From Planctomycetota bacterium (GTDB lineage: Bacteria > Planctomycetota > UBA1135 > UBA2386): a stretch of 64,000 nucleotides of DNA. The notes beneath the pieces are model-generated. The model was not told where the DNA came from and searched no databases. It saw nothing but the letters and a program-made list of their open reading frames with translations. Positions 1 through 64,000 of the stretch are shown here, in pieces. The position numbers and the translations under genes were made by a program. Where the stretch lies: the NCBI GenBank assembly GCA_046290465.1, contig JBKAGP010000001.1, forward strand, positions 2,720,001 through 2,784,000, given 5' to 3'. Every line of letters begins with the position of its first letter. The stretch's first letter is position 1.

Positions 1-2
1 TC

Positions 3-1397
3 GTCTACCACTACCTGCAGCAGGACCGCGCGCACATCCAGTTGTACATGACGTACAACATCGACTCGCCGCTGACCTGGCCGGAGACCAAGACGACCAA
101 GAACGTGCTGCTCGACGAGAGCAAGATCGCGTTCCATGTCTGCATCAACCCGTTCCTCAACGAGACGGCGTCGTTCGCGGACATGGTGCTGCCGTGGGCG
201 ACCTACATGGAGCGTTGGGACGTCGACGCGCGCGGCGCCTACAACCTGAAGCCGTACCTGTCGATGCGCCGGCCGATGGTCGAGTCGCTCGGCGAGGCCA
301 AGGACGTGCGCGAGATCTTCGCCGAGATCGCGCACCGCGTCGGTCCCGAGATGGCGCAGTGGTATCCGGAGAAGACCGACATCCGCGCCTACATGGCGAA
401 GCACACCAAGAACGTTCCCTACGACGCGTCGAAGTACGACTCGCCGATGGCGTTCCTGGAGGCCGAGGGCGCCTACGAGGACCCCGAGCAGAAGCCGTAC
501 TTCGCGCCCTACCTCGAGCCGCTGTCGGCGGCCGAGATGGACGGCAGCGAGACCGACCCCGAGACCGGCATCATCACCAAGGACGGCAAGGGCATCGGCA
601 TCCTGCACAAGGGCAAGCCGGTGCGCGGCTTCAAGACGCCGTCGCGCAAGCTCGAGGTCAAGTCGGACTTCGTGCCGATGCTCGGCCGCAACGAGGACGT
701 CAGCAAGCTCGCGGCGCTGGCCAACAGCAAGGGCAAGAACCGCCCGTCGTACCACAAGGGCCACGAGTACGACCTGCCGGCGTGGCCGACCTGGACCCAG
801 GTCGAGGAGCACGTCGGCATGGCCGACGACGAACTGGTGATGACGTCGTTCAAGTGGAACGTGCACAACCACGGCCGCACCGCCAACCTCAAGTGGTGCT
901 CCGAGATCGTGCACAGCAACCCGGCGTGGCTGCACCCCGAGACGGCGGCGAAGTTCGGCGTCAAGGACGGCGACTTCGTGCGGCTGAAGGCCTGGCGCAG
1001 CAAGCACATCGACAACATGGCGCCGAAGCTCGGGCTCGGGCAGGGCACGGTCGACGGCGAGCTCGAACTGCCGGTCTACGTCACCAGAGCCGTGCACCCG
1101 CGCGCCATCGCCATCAGCAACTCGCTCGGCCACTTCGCCTACACGTCGGTGGCGCAAGCCAAGCGCAACCGCGACCTCGGCGACGAGGCCAACGGCTACG
1201 AGAACGTCGCGATGCGCGACGCCGACTGGGAGCGCAACATGTGGTGGGAGGACCAGAGCGGCGGCGACCCCGAGAAGTGGGTGCAGAACACCGGCAACGG
1301 CTGGGCCCAGAACAACGTGCTGCCGATCGCGCCGGACCCGATCTCCGGCCAGCAGGCGTTCAACAGCACCGTCGTGAAGGTGACCAAGGTCACGTGA
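3..1397 (+). CDS. Molybdopterin (DMSO reductase family) oxidoreductase catalytic subunit, C-terminal part; 5' end outside window
   Basis: Open frame from window start; ETASFADMVLPWATYMERWD motif and domain-IV motif NPAWLHPETAAKFGVKDGD...V...VHP; ends DPISGQQAFNSTVVKV. Confidence 0.85.
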   Translation, partial: VYHYLQQDRAHIQLYMTYNIDSPLTWPETKTTKNVLLDESKIAFHVCINPFLNETASFADMVLPWATYMERWDVDARGAYNLKPYLSMRRPMVESLGEAKDVREIFAEIAHRVGPEMAQWYPEKTDIRAYMAKHTKNVPYDASKYDSPMAFLEAEGAYEDPEQKPYFAPYLEPLSAAEMDGSETDPETGIITKDGKGIGILHKGKPVRGFKTPSRKLEVKSDFVPMLGRNEDVSKLAALANSKGKNRPSYHKGHEYDLPAWPTWTQVEEHVGMADDELVMTSFKWNVHNHGRTANLKWCSEIVHSNPAWLHPETAAKFGVKDGDFVRLKAWRSKHIDNMAPKLGLGQGTVDGELELPVYVTRAVHPRAIAISNSLGHFAYTSVAQAKRNRDLGDEANGYENVAMRDADWERNMWWEDQSGGDPEKWVQNTGNGWAQNNVLPIAPDPISGQQAFNSTVVKVTKVT

Positions 1398-1930
1398 GCG
1401 AGCACGCAGAGACCGACCACCTCAGCGCCGCCGCCCGCCTGTTCGGGCGGCTGCTGCTGCGCGAGCTCGACGAGCCGACGCTCGCCGAGCTGCGCCAGGA
1501 CGACGTGCGCGCCGCGCTCGCGGACCTCGACGTCACGGTCCCGCGCGACGACCAGCTGCCGGCCCTCGGCCAGCGATTCTTCGAGCTGTTCCTGCACCCG
1601 CAAGGCGCCGTGCCGCCGGTGCAGTCGCTGTGGCGCGACGGCCAGTACGACGGCGACCCGGCGGCCGGCGTGCGCCGCATCGCCGACGCCGCCAACCTGC
1701 AGCTTGCCGACGCAGCGCGCGGCGCCGCCCCCGACCACCTCGGCTGCATCCTGCTGCTGTGGGCCGAGCTGCGCGAGCCGCGCCCGGAACTCGCCGAACT
1801 GCTGCGCGAGCACCACCTGGCCTGGGCCGAACTGGCCCTGCAACACACCCTGGCGGACGACGGCTTCTACGGCGCCGTCTGCCGCGCCTGCGTGTCGCTG
1901 GTGCGCGCACTGCGCGCCGGCGACGACTGA
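1394..1930 (+). CDS. TorD/DmsD-family redox enzyme maturation chaperone
   Basis: GTG overlaps upstream stop (GTGA); PPVQSLW, PDHLGCIL and EHHLAW motifs. Confidence 0.8.
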   Translation: MSEHAETDHLSAAARLFGRLLLRELDEPTLAELRQDDVRAALADLDVTVPRDDQLPALGQRFFELFLHPQGAVPPVQSLWRDGQYDGDPAAGVRRIADAANLQLADAARGAAPDHLGCILLLWAELREPRPELAELLREHHLAWAELALQHTLADDGFYGAVCRACVSLVRALRAGDD

Positions 1931-1985
1931 AGCCCCTCTCTACCTCTCCATCCCCTCTTTCCGTTCCCCCTCGCTACCAACGACC

Positions 1986-3341
1986 GTGAACCGTACCAAG
2001 TCCTCCGCCGTGCAGCTGCTCGCTGGCGCAGCCGCCTTCGTCACGCTCTCCTCGACGCCGCTGCTGGCGCAAGACCCGCCGAAGAAGGAACCGATCCGCC
2101 TCGACAACTGGATCGGTGGCCCGAGCTGGATCAAGTTCAGCGGCCAGCACCGCACCCGCTTCGAGTCGCTCAACGGCCAGTTCCGCAGCAGCGCGCTGCG
2201 CAACACCGAGGACCAGCTGTTCAACCGCAGCATCCTGCGCGCCGACATCGACACCGACAGCATCGACGCGGTGCTCGAGGGCATGGACGCCCGCGCGTTC
2301 GGCACCAAGGCCGACTCGTTCGCCAACACGACGACCGTCAACACCTTCGACGTGCTGCAGGCCAACGTGGTCTTCCCGGTCGGCGACGGCCACCTGACCG
2401 TCGGTCGCTACACGATGGACATCGGTAGCCGCCGCCTGAGCGCGCGCAACAAGTACCGCAACACGATCAACTCGTTCAACGGCTTCCGTTACGACAAGAC
2501 CGACGAGGACGGCAACAAGCTGCGCGTGTTCTGGAACATGCCGACCATTCGCCGCCCGAGCGCGCGCATGGAGCTGGTCGACAACGAGCACGACTGGGAC
2601 CGCCAGTCGTCCGACCTGCAGTTCTACGGCGTGCACGCGACCCGCGTGCTCAGCGAGGACTCGCACGGCGAGATGTACCTGCTCGGCCTCAACGACAACC
2701 GCGACGGCAGCGCCGACCGCGACCTGCTGACCACCGGCGTGCGCTTCCTGCAACAGAAGAAGCCCGGCCAGTTCTTCGGCGAGGCCGAGGCGGCGTTCCA
2801 GTTCGGCGAACGCAACAACGAGGACGTGTCGGCCTGGTTCGCGCACGGCTCGGTCGGCTACGTCGGCGAAGGTGAGTGCCGTCCGACGTTCCGCCTCGCC
2901 TACGACCACGCGACCGGCGACAGCAGCAGCACGGACGGCGACTACAACCGCTTCGACACGCTGTTCGGTGCCCGCCGCTTCGAGTACGGCCCGACCGGCA
3001 TCTACGGCGCGATCGGCCGACGCAACATCAGCTCGCCCGAGATCCGCTTCGACTTCAAGCCGTCCGCGACGACCTGGGTGATGGTCGCCTACCGCCACCT
3101 GATGCTGGCTTCGGACAACGACGCCTGGGTCGAGGCGGGCCTCTCGGATCCGACCGGCGCCGCCGGCACCACCGTCGGCAGCCAGATCGAGTGCCGCCTG
3201 CGCTGGGAGCCGTGCAAGAAGCAGGTCCGCATCGAAGGCGGCGGCGCCTACTTCGCCGGCGGCAGCTTCCGCGACGCGACCCAGCCGGTCGGTGGCGGCG
3301 ACACCCGCTACGGCTTCCTGGAAGTCATCTTCTGGTTCTGA
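1986..3341 (+). CDS. Alginate-export-family outer membrane beta-barrel protein 1
   Basis: Signal peptide; GRYTMDIGSRRL..RN..RNTINSFNG, ATGD...FDTLFGARR motifs; C-terminal WF. Confidence 0.8.
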   Translation: MNRTKSSAVQLLAGAAAFVTLSSTPLLAQDPPKKEPIRLDNWIGGPSWIKFSGQHRTRFESLNGQFRSSALRNTEDQLFNRSILRADIDTDSIDAVLEGMDARAFGTKADSFANTTTVNTFDVLQANVVFPVGDGHLTVGRYTMDIGSRRLSARNKYRNTINSFNGFRYDKTDEDGNKLRVFWNMPTIRRPSARMELVDNEHDWDRQSSDLQFYGVHATRVLSEDSHGEMYLLGLNDNRDGSADRDLLTTGVRFLQQKKPGQFFGEAEAAFQFGERNNEDVSAWFAHGSVGYVGEGECRPTFRLAYDHATGDSSSTDGDYNRFDTLFGARRFEYGPTGIYGAIGRRNISSPEIRFDFKPSATTWVMVAYRHLMLASDNDAWVEAGLSDPTGAAGTTVGSQIECRLRWEPCKKQVRIEGGGAYFAGGSFRDATQPVGGGDTRYGFLEVIFWF

Positions 3342-3348
3342 TCGCGAC

Positions 3349-3372
3349 GGATCCGCGCCGATGCGCGGATCC
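3349..3372 (+). terminator. GC-rich hairpin after porin 1
   Basis: GGATCCGCGC-CGAT-GCGCGGATCC perfect 10-bp stem; no clear U-tract. Confidence 0.35.
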
Positions 3373-3598
3373 CGGCGCGCTCAGGACCTGGCCCGCAGCC
3401 TGCGGCTGCGCGCGGCGGTTCTGGGATCGCGGCGATTCTGGGATCGCGATCGGCGGCGAACGGAGCCCCGCTCCACCCGACGCACCGACGAGTGCGCAAG
3501 ACCTCGCGACATTGTGCGCGGGTCGGTGGGGTCTTCGCGCTACGTTCGCATGCACCTCGCGCCTCACACGCGCGAGGTCCAGGAACCCGACGCCCTCC

Positions 3599-4984
3599 AT
3601 GAAGACCGCCACGCTTCGTGCGGCTGCGAGCATGCTCGCGGTGCTCGCCAGCCCCCTCTCGATCCAGGCCCAGCAGCAGGGCCGCGATCCCAAGCCCTGG
3701 CGCCTCGACGAGGCCGTCGGCACGCCGGACTGGGTCCGGCTGAGCGGCCGCCACCGCACCCGCTTCGAGTCGCTCAACAAGCAGTTCCGCGCGGGCAACC
3801 GGCCGGTCGCCGAGGACCAGTGGTTCACGCGGACCAGCGTGCGCGCCGACTTCGACTTCGGCACGTTGGGCGGCACGGCCGAGCTGATGGACTCGCGCGC
3901 GTGGGGCGACAACCCCAACCGCCAGGCGAGCACGAGCTTCAGCAACGTCACCGACTTCGTCGAACTCAACGCGATCTACGACTTCGGCGCGCCCGAGGGC
4001 CACACCAGCCGGCTGCTCGCCGGCCGCTACACGATGTCGCTCGGCAGCCGCCGCTTCGTGATCCGCAACGGCTTCCGCAACACGGTCAACACGTTCGACG
4101 GCGTCGACTACCTGTGGCAGGACGACCAGGGCCAGCAGCTGCGGCTGTTCTGGACCATGCCGGTCCGCCGCCGCCCGTTCGACGCGCCGTCGCTGCGCGA
4201 CAACGACTTCGAGTGGGACGACCAGGACAAGGACCTGCAGTTCTTCGGCGTGTTCGGCGCGCGCAACCTCGACGAGCACTCCCAGCTCGAGGGCTACGTC
4301 TTCGGCCTGCACGAGGACGCGACCGACTCGCGCAACCGCCGCCTGATCACCCCCGGCGTGCGCATCCACCGACCGGCGAGGAAGGGCGCGTTCTTCGGCC
4401 AGGCCGAGGCGGCGTTCCAGTTCGGCGATTCGCAGGCGAGCAGCGGCACTTCGCCGACGCTCGACCACAGCGCGTGGTTCGGCCACGCCTCGCTCGGCTA
4501 TCGCTTCGACTGCGCCTGCGACTTCACCGTGCGCGTCGCCTACGACTACGCGACCGGCGACCGCGACCCGAGCGACGGCGAGAACAACCGCTTCGACCGG
4601 CTGTATGGCGCGCCGCGCTTCGAATACACGCCGACCGGCCTGTGGGGCGCGATCCAGCGCAGCAACTTCAAGACGCCGGAGCTGCGCGTGTCGTTCCGGC
4701 CGACGCGGCTCTCGTGGATCATGCTCGCCTATCGCAACCTCGAACTGGCGTCCGCGACCGACCAGTGGATCGCCTCGGGCGTGCGCGATGCGACCGGCGC
4801 GTCCGGGGACAACGTCGGCCAGCAGATCGAGCTGCGCGCGCGGTACGACTTCTTGCCGAACAACATGTTCCTCGAGGTCGGCGGCGTCTACTTCGTCAGC
4901 GGCAGCTTCCTCGAGCGCGCCCCGAACTCGCCGGGGGGAGCGGATCGCAAGTACGGGTTCGTCGAGATGCGCTGGACGTTCTGA
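3599..4984 (+). CDS. Alginate-export-family outer membrane beta-barrel protein 2 (paralogue of 1986..3341)
   Basis: Signal peptide; shares HRTRFESLN, GRYTM.LGSRR, RNT.N.F.G, EAAFQFG, ATGD blocks with porin 1; ends WTF. Confidence 0.8.
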   Translation: MKTATLRAAASMLAVLASPLSIQAQQQGRDPKPWRLDEAVGTPDWVRLSGRHRTRFESLNKQFRAGNRPVAEDQWFTRTSVRADFDFGTLGGTAELMDSRAWGDNPNRQASTSFSNVTDFVELNAIYDFGAPEGHTSRLLAGRYTMSLGSRRFVIRNGFRNTVNTFDGVDYLWQDDQGQQLRLFWTMPVRRRPFDAPSLRDNDFEWDDQDKDLQFFGVFGARNLDEHSQLEGYVFGLHEDATDSRNRRLITPGVRIHRPARKGAFFGQAEAAFQFGDSQASSGTSPTLDHSAWFGHASLGYRFDCACDFTVRVAYDYATGDRDPSDGENNRFDRLYGAPRFEYTPTGLWGAIQRSNFKTPELRVSFRPTRLSWIMLAYRNLELASATDQWIASGVRDATGASGDNVGQQIELRARYDFLPNNMFLEVGGVYFVSGSFLERAPNSPGGADRKYGFVEMRWTF

Positions 4985-4996
4985 GTCCGGCCAGCG

Positions 4997-5335
4997 CTAC
5001 AGCCAGCTGTCGAGCTTGTCGGCCACGACGTCGGCGCTCTGCATGCCGACCAGGCGATCGACCGGCTGGCCGTCCCTGAACACGATCAGGGTCGGGATCG
5101 AGCTGACCCCGAGCTGGCCGGCAAGCTCCTGGTTCTGGTCGATGTCGAGCTTGCCGATGGTCGCCTTGCCCTGGTAGCGCCTGGCAACGGCGTCCACGGT
5201 CGGGGCCAGCGCGCGGCAGGGGCCGCACCAATCGGCGTAGAAGTCGACGAGCGTCACGCCGCCGGCCTGCAGCTGCTGCTGCAGCGACTGGCGATCGAAC
5301 GTGACGGCGGCGGGAAGGTTCTGCGTGTTGGTCAT
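4997..5335 (-). CDS. trxA: Thioredoxin
   Basis: VDFYADWCGPC, GVSSIPTL; 112 aa. Confidence 0.92.
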   Translation of the reverse strand: MTNTQNLPAAVTFDRQSLQQQLQAGGVTLVDFYADWCGPCRALAPTVDAVARRYQGKATIGKLDIDQNQELAGQLGVSSIPTLIVFRDGQPVDRLVGMQSADVVADKLDSWL

Positions 5336-5427
5336 CTGTCGTTTCCTCGGTCGGGCGAGCAGGAGGCGCTCGCACGCCGGTTGGATGCCGGCCGGCCGAC
5401 CGATGTGACAGCGTGACGCAAGAAAAC

Positions 5428-5736
5428 TCAGCCGCGGGCCGAGCCGCCGCCCCCACCGGCCTTGCGCGCCTTCAGGATCGCGTCGACCAGCTCCTGCGGC
5501 AGCGGCCGTTCCTGCTCGCTGCGCAGCCGTTCTCCACCATCGCGGCACAGTTCGGCAGCCTGCTTGTAGTTCTCGACGTAGTCCTCGCACGCCGGACAGA
5601 ACGCGACGTGCGACTCGAACTGGAACCGCTGCTCGGCGGGGAGGCGGCCGTCGACGTAGTCGAGCAGGAACTCGACGCACTCCTCACAGCGCACCCTGGC
5701 AGCAGCCTCGGGACACGGATCACGGTCGTTGCTCAT
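5428..5736 (-). CDS. Zinc-binding (zf-HC2) anti-sigma factor
   Basis: HVAFCPAC (HxxxCxxC); start overlaps the sigma stop; soluble. Confidence 0.85.
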   Translation of the reverse strand: MSNDRDPCPEAAARVRCEECVEFLLDYVDGRLPAEQRFQFESHVAFCPACEDYVENYKQAAELCRDGGERLRSEQERPLPQELVDAILKARKAGGGGGSARG

Positions 5737-6356
5737 GTCGGATGGTCCTCCATCACCGGGCGCAGCAGACGGGTCAGGGCCTGGCGGCCACGATGCAGAC
5801 GCTGGCGCACGGTATCGTCGCGGACACCGAGTTGCGTCGCGACGTCCTTGGACTCCATGCCCTCGAGATCGCGCATCACCACCACCTCGCGGTAGCCGTC
5901 GGGCAGCTGCTCGAGCGCGCCCCAGAGCGCGTCGTGGCGCTCCCGCCGCACCGCCTCGGCGCTGGCGTCCTCGGCGAGCGGCTGCCAGCGGGGCATGGTC
6001 TGCTCGTGGTGGCCGTCGACGAACGTCGGCAACAGCGCGTCGATGTCGCGCATCGGCTGCGATCGCCGCGCCCGTAGCCGCATCAGCGCCGTGTTGACGA
6101 CGATACGATGCAGCCAGGTCGACAGTCGCGACCTGCCGTCGAAGTCCGCCAGCTTGCCGAACGCCGAGACGAACGCCTCCTGCAGCACGTCCTCGGCGTC
6201 GCTGTCGTCGCGGGTGATCCGGCGCGCGACCGCCAGCAGCCGGCCACCGTGGGCCTCGACCAGTTCGCGGAAGGCGTCGTCGTCACCGGACCGCAACCGC
6301 GCGAGCAGGTGCTGCTCGTCCAAAGGAACGGCCTGGGTGCGGGGCGAACGGTCCAT
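5733..6356 (-). CDS. ECF RNA polymerase sigma factor
   Basis: DAEDVLQEAF, STWLHRIVVN (region 2); LPDGYREVVVMRDLEG...TVRQRLHRGR (region 4). Confidence 0.92.
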   Translation of the reverse strand: MDRSPRTQAVPLDEQHLLARLRSGDDDAFRELVEAHGGRLLAVARRITRDDSDAEDVLQEAFVSAFGKLADFDGRSRLSTWLHRIVVNTALMRLRARRSQPMRDIDALLPTFVDGHHEQTMPRWQPLAEDASAEAVRRERHDALWGALEQLPDGYREVVVMRDLEGMESKDVATQLGVRDDTVRQRLHRGRQALTRLLRPVMEDHPT

Positions 6357-6371
6357 CGGCAGCCTTCTGGG

Positions 6372-7043
6372 TCACGTCGCCATCGCAATCCAGATGGTGC
6401 GCCGCGGCCCCTTGGTGCGGCGCGCCTTGACGTGGTGGATGCGCACCTGGAACCGCCCCTTGCGCAGGCGGGCGTCGAACGCGCCGTCGTCGGCGGCCGA
6501 CCAGACGCCGAGCACGCCCCCCTGCTTGAGCGACGCGCGCAGTAGCCGCAGGCCGGGCTTGCCGTAGAGGCTGTCGTTCTTGGGCCGCGACAGGCCTTCG
6601 GGGCCGTTGTCGACGTCGAGCAGCACGATGTCGTAGGCGTTCTCGTTCTGCTCGAGCACCTCGCGAACGTCGCCGACGATCAGGTTGGTGCGCGGGTCGT
6701 CGAGCGGCTTGCCGGCGCAATGGCCGAACAGGTCGCGATTCCAGGTGACGATCTCGGGCACCAGTTCGGCGACGTCGACGACCGCGCGCTCGGGCAGCAG
6801 CGCCAGCGTGCGGGCCAGCGTGAAGCCCATGCCGAGGCCACCGATCAGGACGCGCGGCGCCTTGCGCGGCCCGAGCCGTTCGACCGCGAACTCGGCCAGC
6901 ATCTCCTCCGAGCCGTAGACCCGGGTGCTCATCAGTTCGGTGTGGTCGACCCACACCTCATCGGCGCCATCGTGATGAAAACAACGCAGCTCGCCGGTGT
7001 GTCCGGGGATCTCGGCGGTGGCGATCAGGTCGCGGGGCTTCAC
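6372..7043 (-). CDS. Spermidine-synthase-like SAM-dependent methyltransferase
   Basis: VLIGGLGMGFTL, AELVPEI, LLDVDNGP motifs; GTG start inferred. Confidence 0.8.
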   Translation of the reverse strand: MKPRDLIATAEIPGHTGELRCFHHDGADEVWVDHTELMSTRVYGSEEMLAEFAVERLGPRKAPRVLIGGLGMGFTLARTLALLPERAVVDVAELVPEIVTWNRDLFGHCAGKPLDDPRTNLIVGDVREVLEQNENAYDIVLLDVDNGPEGLSRPKNDSLYGKPGLRLLRASLKQGGVLGVWSAADDGAFDARLRKGRFQVRIHHVKARRTKGPRRTIWIAMAT

Positions 7044-7151
7044 GCGAACCAGTATGCCAACGGTCCGGCCGCGCGTCCTCATCCGAGATGGCCGGCGCTG
7101 CGTCGAAACATCGCCGCGGCGAGCCCGTATGATGCGCGACACGGAGACCCC

Positions 7152-7892
7152 ATGTTCCTGCTCGATCTGCTGCGCAAACGAAGTCGCGAAGGCGACCATC
7201 ACAAGGACCAGGTGCACTACCTGACGACGCTACGGGGCGTCATCGGCATGCTGCGCAACCCCGAGGGCACCGAGTCGGTGTTCGACATCGAGGACGGCCT
7301 CAAGGACATCCGCGCCGCCGACGGCGTGGTGACCCGGGTCAGCCAGGATCCGGAGGTCGTCGCGATGATGAGCGAGCGCTACCTGGCCGAGCCGGTGGAC
7401 CTCGACGAGCTGGAGCGACTGCCCGACGGCAGCCTCGGCAACGCGTTCGCCCGGCACATCATCGACCACGGCTTCGACCCCGACTACTACCGCAAGCTCG
7501 ACGTCGAGACCGACCTGGACTGGGTGATGATGCGGATGCGGCAGACGCACGACATCTGGCACGTGGTGACCGGCATCGGCACCAGCCGCCTCGGCGAGAT
7601 GGCGGTCAAGGCGTTCGAACTGGCGCAGACCTGGCGACCGCTCGCGGCGGTGATCACCTGCGGCGGCATGATGCGCTACCTGATGAAGGACCCCGACCAG
7701 CTCGGCGACGCGATGACGAACATCAGCCACGGCTACCAGCTCGGGCGGTTGGCGAAGCCGTTCCTGGCGCAGAAGTGGGAGCTCGGCTGGGAGCGTTCGC
7801 TGGCCGACTGGCGCATCGCCGTGAACCTGCCCGCGGACGTGCCAGCGGCCGGGCAGTGGCAACCGCCGTGCATGCCGGCGGAGAACGCGTGA
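7152..7892 (+). CDS. Coq4-family protein
   Basis: LPDGSLGNAF and RQTHDIWHVVTG...GE (HDxxH...E) motifs. Confidence 0.85.
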   Translation: MFLLDLLRKRSREGDHHKDQVHYLTTLRGVIGMLRNPEGTESVFDIEDGLKDIRAADGVVTRVSQDPEVVAMMSERYLAEPVDLDELERLPDGSLGNAFARHIIDHGFDPDYYRKLDVETDLDWVMMRMRQTHDIWHVVTGIGTSRLGEMAVKAFELAQTWRPLAAVITCGGMMRYLMKDPDQLGDAMTNISHGYQLGRLAKPFLAQKWELGWERSLADWRIAVNLPADVPAAGQWQPPCMPAENA

Positions 7893-7894
7893 GC

Positions 7895-8227
7895 ATGCGT
7901 CGCGACATCCCGACGTTCGAGGAGTTCTGGCCGCTCTACCTGCTGGAGCACTCGTGCGTGCGCTGCCGCTTCGTGCACTACATCGCGGCGACCGCCGTGC
8001 TGACGATCGCCGTGACCTCGATGTGCATGAGCTGCTGGTGGCTGCTGCTGACGGCGCCGCTGGTGGCCTACGGCTTCGCCTGGTTCGGCCACTTCGTGTT
8101 CGAGAAGAACCGCCCCGCGACCTGGGTCTACCCCTGGTGGTCGCTGCGCGCCGAGTGGCGCATGTTCTTCCTCGCCATGACCCGCCGCCTCAAGCACCAC
8201 CTGCCCCCCGACAAGAACGCCCCCTGA
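7895..8227 (+). CDS. DUF962/Mpo1-like membrane protein
   Basis: FEEFWPLYLLEH, YGFAWFGHFVFEKNRPAT. Confidence 0.85.
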   Translation: MRRDIPTFEEFWPLYLLEHSCVRCRFVHYIAATAVLTIAVTSMCMSCWWLLLTAPLVAYGFAWFGHFVFEKNRPATWVYPWWSLRAEWRMFFLAMTRRLKHHLPPDKNAP

Positions 8228-8317
8228 TCCGGACACCGCATACCGAACCGGGCGTCAGCCTGCGCAGGATGAACCCGGTTCGGTATGCGGTGTCCGGCGC
8301 CATCATCCATCGCGGCA

Positions 8318-11300
8318 TCAGGGCATCGAGACGTGGTCGCCGTCGCGCACGCCGTGGCCGGCCGCGACCAGCAGGTCGACGCCGCGGGCCATGACCTCGC
8401 GCACGTTGCTGCCGAGCCGCGAGATGCCGAAGCAGCGCGCGCACTCGCGCATCAGGTCTTCGGCGGCCAGGGCGTGGTGCTGCCGCAGCAGCCAGACCAT
8501 CGCGTGGGTGACCTCCACCATCGGCAGTTCCTCGGCGCTGCGCTCGCTGCGTTCGTCCTCCGGCACGCGGAAGCCACGGAACGCGGCGCGCTGCTCATCG
8601 CCGGCCCAGACGGTGTCGTGCTCGCTCTGCGATCCCGGCGGCAGCGCCGCGCGCACGCGAGCGCGCACCCTGTCGGTGACGCGCGAGACGTCCCAGGCCT
8701 CGGCGAGGCGGCGCACCAGCCGTTCGAACACCATCGGCGCCTCGACCTCGAGCATGCGGCGCACGGCGTCGACGTCGTCGCTGGCGCACGCTCCCTGGAG
8801 CAACTCGTGCGGACGCGGACCGTCCGGATCCGGCGGCGGAACGTGCGCGGACTCCGGTTCGCCGTCGTTCGCAGCATCCCCATCCGGCCCCTCCGGACTC
8901 TGCCGATCCTCGTCCGACGCGTCCTGGTCCCCCGAATCCCGGCACGACGGATCCCGGAGCAACGGATCCCGAAGTGACGAACCCTCGGGCGACGCATCCT
9001 CGCCCACCGCTCGGTCCGGTTCCGAAGACGCCCCCGGCGCCGGCTCGTCCGCGCCATCCGCCTCGCCGATCACCGCCGCGCCGGCCAGCCTGGGTTCGTC
9101 GGCCCGCGCCCGCGCCGCCGTCTCGGCGCGCTGCGCTTCCTCTTCGACGCGCGCCTGCTCGATCAGGACCTCGAGCCGCTCGAGTTCGCCGTCCGCGTCC
9201 TGCCAGTAGTCGGTCGACCAGACCCGCACCAGCCGCCAGCCGAGCCCGCGCAGCACCGCCGCGCGCAGCCGGTCGCGGTCGCGCGCGGTGGCCGCACGGT
9301 GGTAGGTCGCGCCATCGCACTCGATGCCGAGCAGGTAGCTGCCGGGCCGCGCCGGATCCTCGACCGCGAGGTCGATGCGATAGCCGCTGCAGCCGATCTG
9401 CGTGTGCACGGTGTGGCCGCGCGCGACCAGGGCGTCGCGCACCGACGCCTCGAACGGCGAGTCGACGTCGCGCGACGGGTCGCGTTCGATCGCGCCGACC
9501 AGCGCCGCCTCACCGCGCAGCGCGTAGTCGAGGAAGTGCCGCAGGTGCCGCGCTCCGGTCGCCGTCGAACGGTTCGCGACCTGCTCCGGACCGACCGACG
9601 AGAACACGACCAGCTCGCGGCGCGCCCGCGTCACGGCGACGTTGAGGCGACGCTCGCCACCCTGCAGGTTGAGCGGACCGTAGTTCTCGTAGACCTTGCC
9701 GGCCGCGTCCGGGCCGTAGCAGATCGAGAACAGGATCACGTCGCGCTCGTCCCCCTGCACGTTCTCGAGGTTCTTGACGAACAACTCCTCGTCGGCCTCG
9801 GCGAGCACCGTGTCGAGCGACGGATCGGCGCGCCGTTCGGCGTCGAGCAGATCCTCGATCAGGCTCTGCTGCGCGCGCGAGAACGTCACGATGCCGATGC
9901 TGCGGCGGGCGAGTTCCGGATCGCGCAGGCGACGCACGACGGCTGCGACCAGCGCCTCGGCCTCGGCCTTGTTCTGCTGCGACGCGGCGCGGTCGTAGAC
10001 GCCGTCGACGCGCACGCAGCGCACCCCGGCGCCGTCGTCGGCCGGCTCCGGTGCTGGGAACGTCAACAGCCGGTTCTGGTAGTAGTGGTGGTTGCTGAAC
10101 GCGATCAGCGACTCGTGCCGGCTGCGGTAGTGCCAGTCGAGGTGCATGCGCGGCAGGCCGGCCGCGGCGCACTCGTCGAGCACGCTCTCGAGGTCCTCGG
10201 GCACGTCGTCGACCTCGACGTCGTCGTCCGACGCGACCCGCTGGAAGAAGCTCGTCGGCGGCAGCTGCTTGCTGTCGCCGACGACGATCAGCGATTCGCC
10301 GCGGCCGATCGCACCGACCGCGTCCCACATCGGAATCTGCGAGGCCTCGTCGAACACCACCAGGTCGAAGCGCTGCGCGTCCCGATCGAGGAACTGCGCG
10401 ACCGACAGCGGGCTCATCAGCACGCACGGCGACAGCCGCGGCCACAGCCCGCGGATCTCGGCCAGCAGCCGACGCACCGGCTTGTGCCGCCGCTGCTTCT
10501 TGAGCTCCCGCTCGAGGATGCCCAGCTCGCTGCTCGCGACCTGCGTATCGCGAAGGCGCGGCAGCTTGGCGGCGAGCCGCGCGACCACGACCTTGGCGCC
10601 GAGTTCGATCGCCTTGCGGTCGAGTTCGGCGAACCGCGCGATCGCCGCCTCGTGGTCCTGACCGCGGAACCGCGCCAGCTCCGGCTCCTGCTGGTGCACG
10701 AGGTCCAGCCAGCCCTCATAGACGCTGCGGTCGAACGCCGCCCGCAGCTCGCGCGCCAGCAGTTCGCCGCTCGCGTGCGCTGTGACCAGCGCGCCGAGGT
10801 GCGCCTGCTCGGCCGCCGCTGCGGCGCGGCGATAGGCACACTGGTCGCGCAGCCCGGCCTCGTGGCGCAGCCAGCCTTCGACGCGCTGCGACACGCGGTC
10901 CAGATAGCCGGGCTCGACGTCGACACCAAACGCCTGCTCGAGGTCGAGGTCCAGGTGCTGCCCCACCTGCTGCCGCGCCGCCGCGAACTCGTCGTGCGCG
11001 GCGAACAGCTCCCCGCACAGCTGCGGCAGCGGACTCGCGCCGTCGTGCTGCGCGTCGACGTGCGTGGCGAGCGTCGCGAGCAGCTGCGCATCGGGCTGCA
11101 GCGAACCCGGCAGCAGCCGCAGCACCAGCTGGCGCAGTTCGCGGGCCTGCCGCAGCCAGCCGTCGACGGCGCCCCAGTCGGCGAGCCCGTCGCGCCAGTG
11201 GCTGCCGAGCCCGGTCGCCGCGGTCGCACAGCCGCGCAGTTCGCGCTCCTCATCGCGCACCCGCAGCGCCCGTTCGAGGTCGTCGCGGATCGACGCCGGC

Positions 11301-14300
11301 GCGCCGAGCGGTCCGGCCGCGACGCCGGCGAGCACCGGCTTGAGCTTGCGCAGGCGCCACCAGCGGAACACGAAGAACGTCTCCGCGTGCATCCGGTAGC
11401 TGGCGGCGAACGAGCCCAGGTCGAGCGCCAGCAGGTCGCGACGCCAGCGCGGCTCGAGCTGGGACCACAGGTCGTCGCGACGCCGGCCGATCGCGATGGC
11501 GCGCTCGAGGTCCTCGTCGAACTCGCGCCAGTCCGGCAGCCGCAGCCACGACGCCGGCGGCAGCGACGGCGCCTGCAGCGCACGCAGCAGCGCCAGCAGC
11601 GTCAACAGCTGTTCGTGGCTCGGGCCGACCTCGCCGAACGCCGCCTGCAGCGACAGCGCGTCGACGAGCGGCTGCACCGTGACGCGCAGGCCGTCGACCG
11701 CGCGCTGCAGCCGTTCGGCCATCGGGCGGAAGTCGCGCGTCACCGCCGGCGTCCAGTCGCCGCGCCGCACGCCCCACCACGGCGCCTGGTCGGGCACGCC
11801 GAGCGACGCGGACGCGACCACCAGCGCACCGACCGCCTCGCGCGCCGTCGCGACGACCTCGGGCGTGCTCGCCAGCAGCTCCGGCAGCGGCAGGCGCGTC
11901 GCGTCGCGCAGCTGCACCAGCTGCGACATCGCCTGGTGCACCGACCAACCGTGTTCGCGGCGGCGGTGCAGCGCGTGCACGAAGTCGTTGAGCTCGCCGC
12001 GCTGCGTCTGCAGCCGATCGGCGACGTCCTGCCACTCCTCGGGCGCGCGCCGGTAGCCGAGTTCGAGCGTCATGCGCAGCTGCTCGAGCACCGCCTTCGG
12101 GCCGCTCTTGGTCGAGTGCAGCTCGAGACAGAACGGCCCGAGGCCGACGTCGGCGAGACGGTGGTGCACGACCTCCAGCGCGGCCCGCTTCTCGGCGACG
12201 AACAGCACCCGCTTGCCGTTGGCGAGGCTCTGCGCAATCAGGTTGGTGATCGTCTGCGACTTGCCGGTGCCGGGCGGGCCCTCGAGCACGAACGACCGGC
12301 CGGCGCTGCCGGCCATCACCGCCGACAGCTGCGAGCTGTCGGCATCCTTGGGACAGAACACCTCGCTCGGGTCGAGCTCGTCGAGTTCCTCGCGCGGGAA
12401 CGCCCCGACCTCCTGCGGCAGCGCCGCACCGGGCGCCTCGATCAGGTGCCGCAGCACCGCGCTCTGCAGCAGCTCGTCCCGGTTCTTGAGGTCGAGCCAC
12501 ATCAGGTACTTGGTGAACGAGAAGAAGCCGAGGTGGGCGACGTCCTCGACCTCCCACCGCGGCATCGCCAGCGCCGTGCGGCGGAACACGTCGAGCACCT
12601 TGCCGACGTCGACGCCACGTTCGTCCTCCGGCAGCGGGTCGCCGATCGGCACCGACAGATCGAAGTCGCGCTCGAGCAGCTGCAGCAGCGTCGTGTTGAC
12701 GCGCACCTCGGCGTCGTCCATCACGAACCGGTAGCCCTCCTGCACCGACAGGCGTTCGATCACGATCGGCACCAGCAGCAGCGGCGCCCGCCGCGGCTTC
12801 TGCGACGAGTCGCTCTCGAACCAGCGCAGGAAGCCGAGAGAGAGGTAGAGCGTGTTGGCGCCGCTCTCCTCGATCGACGTGCGCGCGTGGCGGAAGATCT
12901 CGGTAAGCCGGGTGTCGAGCGCGTCGTGGTCGAGTTCGCAGCGCCAGCGGCCGGCGCGCAGCTCCTCGGCCAGGTACTCGGCGACCACGTCGGTGCCGGT
13001 GCGCTGCGACTCCAGCTCGAGGTCGCGCGGATCGTCGTCGGCGCCGAGCCGCGGCTTCGCGTGCAGCCGCATGCGCGCGCCCGACTGCAGGCGGTCCTCG
13101 ATCGCGCCGAGGTCGTGGCCGCTCAGCCGCACCGTCTTCTTGGTCTCGACGAAGTTCAGCAGCCGGTTGAACATCGACAGGTCGAGCAGCTTGTGCTGCC
13201 AGTGCTCGAGCCGGTCGCGGGCGTGGTTGGCGGGCGGCGGCGGCAGCTCGACCGGCGTCGGCAACGCGGCAGCCGGCACCGGTGCGCCGGGCTCGAGCAG
13301 TTCGATCGCGTCGGCCTCGGAGCCTTCGACGGTGCGATAGGCCGAGGTGCGCAGCGGCAGCGGCCGCATGCCGACCCGGCGAGCCGCGGCGATGTCGACC
13401 GCGACGCAGAACGCCTGCTCGTCGTCGAGGCGCTGGTCGCCGGCGGCGCGAGCACGCTGCGGCGACTGCGGCGGCACGACGCAGGCGACCGTCGACTCGA
13501 TCACCACCGCGACGCCGGCCTTGACCGCCTTGCGCAGTTCGAGTGCGGAGCCGAACGTCGGTTCGTCCAGCGACTGCCGTTCGACCCAGCAGCCGACCAG
13601 CGCATGGCCGCGCTGCACGATCACGAACGGATCGAGGCCGATGTGCTCACACAGCGCCGCGTAGAGCAGCGCCAGGTCGAGGCAGGTGCCCAGCCGTTCG
13701 CCGACGACCTGCTCCGGCAACCGGACCTTCTGGCCGACCTCCTCGAAGCTCGGCGGCGGGCTGACGTAGCGCACCCCGATCGACGAGACCGCCACGTGCA
13801 CGGCATCGAGCGTCGCGCGCACGCGCTCGGGATCGCCCTTCTGGTAGCCGTCGAGCGCGCCGTCGCCGGTCGCCCGTTCGAGCCGTTCTGCGACCGCGTG
13901 CAGCACCGGCGACAGCGCCGGATGGTTCGGCGACACGAACGCGGCCAGCAGCGACGGCAGCGCCTCGAGCCCCGGCCATTCGTTGTAGGCGAGCACGTCG
14001 ATCGGTTGCGTGCGCTGCGCCAGCACGTCGTCGCCGTCGAGCACCTGCACGACCAGCTCGGTGCGTGCGCGTTCGAGCAGGCTGGCGAACGCGTCCGCAC
14101 GCAGCGGCAGGTCGGGTGCATCGAGTTCGAGCGACGCGCCGGCCGGCAGCGAGTCGACGCGGCACTCGACACGTTCGGAGAAGTCGACGAGCTCGACCTT
14201 GACCACGAGCTCGCGCAGCGCCTCGTCGCCGTCGTTGTGCAGCGTCAGTTGGTGCAGCCACGGGACCGCGCTCTGCTGCATCGCGTAGCACAGGCGGTCC

Positions 14301-14338
14301 GCGTGGCGGACCTCGATGGCGAGCCCGGAAGTCGTCAC
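8318..14338 (-). CDS. DUF4011 / SF1 helicase / Vsr-like nuclease / DUF3320 protein (Hhe-type anti-phage candidate)
   Basis: WQHKLLDLSMFNRLLNF (DUF4011), GPPGTGKSQT, FDEASQ, QGDERD, RLNVAVTRAR, SPFE...IDLAV...IECDGATYH; N-terminal transglutaminase-like GTCLD...GHA. Confidence 0.85.
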   Translation of the reverse strand: MTTSGLAIEVRHADRLCYAMQQSAVPWLHQLTLHNDGDEALRELVVKVELVDFSERVECRVDSLPAGASLELDAPDLPLRADAFASLLERARTELVVQVLDGDDVLAQRTQPIDVLAYNEWPGLEALPSLLAAFVSPNHPALSPVLHAVAERLERATGDGALDGYQKGDPERVRATLDAVHVAVSSIGVRYVSPPPSFEEVGQKVRLPEQVVGERLGTCLDLALLYAALCEHIGLDPFVIVQRGHALVGCWVERQSLDEPTFGSALELRKAVKAGVAVVIESTVACVVPPQSPQRARAAGDQRLDDEQAFCVAVDIAAARRVGMRPLPLRTSAYRTVEGSEADAIELLEPGAPVPAAALPTPVELPPPPANHARDRLEHWQHKLLDLSMFNRLLNFVETKKTVRLSGHDLGAIEDRLQSGARMRLHAKPRLGADDDPRDLELESQRTGTDVVAEYLAEELRAGRWRCELDHDALDTRLTEIFRHARTSIEESGANTLYLSLGFLRWFESDSSQKPRRAPLLLVPIVIERLSVQEGYRFVMDDAEVRVNTTLLQLLERDFDLSVPIGDPLPEDERGVDVGKVLDVFRRTALAMPRWEVEDVAHLGFFSFTKYLMWLDLKNRDELLQSAVLRHLIEAPGAALPQEVGAFPREELDELDPSEVFCPKDADSSQLSAVMAGSAGRSFVLEGPPGTGKSQTITNLIAQSLANGKRVLFVAEKRAALEVVHHRLADVGLGPFCLELHSTKSGPKAVLEQLRMTLELGYRRAPEEWQDVADRLQTQRGELNDFVHALHRRREHGWSVHQAMSQLVQLRDATRLPLPELLASTPEVVATAREAVGALVVASASLGVPDQAPWWGVRRGDWTPAVTRDFRPMAERLQRAVDGLRVTVQPLVDALSLQAAFGEVGPSHEQLLTLLALLRALQAPSLPPASWLRLPDWREFDEDLERAIAIGRRRDDLWSQLEPRWRRDLLALDLGSFAASYRMHAETFFVFRWWRLRKLKPVLAGVAAGPLGAPASIRDDLERALRVRDEERELRGCATAATGLGSHWRDGLADWGAVDGWLRQARELRQLVLRLLPGSLQPDAQLLATLATHVDAQHDGASPLPQLCGELFAAHDEFAAARQQVGQHLDLDLEQAFGVDVEPGYLDRVSQRVEGWLRHEAGLRDQCAYRRAAAAAEQAHLGALVTAHASGELLARELRAAFDRSVYEGWLDLVHQQEPELARFRGQDHEAAIARFAELDRKAIELGAKVVVARLAAKLPRLRDTQVASSELGILERELKKQRRHKPVRRLLAEIRGLWPRLSPCVLMSPLSVAQFLDRDAQRFDLVVFDEASQIPMWDAVGAIGRGESLIVVGDSKQLPPTSFFQRVASDDDVEVDDVPEDLESVLDECAAAGLPRMHLDWHYRSRHESLIAFSNHHYYQNRLLTFPAPEPADDGAGVRCVRVDGVYDRAASQQNKAEAEALVAAVVRRLRDPELARRSIGIVTFSRAQQSLIEDLLDAERRADPSLDTVLAEADEELFVKNLENVQGDERDVILFSICYGPDAAGKVYENYGPLNLQGGERRLNVAVTRARRELVVFSSVGPEQVANRSTATGARHLRHFLDYALRGEAALVGAIERDPSRDVDSPFEASVRDALVARGHTVHTQIGCSGYRIDLAVEDPARPGSYLLGIECDGATYHRAATARDRDRLRAAVLRGLGWRLVRVWSTDYWQDADGELERLEVLIEQARVEEEAQRAETAARARADEPRLAGAAVIGEADGADEPAPGASSEPDRAVGEDASPEGSSLRDPLLRDPSCRDSGDQDASDEDRQSPEGPDGDAANDGEPESAHVPPPDPDGPRPHELLQGACASDDVDAVRRMLEVEAPMVFERLVRRLAEAWDVSRVTDRVRARVRAALPPGSQSEHDTVWAGDEQRAAFRGFRVPEDERSERSAEELPMVEVTHAMVWLLRQHHALAAEDLMRECARCFGISRLGSNVREVMARGVDLLVAAGHGVRDGDHVSMP
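8874..9008. repeat. Degenerate 15-bp tandem repeat (about 9 units) inside the helicase gene
   Basis: Units such as GAATCCCGGCACGAC / GGATCCCGGAGCAAC / GGATCCCGAAGTGAC, encoding SSLRD-PLLRD-PSCRD-SGDQD-ASDED. Confidence 0.65.
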
Positions 14339-14351
14339 GCCGACAACGGTA

Positions 14352-15107
14352 CTAGGAGGTCGCGCGCCGATCGAGGTGCGTGTAGCCCCCGTCCACGAAC
14401 AGGATCTGCCCAGTCGTGTGCGACGAACGCGGCGACGCCACGAACGCGACGGTGGCCGCGATCTCGCCGGCGGTGGTGAAGCGCTGGCCGAGCGGGACCG
14501 AGCGCTCGATCCGGGCCCGCTCGCCCGAGGGATCCGGCTGCGTCGCCAGCCACGACTCGTAGAGCGGCGTCCACACCTCCGCGGGCAGCACCGCGTTGAC
14601 GCGCACCCCGTCGCCAGCCAGCTCGAGCGCCCATTCGCGGGTCAGCGCCACGACGCCACCCTTGGCCGCCGCGTAGCCCGAAGTGCCGCCCTGGCCGGTG
14701 ACCGCGACCTTGGAGCCGACGTTGACGATGCTGCCGCTTGACCGCGCGAGGTGCGGCCGCGCGAGGTGCGCCATGGTGTAGACGTGCACGAGGTTCTGCT
14801 GCAGCGACGCGGCGAACGCCTCGGGCCCGGCGTCGAGGCCGACGCCGTCGTTGCGGCCGGCGTTGTTGACCAGCACGTCGATCGAACCGAACTCCATCAC
14901 CGCGTCGGCGACGGCGCGGCGGCAGGTCTCGGGGTCGGCGAGGTCGCCGCGCACGCAGTGCACGCGCGGGCCTTCCGCCGGGCACGGGTCGCGGTCGACG
15001 ACCACGACCTTCATGCCTTCGTCGACCAGCAGTTCGACGATCGCGAGACCGATGCCGCTGCTGCCGCCGGTCACCACCGCCACCTTGTCCGTCAGCCCGA
15101 GGTCCAT
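14352..15107 (-). CDS. SDR-family oxidoreductase (sugar dehydrogenase-like)
   Basis: TGGSSGIG, NNAG, YAAAK. Confidence 0.9.
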   Translation of the reverse strand: MDLGLTDKVAVVTGGSSGIGLAIVELLVDEGMKVVVVDRDPCPAEGPRVHCVRGDLADPETCRRAVADAVMEFGSIDVLVNNAGRNDGVGLDAGPEAFAASLQQNLVHVYTMAHLARPHLARSSGSIVNVGSKVAVTGQGGTSGYAAAKGGVVALTREWALELAGDGVRVNAVLPAEVWTPLYESWLATQPDPSGERARIERSVPLGQRFTTAGEIAATVAFVASPRSSHTTGQILFVDGGYTHLDRRATS

Positions 15108-15117
15108 GCCGTTCCTG

Positions 15118-15720
15118 CTACCGCCCCTCGGCGCGACGCACGAGCATCGCCGCCTCCTCGTGGAACCCGGCCGGATGCGGGATGCGGCCGAACTCGTCGG
15201 GCCACTGCCAGCGAACGTCCTCGAACAGCTCACGCATGCGCTCGATCGGGCAGTCGAACGGCGGCCCGCCCTCGGCGCCGGTCTGCATGAACAGCGCGAA
15301 CAGCGGCGCCCCGGGCTCGAGCCAGGTCGCGAGCCGCAGCTCGTAGGCCTTCCAGTGCAGCGGGTCGAGCGCGCACAGGCAGGTCTGCTCGTAGATCGCG
15401 GCGAACGGCTGCTCCGGCCGCCACGACAGCAGATCCGCCTGCACGACGTGCGCCTCGAGACCTTCTGCCGCGAGCTGCTCGCGCAGCCTCGCCACCGGCT
15501 GGTCGGCGATGTCGACGGCCGTGACGTCGCAGCCGTAGCGTACCAGCTCGACGACCTCGTGGCCGTTGCCGCAGCCCGGCACCAGCACACGCCCCTTCGG
15601 CATCGCGCCGACCGCCAGCCACGCGCGCAGCGCCGCGCTCGCCTCGCCGCGATCCCAATGGGTCCGCCCCTGCTCGTAGCGCTGCTCCCAGTCGGCGCGC
15701 CGCTCGTTGGTTTCCGTCAT
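15118..15720 (-). CDS. Thiopurine/thiol S-methyltransferase-like protein
   Basis: WEQRY..G.T.WD, VLVPGCGNG, YEQTCLCAL, GPPF. Confidence 0.85.
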   Translation of the reverse strand: MTETNERRADWEQRYEQGRTHWDRGEASAALRAWLAVGAMPKGRVLVPGCGNGHEVVELVRYGCDVTAVDIADQPVARLREQLAAEGLEAHVVQADLLSWRPEQPFAAIYEQTCLCALDPLHWKAYELRLATWLEPGAPLFALFMQTGAEGGPPFDCPIERMRELFEDVRWQWPDEFGRIPHPAGFHEEAAMLVRRAEGR

Positions 15721-15747
15721 CGCACGCACGTTACACTGCCGCCCCAC

Positions 15748-16194
15748 ATGGGCACCGTCGAAGCCGTCTTCCTGCGCCCGTCGGCGCGCACCCCGGTCCG
15801 TTCGGTGGACGCCGCGAACGTCCTCGCCGGCATCGGCATCGAGGGCGACCACGCCGGCGGCGGCAAGCGGCAGATCACGATCCTGTCGCGCGAAGCCTGG
15901 CAGCAGGCGTGCCGCGAACTCGGCAAGGAACTCGACCCGTCGATCCGCCGCGCCAACGTGCTGGTCTCGGGGGTCGACCTGGCCGCGACGATCGGCAGCA
16001 CGCTGCGCATCGGTGACGTCGTCATCGACGTCAACGGCGAGACGCGTCCGTGCGAACTGATGGACGACGACGGCCGGGTCGGCCTGTGCGCGACGCTGCA
16101 GCCCGATCGCCGCGGCGGCGTGCACGGCATCGTGCGCGAAGGCGGCTCGCTGCGCGTCGGGGACCCCGTCGTCGTCGAGCCGCCTGGTGCATGA
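15748..16194 (+). CDS. MOSC domain protein
   Basis: GIEGD, RQITILS, RRANVLVSG, RPC, GGSLRVGD. Confidence 0.88.
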   Translation: MGTVEAVFLRPSARTPVRSVDAANVLAGIGIEGDHAGGGKRQITILSREAWQQACRELGKELDPSIRRANVLVSGVDLAATIGSTLRIGDVVIDVNGETRPCELMDDDGRVGLCATLQPDRRGGVHGIVREGGSLRVGDPVVVEPPGA

Positions 16195-16322
16195 ACAGCT
16201 GCGACCGGTCCTCGACCGCGGGCATCCGCCGGGTCCCGCGGGCTCGACGACCACGGCGTGCTCGCGAACGGCATCCTGACGACGGCTTCGGTGCAGCAAG
16301 CCGGCCCACGCCTCCGCTTACA

Positions 16323-16369
16323 TGCACTGTATCGCAGCATCCGAGCTGCGAATGATGCGATATCCTGCT
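16323..16369 (+). promoter_or_regulatory. Candidate BoxR/BzdR-type operator upstream of boxC
   Basis: TGCA-N6-CGCA (16323-16336) and TGCG-N6-TGCT (16356-16369); TATCGCAGCAT / ATGATGCGATA inverted repeat. Confidence 0.4.
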
Positions 16370-16435
16370 TGCGATCAAGAGCTGAGGATCCGACACTGTT
16401 TCCCCTCACTTTCAGGCTCTCAGATCGCTGGCCGC

Positions 16436-18073
16436 ATGACCGACTTCAACCGACACCCCGACACCTACCACCACTGGAAGCTCGAGTTCGACGGCGACGT
16501 CGCGCACCTGCGCATGAACGTCAACCCGGACCACCCCTTCCGTGACGGCTACGAACTCAAGCTCAACAGCTACGACCTGTCGGTCGACATGGAGCTGGCG
16601 GACGCGATCCAACGCCTGCGCTTCGAGCACCCCAACGTCAAGGCGCTGGTCGTCGGCAGCGGCCAGGAGCGCGCGTTCTGCGCGGGCGCGAACATCGTGA
16701 TGCTCAAGAGCAGCACGCACCCCTTCAAGGTGAACTTCTGCAAGTTCACCAACGAGACGCGCCTGAGCCTCGAGGACTACAGCCAGAACTCGGGCGTGCG
16801 TTCGGTGTGCGCGATCAACGCGGCGTGCGCCGGTGGCGGCTACGAGCTGGCGCTGGCCTGCGACGAGATCCACCTGGTCAACGACAACAACTCGGCCGTG
16901 TCGCTGCCCGAGGTGCCGCTGCTGGGCGTGCTGCCGGGCACCGGCGGCCTGACCCGCCTGGTCGACAAGCGCAAGATCCGCCGCGACCACGCCGACGTGT
17001 TCTGCACGATGGCCGAGGGCCTGCGCGGCAAGAAGGCGCTCAAGTGGAACTTCGTCGACGCGATCTGGCCGAAGTCGAAGTTCACCGACGCGATCGCCAA
17101 CCGCGCCAGCGAGATCGCCGGCGAGGCCAAGGACAAGGGTGCTGCCAAGGGCATCGAACTGAAGCCGATCGCCTATGAGAAGAGCGAAGAAGACGGCAAG
17201 ACCACGATGAAGTGGGAGCACGTCGAGGTCGTCGTCGAGCCGGGCCAGCGCCTGGCGCGCATCACGTTCACCGGCCCGATCGGCGACCAGCCGAAGGACG
17301 GCGCCGGCTTCGAGGCCGCGGGCTGCGACACCTGGGCGCTCAAGGCCTGGCGCGAGTTCGACGACGCGCTGCTGCAGCTGCGCTTCGACTACGAGGAGAT
17401 CGGCCTGGTCGTGCTCGAGACCCGCGGCGACCGCGGCGCGCTGGTCGAACTCGAGAAGACGCTCGACGCCAACCAGAACCACTGGCTCTGCAAGGAGATC
17501 CTGCTGCACATGGCGCGGGTCTGCCGCCGCTGGGACCTGATGGCGCGCTCGACCTACGCGCTGGTCGACGAGAAGGGCTGCGCCGCCGGCGCGTTCCTCG
17601 AGCTGATGATGGCCTGCGACCGCATCTACGCCAACGACGTCGACGAGGTCGAGTTCGTTGTCGGCCCGCTGAGCGACGGCGACCTGCCGATGAGCCACGG
17701 CCTCAGCCGCCTGCACAACCGCTTCCTGGCGACGCCCGAGCAGGGCGAGAAGCTCGCCAAGGAGCAGCCGACGCTGATCGCGCCCGAAGCCGACGAAGAA
17801 GGCCTCGTCACCTACCTGCTCGACCCGCTCGACTGGGAGGACGACGTGCGCATCGCGCTCGAGGAGCGGGTCTCGATGTCGCCCGATGCCCTCACCGGCA
17901 TGGAGGCCTCGCTCCGCTTCGGCGGCGCCGAGAACTGCGACAGCAAGATCTTCGGCCGCCTCAGCGCCTGGCAGAACTGGATCTTCACGCGTCCGAACGC
18001 CACCGGCGACGAAGGCGCACTCACCCGCTACGGCGCGCCCGAGGGCGCGCAGTTCGACTGGCGCCGCACCTAA
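16436..18073 (+). CDS. boxC: 2,3-epoxybenzoyl-CoA dihydrolase
   Basis: YELKLNSYDL, FCAGANI, KVNFCKFTNETR, EVPLLGVLPGTGG, SPDALTGMEASLRF, IFGRLSAWQNWIF.RPNA. Confidence 0.95.
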   Translation: MTDFNRHPDTYHHWKLEFDGDVAHLRMNVNPDHPFRDGYELKLNSYDLSVDMELADAIQRLRFEHPNVKALVVGSGQERAFCAGANIVMLKSSTHPFKVNFCKFTNETRLSLEDYSQNSGVRSVCAINAACAGGGYELALACDEIHLVNDNNSAVSLPEVPLLGVLPGTGGLTRLVDKRKIRRDHADVFCTMAEGLRGKKALKWNFVDAIWPKSKFTDAIANRASEIAGEAKDKGAAKGIELKPIAYEKSEEDGKTTMKWEHVEVVVEPGQRLARITFTGPIGDQPKDGAGFEAAGCDTWALKAWREFDDALLQLRFDYEEIGLVVLETRGDRGALVELEKTLDANQNHWLCKEILLHMARVCRRWDLMARSTYALVDEKGCAAGAFLELMMACDRIYANDVDEVEFVVGPLSDGDLPMSHGLSRLHNRFLATPEQGEKLAKEQPTLIAPEADEEGLVTYLLDPLDWEDDVRIALEERVSMSPDALTGMEASLRFGGAENCDSKIFGRLSAWQNWIFTRPNATGDEGALTRYGAPEGAQFDWRRT

Positions 18074-18150
18074 CGGCCCGGACGCCAACACCCAACCGAT
18101 CACCTTTCCCTGAGGGGCATCCTTTCCTCACGGATTTCCAAGGCAACCTG

Positions 18151-19569
18151 ATGAGCAGCGTCGACCTCGAAGCAAAGATCCCGAACAACGTCGGACTCCG
18201 CGACAACAAGCGCCTGATGATGGCGCTCGAAAAGTGGCAGCCGAAGTTCCTCGACTGGTGGAAGACTGTCGGCCCGACGGACTTCAACGAGGACCAGATC
18301 TACCTGCGCACCGCCGTCGGCGTCGGCAAGGGCGGCTGGGCGCACTTCGACTACGTGAAGATGCCGGACTACCGCTGGGGCATCTTCCTCGCGGACGGGC
18401 CGGACGATCGCAAGATCCACTTCGGTGACAACATGGGCAGCGACGCCTGGCAGACCGTGCCGGGTGAGTTCCGCAACCGCCTGCGTCGCCTGATCGTCAC
18501 GCAGGGCGACACCGAGCCGGCGTCGGTCGAGCAGCAGCGCATGCTGGGCCACACCTGCCCGTCGCTCTACGACCTTCGCTCGCTGTTCCAGGTCAACGTC
18601 GAGGAAGGCCGCCACCTGTGGGCGATGGTCTACCTGCTGCAGACCTACTTCGGTGCCGACGGCCGCGACGAGGCCGAGGCGCTGCTCGAGCGCAACTCCG
18701 GCGACGTCGACAACCCGCGCATCCTCGAGGCGTTCAACTACCCGGTCACCAACTGGCTGGACTTCTTCTGCTTCACGGCCTTCATGGACCGGGACGGCAA
18801 GTACCAGCTGTCGTCGCTGGCCGAGTCGAGCTTCGACCCGCTGGCGCGTTCGACGCAGTTCATGCTGGCCGAGGAGGCCTACCACCTGCAGACCGGTGAG
18901 AACGGCGTCGGCCGCATCGTCAAGCGCACCGGTGAGCTGATGGCCGAGGGCAAGGACCCGCGCACCGAAGGCGCGATCCCGCTCGACATGATCCAGCGCT
19001 ACTGCAACTTCTGGTTCACCGGCTCGATGGACCTGTTCGGCGGCGAGGACTCGACCAACGCCGCCGAGGCGTTCGCGATGGGCCTGAAGGGCCGCTACCG
19101 CGAGTCGGACGGCATCTACAAGGACCCGAAGGCGCTCAACGCCGAGTACCGCCTGCAGGTGCCGACCGACGACGGCAAGCTCGAGGATAAGGACATCCCG
19201 CTGCGCCGCGCGATGAACGCGGTCCTGCTGGACGCCTACATCGCCGACTGCAGCCGCATCGTGCAGCGCTGGAACCGCGAGCTGAAGAAGCTCGGCGTCG
19301 ACCAGACGATCCAGTTGCCCGACCGCAAGTTCAACCGCCACCAGGGCGTCTACGCCGGCTACAAGTTCAACCCGCAGGGTGAGCTGATCGACGAGGCGAC
19401 CTGGACGCACGAGCACACCAAGTGGCTGCCGACGCAGGCGGACCGCGAGTACGTCGACTCCTGCATGGTCAAGGTCACCGAGCCCGGCAAGTTCGCGAAC
19501 TACATCGCGCCGCCGCAGAACGGCCCGAACAACCAGCCGATCGACTTCGAGTACGTCAAGTTCCACTAG
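18151..19569 (+). CDS. boxB: Benzoyl-CoA 2,3-epoxidase di-iron subunit
   Basis: KIPNNV, GWAHFDYVKMPDYRWGIF, QGDTEPASVEQQ, VNVEEGRHLWAM, DRDGKYQL, EEAYH. Confidence 0.95.
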   Translation: MSSVDLEAKIPNNVGLRDNKRLMMALEKWQPKFLDWWKTVGPTDFNEDQIYLRTAVGVGKGGWAHFDYVKMPDYRWGIFLADGPDDRKIHFGDNMGSDAWQTVPGEFRNRLRRLIVTQGDTEPASVEQQRMLGHTCPSLYDLRSLFQVNVEEGRHLWAMVYLLQTYFGADGRDEAEALLERNSGDVDNPRILEAFNYPVTNWLDFFCFTAFMDRDGKYQLSSLAESSFDPLARSTQFMLAEEAYHLQTGENGVGRIVKRTGELMAEGKDPRTEGAIPLDMIQRYCNFWFTGSMDLFGGEDSTNAAEAFAMGLKGRYRESDGIYKDPKALNAEYRLQVPTDDGKLEDKDIPLRRAMNAVLLDAYIADCSRIVQRWNRELKKLGVDQTIQLPDRKFNRHQGVYAGYKFNPQGELIDEATWTHEHTKWLPTQADREYVDSCMVKVTEPGKFANYIAPPQNGPNNQPIDFEYVKFH

Positions 19570-19737
19570 CCGGCTTGGCTCGCGGAGCGAGCCGGACCGA
19601 CTGGGTTCCACTTCGGATCGTGGCTACGTGGAGGCATCCTCCGCGAGGCCATCCGCAACCGGCCCGCTGCCGCGATCCTCGGCCTCGCTTCGCGAGGCGA
19701 TGCGCCTTCGGCGCTCCCCTGTTGCGCCTGAATCCTG

Positions 19738-20073
19738 ATGACGAATCGTCTTTGTTATGTCTGTGAAGGCGGCGACTGCACCGAGAAGGGCAGCGGCGAC
19801 CTGTTCGACAAGCTCCGCGACCTGGTCAAGCAGTTCGACCCGGACGAGGAGCGCATCAAGGTGCGCCGCTACCCGTGCTTCGGCGCGTGCGAGCAGGGCA
19901 TCAACGTGACGCTGTTCCCCGACAAGGTGTTCTACAGCACCGTCACCGAGAACGACCTCGCCGAGATCGTCGCGCACATCAAGGGCGAGGGCGAGGTCCC
20001 CGAACGCCTGACCGGCAAGTGCGAGCCGGACGTCGAGCAGATCATCTGGGACATGCTCGACAGTCCTTACTAG
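19738..20073 (+). CDS. Thioredoxin-like [2Fe-2S] ferredoxin
   Basis: VCEGGDC...PCFGACEQG.NV..FPD.VFY; ends DSPY. Confidence 0.8.
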   Translation: MTNRLCYVCEGGDCTEKGSGDLFDKLRDLVKQFDPDEERIKVRRYPCFGACEQGINVTLFPDKVFYSTVTENDLAEIVAHIKGEGEVPERLTGKCEPDVEQIIWDMLDSPY

Positions 20074-20117
20074 CTGGCCTTGCTGGCTGGCCTTGCTGGC
20101 TGGCCGGCTTGCTGGCC
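20073..20117. repeat. Short 13-bp tandem repeat (GCTGGCCTTGCTG, about 3 copies)
   Basis: Read directly after the ferredoxin stop codon. Confidence 0.6.
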
Positions 20118-20234
20118 CCGCCAGACCGATTTCTTGTCCGCCGGTGCCCCCCGGTGACGTTCTTCTCGGTTGGAGACCGTCCGCAAGGACGGGAGACAGG
20201 AGAAGAAGAAGAGATCAGAGAGACACGCAGGTCA

Positions 20235-20272
20235 GGCGGCAGCCATCACGAGTGGCTGCCGCCAATTTTCTT
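20235..20272 (+). terminator. Intrinsic terminator
   Basis: GGCGGCAGCCA-7nt-TGGCTGCCGCC 11-bp stem followed by AATTTTCTT. Confidence 0.7.
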
Positions 20273-20400
20273 CGCGCCCTGCGCTCGACGCGCCAGCGCC
20301 CGGCGCGCCTGCGGACGACCCGCCCCACCGTCACACCTTCACGCAGCGCTCACGGCGCCTCCATACCCGCGTGCAGAACAGTTCTCTCGGACGTTCTGCA

Positions 20401-21318
20401 ATGGGTTGGATACTGCGAGGTCGACGCCCCTGGCGCCGGAAGGGCCGGGTCCTGCTGCTGCTGGGCCTGTCCGCGTGCGCCGTCTGGGCCACGTCGACCC
20501 ACGGCGGCCGCGCCACGGTCGTCCCGGCGAGCCACCCGATGCGCGTGGCCGCCAGCGAGCAGGTGCGCATCCAGACGCTCAACGTGTTCGGGCTGCCGTG
20601 GCCGCTGGCCCCCGACGTCGAGCCGCGCTGCCAGCGCATCGCGCAGCAGATCGCCAGCGACAGCGCCGACGTGATCGCGCTGCAGGAGGCGTGGGGCGAG
20701 GACGCGAGCGCGCCGTTCGCGATGCCCTACCACCACCGCGCGTCGTGCCGCCAGCCCGCCTGCCTCTACGGATCGAGCGGCCTGATGACGCTGTCGCGGC
20801 ATCCGATCCGGCACGCCGAGTCGCGCTTCTTCCGCGCCGGTGACGGCATCGAGACGATCGTCTCCAAGGGCATCCTTCGCACGATCGTGACGCTGCCCGA
20901 CGGCGAACTCGACGTCTGGAACCTGCATCTGCAGAGCGGCCTCGACGACGTCGCCATCCGCATAGCACAGATCGCCGAGCTGCTGCAGTGGATCGAGCAG
21001 GACGGGGACGTGCGCCGGGCCGCGATCGTCGGCGACTTCAACTGCGCCCCCGGCGACCCGGAGTTCGCGACGCTGCTGGCCGGCATGGAGCGGCTCGGCT
21101 TCGTGCACGCGTCCTGCGGCAAGCCCACCTACGACGCCACCGTCAACCCGCTGGCGATGAAGGAACGGCCGAAGGAGATCGACCACATCTTCGTGCGCGG
21201 CCACGGCCGGTCGGTGGCCGCCGACCGCGTCTTCGACCAGCCGATCGACGGCCAGCTGCCATCCGACCACTTCGGGGTCGAGGCGGTGCTGACCGCGGCC
21301 TACTCGTCGCGCAGGTAG
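20401..21318 (+). CDS. Endonuclease/exonuclease/phosphatase family protein (sphingomyelinase-like)
   Basis: TLNV, DVIALQE, NLHL, GDFN, IDHIF, SDHFGV. Confidence 0.88.
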   Translation: MGWILRGRRPWRRKGRVLLLLGLSACAVWATSTHGGRATVVPASHPMRVAASEQVRIQTLNVFGLPWPLAPDVEPRCQRIAQQIASDSADVIALQEAWGEDASAPFAMPYHHRASCRQPACLYGSSGLMTLSRHPIRHAESRFFRAGDGIETIVSKGILRTIVTLPDGELDVWNLHLQSGLDDVAIRIAQIAELLQWIEQDGDVRRAAIVGDFNCAPGDPEFATLLAGMERLGFVHASCGKPTYDATVNPLAMKERPKEIDHIFVRGHGRSVAADRVFDQPIDGQLPSDHFGVEAVLTAAYSSRR

Positions 21319-22559
21319 CGCCGTCGGCAGAAGAAGAAGCCGTCGTGCAGGTAGTGCACGAGCAGCAGCGAGAAGCCGAGCAGGTAGTAGGCGAGCAGCA
21401 CCGAACCGGGTCGGTAGAGCTCCTTGCCGGCCGCGTCGCGCAGCGGCTCGTCGTGGCCGAACATCGCGAACTGGCCGTTGCTGGTCGCGGCGATCAACCA
21501 CGCCGCACCGAGCAGCACGACGATCGCACCGAGCGTCGCGAACAGCGCCGAGCGGTAGAAGCGCCAGTGCCGCCCCTCGCCCATGTTGCGGTCGAAGAAG
21601 CCGTACGAGATCTCGTTCTTCTGCTTGCTGCGTTCGTTCATCAGCCACAGCACGCCCAGGTACTGGAAGCTGTGCCAGGCGTTGAGGCCCTGGAATGCGC
21701 TGTCGAGGTTGGGCAGCAGCGGCACGGTCGAGCCGAGCAGCGCCATCGCGACGACCAGTTGGAAGCGGCGACGGACCAGCGTGCCTTCGCGGTATTCGCG
21801 CAGGCTCTTCCACGCGAACAGCGCCACCGACACCAAGAACGCGGTCGTGATCGCGATCCACAGCGCCGGGTGCATCAGGAACTCGGGCAGCAGCGGCGCG
21901 ACCCGGCCGATCTTGAAGATGTACTCGTCGGCGAACTCCTGGCTGCCGGACAGCCACGTGACGATCTGCGTCGCCAGCGCGTCCGGGTTGGCTCCGCGCA
22001 TCGTCAGGTCCGTCTTGTCGATCATCGACATGCGGAAGAACGACGCCGGATACATCGCAAACAGCAGCACGGCGTAGTCGACCCACGCCAGCCGCTGCGC
22101 CTTCTGGCCGTAGGCGCTCGCCACGAAGCTGTGCTGGTGCACGATGTGCACGCCGGCCCAGAAGAAAAAGAACGTCAGGATGTAGCGGATCGGCGGCGAG
22201 CCGGCGATCAGCACGTCGAAGAACGCCGAGCTGATCGCGGCACCGACGACGACCAGCGGCACGCACAGCCCGAGCACGAACAGCAGCGGTTCCTGCTTGC
22301 GGAAGCGTGGGTTGAAGTAGGTGCGCGTGTAGGTCGCGAACACGTGCGGGCCGCCGAGCGGCACCATCACCAGCAGCGTGACCATGTCCTCGGCCGCCGA
22401 CACGCCCGCGCCGAGCGCGCGGAACAGGTAGAACGCGAGGATCGGAACGGGCACCAGCCACGCGCCGCCGGCCACGAAGAACTTGTCCCACGTGCGGCTG
22501 CGCAACTGCTGCGTCGGTTGGACTTCGGCCCCGAGGGCTCCAGGTGCGAGCGTGGTCAT
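21300..22559 (-). CDS. Polytopic membrane protein with several His motifs, function unknown
   Basis: About 9-10 hydrophobic segments; GGPHVFAT, HIVHQH, WHSFQY, HYLHD. Confidence 0.75.
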   Translation of the reverse strand: MTTLAPGALGAEVQPTQQLRSRTWDKFFVAGGAWLVPVPILAFYLFRALGAGVSAAEDMVTLLVMVPLGGPHVFATYTRTYFNPRFRKQEPLLFVLGLCVPLVVVGAAISSAFFDVLIAGSPPIRYILTFFFFWAGVHIVHQHSFVASAYGQKAQRLAWVDYAVLLFAMYPASFFRMSMIDKTDLTMRGANPDALATQIVTWLSGSQEFADEYIFKIGRVAPLLPEFLMHPALWIAITTAFLVSVALFAWKSLREYREGTLVRRRFQLVVAMALLGSTVPLLPNLDSAFQGLNAWHSFQYLGVLWLMNERSKQKNEISYGFFDRNMGEGRHWRFYRSALFATLGAIVVLLGAAWLIAATSNGQFAMFGHDEPLRDAAGKELYRPGSVLLAYYLLGFSLLLVHYLHDGFFFCRRRYLRDE

Positions 22560-22688
22560 GACTCTGTCGCTGAGGAGTACCGCGAACCGCACGGCACTGC
22601 GAGTCCCGGCGCGTGTTTTCCCACGCCGGGCGGACCGATCGGGAGAATGGCGTACCCTCTGGCCTTTCCCGGGCATCCATCGGGAGCC

Positions 22689-23228
22689 ATGAAGAACGCC
22701 ACGATGACCCCAACGCCCGACACCGGACGCGCCCGGCTGGTCGCGTTCGTCGAACGGCACCAGCGCGGCCTGCGCCGCTGGCTGCTGTCGCTCGGCGCAG
22801 ATCCGATGTCGGCGGAGGATCACTGCCAGGAGACCCTGCTCGCGGCCATGCACCACGGCGTCGCCGACTGGACCGGCCGGCGGGCGTGGGCCTGGCTGCG
22901 CACGACCGCGCAGAACTTCTTGCGCATGCAGCTGCGGCGCGAGCGACGCGCGCCGCTGCAGTCGCTCGACGACGTCGAGCAGGCCTGGCACCGCGCCGGT
23001 GGCGACGACGACGGCGGCAACGCCGCGCTCGACGCGCTGCGGCGCTGCCTCGAGCAGGCCGACGGGCGCGACCGCGAGCTGCTCGACCGGCGCTACGCCG
23101 ACGGCCAGGGGCGCGGCGAGATGGCGCGGGCGCTCGGCCTCGGCGAGGCCGGCGTCAAGCAGGCCCTGCGGCGCGCGCGCGCCCGCCTGCGCACCTGCAT
23201 GGAACACCGGATGGAGGAGCAACGATGA
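22689..23228 (+). CDS. ECF sigma factor
   Basis: AEDHCQET, AWLRTTAQN, GVKQALRRARARL. Confidence 0.82.
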   Translation: MKNATMTPTPDTGRARLVAFVERHQRGLRRWLLSLGADPMSAEDHCQETLLAAMHHGVADWTGRRAWAWLRTTAQNFLRMQLRRERRAPLQSLDDVEQAWHRAGGDDDGGNAALDALRRCLEQADGRDRELLDRRYADGQGRGEMARALGLGEAGVKQALRRARARLRTCMEHRMEEQR

Positions 23229-24562
23229 GCGAGGGACATCAGGGCCGCGACGCGTTCGTGCACGCGCTGCTGCAGGAGGAGCTGGGCAGCGAGCCGCGGC
23301 CGGCGAGCGCCGACGAACTGCTGCAACGCCTCGAGCTCGGCGACGGCGCCCGCGCGTTCGCCCGTGCCGCCGGCCAGGCGCCGGCACGGCAGCGCAGCTG
23401 GATCGCGCGGAGGTGGCCGCTGGTCGCGGCGGCGGTCGCGGTGGTCGCCGTCGGAGCGACGTTCGCGCAGGACTGGTTCGGTGGCAATGCGCCGTCCGAC
23501 GACGAGGTCGATCGACCCGAGGTCCCGAACGACCAGGACCCGCAGCCAGAGGACCGGACCGTCCCGATCCGCGATCTCGCCCACTTCGAGCAGCTGGTGC
23601 CGCAGATCCGCGGCGTGTCGGTCGAGGTCCTGCGGCTGCACGACGCCAACCTGCCGTTCGAGGTCGAGGTCGCGGGCCACCCGATCGGGATGACGCAGCA
23701 CGCGTGCGAGCCGTTCGTCGCGGCGCTGGCCGACGACCTCGCGTTGCTCGAGCCGGCCGCGGCGGAATGGCAGAACCAGCTGACGTTCGAACTGAAGGAC
23801 GGCCGCTCGATCGAGGGCGCCATCTATCCCTACGGCGGCGCTGGCGTGCTGCGCGTGCACCTGCAGGGTCTGAAGGGCGATCTCGGGGTCGGCGGCACGG
23901 CCGGCAACATGCTGCGCGACCTGCTGAAGGACGGCGTCTTCCAGGCTTGCTACCAGCGAGGCATCGTGACCCGGGGCCGACCGCTGAAGGAGGTCCCGCG
24001 CGACGCGACCGCGCTGCGGATCTTCCAGCAGAGCGACGAGGACCTGAGGCTGCTGTCGGAGTTCTCACGGCTGACGAAGCTCGACGTCTCCGGCCTTCGC
24101 AACACGCTCGGCGAAGTCGGGCATGGCGCGATCGCCAAGGCCTGCCCGCAGCTCGAGGAGCTGGTGCTCGACGGCGCGATGCTGCCGGACACCACACTGC
24201 GCGTGCTCGGCGACCTGACGAAGCTGAAGCGGCTGTCGCTGCGCGGCGTGCGCGGCTTCGCCGGCACCGGCTTCGAGCACTACACCCATAGCCAGAAGCA
24301 CCGCGACGGTCCGACCGAGGTCGACCTGTCCTACTGCAAGTCGCTGTCCGACGCGGGCCTCAGGGCGATCTGTGCCTGGGATCCCGAGGTGTTGCGGCTG
24401 CAGGGAGCCGGCGCCGGGATCACACGCAGCGGCTTCGAGGCCCTGCAGAGGACCCGGCGACTGCGCGAACTCGACCTGCGGTCGTTCTCGATGAAGGACA
24501 AGGGCATGCTGCCGGTCCTCAACGCGCTGCTCCGGCGCGAGGGGCTGAAGGTGCTGCGCTAG
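23225..24562 (+). CDS. Putative membrane anti-sigma factor with C-terminal leucine-rich repeats
   Basis: ATGA overlap with sigma gene; single TM; LTKLDVSG, LEELVLDG, LKRLSLRG, VDLSYC, LRELDL repeats. Confidence 0.72.
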   Translation: MSEGHQGRDAFVHALLQEELGSEPRPASADELLQRLELGDGARAFARAAGQAPARQRSWIARRWPLVAAAVAVVAVGATFAQDWFGGNAPSDDEVDRPEVPNDQDPQPEDRTVPIRDLAHFEQLVPQIRGVSVEVLRLHDANLPFEVEVAGHPIGMTQHACEPFVAALADDLALLEPAAAEWQNQLTFELKDGRSIEGAIYPYGGAGVLRVHLQGLKGDLGVGGTAGNMLRDLLKDGVFQACYQRGIVTRGRPLKEVPRDATALRIFQQSDEDLRLLSEFSRLTKLDVSGLRNTLGEVGHGAIAKACPQLEELVLDGAMLPDTTLRVLGDLTKLKRLSLRGVRGFAGTGFEHYTHSQKHRDGPTEVDLSYCKSLSDAGLRAICAWDPEVLRLQGAGAGITRSGFEALQRTRRLRELDLRSFSMKDKGMLPVLNALLRREGLKVLR

Positions 24563-24673
24563 AAGACCGCGGCCGCAGAAGAAGCTCTGGTCCTCGTCCA
24601 GCCCGGTCGCGCCGATGCCGCTACCCGCGAACAGGTAGCTGTAGCCGCCGAAGAGCGAGACGTACACGAAGAC
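24563..24673 (-). pseudogene. Possible orphan fragment of an outer-membrane beta-barrel C-terminus
   Basis: Reads VFVYVSLFGGYSYLFAGSGIGATGLDEDQSFF with strong GC3 codon bias in an otherwise intergenic gap. Confidence 0.35.
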
Positions 24674-24696
24674 GCGCCGGGCAATGCCGGCGCGTC
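24671..24696 (-). terminator. Hairpin downstream of the S46 peptidase
   Basis: GACGCGCCGG-GCAATG-CCGGCGCGTC 10-bp stem. Confidence 0.45.
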
Positions 24697-24727
24697 GTCA
24701 CGTTGGGCAGGCTGCCAGCAGCTGCGC

Positions 24728-26380
24728 CTACTTGGCGCCGGTCAGCTCCTGCAGCAGCGCCTTCTCCTCGTAGATCTTGTCGAGGGCCTCGACCATGATC
24801 GCCGTGTGCACGCCGACGCAGCGGTTGACCTCTTCGTCGAACCAGTAGTTGCCCGGCAGCGACTCGATGTTGCCGTCGAACACCAGGCCGACGACCTTCG
24901 CGTTGCGGTCCAGGATCGGGCTACCCGAGTTGCCGCCGATGATGTCGCAGGTGCAGACGAAGTTGTACGGCGTGTTCCAGTCGAGCTTGCCCTTGGCGTC
25001 GAGCCACTGCTTGGGCAGATCGAACGGGTGCTCGTTGTCGAACGCGGCGTTGCGCTCGTAGAGGCCGTGCACGGTGGTCTTCGGCGAGACCTTGGTGGTG
25101 CCCGCTTCGTAGCCCTTGACGGTGCCGTAGGCCAGACGCAGCGTGAACGTCGCGTCGGGGTAGTTCTTGTCGCCGTAGACGTCGAAGCGCGCCTTGTTGA
25201 TCGTCGACTTGTGCTCGGCGACCGCCTCGGTGGCCGCCGCCATGTCGCGGCGCATGACCTGGAAGTTGACGCGCTCACCCGAGTGCTTGGCGACCAGCTT
25301 CTCCATCTCTTCCTTGATCGCGGCGAACGCGGCCTTGACCTCTTCCTTGCCCGACTGCTCGATCAGCTCTTCGTCGCGCGCCTTGATCAGCGCCATTCGA
25401 TCCTCGTCGAGCAGGCCGTTGAGGTGGCCGGTGAACGCCTTGAGGCTGTTCATCTGGCCGAAGTAGGTGTCGCGCAGGCGGAACGCCGCCTCTTCGCTCT
25501 GCTCCATGCGCTGCTTGATGACCTTGACGTTGTTGGTCAGCAGCGCGACGACCTGCGGGGTCCACAGGTCGCGGTGCATCACCATCTCGTCGTAGGTCAG
25601 CGAACGCTCGGTGCCGCCCGGGTGGCCCGACACGAACACGAGGTCGTCGGCCTTGGCGCCCTCGGTCTCGAACTGGAAGTACCACTTCGACGAGTCGATC
25701 GGCTTGCCGTCCTCGTAGACGCGGAAGAACGCGCAGTCGAGGCACCACCGCGGGTAGGTGAAGTTGTCGTAGTCACCGCCGTAGAACGCGACCTGCTTGG
25801 CGGGCGCGAACACCAGGCGCACGTCGTCGTAGACGTGGTAGACGTAGGCGCGGTACTGGTTGCCGTCGTAGAGCGACACCGGCTGCGCTTCGAGGTGCTT
25901 GCTCTCGTCGCTGAGGCCGTCGCAGATCTCGGTCAGCTTCGCCTCGACGTCGCCGTCCTCCTCGGCCTTGACCGCCATGATCTCGGCGGTGATGTCCTTG
26001 ACGTCGACGAGCTGGCGCAGCACCAGGTCGGTGCCGGGCACTTCCTTGCCGTAGAGGCGCGCGCTGAAGCCCGGCTCGACCCAGTCCTTCTCGGGCGTCG
26101 AGACCTTCTGGATGGTCTCGAGCGCGACGTGGTGGTTGGTCATGACCAGACCGTTCGGCGAGACGAACGAGCCCGAGCCGCCGGTGTCGAAGCGCACCGA
26201 GCCGAGGCGCACGTGGTCGAGCCACTCCTTGGTCGGCTCGAAGTCGTACTTCTCCTTCAGCTGCTTGAGCGGCAGGCTGTCGAACGGCCACATGCCCTCG
26301 TCGGGGCGGGTCGATTCGGGGAGGGTCGTGCCGAGCGCCAGAACGGCGAGGGCGAACGGGATGACAGGGGTGAATTGCAT
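24728..26380 (-). CDS. S46-family dipeptidyl peptidase (DPP7-like)
   Basis: Signal peptide, DEGMW, TNHHV, DNFTYPR, DIIGGNSGSP, FDGN. Confidence 0.92.
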   Translation of the reverse strand: MQFTPVIPFALAVLALGTTLPESTRPDEGMWPFDSLPLKQLKEKYDFEPTKEWLDHVRLGSVRFDTGGSGSFVSPNGLVMTNHHVALETIQKVSTPEKDWVEPGFSARLYGKEVPGTDLVLRQLVDVKDITAEIMAVKAEEDGDVEAKLTEICDGLSDESKHLEAQPVSLYDGNQYRAYVYHVYDDVRLVFAPAKQVAFYGGDYDNFTYPRWCLDCAFFRVYEDGKPIDSSKWYFQFETEGAKADDLVFVSGHPGGTERSLTYDEMVMHRDLWTPQVVALLTNNVKVIKQRMEQSEEAAFRLRDTYFGQMNSLKAFTGHLNGLLDEDRMALIKARDEELIEQSGKEEVKAAFAAIKEEMEKLVAKHSGERVNFQVMRRDMAAATEAVAEHKSTINKARFDVYGDKNYPDATFTLRLAYGTVKGYEAGTTKVSPKTTVHGLYERNAAFDNEHPFDLPKQWLDAKGKLDWNTPYNFVCTCDIIGGNSGSPILDRNAKVVGLVFDGNIESLPGNYWFDEEVNRCVGVHTAIMVEALDKIYEEKALLQELTGAK

Positions 26381-26591
26381 TGGAGTCCTCTACGTGCGCA
26401 GCCGGCTCGTGCGAGCTGCGGGGGGAGGATCATATGCAAACGGAGGCCGGGGTACGCGGTTCGTTCGGGGCACTTTGTGGCGGAGAGTTGGAGGATGAAC
26501 CAGGTACCGTACGGCAACCGTACGTGGAGCGGCCCGCTGCATCTTGCGATGGAGCGGGCCGCTTGTGGGGATGGATCGCGAGGGTGGGCGG

Positions 26592-27686
26592 CTACTTGTC
26601 GCCGCCGTCCTCGGTCATCTTGGCGACGAGGTCCTTGGCGATGCGGGTCGCCTCCTCGCCGTCGTGGCCGCGGTAGTGGATCTTGAACTCGCTGTCCAGG
26701 ATCACGACCGTCGGCCAGCCCTTGACCGCCCAGTCGGTGGAGATCTTCTCCGGCCGACCTTCGTTCTGGTTCTGGAAGCTGCGCCAGTTGAGCTTGTTCT
26801 CGGCGATGGCCTTCTTGGCGCGCTCGATCGTGCTGTCACTGTTGACACCGACCAGAGCGAACGGCTTGTCCTTCATCTCTTCCACGAGCGACCGCTCGTG
26901 CGGGTACATGGCCCGGCAAGGGCCTCACCAGTCGCCCCAGAAGTCGAGGAAGATGACCTTGCCCTTGTAGTCGCTCAGCTTGAACGCCACGCCGTCGAGG
27001 TCGACGCCCGCGATGTCGGGGGCCGTGCAGCCGATCCCGAACTTCTCGCGCTCGTCGATCGCGCCGTTGATCTGGCCGACGAGGCCCTTGTCCTCGACCT
27101 TCCCGGCGATCGCGAGCAGCTTGGCGCGCGCCGCCTGGTACTCGTCACCCTCGATGTCGGCCGAGGTGATCGTCTTCTGGTGCGTCGCGAACAACGCCCA
27201 ACCGCGAACGTCCACCGACTTGCTCTGCATGAGCTTCGCGCGGGCGTCCTTGGCGAACTCCGGCGACACGATGCGATCGAGGAACGGGATCATGCGACCC
27301 ATCGCCGCCAGCTTGGGGCTGTCGATGTGGTCCTTCAGCAGCACCTCGAGGGCCGGACGCGCCTTCTGCTGGTCGAGGTTCACGACCATCATCAGGAAGT
27401 CGATGGCCTCGTCCTTGCCGGCGTAGTCCTTCGCGTATTCCAGCGCCTTGTCGGCGACCGGACCGAAGTCGGGGCGCATGCGCATCGCGCGAACGGGCTT
27501 GCCGTCCTGCGGCTTCTGCGCCTGCTTCATCGAATCGCGCCACTCCTTGACCGCCTGCTGCTGCAGGTCATTGAGCTCCTGCATGCGCTCGGCGGCGCTC
27601 GGCGCCTTGGTGACGGGTTTGGCGGGCTCCTGCGCGGCGACCGTGCCGAGCAGCAGAACCCCCGCCAGGAGGGATAGGGTCTTCAT
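26592..27686 (-). CDS. Exported TlpA/ResA-like thiol-disulfide oxidoreductase, predicted selenoprotein (UGA at 26925-26927, W-U-G-P-C); 364 aa with read-through
   Basis: ORFs 26925..27686 and 26592..26909 are in one frame: ...KGKVIFLDFWGDW-TGA-GPCRAMYPHERSLV...VGVNSD...WPT; signal peptide; SECIS-like hairpin. Confidence 0.88.
26883..26900 (-). promoter_or_regulatory. Candidate bacterial SECIS of the TlpA-like gene
   Basis: mRNA CACGAGC-GGUC-GCUCGUG perfect stem starting 25 nt after the UGA. Confidence 0.6.
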
Positions 27687-27844
27687 GTGGGTATCTCCGA
27701 GAACGTGTTCGCGCCAACCGGGCGCGACCCGACCACTCTGGACAGACGGACCCCGCGGTGCAACTCCAGCGTGGCCGGCCGCCGCGCCGTGTTACAGGGA
27801 TGACAAGGCTGCGGCGGCACCGCGGTCCACCGTAGGATGACGCC

Positions 27845-28669
27845 GTGACCGTCCGCTCCCGTGTGCACCAGGTGCTCGAAGGCCACCACGAGCCGATCGG
27901 CAGCATCGTGCGCTGGCTGCTCGCCGCGCTGATCGTTGCCAACGTCTTCGCCGTGGTCATGGAGACCGTGCCGTCGTTCCGCGCCCGCCACGCGACGGCG
28001 CTGGCCAACTTCGAGGCGGCATCGCTGGCGGTGTTCTCGATCGAATACGGGCTGCGCATGTGGTCGGCCGGCGAACACGCGCGCTTCCAAGGCCTGCTCG
28101 GCCGCCTGCGCTGGATGTTCACGCTCGGCGCGATCATCGACCTGCTGGCGATCGTCCCGGCGGTGTTCGTCACCGACATGCGGCTGGTGCGGCTGCTGCG
28201 CCTGGCCCGCCTGATCCGCATCGCCAAGCTCGGCCGCTACTCGCTCGCCCTGCGCACGCTGCGGCACGTGATGTTCGCGCGGCTGCCCGACCTGGTGTCG
28301 CTGAGCTTCGTGCTGCTGATCCTGCTGGTGCTCAGCTCGTCGCTGATGTTCCACCTCGAACACGACGCGCAACCGGAGCAGTTCTCGAGCATCCCGGCGA
28401 CGATGTGGTGGGGCATCGTCACGCTGACCACGATCGGTTACGGCGACATGGCACCGATCACGGTCGAAGGCCGCCTGCTCGGCGCGGTCGTCGCGGTGCT
28501 CGGCATCGGCATGTTCGCGCTGCCGGCCGGCCTGCTCGGCGGTGCGTTCGTCGAGGAGCTTGGCAAGGCCCGCCGGCAGGCGCGCGAACAGCGCGCGGCG
28601 GCGGTGGCCGAAACCCCGACGCAGTGCCCCCACTGCAACCGGCCGCTGTCCGCGGACGCAACCCCGTGA
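27845..28669 (+). CDS. Voltage-gated potassium channel family protein
   Basis: S4 RLVRLLRLARLIRIAKLGR; pore TLTTIGYGD. Confidence 0.92.
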   Translation: MTVRSRVHQVLEGHHEPIGSIVRWLLAALIVANVFAVVMETVPSFRARHATALANFEAASLAVFSIEYGLRMWSAGEHARFQGLLGRLRWMFTLGAIIDLLAIVPAVFVTDMRLVRLLRLARLIRIAKLGRYSLALRTLRHVMFARLPDLVSLSFVLLILLVLSSSLMFHLEHDAQPEQFSSIPATMWWGIVTLTTIGYGDMAPITVEGRLLGAVVAVLGIGMFALPAGLLGGAFVEELGKARRQAREQRAAAVAETPTQCPHCNRPLSADATP

Positions 28670-28679
28670 CGCCATCGAC

Positions 28680-30002
28680 ATGAAGGGCTCCCGCCTGCAC
28701 AAGCTCTGGGACCAGCTGACCTCGAGCTACTGGTTCGTGCCGCTGGTCGTGACCGGCATGATGATCGCGCTGGGCTTCGCGCTGGTCGCGCTCGACCGCT
28801 CGCCGACATCGGTCGACTGGATCTCGTGGATGGACGCGAGCCAGCCAGAAGGCGCGCGCGCGCTGCTGTCGACGATCGCCGGGGCGACGATCACGATCGC
28901 CAGCCTGACGTTCTCGATCACGATCGTGGCGCTGACGCTGGCGTCGGGGCAGTTCGGCAACCGACTGCTCTACAAGTTCATGCGCAGCCGGGTCAGCCAG
29001 TGCGCGCTCGGCACGTTTGTCGGCGTGTTCGCGTACTGCCTGGTGGTGCTGCAGAGCGTGCGCTCGGGGCCGGCCGAGCCGTTCGTACCCCGGCTGGCGA
29101 CGAGCCTCGCGGTGGCGTTCGCGATCGCCGGCGTCGGGCTGCTGGTCTACTTCATCCACCACGTCGCGCTGTCGATCCAGGCGACCACGATCATCGCGTC
29201 GGTCAGCGAGGACCTGCGCGACAGCATCGAGCGCTTCTTCCCGGCGGATCGGGACGGATCGCGCGACGACGACGACCGCGAGGCCTCGGCGGCGCCCGAC
29301 GGCCAGGCGGTGCGCGCGGCCCGCGGCGGCATCCTGCAGGTCGTCGAGGCCGACGGGCTGGTGGCGATCGCGAAGGAACACGGCGCCTGCTTCCACCTCG
29401 AGCGACGGCCGGGCGACTACGTCGTCGAAGGAACGGCGCTCGCGCGGCTCTGTGGCGACACGCGGGTCGACGACGACGTGCTGCAGCGCGCCGCGCAGCA
29501 GTTCGTGCTCGGTCGCCGGCGCACGCTGATCCAGGACGTCGAGTTCGCGCTGCAGCAGCTGGTCGAGATCGCCGTGCGCGCACTGTCGCCGGGCATCAAC
29601 GATCCGTTCACCGCCTGCTCGTGCATCGACGAGCTGGCCTCGGCCCTGGCGCGCATCATGACCAAGGGCGAGCTGCCTGGCGGCATCCGCGATCAGGACG
29701 GCGTGCTGCGCGTCGCGCTCGACGTCACCGGCTTCGACGGCCTGACGGCCGCGGCGTTCGACCAGATCCGCCAGCACGCCGCGCGCAGCGTCGCCGTACG
29801 CATCCGCCTGCTCGACCGCCTGCGAGTGCTGGCCGGCCTCGCGGCGCGCGACGAACACCTCGCCGCGATCGAGCAACAGGCGGTCGCGACGTTCGACGGC
29901 GAAGGCGACGGCCTGGTCGACAAGGACCTGAGAGACCTGCGCGCCCGACGCGAACGGTTCGACCGGACGCTGGCGCAGCGACGCGGCGAACTTTCGGCGT
30001 GA
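28680..30002 (+). CDS. DUF2254 membrane protein
   Basis: SYWFVP, FSITIVALTLASGQF, EIAVRALSPGINDPFTA. Confidence 0.9.
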   Translation: MKGSRLHKLWDQLTSSYWFVPLVVTGMMIALGFALVALDRSPTSVDWISWMDASQPEGARALLSTIAGATITIASLTFSITIVALTLASGQFGNRLLYKFMRSRVSQCALGTFVGVFAYCLVVLQSVRSGPAEPFVPRLATSLAVAFAIAGVGLLVYFIHHVALSIQATTIIASVSEDLRDSIERFFPADRDGSRDDDDREASAAPDGQAVRAARGGILQVVEADGLVAIAKEHGACFHLERRPGDYVVEGTALARLCGDTRVDDDVLQRAAQQFVLGRRRTLIQDVEFALQQLVEIAVRALSPGINDPFTACSCIDELASALARIMTKGELPGGIRDQDGVLRVALDVTGFDGLTAAAFDQIRQHAARSVAVRIRLLDRLRVLAGLAARDEHLAAIEQQAVATFDGEGDGLVDKDLRDLRARRERFDRTLAQRRGELSA

Positions 30003-30106
30003 GTGCTGCGTGCGGTGGTTGCCCGCCACCCGCACCAGCCGGCCCCTCTGGGCGGTGTGTCCGTGCCGACGGCGGCCTGACGCCGGCACGGCAGCTAGGC
30101 ACAGCC

Positions 30107-30502
30107 TCAACTCCAGTAGCTCGTGTGACCCGGGTTCTGCCCCTGTAGCACGACGGACTTCCAGCGGCCATCGGGCTCGAGCGTGATGTCGAGCAAGCTG
30201 CCACCTTCCGTCAGCATCGTGTAGCCACTGCCGTTGTTCGCCGCGTAGCCGCTCTCGTCCTCGAGCCAGATCGCGACGTTGTCGACCACGAGCCAGACGT
30301 CGACCCGGAAATTCCCTCGCTGCCCACCGACCGGCGCGACGGCGATGACGAGGTCACCCATGGTCGAGATCGGATCGCCCGCGGCGTCCGTGACCTCGTA
30401 GGTCGCCGGCCCGAGCGACGGCGGAGAACCAGCCGGTGCCGCAGCCCGAGCGCTGGAGACGAGAGTGAGGAGCAGGATGAGCAGCGAAGCGATGCGAATC
30501 AT
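30107..30502 (-). CDS. Secreted hypothetical protein
   Basis: Signal peptide, beta-rich 131 aa. Confidence 0.6.
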   Translation of the reverse strand: MIRIASLLILLLTLVSSARAAAPAGSPPSLGPATYEVTDAAGDPISTMGDLVIAVAPVGGQRGNFRVDVWLVVDNVAIWLEDESGYAANNGSGYTMLTEGGSLLDITLEPDGRWKSVVLQGQNPGHTSYWS

Positions 30503-30650
30503 GGGATCGTGCAGATGCCGGGATCGAGTCGTGCCGTTCGGACGACCAGTGGTCCGAACCGTCGCACGAGTTCGTCATGCCCCGGTCGCCACGGATGTTT
30601 CGGAAACACGTCCCTTTCCCCGCGGAAGCCCGCCGGCCTACCATCTCCGC

Positions 30651-31886
30651 GTGCCATCGCCTGCGCTGCTGCTCCCCGAACGATCCTCCACCGAGCCCGA
30701 GGGCCTGGCCGAATACCGCCAGCGCGGCGGCTACCAGGGCCTTTCCGCCGTCCAGCAGCGCGGTCCCGCGTGGCTGTGCGACGAGGTCGAGGCGTCGGGG
30801 CTGCGCGGGCGCGGTGGCGCGGCGTTCCCGACGATCCGCAAGTGGCGCCTGGCGGCGGATGCCGAGGGCGGCGAGAAGTACATCGTCGCCAATGGCGGCG
30901 AGCACGAGCCGGGCAGCAACAAGGACCGCCATCTGGTCGAACGGCATCCACACGCGGTGCTCGAGGGCCTGCTGTGTGCGGGCCTCGCGACCGGGGCGAG
31001 CAAGGGCTACCTGTACCTGATCGAGGACATGGATGGCCCGCGCAGGAGCGCCGAGATGGCGGTGCGCGAGGCGGAGCAAGCGGGGTTGCTGCCGTTTCCG
31101 GTCGAGATCCACCTCGGGCCGACGACCTACGTCGCCGGTGAGGAGACCGCGGCGCTCAACTCGATCGAGGGCCAGCCGGCCAAGCCTCGCAAGAAGCCGC
31201 CGTTCCCCGGCGAAGCGGGGCTGTTCGGCAAGCCGACGACGGTGAACAACACCGAGACGCTGGCGCACGTCGCGTGGATCGCGCGCGAGGGCAGCGCGCC
31301 GTTCGCCGCGATCGGCACCGCCGAGAGCAAGGGCACGCTGCTGTTCACGCTCGGCGACGAGGTGAACCGGCCCGGCGTCTACGAGTTGCCGTTCGGCGCC
31401 AGCTACCGCGACCTGATCGAGGGCTGCGGCGGCGGCGTCCGGGACGGCAAGGCGATCCGCGCGATCCTGCCGGCGATGTCGGCGCCGTTCCTGCACGCGA
31501 GCCTGCTCGACGTGCCGATCGGCTACGAGACGCTCGCCGCGCACGGCAGCGGCCCCGGCTGCGGCGGGGTGCGCATCGTGACCGAGGACACCGACGTGGT
31601 CGCGATGACGATCGAGATCGCCGAGTTCTTCATGAAGGAGCAGTGCGGCCAGTGCCCGCCGTGTCGCATGGAGACCAACCAGTTCGTGCACATCCTCAAG
31701 GCCGTGCAGGCCGGCAAGGGGCCGGGCTACGACGCCAAGCTGACCAGGCTGGCGACGTTCTCGCGCCGCAAGGGCCACTGCTCGTTGATCGAGATGGCGG
31801 CGGCTCCCGTGGTCAGCGCGCTGAGCGTGTTCGCCGACGACTTCGCCGCGGCCGCCGGCCCGGGCACGCCCGACGCCGACAGCTAG
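30651..31886 (+). CDS. Stand-alone NuoF-like FMN/[4Fe-4S] NAD(P)H oxidoreductase
   Basis: GLRGRGGAAFPT, EPGSNKDR, YVAGEETA, VNNTETLA, CGQCPPCR...C; no other nuo genes adjacent. Confidence 0.88.
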   Translation: MPSPALLLPERSSTEPEGLAEYRQRGGYQGLSAVQQRGPAWLCDEVEASGLRGRGGAAFPTIRKWRLAADAEGGEKYIVANGGEHEPGSNKDRHLVERHPHAVLEGLLCAGLATGASKGYLYLIEDMDGPRRSAEMAVREAEQAGLLPFPVEIHLGPTTYVAGEETAALNSIEGQPAKPRKKPPFPGEAGLFGKPTTVNNTETLAHVAWIAREGSAPFAAIGTAESKGTLLFTLGDEVNRPGVYELPFGASYRDLIEGCGGGVRDGKAIRAILPAMSAPFLHASLLDVPIGYETLAAHGSGPGCGGVRIVTEDTDVVAMTIEIAEFFMKEQCGQCPPCRMETNQFVHILKAVQAGKGPGYDAKLTRLATFSRRKGHCSLIEMAAAPVVSALSVFADDFAAAAGPGTPDADS

Positions 31887-31888
31887 CC

Positions 31889-33028
31889 GTGCCACGCTTC
31901 TACGCAGCCTGCACCCTCGGCCTCGAGGAAGTGCTCGTCGACGAACTGCACGGCGTCGAGGCGTCGAACATCCGCGCCCGCCGCGGCGGCGTCGAGTTCA
32001 CCGGCGACCTCGCCACCGGCTACCGCGCGTGCCTGTGGCTGCGCTCGGCGACCCGCGTGCAGGAGGAGCTGGTGCGCGGCCGCGTGCGCGATCGCGACGA
32101 CCTGTACGAGCTGACCGGGTCGGTCGACTGGTCGATCTTCATCACTCCGCGCAACACGCTGGCGGTCGACGGCGCGGTGCGCGACAGCTTCGCCAACGAC
32201 ACGCGCTACCCGTCGCTGGTCGTCAAGGACGCGATCTGCGACCAGTTCGTGCACTTCGACGGCGAACGGCCGAGCGTCGACCGCGACCAGCCGGACCTGC
32301 CGCTCAAGCTGGTGCTGCAGCACGACCAGGCGATCCTCTACCGCGAGTTCGGCGGCGCGCCGCTGCACAAGCGCGGCTACCGCGAGGTGCAGCACAAGTC
32401 GCCGCTCAACGAGGCGCTCGCCGCTGGGCTGGTGCTGTTGAGCGACTGGGACGGCGAGGCGCCGCTGGTCGACCCGATGTGCGGCAGCGCGACGTTCCTG
32501 ATCGAGGCGGCGTTCCTGGCGATGGACCGGGCGCCGGGCCTCGGCCGGGCGTTCGCGTTCGAGCGCTGGAAGGACACCGACCAGGACGCGTGGCAGAAGG
32601 TCTACGACGAGGCCGAGGAGCGCGCCGCCCGCCGCCAGGACGCCTGCCCGCAGCTCGCCGGCAACGACCGCCACCCCGGTGCGATCGCGATCGCCCGGAA
32701 GGCGCTGCAGCAGGCGAGGCTCGGCGACCGGATCCAGCTCGACCACACCGACGCGCGCGACTGGCAGCCGCCGTTCGAACCCGAGTGGATCTGCACCAAC
32801 CCGCCCTACGGCGAACGGCTGCAGAACGACGACGACTCGCTGTTCGACAGCTGGCGCTCGCTGGGCAACTTCCTGCATCGCTGCGACGGAGCCACCGCGC
32901 ACGTGCTGTGCGGCGATTCCGCGCTGACGCGCCACCTCGGGCTGCGCGCCGACCGCAAGTTCCCGGTGCGCAACGGCCCGATCGAATGCCGCTGGCTGCG
33001 CTACGAGATCGGCGACGCCGAGCGCTGA
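31889..33028 (+). CDS. THUMP-domain RNA methyltransferase (RlmL-like)
   Basis: LHKRGYR, PLNEALAAG, DPMCGS, TNPPYGERL. Confidence 0.9.
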   Translation: MPRFYAACTLGLEEVLVDELHGVEASNIRARRGGVEFTGDLATGYRACLWLRSATRVQEELVRGRVRDRDDLYELTGSVDWSIFITPRNTLAVDGAVRDSFANDTRYPSLVVKDAICDQFVHFDGERPSVDRDQPDLPLKLVLQHDQAILYREFGGAPLHKRGYREVQHKSPLNEALAAGLVLLSDWDGEAPLVDPMCGSATFLIEAAFLAMDRAPGLGRAFAFERWKDTDQDAWQKVYDEAEERAARRQDACPQLAGNDRHPGAIAIARKALQQARLGDRIQLDHTDARDWQPPFEPEWICTNPPYGERLQNDDDSLFDSWRSLGNFLHRCDGATAHVLCGDSALTRHLGLRADRKFPVRNGPIECRWLRYEIGDAER

Positions 33029-34284
33029 GCGCGGCCGAGCGACGCGGCGATCCCGATCCAGAACAGCGCGAACCCGACCGTCACGGCGACGATCGCGCCG
33101 ACGCCGAGGCCGAGCTGCCGCAACCACACCTGCGCCAGGGCGCCGACGAGGTCGCCGAGGCGGTAGGCGAACGTGTCGAGCAGGAACTTGACCTTGTGCT
33201 TGGTGGCCAGGTCGAGCGGCGTGTAGAGCACCTCCCGCGCCGGCTTCTCGACCGCGTAGTTGATGCCGCGCCGGACGACCTGGATCACGAAGATCGCCGC
33301 GGCGGTCGGCACCAGCCAGTAGCCACCGAGGCCGAAGATCGAGAACACCGGCAGCGCCGCCAGCAACACGACCGCGCTGGTGCGCGTCATCATGCGGCCG
33401 GTCCAGAACACCTGCAGGAACAGCACGACCGCGTTGCCGTAGAGGCCGACGTCGGCGAGGAACGTGCGCTGCTGCCAGGCCTGGTCGATCTCTTCGCCGA
33501 CCAGCTCGGTCTGGGCCGCCTCGAACGCGGTCGCGACGAAGCCGACCAGCATGATGTAGATCATGATCTGGAACGCGCGGCGATCGCTGGCCAGGATCCG
33601 CAGCCCCTGCAGGATGCCGCCGGACGCGTGCTGGCGATCGGTGTCGCCGCCGTCGAGTCGCAGGCACGGATCGTGCGACCGGTAGAACGCGAACAGACCG
33701 ACCTGCATCAACACCGCGGCGGCCACACCGAAGCCCCACAACGGCACGTCCCAGCCGAGCTGTGCGGGCAGCTTGACGCCGTAGGAGCCCGCCATCGCCC
33801 CCAGCGTGCCGCCGACCGCGACCAGGCCGAACAGCCGTTTGGCCTGGCCCTTGCCGTAGTGCTCGACCGCGTGGATCCAGATCAGCGCCGGCACCGCGAC
33901 GTTCATCGCCGAGAAGCCGCCCCAGAAGACCTTGCCGATCCACGGGTTCTCGCTCCACCGGTGCTCGCCGACGAACGTGAAGCCGACCGCCAGCAGCAGC
34001 AGCGCAGCGGTGGCCACGTGCATGCAGATCGGCACGAACCGGCGGCTCGCCATCCGGTTGGCCAGCGACCAGAACGGCACCACCACGACCACCGTCGCGA
34101 CCAGCGTCATGCTGTACAGCTCCGGCATCGCCTCGACGCCGCGCGCCACCCCGAGCTGGCCGCGGATCGGGCGCAGCATGAACATGCTGGCCAGCGACGC
34201 GAAGTACATCACCGCGATCCAGAAGGTCGCATGGCGCTCGGCGCGGGTGGCCGTGTGCAGTCCGAGCGGGCGCCAGAGGTTCAT
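33001..34284 (-). CDS. NTP/NDP exchange (Npt/TLC-like) MFS transporter
   Basis: LRPIR, AKRLFG, RRGINYAVEKPAREVLYT, KVKFLLDTFAYRLGD. Confidence 0.82.
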   Translation of the reverse strand: MNLWRPLGLHTATRAERHATFWIAVMYFASLASMFMLRPIRGQLGVARGVEAMPELYSMTLVATVVVVVPFWSLANRMASRRFVPICMHVATAALLLLAVGFTFVGEHRWSENPWIGKVFWGGFSAMNVAVPALIWIHAVEHYGKGQAKRLFGLVAVGGTLGAMAGSYGVKLPAQLGWDVPLWGFGVAAAVLMQVGLFAFYRSHDPCLRLDGGDTDRQHASGGILQGLRILASDRRAFQIMIYIMLVGFVATAFEAAQTELVGEEIDQAWQQRTFLADVGLYGNAVVLFLQVFWTGRMMTRTSAVVLLAALPVFSIFGLGGYWLVPTAAAIFVIQVVRRGINYAVEKPAREVLYTPLDLATKHKVKFLLDTFAYRLGDLVGALAQVWLRQLGLGVGAIVAVTVGFALFWIGIAASLGRAQRSASPIS

Positions 34285-34384
34285 GGCCGCTGATTACGGG
34301 GAGGGCTCCGGCAGCGCGAGGATTCGTCGCGACTTTCACAGGACGGTGGTCCGGCGCGGCGCGCGCCCTATCGTGCCAGCGCGC

Positions 34385-35281
34385 ATGCGCGAACCCGGAA
34401 CCTCCTACGTCCCCCACCTGCTGATGACGGCGCTGATCGCGACGTGGGCCGGCAGCTTCGTGGTCGCCAAGTTCGCGATGCAGTGGATGACGCCGTTCGC
34501 GGTGGTCGCCTCACGCTTTCTGCTCGGATGCCTGTGCATCCTGCCGTTCTTCCTGCGCTCGACGGAGCGGCAGCGCGAGGGAACGCTCGGCCCGGGCATC
34601 CTCGCGGGCCTGGTGCTGGCGATTCCGTACTTCCTGCAGATGTATGGCGTGCGTGAGACCACCGCGTCGATGGGCGGCTTCGTGACCGGCCTGATCGTGC
34701 TGCTGGTCGCGGTCGGTGGCGCCCTGTTCTTCGGCGCGCGCATCGGCAGGGCGACGATCGTCGGGCTGATGCTCGGCCTGACCGGCATCGTCACGCTGTG
34801 TTTGACCGGCGACGTCGACCCCGACGGCGTGCAGACCAACACGCTGCGCGGCATCCTGCTGCAGGTCGGCTCGGCGGTCGGCTTCGCCGCGCACATCCTG
34901 CTGCTGTCGCACTACGGCAGCAAGCTCGCGACGGCGCCGTTCGCGTTCTGGCAGCTGGCGTTCACCGGCGCGCTCGCGACGCTCGGCACGATCTTCGTCA
35001 GCGGGATCGCGGTCGAAGGCGAGCCGTTCGCGTGGTCGCTCGGTCTGCTGCTGGCGCTCGGCTACCTCGGCGTGCTCGCGACCGGCGTCGCGATCGGCGT
35101 ACAGGCGTGGGTGCAGCCCAAGATCAAGCCGACCCACGTGGCGCTGCTGTTCGCGCTGCAGCCGCTGTTCGGCGCGATCGCCGGCTGGCTGTTCCGCGAC
35201 GAACACCTCGGCCCCGCGCAGTGGCTCGGCGGTGGCCTGATCGTGACCGCCGTCGTGATCACCGCACGCGAACGTTCCTGA
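34385..35281 (+). CDS. EamA/DMT-family transporter
   Basis: 10 TM pattern, WAGSFVVAK, LQPLFGAI. Confidence 0.9.
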   Translation: MREPGTSYVPHLLMTALIATWAGSFVVAKFAMQWMTPFAVVASRFLLGCLCILPFFLRSTERQREGTLGPGILAGLVLAIPYFLQMYGVRETTASMGGFVTGLIVLLVAVGGALFFGARIGRATIVGLMLGLTGIVTLCLTGDVDPDGVQTNTLRGILLQVGSAVGFAAHILLLSHYGSKLATAPFAFWQLAFTGALATLGTIFVSGIAVEGEPFAWSLGLLLALGYLGVLATGVAIGVQAWVQPKIKPTHVALLFALQPLFGAIAGWLFRDEHLGPAQWLGGGLIVTAVVITARERS

Positions 35282-35334
35282 GCGGCGGTGCGCCGGTCCG
35301 GACCAGCGAGCCGTGCCGCCAGCTGTTCTGGTTG

Positions 35335-35931
35335 CTAGCGGTCCTGGGCCGCGCCCGGCTTGGGGTAGGCGCCGAGCTGCAGCCGGTAGCTGCGGCCGCC
35401 CTCGACCCGCTGGTCGTGGTACTTGGTCACCAGCTCGGCGATCGCGTCGGTCAGCTCGTCCGCGAACGCCGCGCGCGCTGCAGGCGACGCGAACCGCACC
35501 TCGGTCTCGGCGGCGAACGTCGGCAGCTGCTTGCCGGCCTGCTCGGCAGAGCGCTGCAGCTCTTCGAGTTCGCGGATCGTGCGCGACGCGAGCGCCACCT
35601 GGAACGCGACCGAGAAGCGGTCCTGGAACCGTTCGGGCGTCACCGCGAGCGGGCCGAGCACCGCCGACGACAGCGCGTAGCGCTCGCCGGTGCGGCGGTA
35701 GATCCGTTCGGTGACGCTGCCGCGCTTCTTCTCCTCGACCAGCTCCACCAGCTGCTGTGCCTCGAGCTCGCGCAGGTGGTAGTTGACGCGCTGACGCGGC
35801 AGGTCCAGCGCGCGCGCCAGCCCGGCCGCCGACGACGGATGCTCGAGCCGTTCGAGCAGCTGCAGACGCGTGCGGTCGAGCAGCACCTGGGCGCGCTCCG
35901 GCTCGCGCACGATGTCGACGACGCGGCTCAC
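35335..35931 (-). CDS. ArsR-like winged-helix transcriptional regulator
   Basis: SAAGLARALDLPRQRVNYHLRELE; start overlaps the SRPBCC stop. Confidence 0.85.
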   Translation of the reverse strand: MSRVVDIVREPERAQVLLDRTRLQLLERLEHPSSAAGLARALDLPRQRVNYHLRELEAQQLVELVEEKKRGSVTERIYRRTGERYALSSAVLGPLAVTPERFQDRFSVAFQVALASRTIRELEELQRSAEQAGKQLPTFAAETEVRFASPAARAAFADELTDAIAELVTKYHDQRVEGGRSYRLQLGAYPKPGAAQDR

Positions 35932-36755
35932 GACGCGTCGCTCCGCACCAGGCGCTCGCCGAACAGGCGCTCGACCAGCGCATCCCAGCGCTGCTGCAGG
36001 CCGGCGACCGGGCCGTGGCCGTAGGTCGCCAGCCACAGCCACAGCATCGTGCGGCCGTCGTGCGCCCCCACCCAGGCGCGCAGCCAGCCGTCACCGTGGT
36101 TGGCCGCGGTGCCGACGAACTCGGTGCCCTCGGCCTTCAGCACCGTGCCCTCGAACGCGTCGCCGTCGCCGGTCGTGAACGAGAACGCGTCGCCGCTGGC
36201 ATGCTGCATCACCGCGGCGCAGCCGAACGCGTCGGCCGCCGACAGCTGCCGCCAGACCTCGTCCTGCGGCGCGTCGACGAGGGCGCGGGTCCAGGTCAGG
36301 TGGCGTTCGCGGCCGAGGTGGCGTTCGAGGTAGAGCCGCAGCGACGCCAGTTCGATCGGCCAACCGCCGGAGATCGCGTCGAACTCCTGGTCGAACGACG
36401 CGTCGGCGCCGAACCCCGAGTGCACGATGCGCAGCGTCGTGGCACCGCCGTCACCCTCGAGGTGGAAGTCGATGAATAGCGGGTGCGCGGCGTCGCCCTC
36501 GCCACGCCACGCGTCGTAGCGGGTGCGCAGGTGACGGCCCGGCTCGAACACGTCGATGGTCTGCTGCCAGTCGAAGTGGTCGCGCCAGGTCCAGCCGACG
36601 ACGCCGCCGACCTGCGGGTCGACGCGCGCCTCGGGCGCGAACCAGCGCGCGATCTCGGCGCCGTCGGTGAGGGCCTTCCAGACCGCCTCACGCGGCACCT
36701 GGAGGTCGAGGGTCTGCTCGTAGCGGCGAGCGGAAGACGAAGGGCTCTGGGTCAT
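35928..36755 (-). CDS. Tandem SRPBCC/AHSA1 domain protein
   Basis: VWKALTD...RWF, TTLRIVHSGF, GW...LASLRLYLE. Confidence 0.85.
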   Translation of the reverse strand: MTQSPSSSARRYEQTLDLQVPREAVWKALTDGAEIARWFAPEARVDPQVGGVVGWTWRDHFDWQQTIDVFEPGRHLRTRYDAWRGEGDAAHPLFIDFHLEGDGGATTLRIVHSGFGADASFDQEFDAISGGWPIELASLRLYLERHLGRERHLTWTRALVDAPQDEVWRQLSAADAFGCAAVMQHASGDAFSFTTGDGDAFEGTVLKAEGTEFVGTAANHGDGWLRAWVGAHDGRTMLWLWLATYGHGPVAGLQQRWDALVERLFGERLVRSDAS

Positions 36756-36790
36756 TCCGACAGTTTTCCCTGTCGGAAAGGCCGCGTCAA
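36755..36790 (-). promoter_or_regulatory. Sigma70-type leaderless promoter overlapped by a palindromic operator
   Basis: Minus strand TTGACG-N17-AAAACT-N6-ATG; perfect inverted repeat TTCCGACAG-N6-CTGTCGGAA at 36755-36778. Confidence 0.65.
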
Positions 36791-36844
36791 CCCACGGACA
36801 AACATTCTTTTCGGAGGACCCGCAGACCACTGCGAGGCAGGAAC

Positions 36845-37834
36845 TTACATCAAGATGTTCTGCTGCGGCCCGATCGGCGCAGGCAGCACCTTGTCACCCA
36901 CCAGTTCGAGCATGTCGATCTCGATCGCCCGGCTCATCTGCGTGATCGGGATGTCGTTGGGGCTGCCCTCGAACGGGTTCTCGGACACCGACCCGATGCG
37001 ATCCATGGTGTGGAACACCCACGCGACCAGCACGGTCAGCGGCACCGTCATCCACGCCCAGGTGACGTCGAGCTTCTGCATCTCCGACGCGATCGCAAAC
37101 GGCAAGACGCAGATGAACAGCCAGACGAACAGCCGGTTCAGCGTCGCGAACTGCCGCGGATACGGGAAGTTCTTGATGCGCTCGCACTTGCCCTGCAGGT
37201 CGATGAAGTCGGTCACGTAGCGCGACAGGTCGACGTGGCGGTACTCACTGATCACGCCGCCCTCGGCCAGCTGGCGCAGCATCTTCGCGTGCAGCGACAG
37301 CAGCGCGACCGAACGGTTGCGCACGTCGCCGACCACCTCCCACTCGCCGCTGCTGACGCGCGCGCGGATCTCCGCGACGATGTCGAGGCCGTCCTCCGGG
37401 ATCTCGTAGGTCGCCTCGCGGAAGCGCCGGTTGGCCGCCACCGCCTGGCTCTCCCAGGTGCGCTTCTGCCGCAGCTGGAAGCGCAGCGCGGTCAGCCACG
37501 CGACGTGCCGCAGCACCGCCGCGCGCACCACGCCGTCGTCGCGATCGCCGACGTACTCCCGCAGGTGGATCGCAAACGACCGGCTGGCGTTGAGGATCGC
37601 GCCCCAGATCTTGCGCGCCTCCCACAGCCGTCCGTAGGCGGCGTTGGACTTGAAGCTGGTCACGAACGCGACCGCCGTGCCCAGCACCGCGACCGGTGCC
37701 CACGGCAGCGGCGGCAGCGGCACGCCGGCCATGCACAGCACCATCGGCAGGCACGCGATCATCGAGAAGACGAGGATGTCGCGCCCGGTCCAGGACACGA
37801 TCTCCTTCAGGGTGTAGTGGCGTCCGGCGTGCAT
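36845..37834 (-). CDS. Bestrophin-family channel
   Basis: FKSNAAYGRLWEARKIWG, CERIKNFPYP, ENPF. Confidence 0.92.
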   Translation of the reverse strand: MHAGRHYTLKEIVSWTGRDILVFSMIACLPMVLCMAGVPLPPLPWAPVAVLGTAVAFVTSFKSNAAYGRLWEARKIWGAILNASRSFAIHLREYVGDRDDGVVRAAVLRHVAWLTALRFQLRQKRTWESQAVAANRRFREATYEIPEDGLDIVAEIRARVSSGEWEVVGDVRNRSVALLSLHAKMLRQLAEGGVISEYRHVDLSRYVTDFIDLQGKCERIKNFPYPRQFATLNRLFVWLFICVLPFAIASEMQKLDVTWAWMTVPLTVLVAWVFHTMDRIGSVSENPFEGSPNDIPITQMSRAIEIDMLELVGDKVLPAPIGPQQNILM

Positions 37835-37908
37835 GGGCGTTGGTTCGGGCGCGCCAAAGCTATCCGCGGGTGGACTTGGCCCCCACCGTTCGTGTCGTAT
37901 TCACGGTC

Positions 37909-38445
37909 ATGAACACGCTGCTCCTCCGCCTGCTGTCGTCCGCGCTGCTGGCGATCACGCTCGCCGGATGCGCCGGTGGACCCGGTCCCGCGAGCAACTT
38001 CGACTTCGGAGGCGTCACCACCTACGCGTGGAAGGAACCGGCGAGCTTCGGCCGCGGCGCGACCGACGGCGAGCAGGGCGAGCTGGCCGACTTCGAACGC
38101 CGCGTGCAGCGCACGCTCGAACGACGCGGCATCGAGCTCGTCGCCAAGGACCGCGCGCAGATCCTGCTCAGCGGCCAGATCCTGATCGACGAACGCACCC
38201 ACGAACTCGACCCGAACTACTCGGTCTACTCGGCCGAACGCTTCGAGGTCGCGATCCTGTCGCTCGAGGTCTACGACCGCAAGAACCGCAAGCTGGTCTG
38301 GACCGACGACGAGGAGTCGCGGCTGCGCACGACCGGCCGCCGCTTCGGACGCCGCCTGGTCGAGGAGTTCAGCGCCACCGACGAGGTGCGCAGGTGGCGC
38401 ATCTACGACATGGTCGACGCGCTGCTGGCGCGCCTGCCGGAGTAG
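37909..38445 (+). CDS. Lipoprotein, DUF4136-like
   Basis: Lipobox LAGC; DF....TYAW; LEVYD....KLVW. Confidence 0.7.
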   Translation: MNTLLLRLLSSALLAITLAGCAGGPGPASNFDFGGVTTYAWKEPASFGRGATDGEQGELADFERRVQRTLERRGIELVAKDRAQILLSGQILIDERTHELDPNYSVYSAERFEVAILSLEVYDRKNRKLVWTDDEESRLRTTGRRFGRRLVEEFSATDEVRRWRIYDMVDALLARLPE

Positions 38446-38470
38446 GCCGCCACCACGCTCAGGCGTAGCG

Positions 38471-39307
38471 TCAGTAGCCGTAGGGATTGGGCTCCGGCGC
38501 AGCCAGCCACATCGCCAACCCCATCAGGGCCAGCGGTGCCGGTGCCGACACCAGCAGCCAGCGCCACGGCCGTTCGGCAGCGACGCCGCGCAGCAACCAC
38601 AGCGGCAGCGGCGCAGCGAGCGCGCAGATCGCCGGCCACCAGCCGAGGTAGCCGAGCTGCACGCCGGCGAGCATGAACAGCGCGTGCGCACCACCGAGCC
38701 AGACCCCGTCGGCAGCCTGCAGCGCGAAGCCGCGCCGCCACAGCGACGTGCCGATCGCGGCGCCGACGGCAGCGGCGACCGCGCCGCAAAGCTGGCCGAG
38801 CAGCGCGCTCTTGCCGAGCGTCACCAGGCCCGCGTCGAGCGACAGCAGCAGCGTCCACAGCGCGGCGACCGGCAGCGCCTTCGGCGCGCGCGCCAGCGTG
38901 CCGCGCGCCGCCAGCGTCGTCAGCGCGACGACCAGGCCACCGACGCCGACGTGCAGCGCGACCTCACCGCCGTCCCAGCGCTGGGCCAGCTTGTCGAGCA
39001 TCAGCCACAGCACCACAGCGGCAGCCGCGAAGCCGACACTCGGCGCGAGGCGCCTGGGCAGCAGCCGCAGGTGCTCGAGCAGCGCGACCAGACCCAGCGC
39101 GACCATGCCCCAGACCAGCCAGGAGGTGCCGTTGGGGTCGGCCCACAGCTCGTGCGGCAGCTCGATCCAGTCCTTGAGCAGGCCGAAGGCGACGTAGATC
39201 CCGATCCCCATCGCCAGCGGCAGCGCGCGGCCACCCCACAGCGAGACCAGCAGCAGCGCCGCCGCGATCGGCGGCAGCGCGCCCTTCAGGATCGCGACGG
39301 GATCCAC
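38471..39307 (-). CDS. Hypothetical polytopic membrane protein
   Basis: Many hydrophobic segments; ends PNPYGY; directly behind the YceI gene. Confidence 0.72.
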   Translation of the reverse strand: MDPVAILKGALPPIAAALLLVSLWGGRALPLAMGIGIYVAFGLLKDWIELPHELWADPNGTSWLVWGMVALGLVALLEHLRLLPRRLAPSVGFAAAAVVLWLMLDKLAQRWDGGEVALHVGVGGLVVALTTLAARGTLARAPKALPVAALWTLLLSLDAGLVTLGKSALLGQLCGAVAAAVGAAIGTSLWRRGFALQAADGVWLGGAHALFMLAGVQLGYLGWWPAICALAAPLPLWLLRGVAAERPWRWLLVSAPAPLALMGLAMWLAAPEPNPYGY

Positions 39308-39308
39308 G

Positions 39309-39902
39309 CTACTTGGCCTGCGTCAGCTCGAGGCTGACCATCAGCTTGACGTCGTCGCTCAGCACGTTCTGCGCGACGCCGTAGTTCATGCCGAACGCGC
39401 TGCGCTTGACCGCGAACTCGGCCAGGTAGCCGCGGCGCTTGCCGTGGAACTCGCCGTCGCCGGTCCACTTGACCGGGATCGTGATCGACTTGGTCTCACC
39501 CGCCATCGACAGGTCGCCGGTCACCTTCAGGTGCTTGCCGTCCGCCGCGATCTTGGTGCTCCGGAACGTGATCTCCGGGTTCTCCTTGGCGTTGAAGAAG
39601 TCCGGCGACTTCAGGTGGCCGTCGCGCTTGGCGTCGTTGGTGTCGATGCTCTCGACGTCGATCGTCAGCGACACGCTGCCGTCCTGCGGCGCCTTCGGGT
39701 CGAGCGTGACCTTGCCGGCGACGCGGTCGAACGTGCCGAGGAACCACGCGGCGCCTGCGTGCTGGCACTGGAAGACGCAGCCGCTGTGGCCGGAGTCGAC
39801 GACCCAGTCGTTGGCGCCCATCGTCTCGGGCAGGTCGACGGAGGTCGTCATCGGCAGCGAAACGGCGACGAGGAGGGCGGGAAGCAGGAGGAGGCTCTTC
39901 AT
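39309..39902 (-). CDS. YceI-family protein
   Basis: WVVDSGHS, SIDTNDAKRDGHLKSPDFF, RSAFGM. Confidence 0.92.
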   Translation of the reverse strand: MKSLLLLPALLVAVSLPMTTSVDLPETMGANDWVVDSGHSGCVFQCQHAGAAWFLGTFDRVAGKVTLDPKAPQDGSVSLTIDVESIDTNDAKRDGHLKSPDFFNAKENPEITFRSTKIAADGKHLKVTGDLSMAGETKSITIPVKWTGDGEFHGKRRGYLAEFAVKRSAFGMNYGVAQNVLSDDVKLMVSLELTQAK

Positions 39903-39962
39903 GGGGATTCTTGTGGAGGAGAACGCCGGGTATGGCCCCTGCGCCCGCAACGCACAACCCGA

Positions 39963-41078
39963 CTAATCGTCCCGACGCTGCAACACGACCAGGCCGTGTT
40001 CGTCGGTGAGTTCCTGCAGGTCGGCCGGCAGCGAGGCGCGCTCGAATCGAGACGCCAGCGACGCGCGCAGCGATGCGTCGCGGGCCTCGGCCTCGGTCAG
40101 CACGACGACCGCGACGTCGGCCGCCAGCGCGCGCGTGACCAGCGGCTCCGGCCGCGCGTCCGGATCCTGGCCGGCCGCCCATCGGACCCGCGGCAGCGTC
40201 GCGACGAGCTGCTGCGAGCCGGCGTCCAGCCGGCGCAGCATCAGGCGCGGCACGATCCGTTCGGTCACGGCTGCAGCCGGCTCGACCAGGAACCAGCCGG
40301 CATGGCACTCCACCGCGACGATGGCGCACAGCAGCAGGTCGCGCACGCGCACGTGCAGGCCGGCCATGCCGACGCCGACCAGGATCGCCAGCAGCGGCTG
40401 GTGGCTCGGCAGCAGCGTCGCCGACGTCCCGGTCACGGCGGCCACGACCACCAGCACGGACAGCACCAGCGCCGGCGTGCGCGCCGACCGCCACGCCGTC
40501 GGCAGCAGGAAGGCCAGGCCGAACGCGCCGGCACCGAGACCGATGCGGGTCGCGTCCAGCGCCGACGGCGCGTGCGTCGCGACCTGGTCGAGGCCGCTGC
40601 CCGCGGCCAGCACCGCGAGCCCGGCCGCGAGCACCAGGCGCCGCGCGGCGAACGCCCACCAGGCCGAGGCGACCAGCAACGTCGTCGTGGCCGCCGACCC
40701 GCCGGCGCCGGCGGCGACGACCGCGCCGGCGGCGACCATCGCGACCGCGGCGGCCGGCACGCCGGCACCGGCTCGCAGCCGTTCGGCGGCGAACGCGGTC
40801 GGCAGCACCGCGAGGCCACCGAGCAGGCAGGCGACCACCTGCGCGGTCGCAAACGGAGTCGCGCCGAACGCGAGCGCCGGCGCCATCAGCAGACCGTGCA
40901 GCGGCTGCCACCAGCGCGCCGCGAGCGCGCCGAGGTCGCCGTCGGCGAGGCGCTCGGCCAGCCACAGGTCGCGGCTGGCGTCGACGCCGACCAGCGGTGT
41001 GCGCACGGCGACCAGCCAGCGCCAGCAGACGGCGGCGCAGGTCAGCCACAGCAGCGCGCGACGGTCCTTGTCGCTCAC
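39963..41078 (-). CDS. Membrane protein, possibly GT-C/PMT-like glycosyltransferase
   Basis: TM followed by D...AERL...PL motif, many TMs; GTGA overlap with upstream gene. Confidence 0.55.
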   Translation of the reverse strand: MSDKDRRALLWLTCAAVCWRWLVAVRTPLVGVDASRDLWLAERLADGDLGALAARWWQPLHGLLMAPALAFGATPFATAQVVACLLGGLAVLPTAFAAERLRAGAGVPAAAVAMVAAGAVVAAGAGGSAATTTLLVASAWWAFAARRLVLAAGLAVLAAGSGLDQVATHAPSALDATRIGLGAGAFGLAFLLPTAWRSARTPALVLSVLVVVAAVTGTSATLLPSHQPLLAILVGVGMAGLHVRVRDLLLCAIVAVECHAGWFLVEPAAAVTERIVPRLMLRRLDAGSQQLVATLPRVRWAAGQDPDARPEPLVTRALAADVAVVVLTEAEARDASLRASLASRFERASLPADLQELTDEHGLVVLQRRDD

Positions 41079-44000
41079 GGCAGCGCCCTGCCGAGCTCGG
41101 GGTCCTCGCCGTCCGCCTCGAACTCGCCGATGCGGAACACCAGGTCGCGGTAGTTGCGCACGTCGAGCACGGCCAGCGACTGCACCGCACGCAGCGCCAG
41201 CACGTCGCGCCGCACGGCCGGGCCGTGGCGGTAGACGTCGCGCAGCACGTCGATGGCGCGCTGGCGCGGCGCCTCGTCGGCCTCGAGCGCGCACCAGGCG
41301 TCGAGCACCTGGCGGCTCCGCCGATAGTCGCGCGCGTAGCCGACGCGCAGCACGTCGCGCGCGTTCTTCGGCAGCCCCTGGCCGTGGCGCTCGAGCCAGA
41401 CGTCGACCGGGTGGCGCACGAACAGGCCGCAGATGCCGCCCCAGAAGCGGTGCGGCCACGGCAGGCGTTCGTCGAGCTCGAGCAGGCTCGGCACGACCTC
41501 CTCGCGCCAGCGGTCGGCGAACAGCAGCGTGCGCGCGCCGTCCTTGTCGGCGATCCACGCACAGGTGACCGCCAGCTCGCCGGCGCGGCGCCGTTTGCGA
41601 TCGGGCGCGCCGCGGCTCGGGTCGTAGAGCGGCGGCAGGTCCGGGATCTGCGCGTGCAGACCGGCGACCTCGCGCCGCACGCGCTCGGCGTCGTCGCGCA
41701 GCTGCACGGCCTCACGTTCGCGCAGGTGCAGGAAGCGCAGGTCGCGCTCGAACTCCGGCAGCTCGACCTCGTCGGCCTCGCGGGTCCAGCCCGACGGCGC
41801 ACCCGAATAGACCGGATCGAGCAGCAGGCGCTGACGGATCGCCTCGAGCAGGCCCGGCGCCTTCATGCGGTGGATCTTGCGCAGCGCAACCGCGAACGGC
41901 GCCTCCCCGATCTCGCGCCGCTGCATCGCGAGGTCGGGATCGAGCACCTCGCGCACGATCTGGCGCACCTTGGTGACAACCCAGCCGAGCGTGCGGCAGA
42001 ACCGCCAGACCAAGAGCAGCGGCGCCAGCAGCACCCGGCCGTGCGACAGCCGCGTCTCGTAGAAGCGCAGCGGGTTGAAGCTGCGTTCGTTCTTGGGCAG
42101 GTGGTTGACCGGCCGCGTGCCGAAGATCTCGCGGATCATCGTGCGGCGGTCGAAGCGCACCGTCTCGAGCACGTCGTCGCCGAACACCGCAGCGAGGTGC
42201 CGGTCGCGTTCCTCGTCCCCGCCGAGGAAGTCCAGCGCGGTGAACTCGGTCGTCGGGTAGGCCTCGACGCGTTCGTCCTCCTTGCGGTCCTTGGTCGAAC
42301 GGCCGCCGCGCGGATCGCGGCGCCGCTGCAGCCAGTCCTGCATCTTCTGCAGCGCGGCCGGATCGGCGTACGGCTGCTGATCGACCGGGATGCAGAAGCT
42401 GTTGTAGCCGGCGATCCGCTTGGCGGCCTCGACCGCGATCGACTCGGTGATGAACCGGAACCACAGGTACGGGCCGGTGAACAGCGAGCCGTCGTCGAGC
42501 TTGAGCTTGCGCAGCTGCTTCTTCTGCGCGCGGTCCAGCGACAGGAACTCCTGCCGCAGGTTCTCGAGCGACTGGTTGGCCAGCAGCTGCTCGGTCGTCT
42601 TGACGTCGCTGATGTGCAGCGGCGCGCCGTCGAGGAAGTGCAGGTACAGCAGCGCCACGCGATTGCTCTCGAGGCAGACGTGGTGCGGCACGTCGCTGTG
42701 CAGGATCGGCACGCCGGTGCGCGCACTGTCGAGCTGGCCTTCGAGCAGCCGCCGCGCGTGCGCCCGGTTGGTCGGATCGTGGAACACCCGCTGCGTCAGG
42801 AAGTCGAGGTCCTGGTCCTCGTAGCGCGACTGCACCCGCTCGAGCTGCGAGATGAAGTGCGCCTCGCTGGTCAGCCGGTAGTTGTCCGACGCCTGGCCGG
42901 CCAGCCGCTTCATCCAGTGGCCGAGCAGCAGGAATACGAGACAGACGCTGCCGAGCAGGACCAGCGGCAAGCCGACGATCTTGTTGAGGAACGCGCCGAC
43001 GGCGGTATCGCGCAGCAGCTGGTTGAACAGCAGGAACAAGCCGCCGAACAGCAGCATGCGCACCGCCGGCCGCTGGCTGGCCTTGACCATCGCGGTCGCG
43101 ACGCGGTCGAGGATCTGCGGGCCGGTGACGATGCCGTGCAGGTCCGCGAAGAACAGCATCCGGCTGTGCCAGGAGTCGAGCCAGTCGGCGGTCCGGCGCG
43201 CCAGCTCGACGATGCGCTCTTCGGCGCTCGGCGGCAGCGGATGCACGGCGAGCTTGCCGATCAGCGGCAGCCAGCGCACCGGCACCGCCGAGATCACGCG
43301 CACGACCCGGTCGAGCGCCTGGATGTCGCCGGGCTTGAGGTAGCGGCCGAGGTCCTGCGTGCGCAGCGACCACAAGAACTCGATCGCGTCGCCGATCGCC
43401 ACGTCGCGCACCGCCGCGTGGCTGGTCGTGACGGTGAACGCGTGGCCCGGCAGCTCGTCGAGCGCCGACCGCGAGTGCTGCACCCGCTCGTGCAGCATCG
43501 CGCGCCGTTCGTCCTGCGGCAGCAGCTCGATCAGCTGGTGCTCGCGATGCATCGACGCGAACACCACCTCGCGCAGGTCGTCCTCGTGCGGCGTGCGTTC
43601 GACCTCGGCGGCGGCCGGCACGAACACGAACTCGCGGTTGAGGATCTGCGAGAAGCGCGTCGCCAGGCCGTCGAGACCGCGCACCAGGAACAGCAGCAGC
43701 CGCGCCGAGCGCAGCAGCGGCCGCAGCGCCTGCACGTAGCGCGCCGCCCAGGTCACGCGCAGCAACCGCAGCATGCGCAGCAGCAGCAGGTTGTCGCTGG
43801 CGCCGTGCACCGGGGCCGTCGGCAGCAGGAACAGCACCGACGGGATCGCCGGCACCAGGTCGGTCAGCGCATTGCGCCAGAACCAGCTCAGCCGCGAAGG
43901 GTGCAGGATCAGTTCGAAGACGAAGTCGGCGACGAAGAACAGGCAGGCGACCGCGTCGATCCACTGGAACACGTACAGCTGCCCGTCGGTCAGGTCGACG

Positions 44001-44695
44001 GCGTGCTCGATCAGCAGCGTGAGCAGCACCACCAGCAACAGCACGAAGTTGGTGGTCTCGAGGATCGCGACGCCGCGGCGGCCGAGCCGCTTCTCCAGCC
44101 GCCGGGCCAGCTCGCGGTCGTCGGCGGCGCGCAGCAGGCGCCGCCCGAAGCGCCGGCAGCGGCGCGAACGGGTGCGATCGGCGAGGCGGTGCAGCAGCCG
44201 GCCAGTGCAGCGCAGCAGTTCGATCTGCTGCTCGATCGGGACCTCCTCGACCGCCGAGGTCAGCAGCGCGAACCGTTCGCCGACCTCGCTGCCGACCTCG
44301 TCCCCGGGCTCGATCGCCTCGATGCCGTCGGCCATCGCCTGCTCGCACTGCCGCCGCAGCTCGGGCTCGTCGGCCGCGATCGCCATCGCCTGCGCCTCGG
44401 CGAGGTCGAGCAGCACCGCGACTTCGGGCTCGGCCGTCGAGAGGTAGCGGACGCGCATCGCGAGCCAGGCGCGGCGCACGTCGAGCAGGTCCTCACGCAG
44501 CTGCGGCGAGCGCGTGCCGTGGAAGCCCTCCAGCCAGCGCTGCTCGAACCCGAGCAGCTCGGCCTGCAGCGAACCGCGCGCCAACCGCCGACGCTCCTCG
44601 GCCAGTTCGCGGGCGGCGGCGGCCGGTTCCTGCGGCGTCTCGTGCAGCAGCGCGCGCAGGCGGCTCGGATCGTTGGCTTCTTCGGTCGACGTCAT
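41075..44695 (-). CDS. Large hypothetical protein with a voltage-sensor-like (S1-S4) domain
   Basis: 1206 aa with coding-like codon bias; WIDAVACLFFVADF, RNALTDLVPAIP, LRMLRLLR; no GYG pore. Confidence 0.75.
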   Translation of the reverse strand: MTSTEEANDPSRLRALLHETPQEPAAAARELAEERRRLARGSLQAELLGFEQRWLEGFHGTRSPQLREDLLDVRRAWLAMRVRYLSTAEPEVAVLLDLAEAQAMAIAADEPELRRQCEQAMADGIEAIEPGDEVGSEVGERFALLTSAVEEVPIEQQIELLRCTGRLLHRLADRTRSRRCRRFGRRLLRAADDRELARRLEKRLGRRGVAILETTNFVLLLVVLLTLLIEHAVDLTDGQLYVFQWIDAVACLFFVADFVFELILHPSRLSWFWRNALTDLVPAIPSVLFLLPTAPVHGASDNLLLLRMLRLLRVTWAARYVQALRPLLRSARLLLFLVRGLDGLATRFSQILNREFVFVPAAAEVERTPHEDDLREVVFASMHREHQLIELLPQDERRAMLHERVQHSRSALDELPGHAFTVTTSHAAVRDVAIGDAIEFLWSLRTQDLGRYLKPGDIQALDRVVRVISAVPVRWLPLIGKLAVHPLPPSAEERIVELARRTADWLDSWHSRMLFFADLHGIVTGPQILDRVATAMVKASQRPAVRMLLFGGLFLLFNQLLRDTAVGAFLNKIVGLPLVLLGSVCLVFLLLGHWMKRLAGQASDNYRLTSEAHFISQLERVQSRYEDQDLDFLTQRVFHDPTNRAHARRLLEGQLDSARTGVPILHSDVPHHVCLESNRVALLYLHFLDGAPLHISDVKTTEQLLANQSLENLRQEFLSLDRAQKKQLRKLKLDDGSLFTGPYLWFRFITESIAVEAAKRIAGYNSFCIPVDQQPYADPAALQKMQDWLQRRRDPRGGRSTKDRKEDERVEAYPTTEFTALDFLGGDEERDRHLAAVFGDDVLETVRFDRRTMIREIFGTRPVNHLPKNERSFNPLRFYETRLSHGRVLLAPLLLVWRFCRTLGWVVTKVRQIVREVLDPDLAMQRREIGEAPFAVALRKIHRMKAPGLLEAIRQRLLLDPVYSGAPSGWTREADEVELPEFERDLRFLHLREREAVQLRDDAERVRREVAGLHAQIPDLPPLYDPSRGAPDRKRRRAGELAVTCAWIADKDGARTLLFADRWREEVVPSLLELDERLPWPHRFWGGICGLFVRHPVDVWLERHGQGLPKNARDVLRVGYARDYRRSRQVLDAWCALEADEAPRQRAIDVLRDVYRHGPAVRRDVLALRAVQSLAVLDVRNYRDLVFRIGEFEADGEDPELGRALP

Positions 44696-44757
44696 TCGGC
44701 CCGCTGCGGACTGCGCGGGATTGTAGGAACGCGTCGTCCGTCGTCACGGGCCGTCTG

Positions 44758-45696
44758 TCACCACGGCCGGGAATAGTCGACCGACCCGGGCTCGGCCGCG
44801 CCGAGGTACTCGACGACCAGGTGACGGCGGCCGGTGCCGACGACCAGCAGATCCGCTTCGAGGCTCGTCACCAGCCCGCTCGCCTCGTCGACGAGCAGCT
44901 CCAGCGAACGGACCTTGAGCAGCCCGCGGCGCAGCCGGCGCTTCGCCTCGATGCGCAGCTGCGGGTTGCCGTTCTGGTCGGTGGTGCGACCGACGGTGCG
45001 CAGCCGGAAGTCGCCCGGCAGCCGCGCCACCAGCGCGTGCACGTCGAGGTAGCCGACGTCGAGGCCGACCTCGAGCAGCGGGCCGAGCCCCTGCAGCAGC
45101 CGTTCTCGATCCGCGAGCGGGCCCGAGCGGCGGGTGCGGCCGTCGGCCGCGGCGAACCAGAGGGTCTCGCCGTCGCTGCCGATGCGCCCCTCGGCGACCT
45201 TGACACCTGCGAACGCGAAGCGGCCTTCGACCAGGAATCGCATGCCCGGCCGCGTGACCACGTCGAAGTCGTGCCGCACCCGTTCGGCACGCAGCCGCCC
45301 CGGAACGGTCAGGCGGACGTGGAAGCGACGGTCGACCTGCCGCCCCATCTCGTCGGCGGCGCGCTCGATCGCGGCCTCGGCGGTCGGCAGCGACGGCGGC
45401 AGCGCCAGCCACACCCCGACCGTCGCCAGCACCAGCGCCGCCGCGGCCACCGCGAACCAGTGGCGACGCTGGCCGCGCGACGAATCGGCGTCGATGCTGG
45501 CCAGGATCGACGCGACGCGGTCCTCGCGCGAGGCGGCGTCGGCGGTGTGCAGCGCGCGCAGCAGTCCGTGCATGGTGCGCTGCTCGGCGAGCCAGTCGCG
45601 TGCCTCGTCGGGAACGTCCGCCGGCGCCGGGCCGTCGGCGAGCGTGTCGTCGAGGTCCGGGAAGCCGTCGTCGTCGTGCTTGCCTGGGTCGCTCAT
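44758..45696 (-). CDS. Putative membrane anti-sigma factor
   Basis: Overlaps sigma stop; single TM (WFAVAAAALVLATVGVWL) and a beta-rich extracytoplasmic domain. Confidence 0.65.
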   Translation of the reverse strand: MSDPGKHDDDGFPDLDDTLADGPAPADVPDEARDWLAEQRTMHGLLRALHTADAASREDRVASILASIDADSSRGQRRHWFAVAAAALVLATVGVWLALPPSLPTAEAAIERAADEMGRQVDRRFHVRLTVPGRLRAERVRHDFDVVTRPGMRFLVEGRFAFAGVKVAEGRIGSDGETLWFAAADGRTRRSGPLADRERLLQGLGPLLEVGLDVGYLDVHALVARLPGDFRLRTVGRTTDQNGNPQLRIEAKRRLRRGLLKVRSLELLVDEASGLVTSLEADLLVVGTGRRHLVVEYLGAAEPGSVDYSRPW

Positions 45697-46226
45697 GCGG
45701 CACCTCCGGCGGGCAGCTTCGAACGCAGGCAGCGGTGCAGCTGCGCGCGCCCGCGCTGCAGGTGCTTCTTGACCGCTTCGAAGCCGATGCCGAGCCGTTC
45801 GGCGATCTCCTTGCAGTGCAGGCCGTGCTCGTAGTGCAGCTGGATCGACTCGCGCTGCGGCCCGGTCAGGCGCTCGAGGCAGCCGCGCAGCGCGTCGAGC
45901 TTCTCGTCGAAGGTGTCGCCGGCGAGCCGCTGGAAGCCGTCGAGCCGGTCGTCGATCCGGGTCAGCAATTCGTCGTCGCAGTAGTGCACCTTGCTCCTGC
46001 CGAGCTTGCGCCGGTGGTTGAGCACCAGCTTGGCGGCGATGCCGCGCACCCACGGCCCGAACGGCAGCTGCCGGTCGTAGCGATCGAGGATCTTCCAGGC
46101 GACCAGGAACGTCTCCTGCAGCACGTCCTCGACCGCGACCGGATCGCGCAGCGACGACAGCAGGAACGCGCGCACCGAGTCCAGGTGCTCACGGGTCAGG
46201 ATCTCGAACAGGTCGCGGGAGTCCAC
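45693..46226 (-). CDS. ECF sigma factor
   Basis: VEDVLQETFLVAW, PWVRGIA, EAVKKHLQRGR. Confidence 0.88.
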   Translation of the reverse strand: MDSRDLFEILTREHLDSVRAFLLSSLRDPVAVEDVLQETFLVAWKILDRYDRQLPFGPWVRGIAAKLVLNHRRKLGRSKVHYCDDELLTRIDDRLDGFQRLAGDTFDEKLDALRGCLERLTGPQRESIQLHYEHGLHCKEIAERLGIGFEAVKKHLQRGRAQLHRCLRSKLPAGGAA

Positions 46227-46316
46227 GATGGGACCATTGTCGGAACCCGCCGGGGCCGGGACAGCGCAGGCCGGCCTTTTTCCGCCCGCGGCGCCGCGGC
46301 TACGCTCGCAAGGGCC

Positions 46317-47402
46317 ATGCGCACCGCTGCCTACGTCTGCTCCGGCTGGCACCCGATCCCCGAACGGGACCGTTCGTTCCACCCTGGCTTCACCGAATGG
46401 GAGCTGGTGCGGGCCTGCCGGCCGCGATTCGACGGCCACGCCCAACCGAAGGTGCCGCTGCTCGGCGAGTATGACGACCGCGACCCGGCCGAGTTCGGCC
46501 GCCGCGTGCTGCTGGCGCGCGAGCACGGCGTCGACGCGTTCGTGTTCGGGGTGTTCTGGTGCCGCGGCAAGCGGGTGTTCGAGCAGGGCCTCGACGTCGG
46601 CTTCCTCGGCGGACCGGCCGGCCGCGAGGTGCCGTTCGCGTGCATGTGGGCCAACCGCATGCCGCGCCGCGTGCTGCCGGTCCGGCGCGCCGAGGCGCCG
46701 GTGCTCGATCCATCTCGCGAGGTGCCGTCCGACGTCGACGACTTCGTGCGATTCGTCGCGATGCTGGCCGAGCGCTACTTCGTGCGCGACCACTACGTGA
46801 CGGTCGGTGGCCGCAGCTACCTGTCGATCTTCGACTCGACGTTCTTCGTGCAGGAGCTCGGCCTCGACGGCGCCAAGGCCGCGATCCGCGCGGCGCGCGC
46901 GTGGCTGCGAGAGCACGGCCACCGCGACCTGCACCTGGCGGCGATCGAACCCAACCCCGACGTGATCGGCTCGGTGCGCGAGCTGGGCTTCGACAGCGTC
47001 ACCCACTACGTGTTCCTGCCGGACTGGAAGGGGCGGTTCGAGCAGGACTACCGCGAGTACGCCGAGCTGCGCGCGACCCAGTGGCACACGTTCGCGGAGC
47101 GGTCGGGGCTGCCGTACATGCCCTCGGTCGCTCCCGGATGGGACGCGAGCCCGCGCGGCGCCGACTTCGGCGAGACGCGCCCGGACAAGTACCCGTGGTC
47201 GCCGGTCGTGACGGGCGAGCACCCGGAGCTGTTCGAGGCTGCACTCCGGCGCGCCCGCGCATTCCGTTCGCCGGTCGGCTGCGACGATCCGCTGCTGATG
47301 ATCGCGTCGCTCAACGAATGGAGCGAAGGCCACTATCTGGAGCCCGACGAGCGCTTCGGCCACGGCTGGCTCGAGGCGGTGCGCTCGGCGACGCGCCCCT
47401 AG
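46317..47402 (+). CDS. GH99-like / WbsX-family glycoside hydrolase domain protein
   Basis: PLLGEYD, LAREHGVDAF, MWAN, PGWDASPR, NEWSEGHYLEPD. Confidence 0.85.
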   Translation: MRTAAYVCSGWHPIPERDRSFHPGFTEWELVRACRPRFDGHAQPKVPLLGEYDDRDPAEFGRRVLLAREHGVDAFVFGVFWCRGKRVFEQGLDVGFLGGPAGREVPFACMWANRMPRRVLPVRRAEAPVLDPSREVPSDVDDFVRFVAMLAERYFVRDHYVTVGGRSYLSIFDSTFFVQELGLDGAKAAIRAARAWLREHGHRDLHLAAIEPNPDVIGSVRELGFDSVTHYVFLPDWKGRFEQDYREYAELRATQWHTFAERSGLPYMPSVAPGWDASPRGADFGETRPDKYPWSPVVTGEHPELFEAALRRARAFRSPVGCDDPLLMIASLNEWSEGHYLEPDERFGHGWLEAVRSATRP

Positions 47403-47466
47403 AGGGACCCGCGGTCGAAGCGACGGGATCGATGGCATCGACGAGGCCGTGGCCTATCCTGGTCGC

Positions 47467-47904
47467 ATGCTCGATACAGGCTCCCCGGCACCGGACTTCT
47501 CGGTGCTCGACGACGAAGGCAACACGCGCACGCTCGGTGAGTTCGCCGGCAAGACGCTCGTGCTGTGGTTCTACCCGAAGGCCGACACCCCCGGCTGAAC
47601 GATCGAAGGCAAGGGCTTCCGTGATCTGAAGCCCCAATTCGACGCCAAGAACGCGGTGATCTGCGGCGTCTCGTTCGACTCCGTCGAGGCGAACCACGCG
47701 TTCCGCGAGAAGTTCGACTTTCCCTACGCGCTGCTGTGCGACACCGACAAGCAGCTCGGCATCGCGTGCGGCGCGGCTGACGACGCGAGCGCGGGCTACC
47801 CCAAGCGCATCTCGATCGTGATCGGCCCCGACGGCAAGGTCGCGCAGGTCTACGGCGAGGTGAAGCCGGCCGAGCACCCGCAACAGGTGCTCGACGCGCT
47901 GTAG
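47467..47904 (+). CDS. bcp: BCP/PrxQ peroxiredoxin, predicted selenoprotein (UGA at 47596-47598 replaces the peroxidatic Cys); 145 aa
   Basis: MLDTGSPAPDFSVLDDEG...VLWFYPKADTPG-TGA-TIEGKGFRD...GVSFD...F.EKF.FPY.LL.D...KRIS.VIGPDG in one frame. Confidence 0.9.
47613..47634 (+). promoter_or_regulatory. Candidate bacterial SECIS of bcp
   Basis: GGGCUUC-CGUGAUCU-GAAGCCC stem-loop starting 15 nt after the UGA. Confidence 0.6.
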
Positions 47905-47907
47905 CGA

Positions 47908-49185
47908 TCAGGCGCCGTCCTGCTGGCCGCCATCCTGCTGGCCACCGTCTTCCTGGGGGCCATCCGGCCCCCAGGGATTGGTCGCCCGGCGGCCGCCGCC
48001 GTGGCGCACCGCGCCTTCGCCGTGGCGGTCGCGGATCGCGTCCATCGCCTGCAGCAGCTTGCTGCGCTGCTCGCTCCGTTCGGCCTGCGGCTGTTCTTCG
48101 GCGACCGCGAACAGCGAGCCCTGCACCGGCTTCGGCGCCGCCGCTTCCTCGGCGTCGACCAGGTCGGCCCCGGTCACGCCCAGCAGCCGGATCGGCCTGC
48201 GGCCGTCCCAGACCGTATCGAGCAGCTCACCGGCGACGCGGAACAGCTCGAGATCGTCGTCGGTCGGCGCCCCCTTGCGCTGCCGCTGCGAGGTCTCGAA
48301 CGGCGGGTGCCGCAGCTTGAGCCGCACGACGCTCGCGCGCTGGCCGGCGCGGCGCAGGCGGCGGCCGACCATCTCGGCGAGCTGCAGCAGCACCTCGCGC
48401 ACCTCGTCGCGGCCGGCCAGGTCCTCGGCGAACGTCATCTCGTGGCCGATCGACCTGGCGGCGCGGTCGCGCACCACCCGCCGTTCGTCCAGCCCGTTCG
48501 CGAGCACGAACAGGTGCGCCCCGAGCTTGTCGCCGAAGCCGTCGACGAGCTGCTGGCGCGAACGGGACTGCACGTCGCGGATCGAGCGCAGGCCGGCCCG
48601 CTCCAGCAGCGCGCGCGTCGCCGGCCCGACGCCCCAAAGGCGCGACAGCGGCAGGTCCGCCAGGAACGCCTTCTCGGTGCCCGGTTCGACCACGACCAGC
48701 CCGTCCGGCTTGTCCAGGTCGCTGGCGACCTTGGCGACGTACTTCGACGTGGCCACGCCGACCGACACCCGCAGCCGGGTCCGTTCGAACACCTCGCGCT
48801 TGATGCGCTCGGCGATCGCCCGGCCGTCGCCGAACAGCGCGCGGCTGCCGGTCACGTCGAGGAACGCCTCGTCGAGCGACAGCGGTTCGACGTCGTCGGT
48901 GAACGTGTCGAACACCTCGTGGATCTGCTCGGAGATGCGCGCGTAGTGCGCCATGCGCGGCTCGACGAAGATGCCGTCCGGACACAGCTGCCTGGCGCGC
49001 TTGCCCGGCATCGCCGAATGCACCCCGAACTTGCGCGCCTCGTAGCTGGCCGTGCTGACCACCTGCCGCGCGCCGTAGCCACCGATGATCACCGGCCGGC
49101 CGCGCAATTCCGGTCGGTCCCGCTGCTCGACGGCCGCGTAGAACGCGTCCATGTCGGCGTGCAGGATCGTGCGCGGAGCGGTCAC
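47908..49185 (-). CDS. dinB: DNA polymerase IV
   Basis: HADMDAFYAAVE, ASYEARKFGVHSAM, SLDEAFLD, AKVASDLDKPDG. Confidence 0.95.
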   Translation of the reverse strand: MTAPRTILHADMDAFYAAVEQRDRPELRGRPVIIGGYGARQVVSTASYEARKFGVHSAMPGKRARQLCPDGIFVEPRMAHYARISEQIHEVFDTFTDDVEPLSLDEAFLDVTGSRALFGDGRAIAERIKREVFERTRLRVSVGVATSKYVAKVASDLDKPDGLVVVEPGTEKAFLADLPLSRLWGVGPATRALLERAGLRSIRDVQSRSRQQLVDGFGDKLGAHLFVLANGLDERRVVRDRAARSIGHEMTFAEDLAGRDEVREVLLQLAEMVGRRLRRAGQRASVVRLKLRHPPFETSQRQRKGAPTDDDLELFRVAGELLDTVWDGRRPIRLLGVTGADLVDAEEAAAPKPVQGSLFAVAEEQPQAERSEQRSKLLQAMDAIRDRHGEGAVRHGGGRRATNPWGPDGPQEDGGQQDGGQQDGA

Positions 49186-49428
49186 GCCCGCATCTTAGCC
49201 GCGGCCGCGCCCCGCACCCGGCGGAAGAAGCGGTGTCGCCGTCGCCGGCCGATGTCAACGCTACCAGCGACGACCGGCGACGGCACACCTGGGCAGGGCG
49301 ACCCAAGGGGGATGAAGCCGCCACGCCTCCGCGGGACCCCCGCCGCACGGTTTTCGGTACCGACTTCCGGCTCCGCTGGGTCCCATGTGGCGGAAACGAC
49401 GCCGCCTGGATAACCTTCTCCGCCCCAT

Positions 49429-49881
49429 ATGTTCGAGGACTTCGACCCCAAGACCGTCCTGGCCACCGAGAAGGCCAAAGCGCTGGCCGAGCAGCTGGAA
49501 GACGAGTCGGTTGCGACCGGGCACCTGATCTACGGCCTGACCGTCGACCAGAGCGTCTGCCTGCACCACATCTTCCTCGACCTCAACGTCGACCCGGACA
49601 TGTTCTCGGGCTACGTCGACAGCCTGCCGCGCGAACCCGAGGTGCCGAACGGCCCGTGGAACCGCCACTGCATGACCGTGTTCGAACGCGCTCGCGACGC
49701 GGCGCAGGAACTCGGCAGCAAGATCGTGCGCCCCGAGCACATGGCGCTCGCGGTGCTGTCGATCAAGGCGGGCAGCTGCTACGAGACCCTCAAGGAGTTC
49801 TCGATCGATCCGGGCTACGTGCAGCAGCTGATCATGCAGGCCATGGGCATGGACCCCGAGCAGGTCCCCGAGTGGTTCTGA
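49429..49881 (+). CDS. Stand-alone Clp N-terminal repeat domain protein
   Basis: Two repeats: A..LA..L....V.TGHLIYGL and A...A..LG...V.PEHMALA. Confidence 0.75.
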   Translation: MFEDFDPKTVLATEKAKALAEQLEDESVATGHLIYGLTVDQSVCLHHIFLDLNVDPDMFSGYVDSLPREPEVPNGPWNRHCMTVFERARDAAQELGSKIVRPEHMALAVLSIKAGSCYETLKEFSIDPGYVQQLIMQAMGMDPEQVPEWF

Positions 49882-49995
49882 TCGCGTAGTCGCGGGCAGA
49901 CGTTCGCCCGCGGCGCGCACGCTCGCGACCGGTTCGGCATCTCTCGTACACGATACGGCGGCCGCGGGGTCGCATAGCATCGGAGGTCCCAACCG

Positions 49996-52488
49996 ATGTC
50001 GCAGGTCTCGCCGCTCGATCGACTGCTCGCCGAAGAACCGTTCGTCCGCACGCTGGCGCAGGCGCTGCTGGCCGAGGAGGCCGACGAGGTGGTGCAGCAG
50101 ACGTGGCTGCGCGCGATGAAGCACGGCGGCGACGGCGTCACCCAGCCGCGTTCGTGGCTCGCCAGCATCGCGCGCAACGTCGCCAACAACCTGCTGCGCG
50201 ACCGCCGCCGCCGCCAGGCGCGCGAACGCGCGGCACGCACCGACGAGCTGGCGCCGTCCTCGGCCGAGCTGATGGAGCGCGAGGAGCAGCGCAAGCGGCT
50301 GGTCGACGCGATCGACGCGCTGCCGAGCCAGCTGCGCACCGTGCTGCTGCTGCGCTACTACGAGGGCCTGGCGCCGCGCCACATCGCGGCCAAGACCGGC
50401 CTGTCCAACGACACCGTGCGCAACCGGATCCGGCGGGCGCTGCAGCTGCTGCGAGAACGGCTCGACGCCGGCAACGACGGCGACCGGCGCGCGTGGATGC
50501 TCGCGATGATCCCGATCGCCTGCCCGACGCCGGCGCAGGCCGCACCCGCGGTCGCGGCGGTGCCGTTCGCCGCGGTCCTGACGCTGACGCTGCTGGCGGG
50601 CATCGTCGCGATCGCGGTCGCGACCTGGGCGTTGTGGCCGCCCCCACCCGCGACCGCGCCGACGGCGTCCTCGGCCCCGGCTGGCGACGGCTCGCAAGCG
50701 GCGCCGGCGTCCGCCATCGACGACGCCGCCGCCGCGCCGGCGACCGGCCCGACCCCGACCGTCGCCCCTGCTGTCGAAGCGGCTGCGATCCATGCGGCTG
50801 CCGTCGAAGCCGCCGCCGCAACGCTGCCGCGCACCGGCCACCTCGAGGTCCACGTGCGGCACAGCGACGGCTCGCCGGCCGCCGACGTGCGGCTGCTGGT
50901 GCACGACCATGCCGGCGACCAGCGCGCCCCGCACGCCGAGGCCACCTCCAACGACGCCGGCGTCGCCCGCTTCGAACGGCTGCCCGCGACCGAGCTGTGG
51001 GTCAGCAGCGATCGCGGCACCCGGCCGCTGGTCACCACCATCGAGCCCGACGCGTGCGCGGTGCGCGAGTTCCGTCTCGAGCAGGGCGTGCACGTCGTCG
51101 GCGTCGTCGTCGACGGACTCGGCCAGCCGGTGCCGTTCGCGAGCGTCGAAGGCGCGCCGCTGGCGCTCGCCACGCTCGACGTGCAGCACCTCTGCCGCGC
51201 CGACGCCGACGGCCGCTTCGAACTGCGCGACGTGCACACCCGCTCCGTGCTCGGCGCGCGCGCACCGGGTCGGCTGCCCGGCGTGATGGAGGCGGTGCGC
51301 GGCCGCCCGGGCAGCAGCGTGCGCGTGCGCCTGACGGTCGGCGGCGTCGCGGCCGACGTGCGCGGGGTGGTGCGCGCGCCCGACGGTTCGCCGATCGCCG
51401 GGGCGACCGTGCGGGTCGGCGGCGGCCGCACCAGCGGCCTGCACATGGACGGCAACGTGCACCCGCCGATGCCGGCGCTGGCGCGCACCGACGACGCCGG
51501 CGCGTTCGTCGCCACCGGGGTGCCGCGCGGCCGGCTGTCGGTCGCGGTGGTCGCGCGCGGCTTCGCGCCGTGGTTCGGTGAGGTCGACCGTGCAGGCGCG
51601 GCCGACGTCGCGGTCGAACTGCAGCCGGGCGCGGTCGTCATCGGACGCGTCGAACTGCCGGACGGCGCCCCCGCCGCCGGCGCCCAGGTCGAGTACGGAC
51701 GCCTGCACGCGTTCGACTACCAGCGCACCCGGGCCGATCGCGACGGCCGCTTCCGGCTCGATCGGCTGCCGGCCGGTCCGGTCGAAGTGCGCGCGCACGT
51801 GCAGCAGGTCGGCGGCGCACGGCGACAGCTGCAGGTCGCGATCGGCCAGCCGACGCGCTGCCGACTGCGGCTCGACGGGTTCGGGCGGCCGCATGCGCCG
51901 GGCCCGGGCATGCACGACCGGGCCCAGCCGGGCGTGCCGGCGCTGCCGCGGCCCGGCCCCGAGTCCCCGCCCGCCGGTCCGCGCCGCGGCAGCTGCGCGA
52001 TCCGCGGCTACGTGCTCGGGCCCGACGGCAACCCGATCCCCGACGCGCAGGTGGTGGCCGTGCGGCGCGGCGCCCGCGGCGGCCACCGGATCGAGCGCCT
52101 CAGCGAGGACGACGGCGCGTTCGACCTCGGCCCGCTGCCGCCCGGGATGTGGCGCGTCGACGTGTTCGCGGCCGGCCTCGCGCCGATCTCGAGCGAACGG
52201 TTCGCGCTGCGCGAGGGCGAGGCGATCGACCTCGGCGACCTCGACGTGCCGGCCGGCGGACGCCTGCGCATCCACCTGCCCCGACGCCTGCGCGACCACG
52301 CCCGAGTCGTGGTGCTGCCGTCGATCACCGAGCTGCCGCTGCCCGTGCACCACGTCAACGACGCGCGCGAGACCGACTACCTGCCGGCGGGCACCTACGA
52401 GGTGCTGGTCTCCGATCGCGGCCGCGAACTGGCCCGCTGCAAGGCGACCGTCGTCGTCGACCGGGTCACCGACGTGACCGTTCGCTGA
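49996..52488 (+). CDS. ECF sigma factor fused to a TM segment and carboxypeptidase-regulatory-like repeats
   Basis: ADEVVQQTWL, SWLASIARN, TVRNRIRRALQLLRERL; repeated G.V...DG.P..GA.V. Confidence 0.82.
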   Translation: MSQVSPLDRLLAEEPFVRTLAQALLAEEADEVVQQTWLRAMKHGGDGVTQPRSWLASIARNVANNLLRDRRRRQARERAARTDELAPSSAELMEREEQRKRLVDAIDALPSQLRTVLLLRYYEGLAPRHIAAKTGLSNDTVRNRIRRALQLLRERLDAGNDGDRRAWMLAMIPIACPTPAQAAPAVAAVPFAAVLTLTLLAGIVAIAVATWALWPPPPATAPTASSAPAGDGSQAAPASAIDDAAAAPATGPTPTVAPAVEAAAIHAAAVEAAAATLPRTGHLEVHVRHSDGSPAADVRLLVHDHAGDQRAPHAEATSNDAGVARFERLPATELWVSSDRGTRPLVTTIEPDACAVREFRLEQGVHVVGVVVDGLGQPVPFASVEGAPLALATLDVQHLCRADADGRFELRDVHTRSVLGARAPGRLPGVMEAVRGRPGSSVRVRLTVGGVAADVRGVVRAPDGSPIAGATVRVGGGRTSGLHMDGNVHPPMPALARTDDAGAFVATGVPRGRLSVAVVARGFAPWFGEVDRAGAADVAVELQPGAVVIGRVELPDGAPAAGAQVEYGRLHAFDYQRTRADRDGRFRLDRLPAGPVEVRAHVQQVGGARRQLQVAIGQPTRCRLRLDGFGRPHAPGPGMHDRAQPGVPALPRPGPESPPAGPRRGSCAIRGYVLGPDGNPIPDAQVVAVRRGARGGHRIERLSEDDGAFDLGPLPPGMWRVDVFAAGLAPISSERFALREGEAIDLGDLDVPAGGRLRIHLPRRLRDHARVVVLPSITELPLPVHHVNDARETDYLPAGTYEVLVSDRGRELARCKATVVVDRVTDVTVR

Positions 52489-52965
52489 TCAGCTGCGCTG
52501 CTGCAGGCGCGCCTTGCGGCGCGCTTCGGCCTCGCGGAAGCGGCGCTGCTCCTCGTCGGTATCGGGCGTGACGATCGGGACCACGCGCGGCTTGCGCGTC
52601 TCCGGATCCAGCGACACGAACGTCAGGTAGGCCGAGGCGACGTGGTTGCGGTGGCCGGTCGGACGCTCCTCCTGCCAGACCTTGACGCCGACCTCCATCG
52701 AGGTGCGGCCGGTGTAGTTGACCGAGGCCAGCAGCACGATGACGCTGCCGACCGGCACCGGGTTGTGGAAGTCGACGTTGTCGACGCTCGCGGTGACCAC
52801 CGGCGTGCGCGCGTGGCGGCCGGCGCAGACGGCCGCGCAGACGTCGATCCAGTGCATGACCCGGCCGCCCATCGCGTTGCCGAGCGGGTTGGCGTCGTTG
52901 GGCATGACGATCTCCGTCATCTCGACGCGGCTTTCGTGGACGGGGCGCTTCCTGCGTTCGGTCAT
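52489..52965 (-). CDS. Acyl-CoA thioesterase (hotdog fold)
   Basis: PNDANPLGNAMGG..MHWID, VTASVD, GRTSMEVGV. Confidence 0.92.
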   Translation of the reverse strand: MTERRKRPVHESRVEMTEIVMPNDANPLGNAMGGRVMHWIDVCAAVCAGRHARTPVVTASVDNVDFHNPVPVGSVIVLLASVNYTGRTSMEVGVKVWQEERPTGHRNHVASAYLTFVSLDPETRKPRVVPIVTPDTDEEQRRFREAEARRKARLQQRS

Positions 52966-53027
52966 CGCCGGCGACTGTAGGCCCACGCGCGCCGCGGCCA
53001 AGGGAAGAACGGGCGCGCCCCCGCAGG

Positions 53028-53396
53028 TCAGCGGCCCTTCTGCAGGACCGCCTCGACCGGCACCGCCTCGAGCTCGACCGGCTCGTCGCACTCGAACAGC
53101 ACCGCGCAGCCGCGCGCCAGCGTCCAGGTGCCGACGTCCCGTTCGTCCTTCTGGAACGGCACCCGCCGCGAGAACCGGCCGTTCGCATCGGCGTGTCCGA
53201 CCCAGCGGCCGCTGCGATCGAGCACGCGATAGAGCACCACCGGGCCGCTCGGATCGCGGATCTCGAACTTGACCAGTTCGCCGAGTTCGGCGCCGTCGGC
53301 CTTCACCGTCCAGCGCTCGAGCTCGACGACCTCGCGCGGCTGCAACGGCGGCGGCTCGGGCGGCGGCGCGCTGCAGGCGGCCAGGAACAACCCCAT
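53028..53396 (-). CDS. Hypothetical lipoprotein; true start uncertain and probably further upstream
   Basis: LAAC lipobox followed by a Pro-rich linker. Confidence 0.55.
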   Translation of the reverse strand: MGLFLAACSAPPPEPPPLQPREVVELERWTVKADGAELGELVKFEIRDPSGPVVLYRVLDRSGRWVGHADANGRFSRRVPFQKDERDVGTWTLARGCAVLFECDEPVELEAVPVEAVLQKGR

Positions 53397-53529
53397 CAGG
53401 CCCGCGGTCGGGCCGGGCCCGAGCCGGGCGAACAGAACATGCTTCGGTCGAACGATCGCGATCTCCTTGGTGGCGCTGACCGCGTTGTATCCGCAGAATA
53501 CTCCGCCCGCCAAGGGCGGCCCCTCCACC

Positions 53530-54600
53530 ATGACGTCGATGAAAGGAGTCCAGCTCTCCTCCCCCGGTCAGTACCGCCTGCGCACGGATCTGACAGTACC
53601 GGAGCCCCAACCGGGCGAAGTGCGCATCAAGGTCGCGGCCGCGGGCATCTGCGGCACCGACGTGCACATCTGCAGCGGCGACCCGTCGATGAACGGCCTG
53701 ATCGCCCCGCCGGTGACGCTCGGTCACGAGTTCTGCGGCCATATCGACAAGCTCGGCGACGGCGTCGACGAGCAGGACTACCCGCTCGGCACCTACGTCA
53801 GCGCCGAGATGCACGAGATCTGCGGCGAATGCCCGGCGTGCGTCAGCGAGGCCTTCCACGCCTGCGCGACCGCGCGCATCCGCGGCATCAACCTCGACGG
53901 CGCGTTCGCCGAGTACGTCGTGGTCACCGCCGGCAACGTCGTCAAGCTGCCGAAGGACCTGCCGATGCAGGTCGCCGCGATCCTCGACCCGCTCGGCAAC
54001 GCCGTGCACACGACGCTGAAGGTGCCGGTCGAGAAGAAGAAGGTGGCGATCATCGGCTTCGGCCCGATCGGCGCGATGTGCGGCGAGATCGCGACGTTCG
54101 TCGACGCCGAGCACGTGTTCGTCGTCGACGTCGCCGACAAGGCGCTGGCGCGCGCCCGCGCGTGGGTGATCCGCCGCGGCCTGACCGACCGCGTCACCGT
54201 CGTCGACGGCCGCGAGAAGCCGGTGCAGACGATCGTCGACGCGACCAGGGGCGGCGTCGACGTCGCGCTCGAGATCTCGGGCCACCCTGTCGGCATCAAC
54301 AACGCGATCCAGATGACGCGCCCGGCCGGGCACATCGTCAACCTCGGCCTGCCGAAGGGCGACTCGGTGTCGATCGACGGCTTCTCGAAGAACTTCATCT
54401 TCAAGGGCCTGACGATGCACGCGGTGATCGGCCGCGAGATGTTCCGCACCTGGGACCGCATGCTCGAGTTGCTCGAGAAGGGCCTCGACATCACCCACCT
54501 GGTGACCGCCGAGATGTCGATCGACGAGTTCGGCACCGGCATGCAGCGCTTCGGCGAGGGCCTCGAGCAGAAGGTCGTGCTCTACCCGCACAAGGTCTGA
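53530..54600 (+). CDS. tdh: L-threonine 3-dehydrogenase-like Zn alcohol dehydrogenase
   Basis: GICGTDVHI, GHEF, CGECPAC...C, DPLGNAVHT, IFKGLT...IGREMFRTW. Confidence 0.82.
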   Translation: MTSMKGVQLSSPGQYRLRTDLTVPEPQPGEVRIKVAAAGICGTDVHICSGDPSMNGLIAPPVTLGHEFCGHIDKLGDGVDEQDYPLGTYVSAEMHEICGECPACVSEAFHACATARIRGINLDGAFAEYVVVTAGNVVKLPKDLPMQVAAILDPLGNAVHTTLKVPVEKKKVAIIGFGPIGAMCGEIATFVDAEHVFVVDVADKALARARAWVIRRGLTDRVTVVDGREKPVQTIVDATRGGVDVALEISGHPVGINNAIQMTRPAGHIVNLGLPKGDSVSIDGFSKNFIFKGLTMHAVIGREMFRTWDRMLELLEKGLDITHLVTAEMSIDEFGTGMQRFGEGLEQKVVLYPHKV

Positions 54601-54605
54601 CCGCG

Positions 54606-55367
54606 ATGCCCCCCACAGAGCAGCCGCAGCTGCGCAAGATGACGCTGCGTGACGTTCCCGGAGTGCTGCAGTGGATCGCTGCGGTCGACGAGGAGGACGC
54701 CGCACAGGCCCGCCAGGAGTTCGCCGAGAACCTCGATGGCCAGTACCTGTTCGCCGACGGCGAACGGCTGATCGGCACCACCGGCTTCGAACCGATCGAG
54801 GGCACCGACGGCTCGTGCTGGCTCGGCTGGACCGCGACCGCCCCGGACGCGCGGCCCGAGGACGCGGTCGCGATGCTCGCCGAGCTGGTGACGCGGCTGC
54901 AGGCCAACGAGGTGCGCAAGGTGTTCGCCGAGACCAGCGATCCGGCCGAGGCTGGGCTGCGCGAGCTGCTGGTGCAGGCCGGCTTCCAGGAGGAGCTGCG
55001 CCACGAAGGCTACTACGAGTCCGGCGAGGCGATGGTCGGCCTCGGCCTGCGGCTGTTCCCGCCGGCGCCGGAGCCGATCGACGCCGACGAGCGCGCCCCG
55101 CGCCTGCTCGACCTGCTCGAGATCGACGACGCCGACGGCACCTACTTCGTCGACTGGGAGTTCGCCGACGAGGCGGGCCCCGACGAGCTCGCCCAGGCCG
55201 TCGAGTTCGCGCGCGGCCGCGGCGGCCGCGTGCTGTTCGCGTCGGCACCGTCGCACGCGGTCGGCGCCGCGCGCGCGTTCGAGGCCGCCGGCCTGCAGCG
55301 CGCCGGTCGCTGGCTCGACTTCCACGAGGACGACGTGCACGAAGAGCACTACCGGCGGGATCTGTAG
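54606..55367 (+). CDS. GNAT-family acetyltransferase-like protein (two domains)
   Basis: LIGTTG...WLGW, AGFQEE...YY..GE. Confidence 0.65.
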   Translation: MPPTEQPQLRKMTLRDVPGVLQWIAAVDEEDAAQARQEFAENLDGQYLFADGERLIGTTGFEPIEGTDGSCWLGWTATAPDARPEDAVAMLAELVTRLQANEVRKVFAETSDPAEAGLRELLVQAGFQEELRHEGYYESGEAMVGLGLRLFPPAPEPIDADERAPRLLDLLEIDDADGTYFVDWEFADEAGPDELAQAVEFARGRGGRVLFASAPSHAVGAARAFEAAGLQRAGRWLDFHEDDVHEEHYRRDL

Positions 55368-55449
55368 GCGCGCAGGCAATCTGTAGGTGCGCAGGGACGA
55401 TGAGCGCGCAGGGATCTGGCAGCGCGCAGGGGTCTGGGGGCGCGGAGGG
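55360..55449. repeat. Degenerate 17-19-bp tandem repeat, 5 copies
   Basis: ATCTGTAGGCGCGCAGGCA / ATCTGTAGGTGCGCAGGG / ACGATGAGCGCGCAGGG / ATCTGGCAGCGCGCAGGG / GTCTGGGGGCGCGGAGGG. Confidence 0.7.
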
Positions 55450-55551
55450 CCCGCGGCGCTTGCATGCCCCGCCGAACACCCCTTACGTTCGGGAGCTCAG
55501 AGTCCGTGGACGACGGACCAGCGAGGAGTGCAACCGCAGCGACCAGGCCCC

Positions 55552-56283
55552 ATGACGATCCCAACGCCCCGTCGGACCGCCCTGCCGGTCGCGCTCCTGT
55601 CCGCGCTGCTGCTCACCGGCTGCCACCGTGGCCCGATCGAGGTCATCGACCTCGACCAGGTGCTCGACATCCTCAGCGAGGAGCTGAAGCGCCCGATCGA
55701 CGGCGCCACGCCGGAGACGGTCGAGATCGACAAGGCCGAGGACGGCAAGGTCGCCGGACTCGACGAAACCGCCGTGAAGCCGGAGATGACCCAGCAGTTC
55801 CTGACGCGCTTCGCCAAGGCGCTCAACGCGGCGCAGCTGATGACGACGCCGATCGGCGTGCGCATGGACGGCAGCGGCTCGCTCTACGGCTTCACCGACC
55901 ACGACCGCAACATGCAGCAGAACGGCAGCGACCGCGCGCTGTTCCGCATCGACATCGACCCGGACAACGGCCGGATGATCGCGACCGACCTGCAGCGGCC
56001 GCAGTACCGCCGCGACCACCACTACCGCGGCTACTACCACGGCTACGGCTACCACGGCGGCGGCGGCTTCTGGATGGGCTACATGCTCGGCTCGATGCGC
56101 GGCCGCAGCGACCGCTACTACGCCGAGCCGTCGCGGCGACGGCCTAGCTACAGCACGATGAGCATGGCGCCGCGCGGCTACCACGCGGCGGCGCAGCAGC
56201 AGGCGCGCACCCGCGCCCGTTCGCGCAGCCGCAGCTCGGCGCGTTCGCGCGGCGGTTCGAGCAGCTTCCGATCCGGCAAATGA
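55552..56283 (+). CDS. Lipoprotein with Gly/Tyr-rich and Arg/Ser-rich tail ending SGK
   Basis: Lipobox LLTGC; GGGFWMGYMLG; ARSRSRSSARSRGGSSSFRSGK; ATGA overlap with the speE-like gene. Confidence 0.78.
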   Translation: MTIPTPRRTALPVALLSALLLTGCHRGPIEVIDLDQVLDILSEELKRPIDGATPETVEIDKAEDGKVAGLDETAVKPEMTQQFLTRFAKALNAAQLMTTPIGVRMDGSGSLYGFTDHDRNMQQNGSDRALFRIDIDPDNGRMIATDLQRPQYRRDHHYRGYYHGYGYHGGGGFWMGYMLGSMRGRSDRYYAEPSRRRPSYSTMSMAPRGYHAAAQQQARTRARSRSRSSARSRGGSSSFRSGK

Positions 56284-57812
56284 CGGACGAGCCCGCGACG
56301 ATCGCGGCGACGCCGCGGCAGCTCGCGATCCTGCAGTTCGCCGTGCTGGTGGTCGCGATCTGCGCGATCATCTACGAACTGATCATCGCGACCGTCTCCA
56401 GCTACCTGCTGGGCGACTCGGTCTACCAGTTCTCGATCACGATCGGGCTGTTCATGTTCGCGATGGGCCTCGGCTCGTACGTCAGCAAGCTGCTGCGCTC
56501 GGACCTGCTGACGACGTTCCTCGCGGTCGAACTGCTGCTGGCGGTGGTCGGCGGCACCTGCTCGATCACGCTGTTCCTGGTGTTCCCGTTCGGCTCCGTC
56601 TACCGGCCGACGATGTACGTGCTGACGATCTTGGTCGGCCTGATGGTCGGCCTCGAGATCCCGATCCTGCTGCGCATCCTGGCCGAACGGGGCGGCGTGC
56701 GCGAGAGCGTCGCGCACGTGCTGAGCCTCGACTACCTGGGCGCGCTGATCGGCTCGGTGTCGTTCCCGCTGCTGCTGCTGCCAGACCTCGGGCTGTTCCG
56801 TTCGTCGTTCGCGATCGGCCTGCTCAACGTCGGCGTGGCGCTGGCGACGCTGCTGGCGTTCCGCCGCCAGATCCGCCGGGCCGGCCTGTTCGCGGCCGTC
56901 ACGGCGCTGCTCGGGGTCGGCCTCGCCGTCGGCGCCGTGCAGGCGATCGCGCTGACGGGCTTCGCCGAGGACCAGCTCTACCGCGAGCGCATCGTGCACC
57001 TGCAGCAGACCCCCTACCAGCGCGTCGTCGTCACCGTCGACGAACGCACCAACGCGCACGCGATGTACCTGGACGGGCACCTGCAGTTCCACGAGCACGA
57101 CGAATACCGCTACCACGAAGGCCTGGTGCACCCGCTGCTGTCGATGCCTGGCACGCGCGAGTCGGTGCTGATCCTCGGCGGCGGCGACGGCATGGCGGCG
57201 CGCGAGGTGCTGCGGTATCCGGACGTGCAGCGGGTCGTGCTGGTCGACATCGACCCGGCGGTGACCGGCTTCTGCCGCACGTTCCCGGCCATCAAGGCGC
57301 TCAACGGCGGCGCGCTCGACGATCCGCGGCTGACCGTCGTGCACGCCGACGCGTTCAACTACGTGCGCGAGTGCGAACTGCGCTTCGACCGCGCGGTGCT
57401 CGACCTGCCCGATCCGCACAACGAGGTGCTGGCCAAGCTCTACTCGGTCGAGTTCTACCGCCTGCTGAGGGGCGTGCTGCACGAGGCCGGCACGCTGGTC
57501 ACGCAGAGCACCAGCCCGTTCCACACCCGGCGCACGTTCGCGTCGATCGGCGCGACGCTGCGCGCGGCCGGCTTCCGGACGCTGCCCTACCAGCTGCAGG
57601 TGCCGTCGTTCGGGCCGTGGGGCTTCACGCTCGCCAGCCGCGACCACGCGCCGCGCATGCCAGCGCTACGGGTTCCGACGCGGTTCCTCAACGCCGAGCT
57701 GCTGCGAGCCGCTACCGTGTTCGGCGAGGACGACGCGCCGACCGGCGGCCTGGTCAACTCGATCTTCGAACCCAAGCTCTACGAGCTCTACCACCGCGCC
57801 AACGAGAAGTAG
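56280..57812 (+). CDS. speE: Membrane-anchored polyamine aminopropyltransferase (7 TM + spermidine synthase domain)
   Basis: IIYEL...SYLLGDSVYQFS; LDGHLQF..DEYRYHE, ILGGGDG.AARE, VDIDP, DLPDP. Confidence 0.88.
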   Translation: MTDEPATIAATPRQLAILQFAVLVVAICAIIYELIIATVSSYLLGDSVYQFSITIGLFMFAMGLGSYVSKLLRSDLLTTFLAVELLLAVVGGTCSITLFLVFPFGSVYRPTMYVLTILVGLMVGLEIPILLRILAERGGVRESVAHVLSLDYLGALIGSVSFPLLLLPDLGLFRSSFAIGLLNVGVALATLLAFRRQIRRAGLFAAVTALLGVGLAVGAVQAIALTGFAEDQLYRERIVHLQQTPYQRVVVTVDERTNAHAMYLDGHLQFHEHDEYRYHEGLVHPLLSMPGTRESVLILGGGDGMAAREVLRYPDVQRVVLVDIDPAVTGFCRTFPAIKALNGGALDDPRLTVVHADAFNYVRECELRFDRAVLDLPDPHNEVLAKLYSVEFYRLLRGVLHEAGTLVTQSTSPFHTRRTFASIGATLRAAGFRTLPYQLQVPSFGPWGFTLASRDHAPRMPALRVPTRFLNAELLRAATVFGEDDAPTGGLVNSIFEPKLYELYHRANEK

Positions 57813-57814
57813 CC

Positions 57815-58894
57815 ATGATCCTGCTCCGCCTCGTTCGCTTCAGCCGCAGGCTGCGCGCCCGACGCTCGCTGGGGTTCTTCCTGGTCGCCGGCCTGATGGC
57901 GGCCAGCATCCTCGGCAACGCGCTGTGCTTCTACCTGTTCGACAGCGCGGTCAAGCCGGAGCTGACCATCGCCGACGCGCTCTGGTACAGCGTCATCTCG
58001 ATGACGACGATCGGCTACGGCGACTTCTACGCCGAGACCACCGGCGCCCGCCTCGGCACGATCTTCTTCATCGTCATCGTCGGACTGTCGGCGTTCAGCG
58101 TGTTCCTCGGCATGCTGATCGACGGCGTCGGCTCCACCGTCACCAAGGGCAAGAAGGGGCTGCTGAAGGCCATGGCCAGAGACCACGTGCTGATCGTCAA
58201 CTTCCCGGCCGCATCGCGCGTGCGCCAGATCCTCGACGAACTGCGCTCCGACCCGCAGCACCACGGCGTCGAGATCGTGGTCGTGTCGGACCAGATCGAA
58301 GAGCTGCCGTTCGTGATCGACAACGTGCTGTTCGTGCGCGGCAGTCCGCACGACGCCGACACCTACCGGCAGGCCAACATCGACGACGCCCGTATGGCGA
58401 TCGTGCTGAGCCGCGACTACGCGGACCCGAGCAGCGACGCGGTGGCCGCGGCCGCCGTCAGCGTCATCAGCAGCCTCAAGGACGACGTGCACATCGTCGC
58501 CGAATGCCTCGACGACCGGCACCGCGCGCTGTTCGAGTCGGTGCGCTGCGACGCGATCGTGTCGGGGCTCAGCATCGCCAGCAACCTGCTGGCCCAGGAG
58601 ATCCACGATCCGGGCATCTCGCGCATGATCGAGGTGTTCACCAGCAACCGACGCGGCAGCACGCTGTTCAGCGCGCAGGTGGACAGCCGCGCCGATGCCG
58701 ACGTCCCGCGAGCACGCCGCTACGACGAACTGGCCAGGGACCTGCTCGGGCGCGGCATCAACCTGATGGCGGTCAACCGCGACGAGGACTCGCTGACCGA
58801 CCTGCGCAATATCGAGCCGCGGGCGGGCGACACGGTCATCTACGCCAGCGAACGGCGCTACAGCTGGCCCGAGCTGCTGCGCATCACATCATGA
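57815..58894 (+). CDS. 2-TM potassium channel with RCK/TrkA-N domain
   Basis: DALWY...TTIGYGD pore; DHVLIVN, VRGSP, HIVAE. Confidence 0.9.
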   Translation: MILLRLVRFSRRLRARRSLGFFLVAGLMAASILGNALCFYLFDSAVKPELTIADALWYSVISMTTIGYGDFYAETTGARLGTIFFIVIVGLSAFSVFLGMLIDGVGSTVTKGKKGLLKAMARDHVLIVNFPAASRVRQILDELRSDPQHHGVEIVVVSDQIEELPFVIDNVLFVRGSPHDADTYRQANIDDARMAIVLSRDYADPSSDAVAAAAVSVISSLKDDVHIVAECLDDRHRALFESVRCDAIVSGLSIASNLLAQEIHDPGISRMIEVFTSNRRGSTLFSAQVDSRADADVPRARRYDELARDLLGRGINLMAVNRDEDSLTDLRNIEPRAGDTVIYASERRYSWPELLRITS

Positions 58895-59762
58895 AGAAGA
58901 TCATCGCCGCGCCGCCGATCGCCACCGCGCCTTCGGCCCACGCGGCGTTGAGGTTGCGGTCGCGCTCGATCTCGACGTGCAGGCAGTCACCCGGCATCAG
59001 CACCCGGTCGGTGACGACCCGCAGCACGACCAGCACGACGAAACCGGTCAGCGCGAAGTAGCCGAACTCGCCCAGGTTCTCGGCCCAGCCGACGAAGTGG
59101 TCCTTGGACGCGCGCAGCAGCACCACGCCGACCCCGACGACGCTCAGGCCGTAGGCGACCCCGGCCGCGACGTTGTCCTTCTCGATCTGCTCGTGCAGGT
59201 CGAACTTGCTGAACGCCTGGTAGACCAGCGACCACAGCACCAGCACGACCTGGCCGAGGCCGAAGAACGCCAGCGCCGTGATCGGACCGCCGCCTTCGCC
59301 GTGCACCGCGCCGGCGATCACCAGCGCCGTCGCGACGATGCTGCCGAACACGACCGCGCCGGTGCCGGCGTTGCGGTCGTGGATCACCTCGTCGGTGACC
59401 GCGAAGCGCCGCAGCACGATCCGGTCGAGCAGGATCGTGCCGACGAACAGGCACACCAGCCCGCCGAGCGTGTAGCCGGCGACCACCAGCATCGACTGGC
59501 CGATCTCGCCCCACGTGGGGTCGAGCAGCGCGCCGTCCTCCATCTCGACGTGCTCGGGTCCGATCGACGCGCCGAGGAAGATGATCAGCACACCGAGCAG
59601 GTAGCCCGTGAATACCAGACCGACCGCCGGGTTGTCCCGCTTCGTCAGGTGCTCCTGCAACCGATAGGGCAGCGCGAACCCGACCAAGAGGCGCGCGACC
59701 ACCAGGAGCACGGTGCCGAGGGCGACGTAGGCAAGACCGTGCAGGATGCCGTGAAGGTCCAT
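58884..59762 (-). CDS. Tandem DUF350 membrane protein
   Basis: Repeated DNPAVG / RNAGTG / DNVAAG / RNLNAA motifs each before a TM helix. Confidence 0.85.
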   Translation of the reverse strand: MDLHGILHGLAYVALGTVLLVVARLLVGFALPYRLQEHLTKRDNPAVGLVFTGYLLGVLIIFLGASIGPEHVEMEDGALLDPTWGEIGQSMLVVAGYTLGGLVCLFVGTILLDRIVLRRFAVTDEVIHDRNAGTGAVVFGSIVATALVIAGAVHGEGGGPITALAFFGLGQVVLVLWSLVYQAFSKFDLHEQIEKDNVAAGVAYGLSVVGVGVVLLRASKDHFVGWAENLGEFGYFALTGFVVLVVLRVVTDRVLMPGDCLHVEIERDRNLNAAWAEGAVAIGGAAMIFFMM

Positions 59763-59778
59763 GTCGGAAGCTTAGAGG

Positions 59779-60168
59779 TCAGGAGTCGGTGCCGCGATCT
59801 TCGGTGCCGCGGTCGGCGCTGCCGGGGCCGATCGCGCGCGGGATGCGCACGATCGAGTGGGACGAACCCTGCAGGGCGCGCACCAGCGAATGGCACGCGA
59901 CCTCCGGCATCGCCGGATCCCCGCAGGTGAACACGTCGACCGCCGCGAACCCGAGTTCGGGCCAGGTATGGATCGAGATGTGCGACTGGGCGAGCAGCCC
60001 GACCGCGGTCACGCCGACGGGCTCGAACGAATGCGACACTTCGCCGAGCCAGGTCGCACCCGCGGCAGCCGCCGCGGCCCGCAAGGCCGCCAGCACGGCG
60101 GCTTCGTCGTCGAGCACGTCCCGCGGACAGCCGTTGAGTTCGAGCAGCAGATGCAGACCGGCAGCCAT
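59779..60168 (-). CDS. speD: Pyruvoyl-dependent S-adenosylmethionine decarboxylase-like proenzyme
   Basis: GLHLLLEL, HSFEPVGVT, LAQSHISIHTWPE, DVFTCG. Confidence 0.85.
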   Translation of the reverse strand: MAAGLHLLLELNGCPRDVLDDEAAVLAALRAAAAAAGATWLGEVSHSFEPVGVTAVGLLAQSHISIHTWPELGFAAVDVFTCGDPAMPEVACHSLVRALQGSSHSIVRIPRAIGPGSADRGTEDRGTDS

Positions 60169-60297
60169 CGCGTGCAACCTTAGCCGAGCCGGCCGCGGAT
60201 TCCTCGCCGCGCCGCTAGTGGGCAAAGCCCCGTCCGCACGCGTAGGCGCCGCTTCCGCGATCACGGTTGGCAGCGCGTCCACTACATGGACGCGCTC

Positions 60298-60870
60298 CTA
60301 GCCCTTGGCGCGACCGAGGTAGTCGCCGGTGCGCGTGTCGATGTTGACGACCAGGCCCTGCTCGACGTTCTCGGGCACCTGCACCACGTAGCCGGTCTCG
60401 AGCGTCGCCGGCTTGCTGCGCGAGGTCGCCGAGTTGCCCTTCACCGCGGGCATCGTCTCGGTGATCGCGAGCGCGACCGTCGCCGGCAGCTCCAGCGCGA
60501 TCGGGGTGCCGTTGTAGTAGAGCGCGCGCACGTCCTCGAGGCCGTCCTTGAGGAACTTGCGCTCCCACTCCAGGTCCTCGTGCGACAGCGCGAACTGCTC
60601 GAACGACTCACTGTCCATGAAGTGGCACATGCCCGGCTCATCGTAGAGGTACTGGACCGGCCGCTTCTCGACGTCGGCCGCCGGCACCATCTCGCCGGCA
60701 CGCCACGACTTCTCGACCCGCTGGCCGGTCTTCAGGTTGCGGCAGCGGATGTGGTAGGTCGTCGTGCCGCCACGCGCGCCGCCCGAGGCGGCCTGCGTGT
60801 TCTCGACGATGTGCGGGGCATCGTCGACGTCGATGATGACGCCCTTCTTGAGTTCGTTGCTGGAGTACAT
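60298..60870 (-). CDS. efpL: Elongation factor P-like protein (EfpL/YeiP type)
   Basis: NELKKG, loop SGGARGG, YLY...HFMD.E.FEQ, KPATLETG..VQVP, DTRTGDYLGRA. Confidence 0.8.
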   Translation of the reverse strand: MYSSNELKKGVIIDVDDAPHIVENTQAASGGARGGTTTYHIRCRNLKTGQRVEKSWRAGEMVPAADVEKRPVQYLYDEPGMCHFMDSESFEQFALSHEDLEWERKFLKDGLEDVRALYYNGTPIALELPATVALAITETMPAVKGNSATSRSKPATLETGYVVQVPENVEQGLVVNIDTRTGDYLGRAKG

Positions 60871-60965
60871 CGGCGGGAACGGTAGCGCCGCGGGCCGGCG
60901 CGAACCAGCGTCGCGGGGCCGACGGCCCGCCGATACCGCTACGCCGAACGTGCGGCCGCCCGCGG

Positions 60966-62039
60966 CTACCGCTTCTTGCCCAGCAGCTCCACCATCGCCT
61001 CCCCCATCGCGAGGCCGACGTTCATGTAGGTCTTGGCGTTCCCGCCGTAGTGGGCGTTGGAGCTCGACCCCATGCTCAGCGGATGGGTGTAGACGGTGGC
61101 GACGGCGCCCTTCAGCTTGCGGTTCTTGCCGGCGTCGCTGAGCGCGAACATGCCCTCGAGGATCTCCTTCTCGTTGCCCTTGGCGCGCCCCTTCTCGGTC
61201 TGGCCGAGCGTCGCACAGACGAACCTGGCCTTCGGCGCGTCGAACTCCTCGCGCAGCGCCGCGACGAGCCGCACCAGGTTCTCGCCGTACTTGCTGGCGA
61301 GCCCGGCGTCGTAGCGATCCTTGTCGCCCTGCCACCACAGGAAGCCGGCGATCTCGTACTTCTTGGCGCCCGGATCGTACTTGTCGAGGTCCTTCAGCAC
61401 CGCCTTCGCACGCGCGACGTCGCCCGCGAACTGGCAGCCGGCCGTCCAGCCGATCGGTTCGGGCTCGGTGCCCTTCTCCCACCGCATCGGGCTCTGCCCG
61501 TAGCCGGCGTAGACGTAGGTCTTGCCGTCCTTCGGATCGGTGAACTCGTACGACTCCGACCCCGGCGGCAGCAGGTCCCAGCCGAGACTGCGGTTGCCGA
61601 TCGAGCTCTTGAGGATCAGCACCGGCGCGTCGATCGCGTTGCCGAGCTGGTGGCCGATGCCCTGCTCGATGCCGATCTTGTTGCCCGAGATCGTCAGCCA
61701 GTCGTTGCGCTTGACGCGCGACTTGCCGGGCCCGCCACTGCCCATCACGTGCACGTTGCGCACGTCCTGCCGCCGGGTCCACGCACCGCTGTCGTCGATC
61801 AGAAACGGGTAGAGGCCCTCCTCCTTGACCGCGTGCTCGAGCGACCCTTCGCCGCCGCGCACCTTGCCCATCTCCAGCGTGTTGGACTGGCCCATGACCA
61901 CGAACACCTGCACCGGCTTGCGCATCTTGGCCGGCTTGCCGTCCGGATCGGGCAGGTCGGACTTCTGCGCCAGCAGCGACGGCGACGCGGCGAGCACCGC
62001 CAGCGCGGTGAGGAACGGAACGAAACGGCTGCAGTTCAT
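60966..62039 (-). CDS. Secreted SGNH / sialate O-acetylesterase-like protein
   Basis: Signal peptide, MGQSN, WWQGDKD, AHY. Confidence 0.8.
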   Translation of the reverse strand: MNCSRFVPFLTALAVLAASPSLLAQKSDLPDPDGKPAKMRKPVQVFVVMGQSNTLEMGKVRGGEGSLEHAVKEEGLYPFLIDDSGAWTRRQDVRNVHVMGSGGPGKSRVKRNDWLTISGNKIGIEQGIGHQLGNAIDAPVLILKSSIGNRSLGWDLLPPGSESYEFTDPKDGKTYVYAGYGQSPMRWEKGTEPEPIGWTAGCQFAGDVARAKAVLKDLDKYDPGAKKYEIAGFLWWQGDKDRYDAGLASKYGENLVRLVAALREEFDAPKARFVCATLGQTEKGRAKGNEKEILEGMFALSDAGKNRKLKGAVATVYTHPLSMGSSSNAHYGGNAKTYMNVGLAMGEAMVELLGKKR

Positions 62040-62096
62040 GGAGGGCTCCTGCGGGTTCGAGACGGGGGTGCAGATGCTACCCGCAGCCCGCGCCCG

Positions 62097-63998
62097 TTAG
62101 TCGTCCTCGGTCAACCAGCGCACCTCGACGTGGCCGTCGAGCCTGCGAACCTCGAACCTGCCGGCGCTGCCGCGAACGGCGACGCCGCGATCGAGGTGGG
62201 CCGCCGGCTCGACCGAGCGGACGCCGCCGGCGATGCCGACATCGACCTGCAGGTCGCCGGATCCCTGCGCGACCAGCTGCACCTGCAGCACCACCGGCAC
62301 CCCGTCGCGGCCGATCGCGACGAAGCGACGAACCTGCTGCGCCCCCTGTGCCGCGACCTCGCGGTGGTCGACGACCGGCAGGTAGGGCAGCCGCCGCCAC
62401 TGCCCGTCCAGCAGCGGCAAGCCGGCCCGCGCGAACGCGTCGGCGTCCGGAGGCTCGCTGACTCGGGGCAATTGGAGGTCGATCGCCGCCGCGGCAGAAA
62501 CCACCTGCTCACGCATCGACGAGCGATCGCCGGCCCCCGACCGCGCCGCGTCGACCAGCCACGCGGCGACGGGCAGCAGCGCGACGCCGGCCGGCGACTC
62601 GCCGCGTTCGCGGTCGAGCCGCGCCACGTTGAGCAGGTTGGCGACTCCGGCGTCGCCGCCGAGGACCTGCGTGCGCCATTCGCGGTAGCGCGCTTCGGGC
62701 ACGTGCGGGCCGAGCAGGCGCAGCAGGTAGTCGTCGTCGCCGGAGTCCAGCAGCGACGCGGCCAGCTCGCGCAGGCGCGGTCCTCCGAGGCGTTCGTGGT
62801 AGGCCACCACGTAGGTGGTCGGCAGCGGTGCCTCCGGACCGAACTCCAGCTCCCGGTCGCGCGAGGGTCGCACCCGCACGTACTGGTGGCGACCGTCGAC
62901 GTCGCGTTCGGCGGTCAGCTGCCACCACCGGTTGGCGTCGGTCGCCTGCACCTCGTCCCAGCCGGCCTGCCGCAACCCCGCGGCCAGCGCCTGCACCGCC
63001 GCCGCCGGGTCGTCCCCGAACGCGACCTTCCAGGTCGCCTGCGCGTCGCGCAGGAAGCCCGCACCGCGCAGCAGCGCCTGCGGCTGGTAGGGCGCCAGCA
63101 GCGCTGCCAGCTCGGGCTCGCGCCAGCTTCCCTGCGCCGCCGCCGCGCGCGGCGCGATCCGGCCGCCGTGATAGGGATCACCGAGCTGCTGCGCGATCCT
63201 GGCGCCGACGTCGCCGAGGTGCGCGACCACGTGGTCGTAGCAGGCCGTTCCCCAGACGGGGCCGAAGCGCGTCGACGCGACGTTCCAGCTGCCCTCGAGC
63301 GACGCCCCACCGGTGTCGACGAAGCGGTCGTACTCGGATGCCCAGGTGTCCTCCGAGAACGGCCGCCAGCCGGTGCCGACCTGCACCCGGCCGCTCCAGT
63401 ACGAGGCCGCGACCAGGTCCAGCGCGAACACGTCGTGCACCGACACCGACACGACCAGGTCGGCCGGCGCCGCCGGCAGTTCGTCCGCCGACTGCACGAA
63501 GCGTACCTCGGGTACTCCGGCCGCTTCGAGGCTGCGCGCGATCTGGTCGACGACGGCCGCCGACACCGGATGCCCGTCGCCGACGACCAGCGCATCGCGC
63601 ACGACCCAACCCGCGCCCCACATCCTGCTCGTACCGACGCTGCTGTGGGCGCTGCCGAAGTCGACCGCCAGCTTCATCTCGGCGGGGATCAGCGCGAACG
63701 GGCGCGCCCGTTCGGTCGGCACCATGCCACTCGACGGCACCACCAGCGGCAGGAAGCGCACCGCGACGACGAATGCGCAGGCCGCGTAGACGACCCACTT
63801 GCGCCACGATGCGCCGCGCGCCACGCCGAGCACGACGAAGACCAGGTAGGCGCCGAAGATCAACGGATCGAACGTGACCAGCGCCAGCACCCACAGCGGC
63901 TTGGGCACTCCGGCGACCTTGGTCCCGCGACCCCGGATCGCGTGGAGGATCAGGGTTAAGAACAGCGCCAGCAGCACGGCGGTGGCGAGGACGAGCAT
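62097..63998 (-). CDS. Hypothetical protein with N-terminal TM helices; start may lie beyond the window
   Basis: 633-aa ORF, three hydrophobic N-terminal segments. Confidence 0.6.
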   Translation of the reverse strand: MLVLATAVLLALFLTLILHAIRGRGTKVAGVPKPLWVLALVTFDPLIFGAYLVFVVLGVARGASWRKWVVYAACAFVVAVRFLPLVVPSSGMVPTERARPFALIPAEMKLAVDFGSAHSSVGTSRMWGAGWVVRDALVVGDGHPVSAAVVDQIARSLEAAGVPEVRFVQSADELPAAPADLVVSVSVHDVFALDLVAASYWSGRVQVGTGWRPFSEDTWASEYDRFVDTGGASLEGSWNVASTRFGPVWGTACYDHVVAHLGDVGARIAQQLGDPYHGGRIAPRAAAAQGSWREPELAALLAPYQPQALLRGAGFLRDAQATWKVAFGDDPAAAVQALAAGLRQAGWDEVQATDANRWWQLTAERDVDGRHQYVRVRPSRDRELEFGPEAPLPTTYVVAYHERLGGPRLRELAASLLDSGDDDYLLRLLGPHVPEARYREWRTQVLGGDAGVANLLNVARLDRERGESPAGVALLPVAAWLVDAARSGAGDRSSMREQVVSAAAAIDLQLPRVSEPPDADAFARAGLPLLDGQWRRLPYLPVVDHREVAAQGAQQVRRFVAIGRDGVPVVLQVQLVAQGSGDLQVDVGIAGGVRSVEPAAHLDRGVAVRGSAGRFEVRRLDGHVEVRWLTEDD

Positions 63999-64000
63999 GG

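Follow-up and report, generated by a model that had tools for sequence, protein, structure and literature searches.

An apparent stop codon within a thioredoxin-like gene

Does the TGA that separates two open reading frames at this locus of a planctomycete genome terminate a gene, or does it encode selenocysteine (Sec) in the active site of a redox enzyme? The window, the whole 64,000-nucleotide stretch of DNA analysed here, belongs to a genome (G000) of 6.59 Mb and 70% G+C. On its minus strand a 253-aa ORF (27686-26925) and a 105-aa ORF (26909-26592) form one frame with a TGA between them, as the initial annotation had proposed; the sequence that it had quoted, TTC TGG GGC GAC TGG TGA GGC CCT TGC, is present, with the TGA at 26927-26925. 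Read with TGA as Sec, the gene (26592-27686, minus strand) encodes 364 aa, as had also been predicted, with Sec254 (U254; 26925-26927) at the first position of the motif W-U-G-P-C and Cys257 (26916-26918) at the second, resolving position; Cys257 is invariant in 63/63 rows of alignment A1, the rows of which were chosen by motif. Upstream, a GGAG (27695-27698) that probably acts as a Shine-Dalgarno sequence lies 8 nt before the ATG. Downstream of the stop codon is a G+C-rich hairpin with no U tail (26528-26563, minus strand, by folding); a promoter and terminator scan made no call, this hairpin included.

The TGA falls within the matches to three Pfam families, Redoxin (residues 220-345), AhpC-TSA and Thioredoxin_8, and the two fragments stand as separate proteins in a public protein collection, the gene-caller split that had been expected. 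The initial annotation had also raised the possibility of a TGC or TGT at this codon in reads. Long contigs, not raw reads, from two other runs (X2 record 10 and X8 record 18) span the codon and keep the TGA; each has eight differences from the window, none of them at 26925-26927. Contigs from RNA libraries cover the gene partially and do not demonstrate transcription.

TGA or Cys in the homologues

Catalytic-domain matches were found in 51 of 61 related genomes, and the TGA lies inside 129 of the 133 matches. In a set of 53 loci (L026-L078), in which some genomes were fetched twice, TGA occupies the first motif position at 52 and TGC at one. Decay downstream of the TGA had been named as a warning sign; the relatives retain both the TGA and the downstream domain. 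Alignment with homologues, in which Cys or UGA had been expected at this column, gives Cys in 41 Cys forms, in paralogue L025 and in the PDB matches. The protein ends exactly at FWxxW in 109 of the best 120 homologues listed, which stand as UGA-ended fragments and represent mis-annotation at scale, and likewise in 135 of 144 further profile-library matches; because so many homologues end at exactly this point, the TGA is not a chance occurrence. The exact DNA pattern (TGA plus hairpin) occurs in at least 122 stretches, labelled mostly Planctomycetota and Verrucomicrobiota. A search of the ESM Atlas matched only hypothetical or AhpC-TSA-labelled Planctomycetota clusters.

Three further Sec paralogues in the same genome (TGA at C1 5113979 (+), 3673738 (+) and 2896767 (-)) have the same two hairpins after the UGA, described below, and a Cys paralogue near C1 316940 (+) is without either. 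The three Sec paralogues and both hairpins are absent from the initial annotation. Five full-length homologues (P0023, P0095, P0141, P0160 and P0266) have L, R or S at the first motif position, or lack it; these are possibly redox-inactive paralogues which retain the helical domain.

The genome encodes the Sec machinery

The genome had been expected to carry the Sec machinery, and selA, selB and selD, all above cut-offs, are present together with tRNA-Sec; selD itself carries one TGA. Among the 61 related genomes selA is present in 60 and selB in 58, and co-occurrence gives little contrast because nearly every relative has the machinery. Of 50 genomes tested from the TGA-plus-hairpin pattern (50 of 80 listed loci), selA was found in 47 and not in three, which may be incomplete.

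The TGA could alternatively be a true stop, separating two genes of which the second starts at M-Y-P-H-E-R, or marking a pseudogene or a sequencing error. An in-frame ATG does lie 15 nt after the TGA and is used by gene callers; however, the split would sever a thioredoxin fold at its active site, the column is always TGA with Cys in the remaining forms, a hairpin is linked to the UGA, and independent contigs agree on the TGA, which together make a stop very improbable. A changed genetic code, with UGA read as Trp or Cys, might account for the TGA at an apparently non-catalytic site of an AhpC-like frame (C1:4533750) but is still less credible, as tRNA-Sec is the sole UCA-anticodon tRNA among 59 genes called by ARAGORN and many ordinary genes of this genome terminate in TGA. 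From the sequence comparisons, the apparent stop in the active site of this probably exported redox enzyme almost certainly encodes Sec, and we have very little doubt that this is a real selenoprotein gene, of the UxxC TlpA-like kind that is already known.

A SECIS hairpin within the coding sequence

Folding and conservation place a SECIS hairpin at +25 to +42 after the UGA (26883-26900, minus strand). It has a 7-bp stem, a GGUC loop at 26893-26890, 31 nt from the UGA, and an energy of about -11.9 kcal/mol, and encodes H-E-R-S-L-V. The bSECIS model, as given in the accessible part of PMC13188914, has a loop of 3-9 nt, a stem of 4-16 bp, a G in the first two loop positions, a spacing of 16-37 nt and a minimum free energy of -7.5 or lower; compared by these criteria, the hairpin fits, with its 7-bp stem, G-first 4-nt loop and 31-nt spacing. 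The 91-nt region as a whole folds no better than shuffled sequences (z -0.35), and an Rfam search returned a single chance match (E 0.89). PMC13326102 gives 12.6% as the share of its entries that lack a canonical SECIS.

The 16-nt SECIS core is exact in all 42 Sec forms that were selected on the protein. In these forms codons +10 to +13 are invariant, six-codon Arg, Ser and Leu sites included, and adjacent invariant residues do vary at synonymous sites. Among 120 metagenome Sec forms, which were selected only up to the Cys codon, the core is exact in 87; of the 33 others, the majority retain the outer stem around a larger loop, and compensatory changes are seen in some. Only one of 41 Cys forms has the exact core. 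Since the codons are fixed in Sec forms and lost in Cys forms, the conservation of the H-E-R-S-L-V helix is mostly an RNA constraint and is not to be read as catalytic conservation. Two Cys forms, L077 and L263, retain the SECIS core and are likely to represent recent Sec-to-Cys changes.

We also folded 30 other UGA candidates of this genome; 23 have a G-U loop at 17-29 nt, and the 31-nt spacing of the present family is the longest among those of the 34 folded candidates that show a G-U loop.

A probable second hairpin in the spacer

From +10 on, the mRNA is predicted to fold into two abutting hairpins (+10 to +24 and +25 to +42; -16.4 kcal/mol), where a single one is usual. The first of these, the spacer hairpin (26901-26915, minus strand), has in this gene a 4-bp stem and a 7-nt loop, and is indicated by folding and covariation. 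In Sec forms with Arg at codon +4, the third base of that codon is G in 194 of the 209 forms that have Pro (CCN) at codon +8, as against 9 of the 52 with Ala or Gly there, these Ala/Gly forms having been deliberately sought. Among 30 Ala forms GCC accompanies CGG in 6/6 and other Arg codons in 0/24, which corresponds to a shifted register. The mean spacer energy of 215 Sec forms is -3.93, as against -2.94 +/- 0.08 for codon permutations (0/200); the same holds in 84 unselected metagenome Sec forms (-3.83 vs -3.23 when permuted, 0/200). The 40 Cys forms show no folding excess (-1.98 vs -2.20, 165/200).

Covariation was scored in alignment A2, composed of this gene, 104 metagenome forms and 45 Ala/Gly forms, in which it was purposely enriched (2 of 151 omitted for size). 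The pair +12:+22 is GC in 81 rows, CG in 18, UG in 17 and something else in 33 (n = 149), and the overall score was reached by 0/500 shuffles and lies above all slid controls. The stem is of 3-6 bp and shifts its register between variants; 76% of cells are paired in one register. An alternative hairpin at +1 to +15, which appears in the minimum-energy fold, was rejected: 62% of its cells are paired, its covariation was matched by 101/500 shuffles, and on the account in the accessible parts of PMC8659212 and PMC4513850 it would sit within the ribosome's mRNA tunnel.

Relatedness among sequences was addressed by clustering the Ala/Gly forms on the identity of their flanks and matching each to the closest Pro form. 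At 70% identity, 15 pairs changed in the same direction, none in the opposite direction and nine were ties; the corresponding values at 80% were 25, 0 and 13. A tree-based test on 84-aa flanks retained just two supported independent pairs (P = 1) and is underpowered. RNAalifold returned no structure on 150 rows and both helices on 20 hand-picked rows. We consider the possibility that kinship and codon bias produce the signal as an artefact, with only the GGUC hairpin of any importance. The underpowered tree test, the blank RNAalifold result on 150 rows, the shortness of the stem and a weak association in Cys forms too (5/15 vs 0/17) would fit such an artefact; however, the Cys forms lack a folding excess, the clusters divide 15 to 0 (70% identity) and 25 to 0 (80%), Arg at this site is not commonly encoded by CGG in Cys forms (7/41), and the slid controls score lower, so that this explanation is rather improbable. 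The spacer hairpin appears as a synonymous covariation in Sec and not in Cys forms, and on this comparative evidence it is very probable that the spacer between the UGA and the SECIS hairpin forms a hairpin of its own.

What such a hairpin would do is less clear-cut. If it were folded while the UGA is decoded, about 9-10 unpaired nucleotides would separate the SECIS stem from the UGA, a distance close to that in E. coli fdhF (11 nt), and the loop would stand at an effective 16-17 nt in place of 31; this could well be its role. The main rival to such a role in effective spacing is an insulating one, in which the hairpin is real but prevents pairing between +8 to +12 (GCCG...) and the CGGU of the SECIS hairpin, and SelB tolerates the 31 nt. 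Positions +8 to +11 are indeed complementary in sequence to +31 to +34, the consensus model permits 16-37 nt, and other candidates in the genome have G-U loops at up to 29 nt. On the other side, the spacer hairpin begins where, in the accessible accounts of fdhF, the minimal SECIS begins (about 11 nt from the UGA), it abuts the SECIS stem with no linker, and the spacing in this gene family is the longest among those of the 34 folded candidates that show a G-U loop. We regard insulation as a serious but somewhat less probable reading, and shortening of the effective spacing as the preferred one. No description of a two-hairpin bacterial SECIS was found in the literature searched, key subscription papers lying outside its scope, and priority is not established.

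A probably exported protein with a helical domain and a TlpA/ResA fold

Residues 1-18 (27633-27686, minus strand) form a probable Sec-pathway signal peptide, judged by eye and from hydropathy (MK, a hydrophobic core, then V-A-A followed by Q); the N-terminus has no lipobox Cys and no twin Arg, and homologues have similar N-termini. An AlphaFold model built on 63 sequences (pLDDT 96, pTM 0.88) contains both of the domains that had been foreseen, a long helical N-terminal domain and a TlpA/ResA fold. The former is all-helical, with nine helices in an alpha-solenoid-like arrangement (about residues 31-216; 27039-27596, minus strand; pLDDT 96). Neither Pfam nor, at E <= 0.001, Foldseek yields a match for it, and its similarity to HEAT/ARM-type repeats is middling (best Z 9.0, rmsd 5.4, 176 aligned, from a single-sequence model with pLDDT 71). 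The TlpA/ResA-type thioredoxin domain (about residues 218-361; 26604-27035, minus strand) is supported by Pfam and by structural matches, the best of which are DsbE/ResA/TlpA-like (Z 20.0, rmsd 1.7, 136 aligned to 3gl3). W324-P325 (26712-26717, minus strand), which we take to be the cis-Pro loop of this fold, has an invariant P and a W conserved in at least 90% of A1.

Of the features of TlpA-like proteins (cd02966; PF08534, PF00578), the fold, UxxC (U254, C257) and the cis-Pro (P325) were found, with Pfam scores over cut-off. No NCBIfam model reaches its cut-off. The best is ResA (67.8 bits against a cut-off of 170), with TlpA at 51.3/230 and DsbE at 35.1/123, and the Sec redoxin models are likewise below (WAxxUGC_long 35.8/300, redoxin_TUGYCR 25.1/100, TsoB 20.3/805 bits). 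The Sec-peroxiredoxin motif PxxxTxxU is absent; the motif of this protein is F-W-G-D-W-U-G-P-C. In 2lrn CxxC is followed by a Glu to which Met260 aligns, and because Met260 replaces this Glu the chemistry may differ from that of the ResA/TlpA reductases.

This replacement bears on a further possibility, namely that the protein is an exported peroxidase, or a reductant of exported MsrA or peroxiredoxin (Prx) repair enzymes, and not a general disulfide reductase. Such a role would agree with the Met in place of Glu, with the similar Pfam scores for AhpC-TSA and Redoxin, with the MsrA of this genome (L229), in which a TGA stands in the place of the catalytic Cys and the N-terminus resembles that of a lipoprotein, and with the presence of pneumococcal Etrx proteins, which are linked to MsrAB, among the structural matches. 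We nevertheless think it the less likely reading: the motif is W-U-x-x-C and not the Prx motif P-x-x-x-T-x-x-U, ResA, DsbE and TlpA are the best structural matches, and no Msr or Prx gene is a neighbour at any of 23 loci. The best overall explanation of the sequence and model evidence is, very probably, an exported TlpA/ResA-like thiol-disulfide oxidoreductase with Sec as the attacking residue.

Gene neighbourhood and a DsbD with a predicted Sec

The downstream neighbour encodes an S46 peptidase of 550 aa (window 24728-26380, minus strand; present at 14 of 23 related loci), and the divergent neighbour a voltage-gated K+ channel-like protein (window 27845-28669, plus strand; 13 of 23). No redox-gene partner was found in the neighbourhood at the 23 loci, and no functional link is evident. 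Elsewhere in the window (16322-20073 and 30621-31886, both plus strand) we observed genes that we take to be boxC- and boxB-like, a small ferredoxin and a stand-alone NuoF-like gene (NuoF domains by Pfam).

DsbD and a TlpA-like protein are a textbook pair. The only DsbD_TM match in the genome lies in an 812-aa frame (G000:C1:4518361-4520799, plus strand; L449:433-2871) which has U-G-S-C in its C-terminal thioredoxin domain. Among relatives, 41 of 45 DsbD matches contain a TGA, its position having been checked in three genomes. Adjacency was examined in two genomes: in G036 the gene immediately after the Sec-DsbD is a Sec paralogue, and in G019 the gene immediately after DsbD is a paralogue with a degenerate motif. 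This adjacency, together with the UxxC of DsbD, supports a putative DsbD-to-TlpA chain. No description of a Sec-containing DsbD was found in the literature searched, key subscription papers lying outside its scope.

The following course of events is proposed for the thiol-disulfide oxidoreductase. SelB with Sec-tRNA would, we are nearly certain, bind the GGUC hairpin inside the gene, and the UGA would be read as Sec. The protein would in all likelihood then be exported and its signal cleaved. The Sec254 selenolate would attack a substrate disulfide, and Cys257 would resolve the mixed bond. Re-reduction would plausibly fall to the single DsbD, by way of its own U-G-S-C thioredoxin domain, and the helical domain may well bind a substrate or partner. 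Taken together, these elements would make up a system in which a widespread Planctomycetota/Verrucomicrobiota family uses a tandem-hairpin SECIS, with a conserved 15-nt spacer hairpin stacked on the SelB-binding hairpin and an effective spacing of 16-17 nt, along with an extracytoplasmic reducing chain that has Sec both in DsbD and in its acceptors; we put this combined picture forward tentatively.

Other candidate Sec sites in the genome

A second Sec candidate lies in the window at about 47480-47850 (plus strand; C1:2767479-2767847), in a BCP-type peroxiredoxin with P-K-A-D-T-P-G-U-T. A crude genome-wide UGA screen, picked by eye and yielding candidates rather than a count, gave 30 further TGA sites on C1, in selD, Prx/AhpC, TlpA-like, rhodanese, MsrA, VPGUxxT (two TGAs), deiodinase-like, AhpD, HMA, ArsC, zinc ribbon DG and thioredoxin-like proteins. 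The AhpC/TSA-like frame at C1:4533750 (minus strand), with a TGA that does not look catalytic, has no G-U loop hairpin and is perhaps a broken gene. Two coding-like frames with TGA at C1 148912 (+) and 5453431 (-), reading G-S-C-U-G and E-G-U-F-L-C respectively, have CGUGA-loop hairpins and no Pfam or NCBIfam match.

Also observed were FG-GAP repeat proteins that contain W-U-C (TGA at C1 3756620 (+) and 5536341 (-)); the TGA is present in 38 of 38 matches, from 33 of 61 genomes. This family is absent from the review table in the accessible part of PMC13188914, and FG-GAP candidates are included in Table S9 of PMC4807772.

Comparison with known systems

ResA, TlpA and DsbE/CcmG (PDB 4nmu, 3gl3, 4grf, 2f9s and 1jfu) share with this protein the fold, the W before the motif and the cis-Pro loop. 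It differs from them in having Sec for the first Cys, and Met at the position of the 2lrn Glu. ResA, TlpA and DsbE have a membrane anchor, in place of which this protein has a putative cleavable signal and the helical domain.

Selenoproteins of UxxC TlpA-like, Prx-like and redoxin types are predicted families in the accessible parts of PMC13188914 and PMC1088965. The UxxC TlpA-like members agree with the present gene in their TlpA-like fold, Sec at the first position, in-frame bSECIS and division by gene callers; it is set apart, by description, by its helical N-terminal domain of 190 aa without a Pfam match and by its two-hairpin signal. Of the same phylum are two split 'thiol-disulfide isomerase-like thioredoxin' candidates from planctomycete P1 (PMC4807772, Table S9), which also share the split annotation and a Cys in the closest match. 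They differ in that bSECISearch found no SECIS in them; this comparison is by description.

The protein is ordinary in kind; the interest lies in its RNA signal. The covarying spacer hairpin offers a direct and cheap test of how long SECIS spacings work, from which SECIS finders and designed Sec insertion could benefit; the tandem-hairpin reading, if true, would explain how far-spaced bacterial SECIS elements work. In the E. coli fdhF SECIS, as described in the accessible parts of PMC8659212 and PMC4513850, a 17-nt upper stem-loop lies 11 nt from the UGA, G23 and U24 are in the loop, and the lower part is unwound by the ribosome. Set against that description, both signals have G-U in the apical loop of a hairpin inside the coding sequence; however, the stem of the present hairpin starts 24 nt from the UGA, both a long lower stem and a bulged U are missing, and a separate small hairpin occupies the spacer. 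The kind of protein is already in print, and what is added here is this second small hairpin between the UGA and the SECIS.

What the first reader, a model, noticed from the sequence alone, without database searches (positions are those of the whole stretch)
47467..47904. Second hidden selenoprotein: BCP peroxiredoxin with UGA at the peroxidatic cysteine
Seen: ATG 47467 opens ...FYPKADTPG-TGA-TIEGKGFRD... and continues in frame to TAG 47904; the ORF track shows only the last 82 aa. Known: BCP/PrxQ has PxxxTxxC with peroxidatic Cys (FYPKADTPGCT.E). The usual resolving Cys five residues later is absent (TIEGK), though three Cys occur further downstream. Inference: a Sec peroxiredoxin. Two independent catalytic-site UGAs within 21 kb make chance nonsense mutation unlikely and suggest a selenoprotein-rich organism.
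Basis: partly seen in the sequence, partly recalled or inferred. Interest (0 to 1): 0.82.

Follow-up and report, generated by a model that had tools for sequence, protein, structure and literature searches.

The report
Selenocysteine peroxiredoxin in selenium-rich planctomycete
The apparent stop codon in this small antioxidant gene sits exactly at the catalytic site and is conserved across many bacteria, so it very likely encodes the rare amino acid selenocysteine; the enzyme type has been known since 2005, but its likely oxygen-breathing host carries about 38 predicted selenoprotein genes, which is unusually many.

Summary
Observation confirmed. Window 47467-47904 (+) is a 145-codon BCP/PrxQ peroxiredoxin with TGA at codon 44, the peroxidatic position (PxxxTxxU). 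It is not an error: the TGA is unchanged in contigs from independent runs, and 91 of 103 distinct homologous loci have TGA there (12 have Cys). The genome holds selA, selB, selD and tRNA-Sec. A SECIS-like hairpin follows the codon; alone it is unremarkable, but a hairpin of -7.5 kcal/mol or better is seen in 76 of 91 Sec loci against 2 of 12 Cys loci. Both canonical resolving-Cys positions are lost (Lys49, Arg80), so it likely works as a '1-Sec' enzyme. Sec-Prx (COG1225, TxxU) has been catalogued since 2005, and this scan noted it before in four other genomes, so the gene is a new member of a known family. That is below the published records (57, 63) but runs against the stated rule that aerobes rarely keep selenoproteins. 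No protein-level evidence exists.

The parts
47467..47904 (+). BCP/PrxQ peroxiredoxin gene, 145 aa when UGA is read as Sec
   Evidence: best NCBIfam PRK09437, E 1e-27, 97 bits, below cut-off 140; PF00578, 99.9 bits, cut-off 26
47575..47598 (+). Active-site motif P37-x-x-x-T41-x-x-U44
   Evidence: sequence; P37, T41 and position 44 invariant in a 60-row alignment with Sec read as Cys
47596..47598 (+). In-frame TGA, predicted selenocysteine codon at the peroxidatic position
47613..47634 (+). SECIS-like hairpin: 7-bp stem, 8-nt loop starting 21 nt after UGA with G then U at loop positions 2-3
   Evidence: weak on its own, supported by conservation
47611..47613 (+). Lys49, at the helix-alpha2 resolving-Cys position (+5)
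   Evidence: sequence; Cys here in 11 of 12 Cys-form and 40 of 91 Sec-form homologues
47704..47706 (+). Arg80, aligned to the helix-alpha3 Cys of Xanthomonas BCP
   Evidence: alignments (wild type against the C84S entry named)
47806..47808 (+). Arg114, likely the catalytic arginine
   Evidence: invariant; aligned to Arg of solved BCPs
47737..47739 (+). Cys91 (LLCD), family-conserved but also present in forms that keep the resolving Cys
   Evidence: Cys in 96 of 103 homologues; Ser in solved BCPs
47455..47460 (+). -10-like hexamer 6 nt before the ATG, no Shine-Dalgarno; likely leaderless start (inferred)
   Evidence: TAnnnT 6-7 nt before ATG in 13 of 13 own and same-genus rows; the two-hexamer promoter scan found nothing
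26592..27686 (-). The other UGA gene of the window: TlpA-like protein with W-U-G-P-C (TGA 26925-26927); context, not linked to the BCP gene
   Evidence: PF00578 match spans the UGA; TGA kept in G014

Best explanation
This is a BCP/PrxQ-type peroxiredoxin gene with a conserved in-frame UGA at the catalytic position, which is very likely read as selenocysteine to give a full 145-residue peroxide-reducing enzyme that lacks both standard resolving cysteines. Shown: the frame, motif, fold prediction, sel genes, conserved UGA and hairpin. Inferred: SelB binds the hairpin 15-36 nt downstream and delivers Sec-tRNA; the Sec44 selenolate, held by Thr41 and Arg114, attacks H2O2 or organic hydroperoxides; the selenenic acid is then reduced by an outside thiol rather than by an internal disulfide, most likely glutathione/glutaredoxin or thioredoxin (genes for both routes are present). 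It is the only BCP found in this genome, and the only other PxxxT/SxxC/U protein found (AhpC type) also has UGA, so peroxiredoxin activity would depend on selenium.
For: selA, selB, selD over curated cut-offs, selD with its own TGA; tRNA-Sec UCA. TGA in 91 of 103 distinct homologous loci across Planctomycetota, Acidobacteriota, Myxococcota and others, TGC/TGT in the other 12, no other codon. 12 of 14 same-genus genomes have a 75-86% identical copy, all with TGA. Hairpin at -7.5 kcal/mol or better in 76 of 91 Sec against 2 of 12 Cys loci; one stem pair varies among A-U, G-U and G-C within one register and is C-G in the own-genus register; the loop uses CGT-GAT, 0.8% of 7,984 Arg-Asp dicodons in this genome, and CGT is kept in 33 of 35 loci of this hairpin class. 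AlphaFold2 pLDDT 97 with Cys in place of Sec; best Foldseek matches are BCP/PrxQ, TM about 0.9. Glutathione synthase, thioredoxin reductase and two glutaredoxin domains present. No Cys BCP paralogue in G000.
Against: No protein, selenium-labelling or activity data. The hairpin alone is weak: z = -1.17; 553 of 5000 synonymous recodings and 160 of 1856 ordinary TGA gene ends do as well. The reductant is a guess. Cys-Sec distances could not be measured because model coordinates are not returned. Homologues were the best hits to a Sec query, so the Sec share is biased upward. The link between Sec and loss of the resolving Cys (Fisher p 0.002) did not survive the tree-aware test (5 independent pairs, median p 0.5).
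Confidence: 0.93

Rival explanations
1. Sec is inserted, but the enzyme resolves through an internal or inter-subunit selenylsulfide with Cys91 (or Cys66/Cys101), making it an atypical two-residue peroxiredoxin with a new resolving position.
For: Cys91 is kept in 96 of 103 homologues; Cys66 occurs only in 13 rows, all Sec forms without the +5 Cys.
Against: Cys91 is equally present in forms that keep the +5 Cys (48 of 51) and corresponds to Ser in solved BCPs; Cys66 and Cys91 lie in core strands of the model; Cys101 is in only 10 of 103.
Confidence: 0.12
2. The TGA is a nonsense mutation or a sequencing error, and the gene is a pseudogene or makes two fragments.
For: TGA is the commonest stop in this genome (1977 of 3282 training ORFs); an in-frame GTG at 47656 could start an 82-aa tail; apparent nonsense TGAs exist elsewhere in the genome (C1:4533750, 4048606).
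Against: Same TGA in 91 of 103 loci from several phyla with both flanks conserved; unchanged in seven runs other than the possible source; never TAA or TAG at this codon.
Confidence: 0.02
3. UGA is read as another residue (Trp or Cys) through a changed genetic code or suppression, giving an ordinary or inactive peroxiredoxin.
For: None direct.
Against: UGA ends most genes; the only UCA-anticodon tRNA is called tRNA-Sec; accepted in-frame UGAs lie mostly at redox motifs.
Confidence: 0.02

Closest known systems
Sec-containing peroxiredoxin 'Prx' (COG1225 Bcp / PF00578, motif TxxU) of Zhang, Fomenko and Gladyshev 2005 (PMC1088965: 43 Sargasso Sea genes) and later catalogues (PMC9312934, PMC13188914)
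   Same: Bcp-type Prx with UGA at the peroxidatic site, PxxxTxxU motif, in-frame downstream hairpin, marine setting
   Different: Host is a Planctomycetota lineage; no resolving Cys at alpha2 or alpha3. The passages I read do not discuss resolving residues or hairpin registers. I could not fetch the catalogue's representative protein for a direct comparison.
Cys BCP/PrxQ enzymes with solved structures (Sulfolobus Bcp1 3DRN, Xanthomonas PrxQ 3GKK/5IIZ series, Xylella 3IXR)
   Same: Fold (TM about 0.9), Pro, Thr and Arg of the active site, 30-36% identity
   Different: They use Cys; Xanthomonas PrxQ has a helix-alpha3 Cys where this protein has Arg80
Eubacterium acidaminophilum PrxU (experimentally shown Sec-Prx; Sohling 2001, seen only as a reference in PMC13188914 and PMC9312934; NCBIfam NF040737)
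   Same: Sec at the peroxidatic site of a peroxiredoxin
   Different: Weak match (33.9 bits, cut-off 270); PrxU is AhpC-like and closer to the genome's second Sec-Prx at C1:1208315 (131.8 bits)
Selenoprotein-rich bacteria: Syntrophobacter fumaroxidans (39), Olavius delta-1 symbiont (at least 57), a Methylomirabilota MAG (63)
   Same: Dozens of UGA-Sec genes; 38 candidates here
   Different: The most enriched organisms are described as predominantly anaerobic (PMC13188914 section 10) and the Syntrophobacter set is dominated by FdhA, Frh and Hdr (PMC1794560 table 3); this genome has two full heme-copper oxidase subunit-I matches and no UGA in its four molybdopterin-domain matches

Membership tests
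Peroxiredoxin superfamily | Pxxx(T/S)xxC motif (here U) plus a distant conserved Arg | tested here: met
   P37, T41, U44, R114; definition from PMC4749874
BCP/PrxQ subfamily | Best profile and structure matches are BCP/PrxQ; short, about 150 aa, no C-terminal arm | tested here: met
   145 aa
BCP/PrxQ subfamily | Score above a curated BCP equivalog cut-off | tested here: not met
   PRK09437 97 bits against 140; NF053650 93 against 260. These are lineage-specific models, so this excludes the equivalogs, not the subfamily
Atypical 2-Cys PrxQ | Resolving Cys in helix alpha2 (+5) or alpha3 | tested here: not met
   Lys49 and Arg80
Sec-Prx (TxxU, COG1225/PF00578) | UGA aligned to the peroxidatic Cys of homologues and conserved | tested here: met
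Sec-Prx (TxxU, COG1225/PF00578) | Host has selA, selB, selC, selD | tested here: met
Sec-Prx (TxxU, COG1225/PF00578) | bSECIS consensus: 3-9 nt loop, 4-16 bp stem, G in first two loop positions, 16-37 nt spacing, energy -7.5 kcal/mol or lower | tested here: met
   8-nt loop, 7 bp, G at position 2, 21 nt, -10.7 (model). Low specificity: 371 of 1856 ordinary TGA ends also pass
Sec-Prx (TxxU, COG1225/PF00578) | Assignment to COG1225 itself | not testable with these tools
   No COG library; PF00578 met and Bcp-type best hits
Sec-Prx (TxxU, COG1225/PF00578) | Selenium incorporated; peroxidase activity | not testable with these tools
   needs experiment

The most novel reading that the evidence does not exclude
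An oxygen-respiring marine Planctomycetota genus runs much of its antioxidant and envelope redox machinery on selenium, with about 38 selenoprotein genes, no Sec formate dehydrogenase and no Cys back-up for either peroxiredoxin; its BCP is a '1-Sec' enzyme from a cross-phylum family in which the resolving Cys was dropped repeatedly and the SECIS hairpin was rebuilt in three registers over the same codons.
Probability: 0.6. Interest if true: 0.55.

Novelty: new member of a known kind. Interest (0 to 1): 0.3.

Why it matters
The gene itself is a correct call of a known kind. Its value is as a marker. (1) It anchors a selenoproteome of about 38 genes in a likely aerobe, against the review statement that aerobic bacteria rarely retain selenoproteins (PMC13188914, section 10). 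(2) The family offers natural Sec/Cys and with/without-resolving-Cys pairs among close relatives, a ready test of whether Sec makes the resolving Cys dispensable. (3) Three hairpin registers over the same codons show how a SECIS and a protein sequence share bases. (4) A plain ORF call keeps only an 82-residue tail, so such genes are easy to miss.

Tried and rejected
Rfam scan of the window: no match. Promoter and terminator scan: none. Hairpin energy as stand-alone evidence: rejected. Sec-versus-resolving-Cys correlation: nominally significant but not after allowing for kinship; the careful tree did not finish, so the quick tree was used. First intrinsic screens gave as many TAG as TGA hits and could not count selenoproteins alone; a nucleotide-level comparative filter was too strict and missed known sites, so it was replaced by protein-level screens. 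37 of 78 candidate UGA sites were rejected as ordinary stops between coupled genes, insertion-sequence remnants or unsupported (for example C1:3076350, 3129938, 3159321, 4048606, 4533750); most rejections rest on domain boundaries and my reading, not on a comparative test. Expression: one 248-nt contig of a metatranscriptome (X20, 7 differences, depth 2.5) spans the TGA, but no silent control was laid, so it is not counted as evidence. Neighbouring genes (WbsX-like upstream, dinB convergent downstream) are syntenic only within the genus and suggest no redox operon. Literature searches with no paper.

Full report
Observation. The sequence is as described: ATG 47467, TGA 47596-47598 after FYPKADTPG, and an open frame to TAG 47904. 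The ORF list has only the 82-aa tail. Read through, the 145-aa protein matches PF00578 (99.9 bits) and best matches the bcp model PRK09437, though below its cut-off. Its closest solved relatives by sequence and by predicted fold are BCP/PrxQ enzymes (the model has Cys in place of Sec). The TGA aligns to their peroxidatic residue, and Pro37, Thr41 and Arg114 are invariant in a 60-row alignment.

Not an error or a nonsense change. Contigs spanning the site in runs X2, X3, X4 and X6, X9, X18, X20 differ elsewhere but not at the TGA; X1 may be the source and is left out. Of 110 homologous loci from a search of 61 genomes and a GTDB scan, 98 have TGA and 12 have TGC or TGT at this codon. After dropping 7 duplicates the count is 91 and 12 of 103, own locus included. 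These are the best 30 and best 80 hits to a Sec query, so the ratio is biased. Twelve of 14 same-genus genomes have a close copy, all with TGA; in the other two (71% and 84% complete) it was not found with this query. The titles of the closest named hits point mostly to Planctomycetota, which is my basis for the phylum.

Machinery and signal. selA, selB and selD score over their curated cut-offs, selD has its own TGA, and ARAGORN finds tRNA-Sec. A 7-bp hairpin at 47613-47634 meets the bacterial SECIS consensus quoted in PMC13188914. Alone this is weak: z = -1.17, and 553 of 5000 synonymous recodings and 160 of 1856 ordinary TGA gene ends do as well. The comparative signal is stronger. A qualifying hairpin is present in 76 of 91 Sec loci and 2 of 12 Cys loci. 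The Sec loci fall into three registers over the same codons: a 3-nt loop after 17 nt (55 loci, mostly Acidobacteriota), a 7-nt loop after 21 nt (21 loci), and an 8-nt loop after 21 nt (14 loci, this genus and one relative); one locus fits none. Within the 7-nt class one pair varies among A-U, G-U and G-C; within the 3-nt class a G-C pair flips to C-G in 3 of 54 distinct rows. I assigned the registers by fit, so these counts lean towards the structure. The loop uses the rare dicodon CGT-GAT (0.8% of Arg-Asp pairs in this genome), and CGT is kept in 33 of 35 loci of the two 21-nt classes against 3 of 12 Cys loci.

Mechanism. Shown: motif, conserved UGA, machinery, hairpin conservation. Inferred from established peroxiredoxin and Sec chemistry (own knowledge plus PMC4749874 passages): SelB-directed insertion, attack of the selenolate on peroxide, and reduction of the selenenic acid. 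The alpha2 resolving position is Lys49 and the alpha3 position is Arg80. Cys91 is conserved (96 of 103) but also in 48 of the 51 forms that keep the +5 Cys, and is Ser in solved BCPs; Cys66 and Cys101 are rare (13 and 10 of 103). I therefore favour a '1-Sec' cycle with an outside thiol. Glutathione synthase, thioredoxin reductase and two glutaredoxin domains are encoded; which one serves is unknown. The +5 Cys is absent in 51 of 91 Sec forms but only 1 of 12 Cys forms (Fisher p 0.002). On a quick tree with both sites masked, its loss needs at least 16 changes and the Sec/Cys state at least 10, but only 5 independent pairs exist and the sign test is not significant (median p 0.5). The correlation is a lead, not a result. 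Lack of a resolving Cys is not rare in PrxQ: about two thirds have one (PMC4749874).

Is the organism selenoprotein-rich? Twelve of 23 PF00578 matches in the genome contain one TGA; 11 of these I accept and one looks like a nonsense change in a truncated gene. Intrinsic screens and leads from earlier notes gave 78 candidate sites. I accepted 41 sites (43 UGAs) in 38 genes. In 31 genes a family profile covers the UGA; a few of these matches are weak or start at the UGA. They include TlpA- and thioredoxin-like proteins, an AhpC-type Prx, MsrA, SelW-like, ArsC-like, AhpD-like, deiodinase-like, rhodanese, HMA-domain, FG-GAP and MetE-like proteins. Seven genes have no family match but keep TGA across the genus, in 8 to 14 of 14 genomes searched, at the same codon in all 49 loci checked. 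One of them (C1:5828470) is weaker because no Cys form was seen. As a check on misses, 2.38 Mb of relative G014, aligning to 1.57 Mb of this genome, was screened for shared in-frame TGAs: 23 of 40 TGA/TGA pairs in the main screen and 1 of 15 in the relaxed screen were already on my list, and I read the rest as tRNA or tmRNA genes, gene ends or wrong frames. No new candidate appeared, so the total is probably near 40, though the screens are blind to some signal-peptide-proximal sites. None of four molybdopterin-domain matches has a stop. Two full heme-copper oxidase subunit-I matches and algal, coral, marine and aquaculture sources suggest an aerobe; this is inference. No Cys BCP paralogue was found, and a motif scan found only two peroxiredoxin-type sites, both with UGA.

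Comparison with what is known. Sec-Prx with TxxU in COG1225 was reported with 43 Sargasso Sea genes in 2005 (PMC1088965, passages and tables), 12 genome copies in 2006 (PMC1794560, passages and tables), and is listed in the 2022 and 2026 reviews (PMC9312934, passages and table; PMC13188914, passages and sections 5 and 10). Four earlier notes of this scan report the same kind of gene in other genomes. The records for selenoproteome size are 57 and 63, and the 2026 review says aerobic bacteria rarely retain selenoproteins; neither review contains 'planctomycet' in its main text. A 2016 paper reports Sec machinery in four planctomycetes and six putative antioxidant selenoproteins in one (PMC4807772, passages; its supplementary list was not read). 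I found no paper on a selenoprotein-rich planctomycete or on resolving residues in Sec-Prx, but the library lacks most subscription papers, and the study behind the 63-gene record was not seen and may cover this lineage.

Verdict. The finding is real and correctly interpreted. The gene is a new member of a long-known family and scores low on its own. The score of 0.3 reflects the context: about 38 predicted selenoproteins in a likely aerobe, and a family suited to testing whether Sec frees a peroxiredoxin from its resolving Cys.

Noticed in passing
Possible uncatalogued selenoprotein.
   Followed up: partly
G000:C1:3355753 (-), L138:7422-8054: Large ORF with S-G-Y-I-U-I-C-M-D-H, no Pfam or NCBIfam match in the stretch scanned, TGA kept in all 8 genus genomes with a match plus two distant paralogues.
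   Followed up: partly
G000:C1:1208315 (-), L125:1484-2116: Second Sec peroxiredoxin, AhpC/PrxU type, 0.8 kb from a Sec TlpA-like gene.
   Followed up: partly
G000:C1:1516015/1516270, 2991886/2992126, 3216888, 3251155: Four HMA-like genes with signal-peptide-like starts and six UGAs, five of them followed by CGUGA or CGUGC loops like the BCP hairpin.
   Followed up: partly
G000:C1:4807804 and 4807444 (-), L145: Thioredoxin-like plus MsrA-like fusion with two UGAs; a second Sec MsrA at 3811962.
   Followed up: no
window 47455-47469: -10-like TAnnnT 6-7 nt before the ATG in 13 of 13 own and same-genus rows with no Shine-Dalgarno: likely leaderless mRNA.
   Followed up: partly
L073, L099, L054, L112: Cys-form homologues placed among Sec forms on the quick tree, three of them still carrying most of the hairpin sequence: possible Sec-to-Cys reversions, which the 2026 review calls rare; the tree is unrooted.
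   Followed up: partly
L051, L070, L104 and other loci of the 3-nt-loop class: The +5 codon lies in the SECIS stem; Cys TGC to Arg CGC turns a U-G pair into C-G (36 against 18 distinct rows), so the hairpin may favour loss of the resolving Cys.
   Followed up: partly
G000:C1:4533598-4533849 (-): Prx-like fragment with a TGA away from any catalytic motif and no intact N-terminus: likely pseudogene, a useful negative case.
   Followed up: partly
window 46323-47402 (+) and 47908-49185 (-): WbsX-like gene upstream and convergent dinB downstream, whose stop lies 3 bp from the BCP stop; order kept across the genus.
   Followed up: yes
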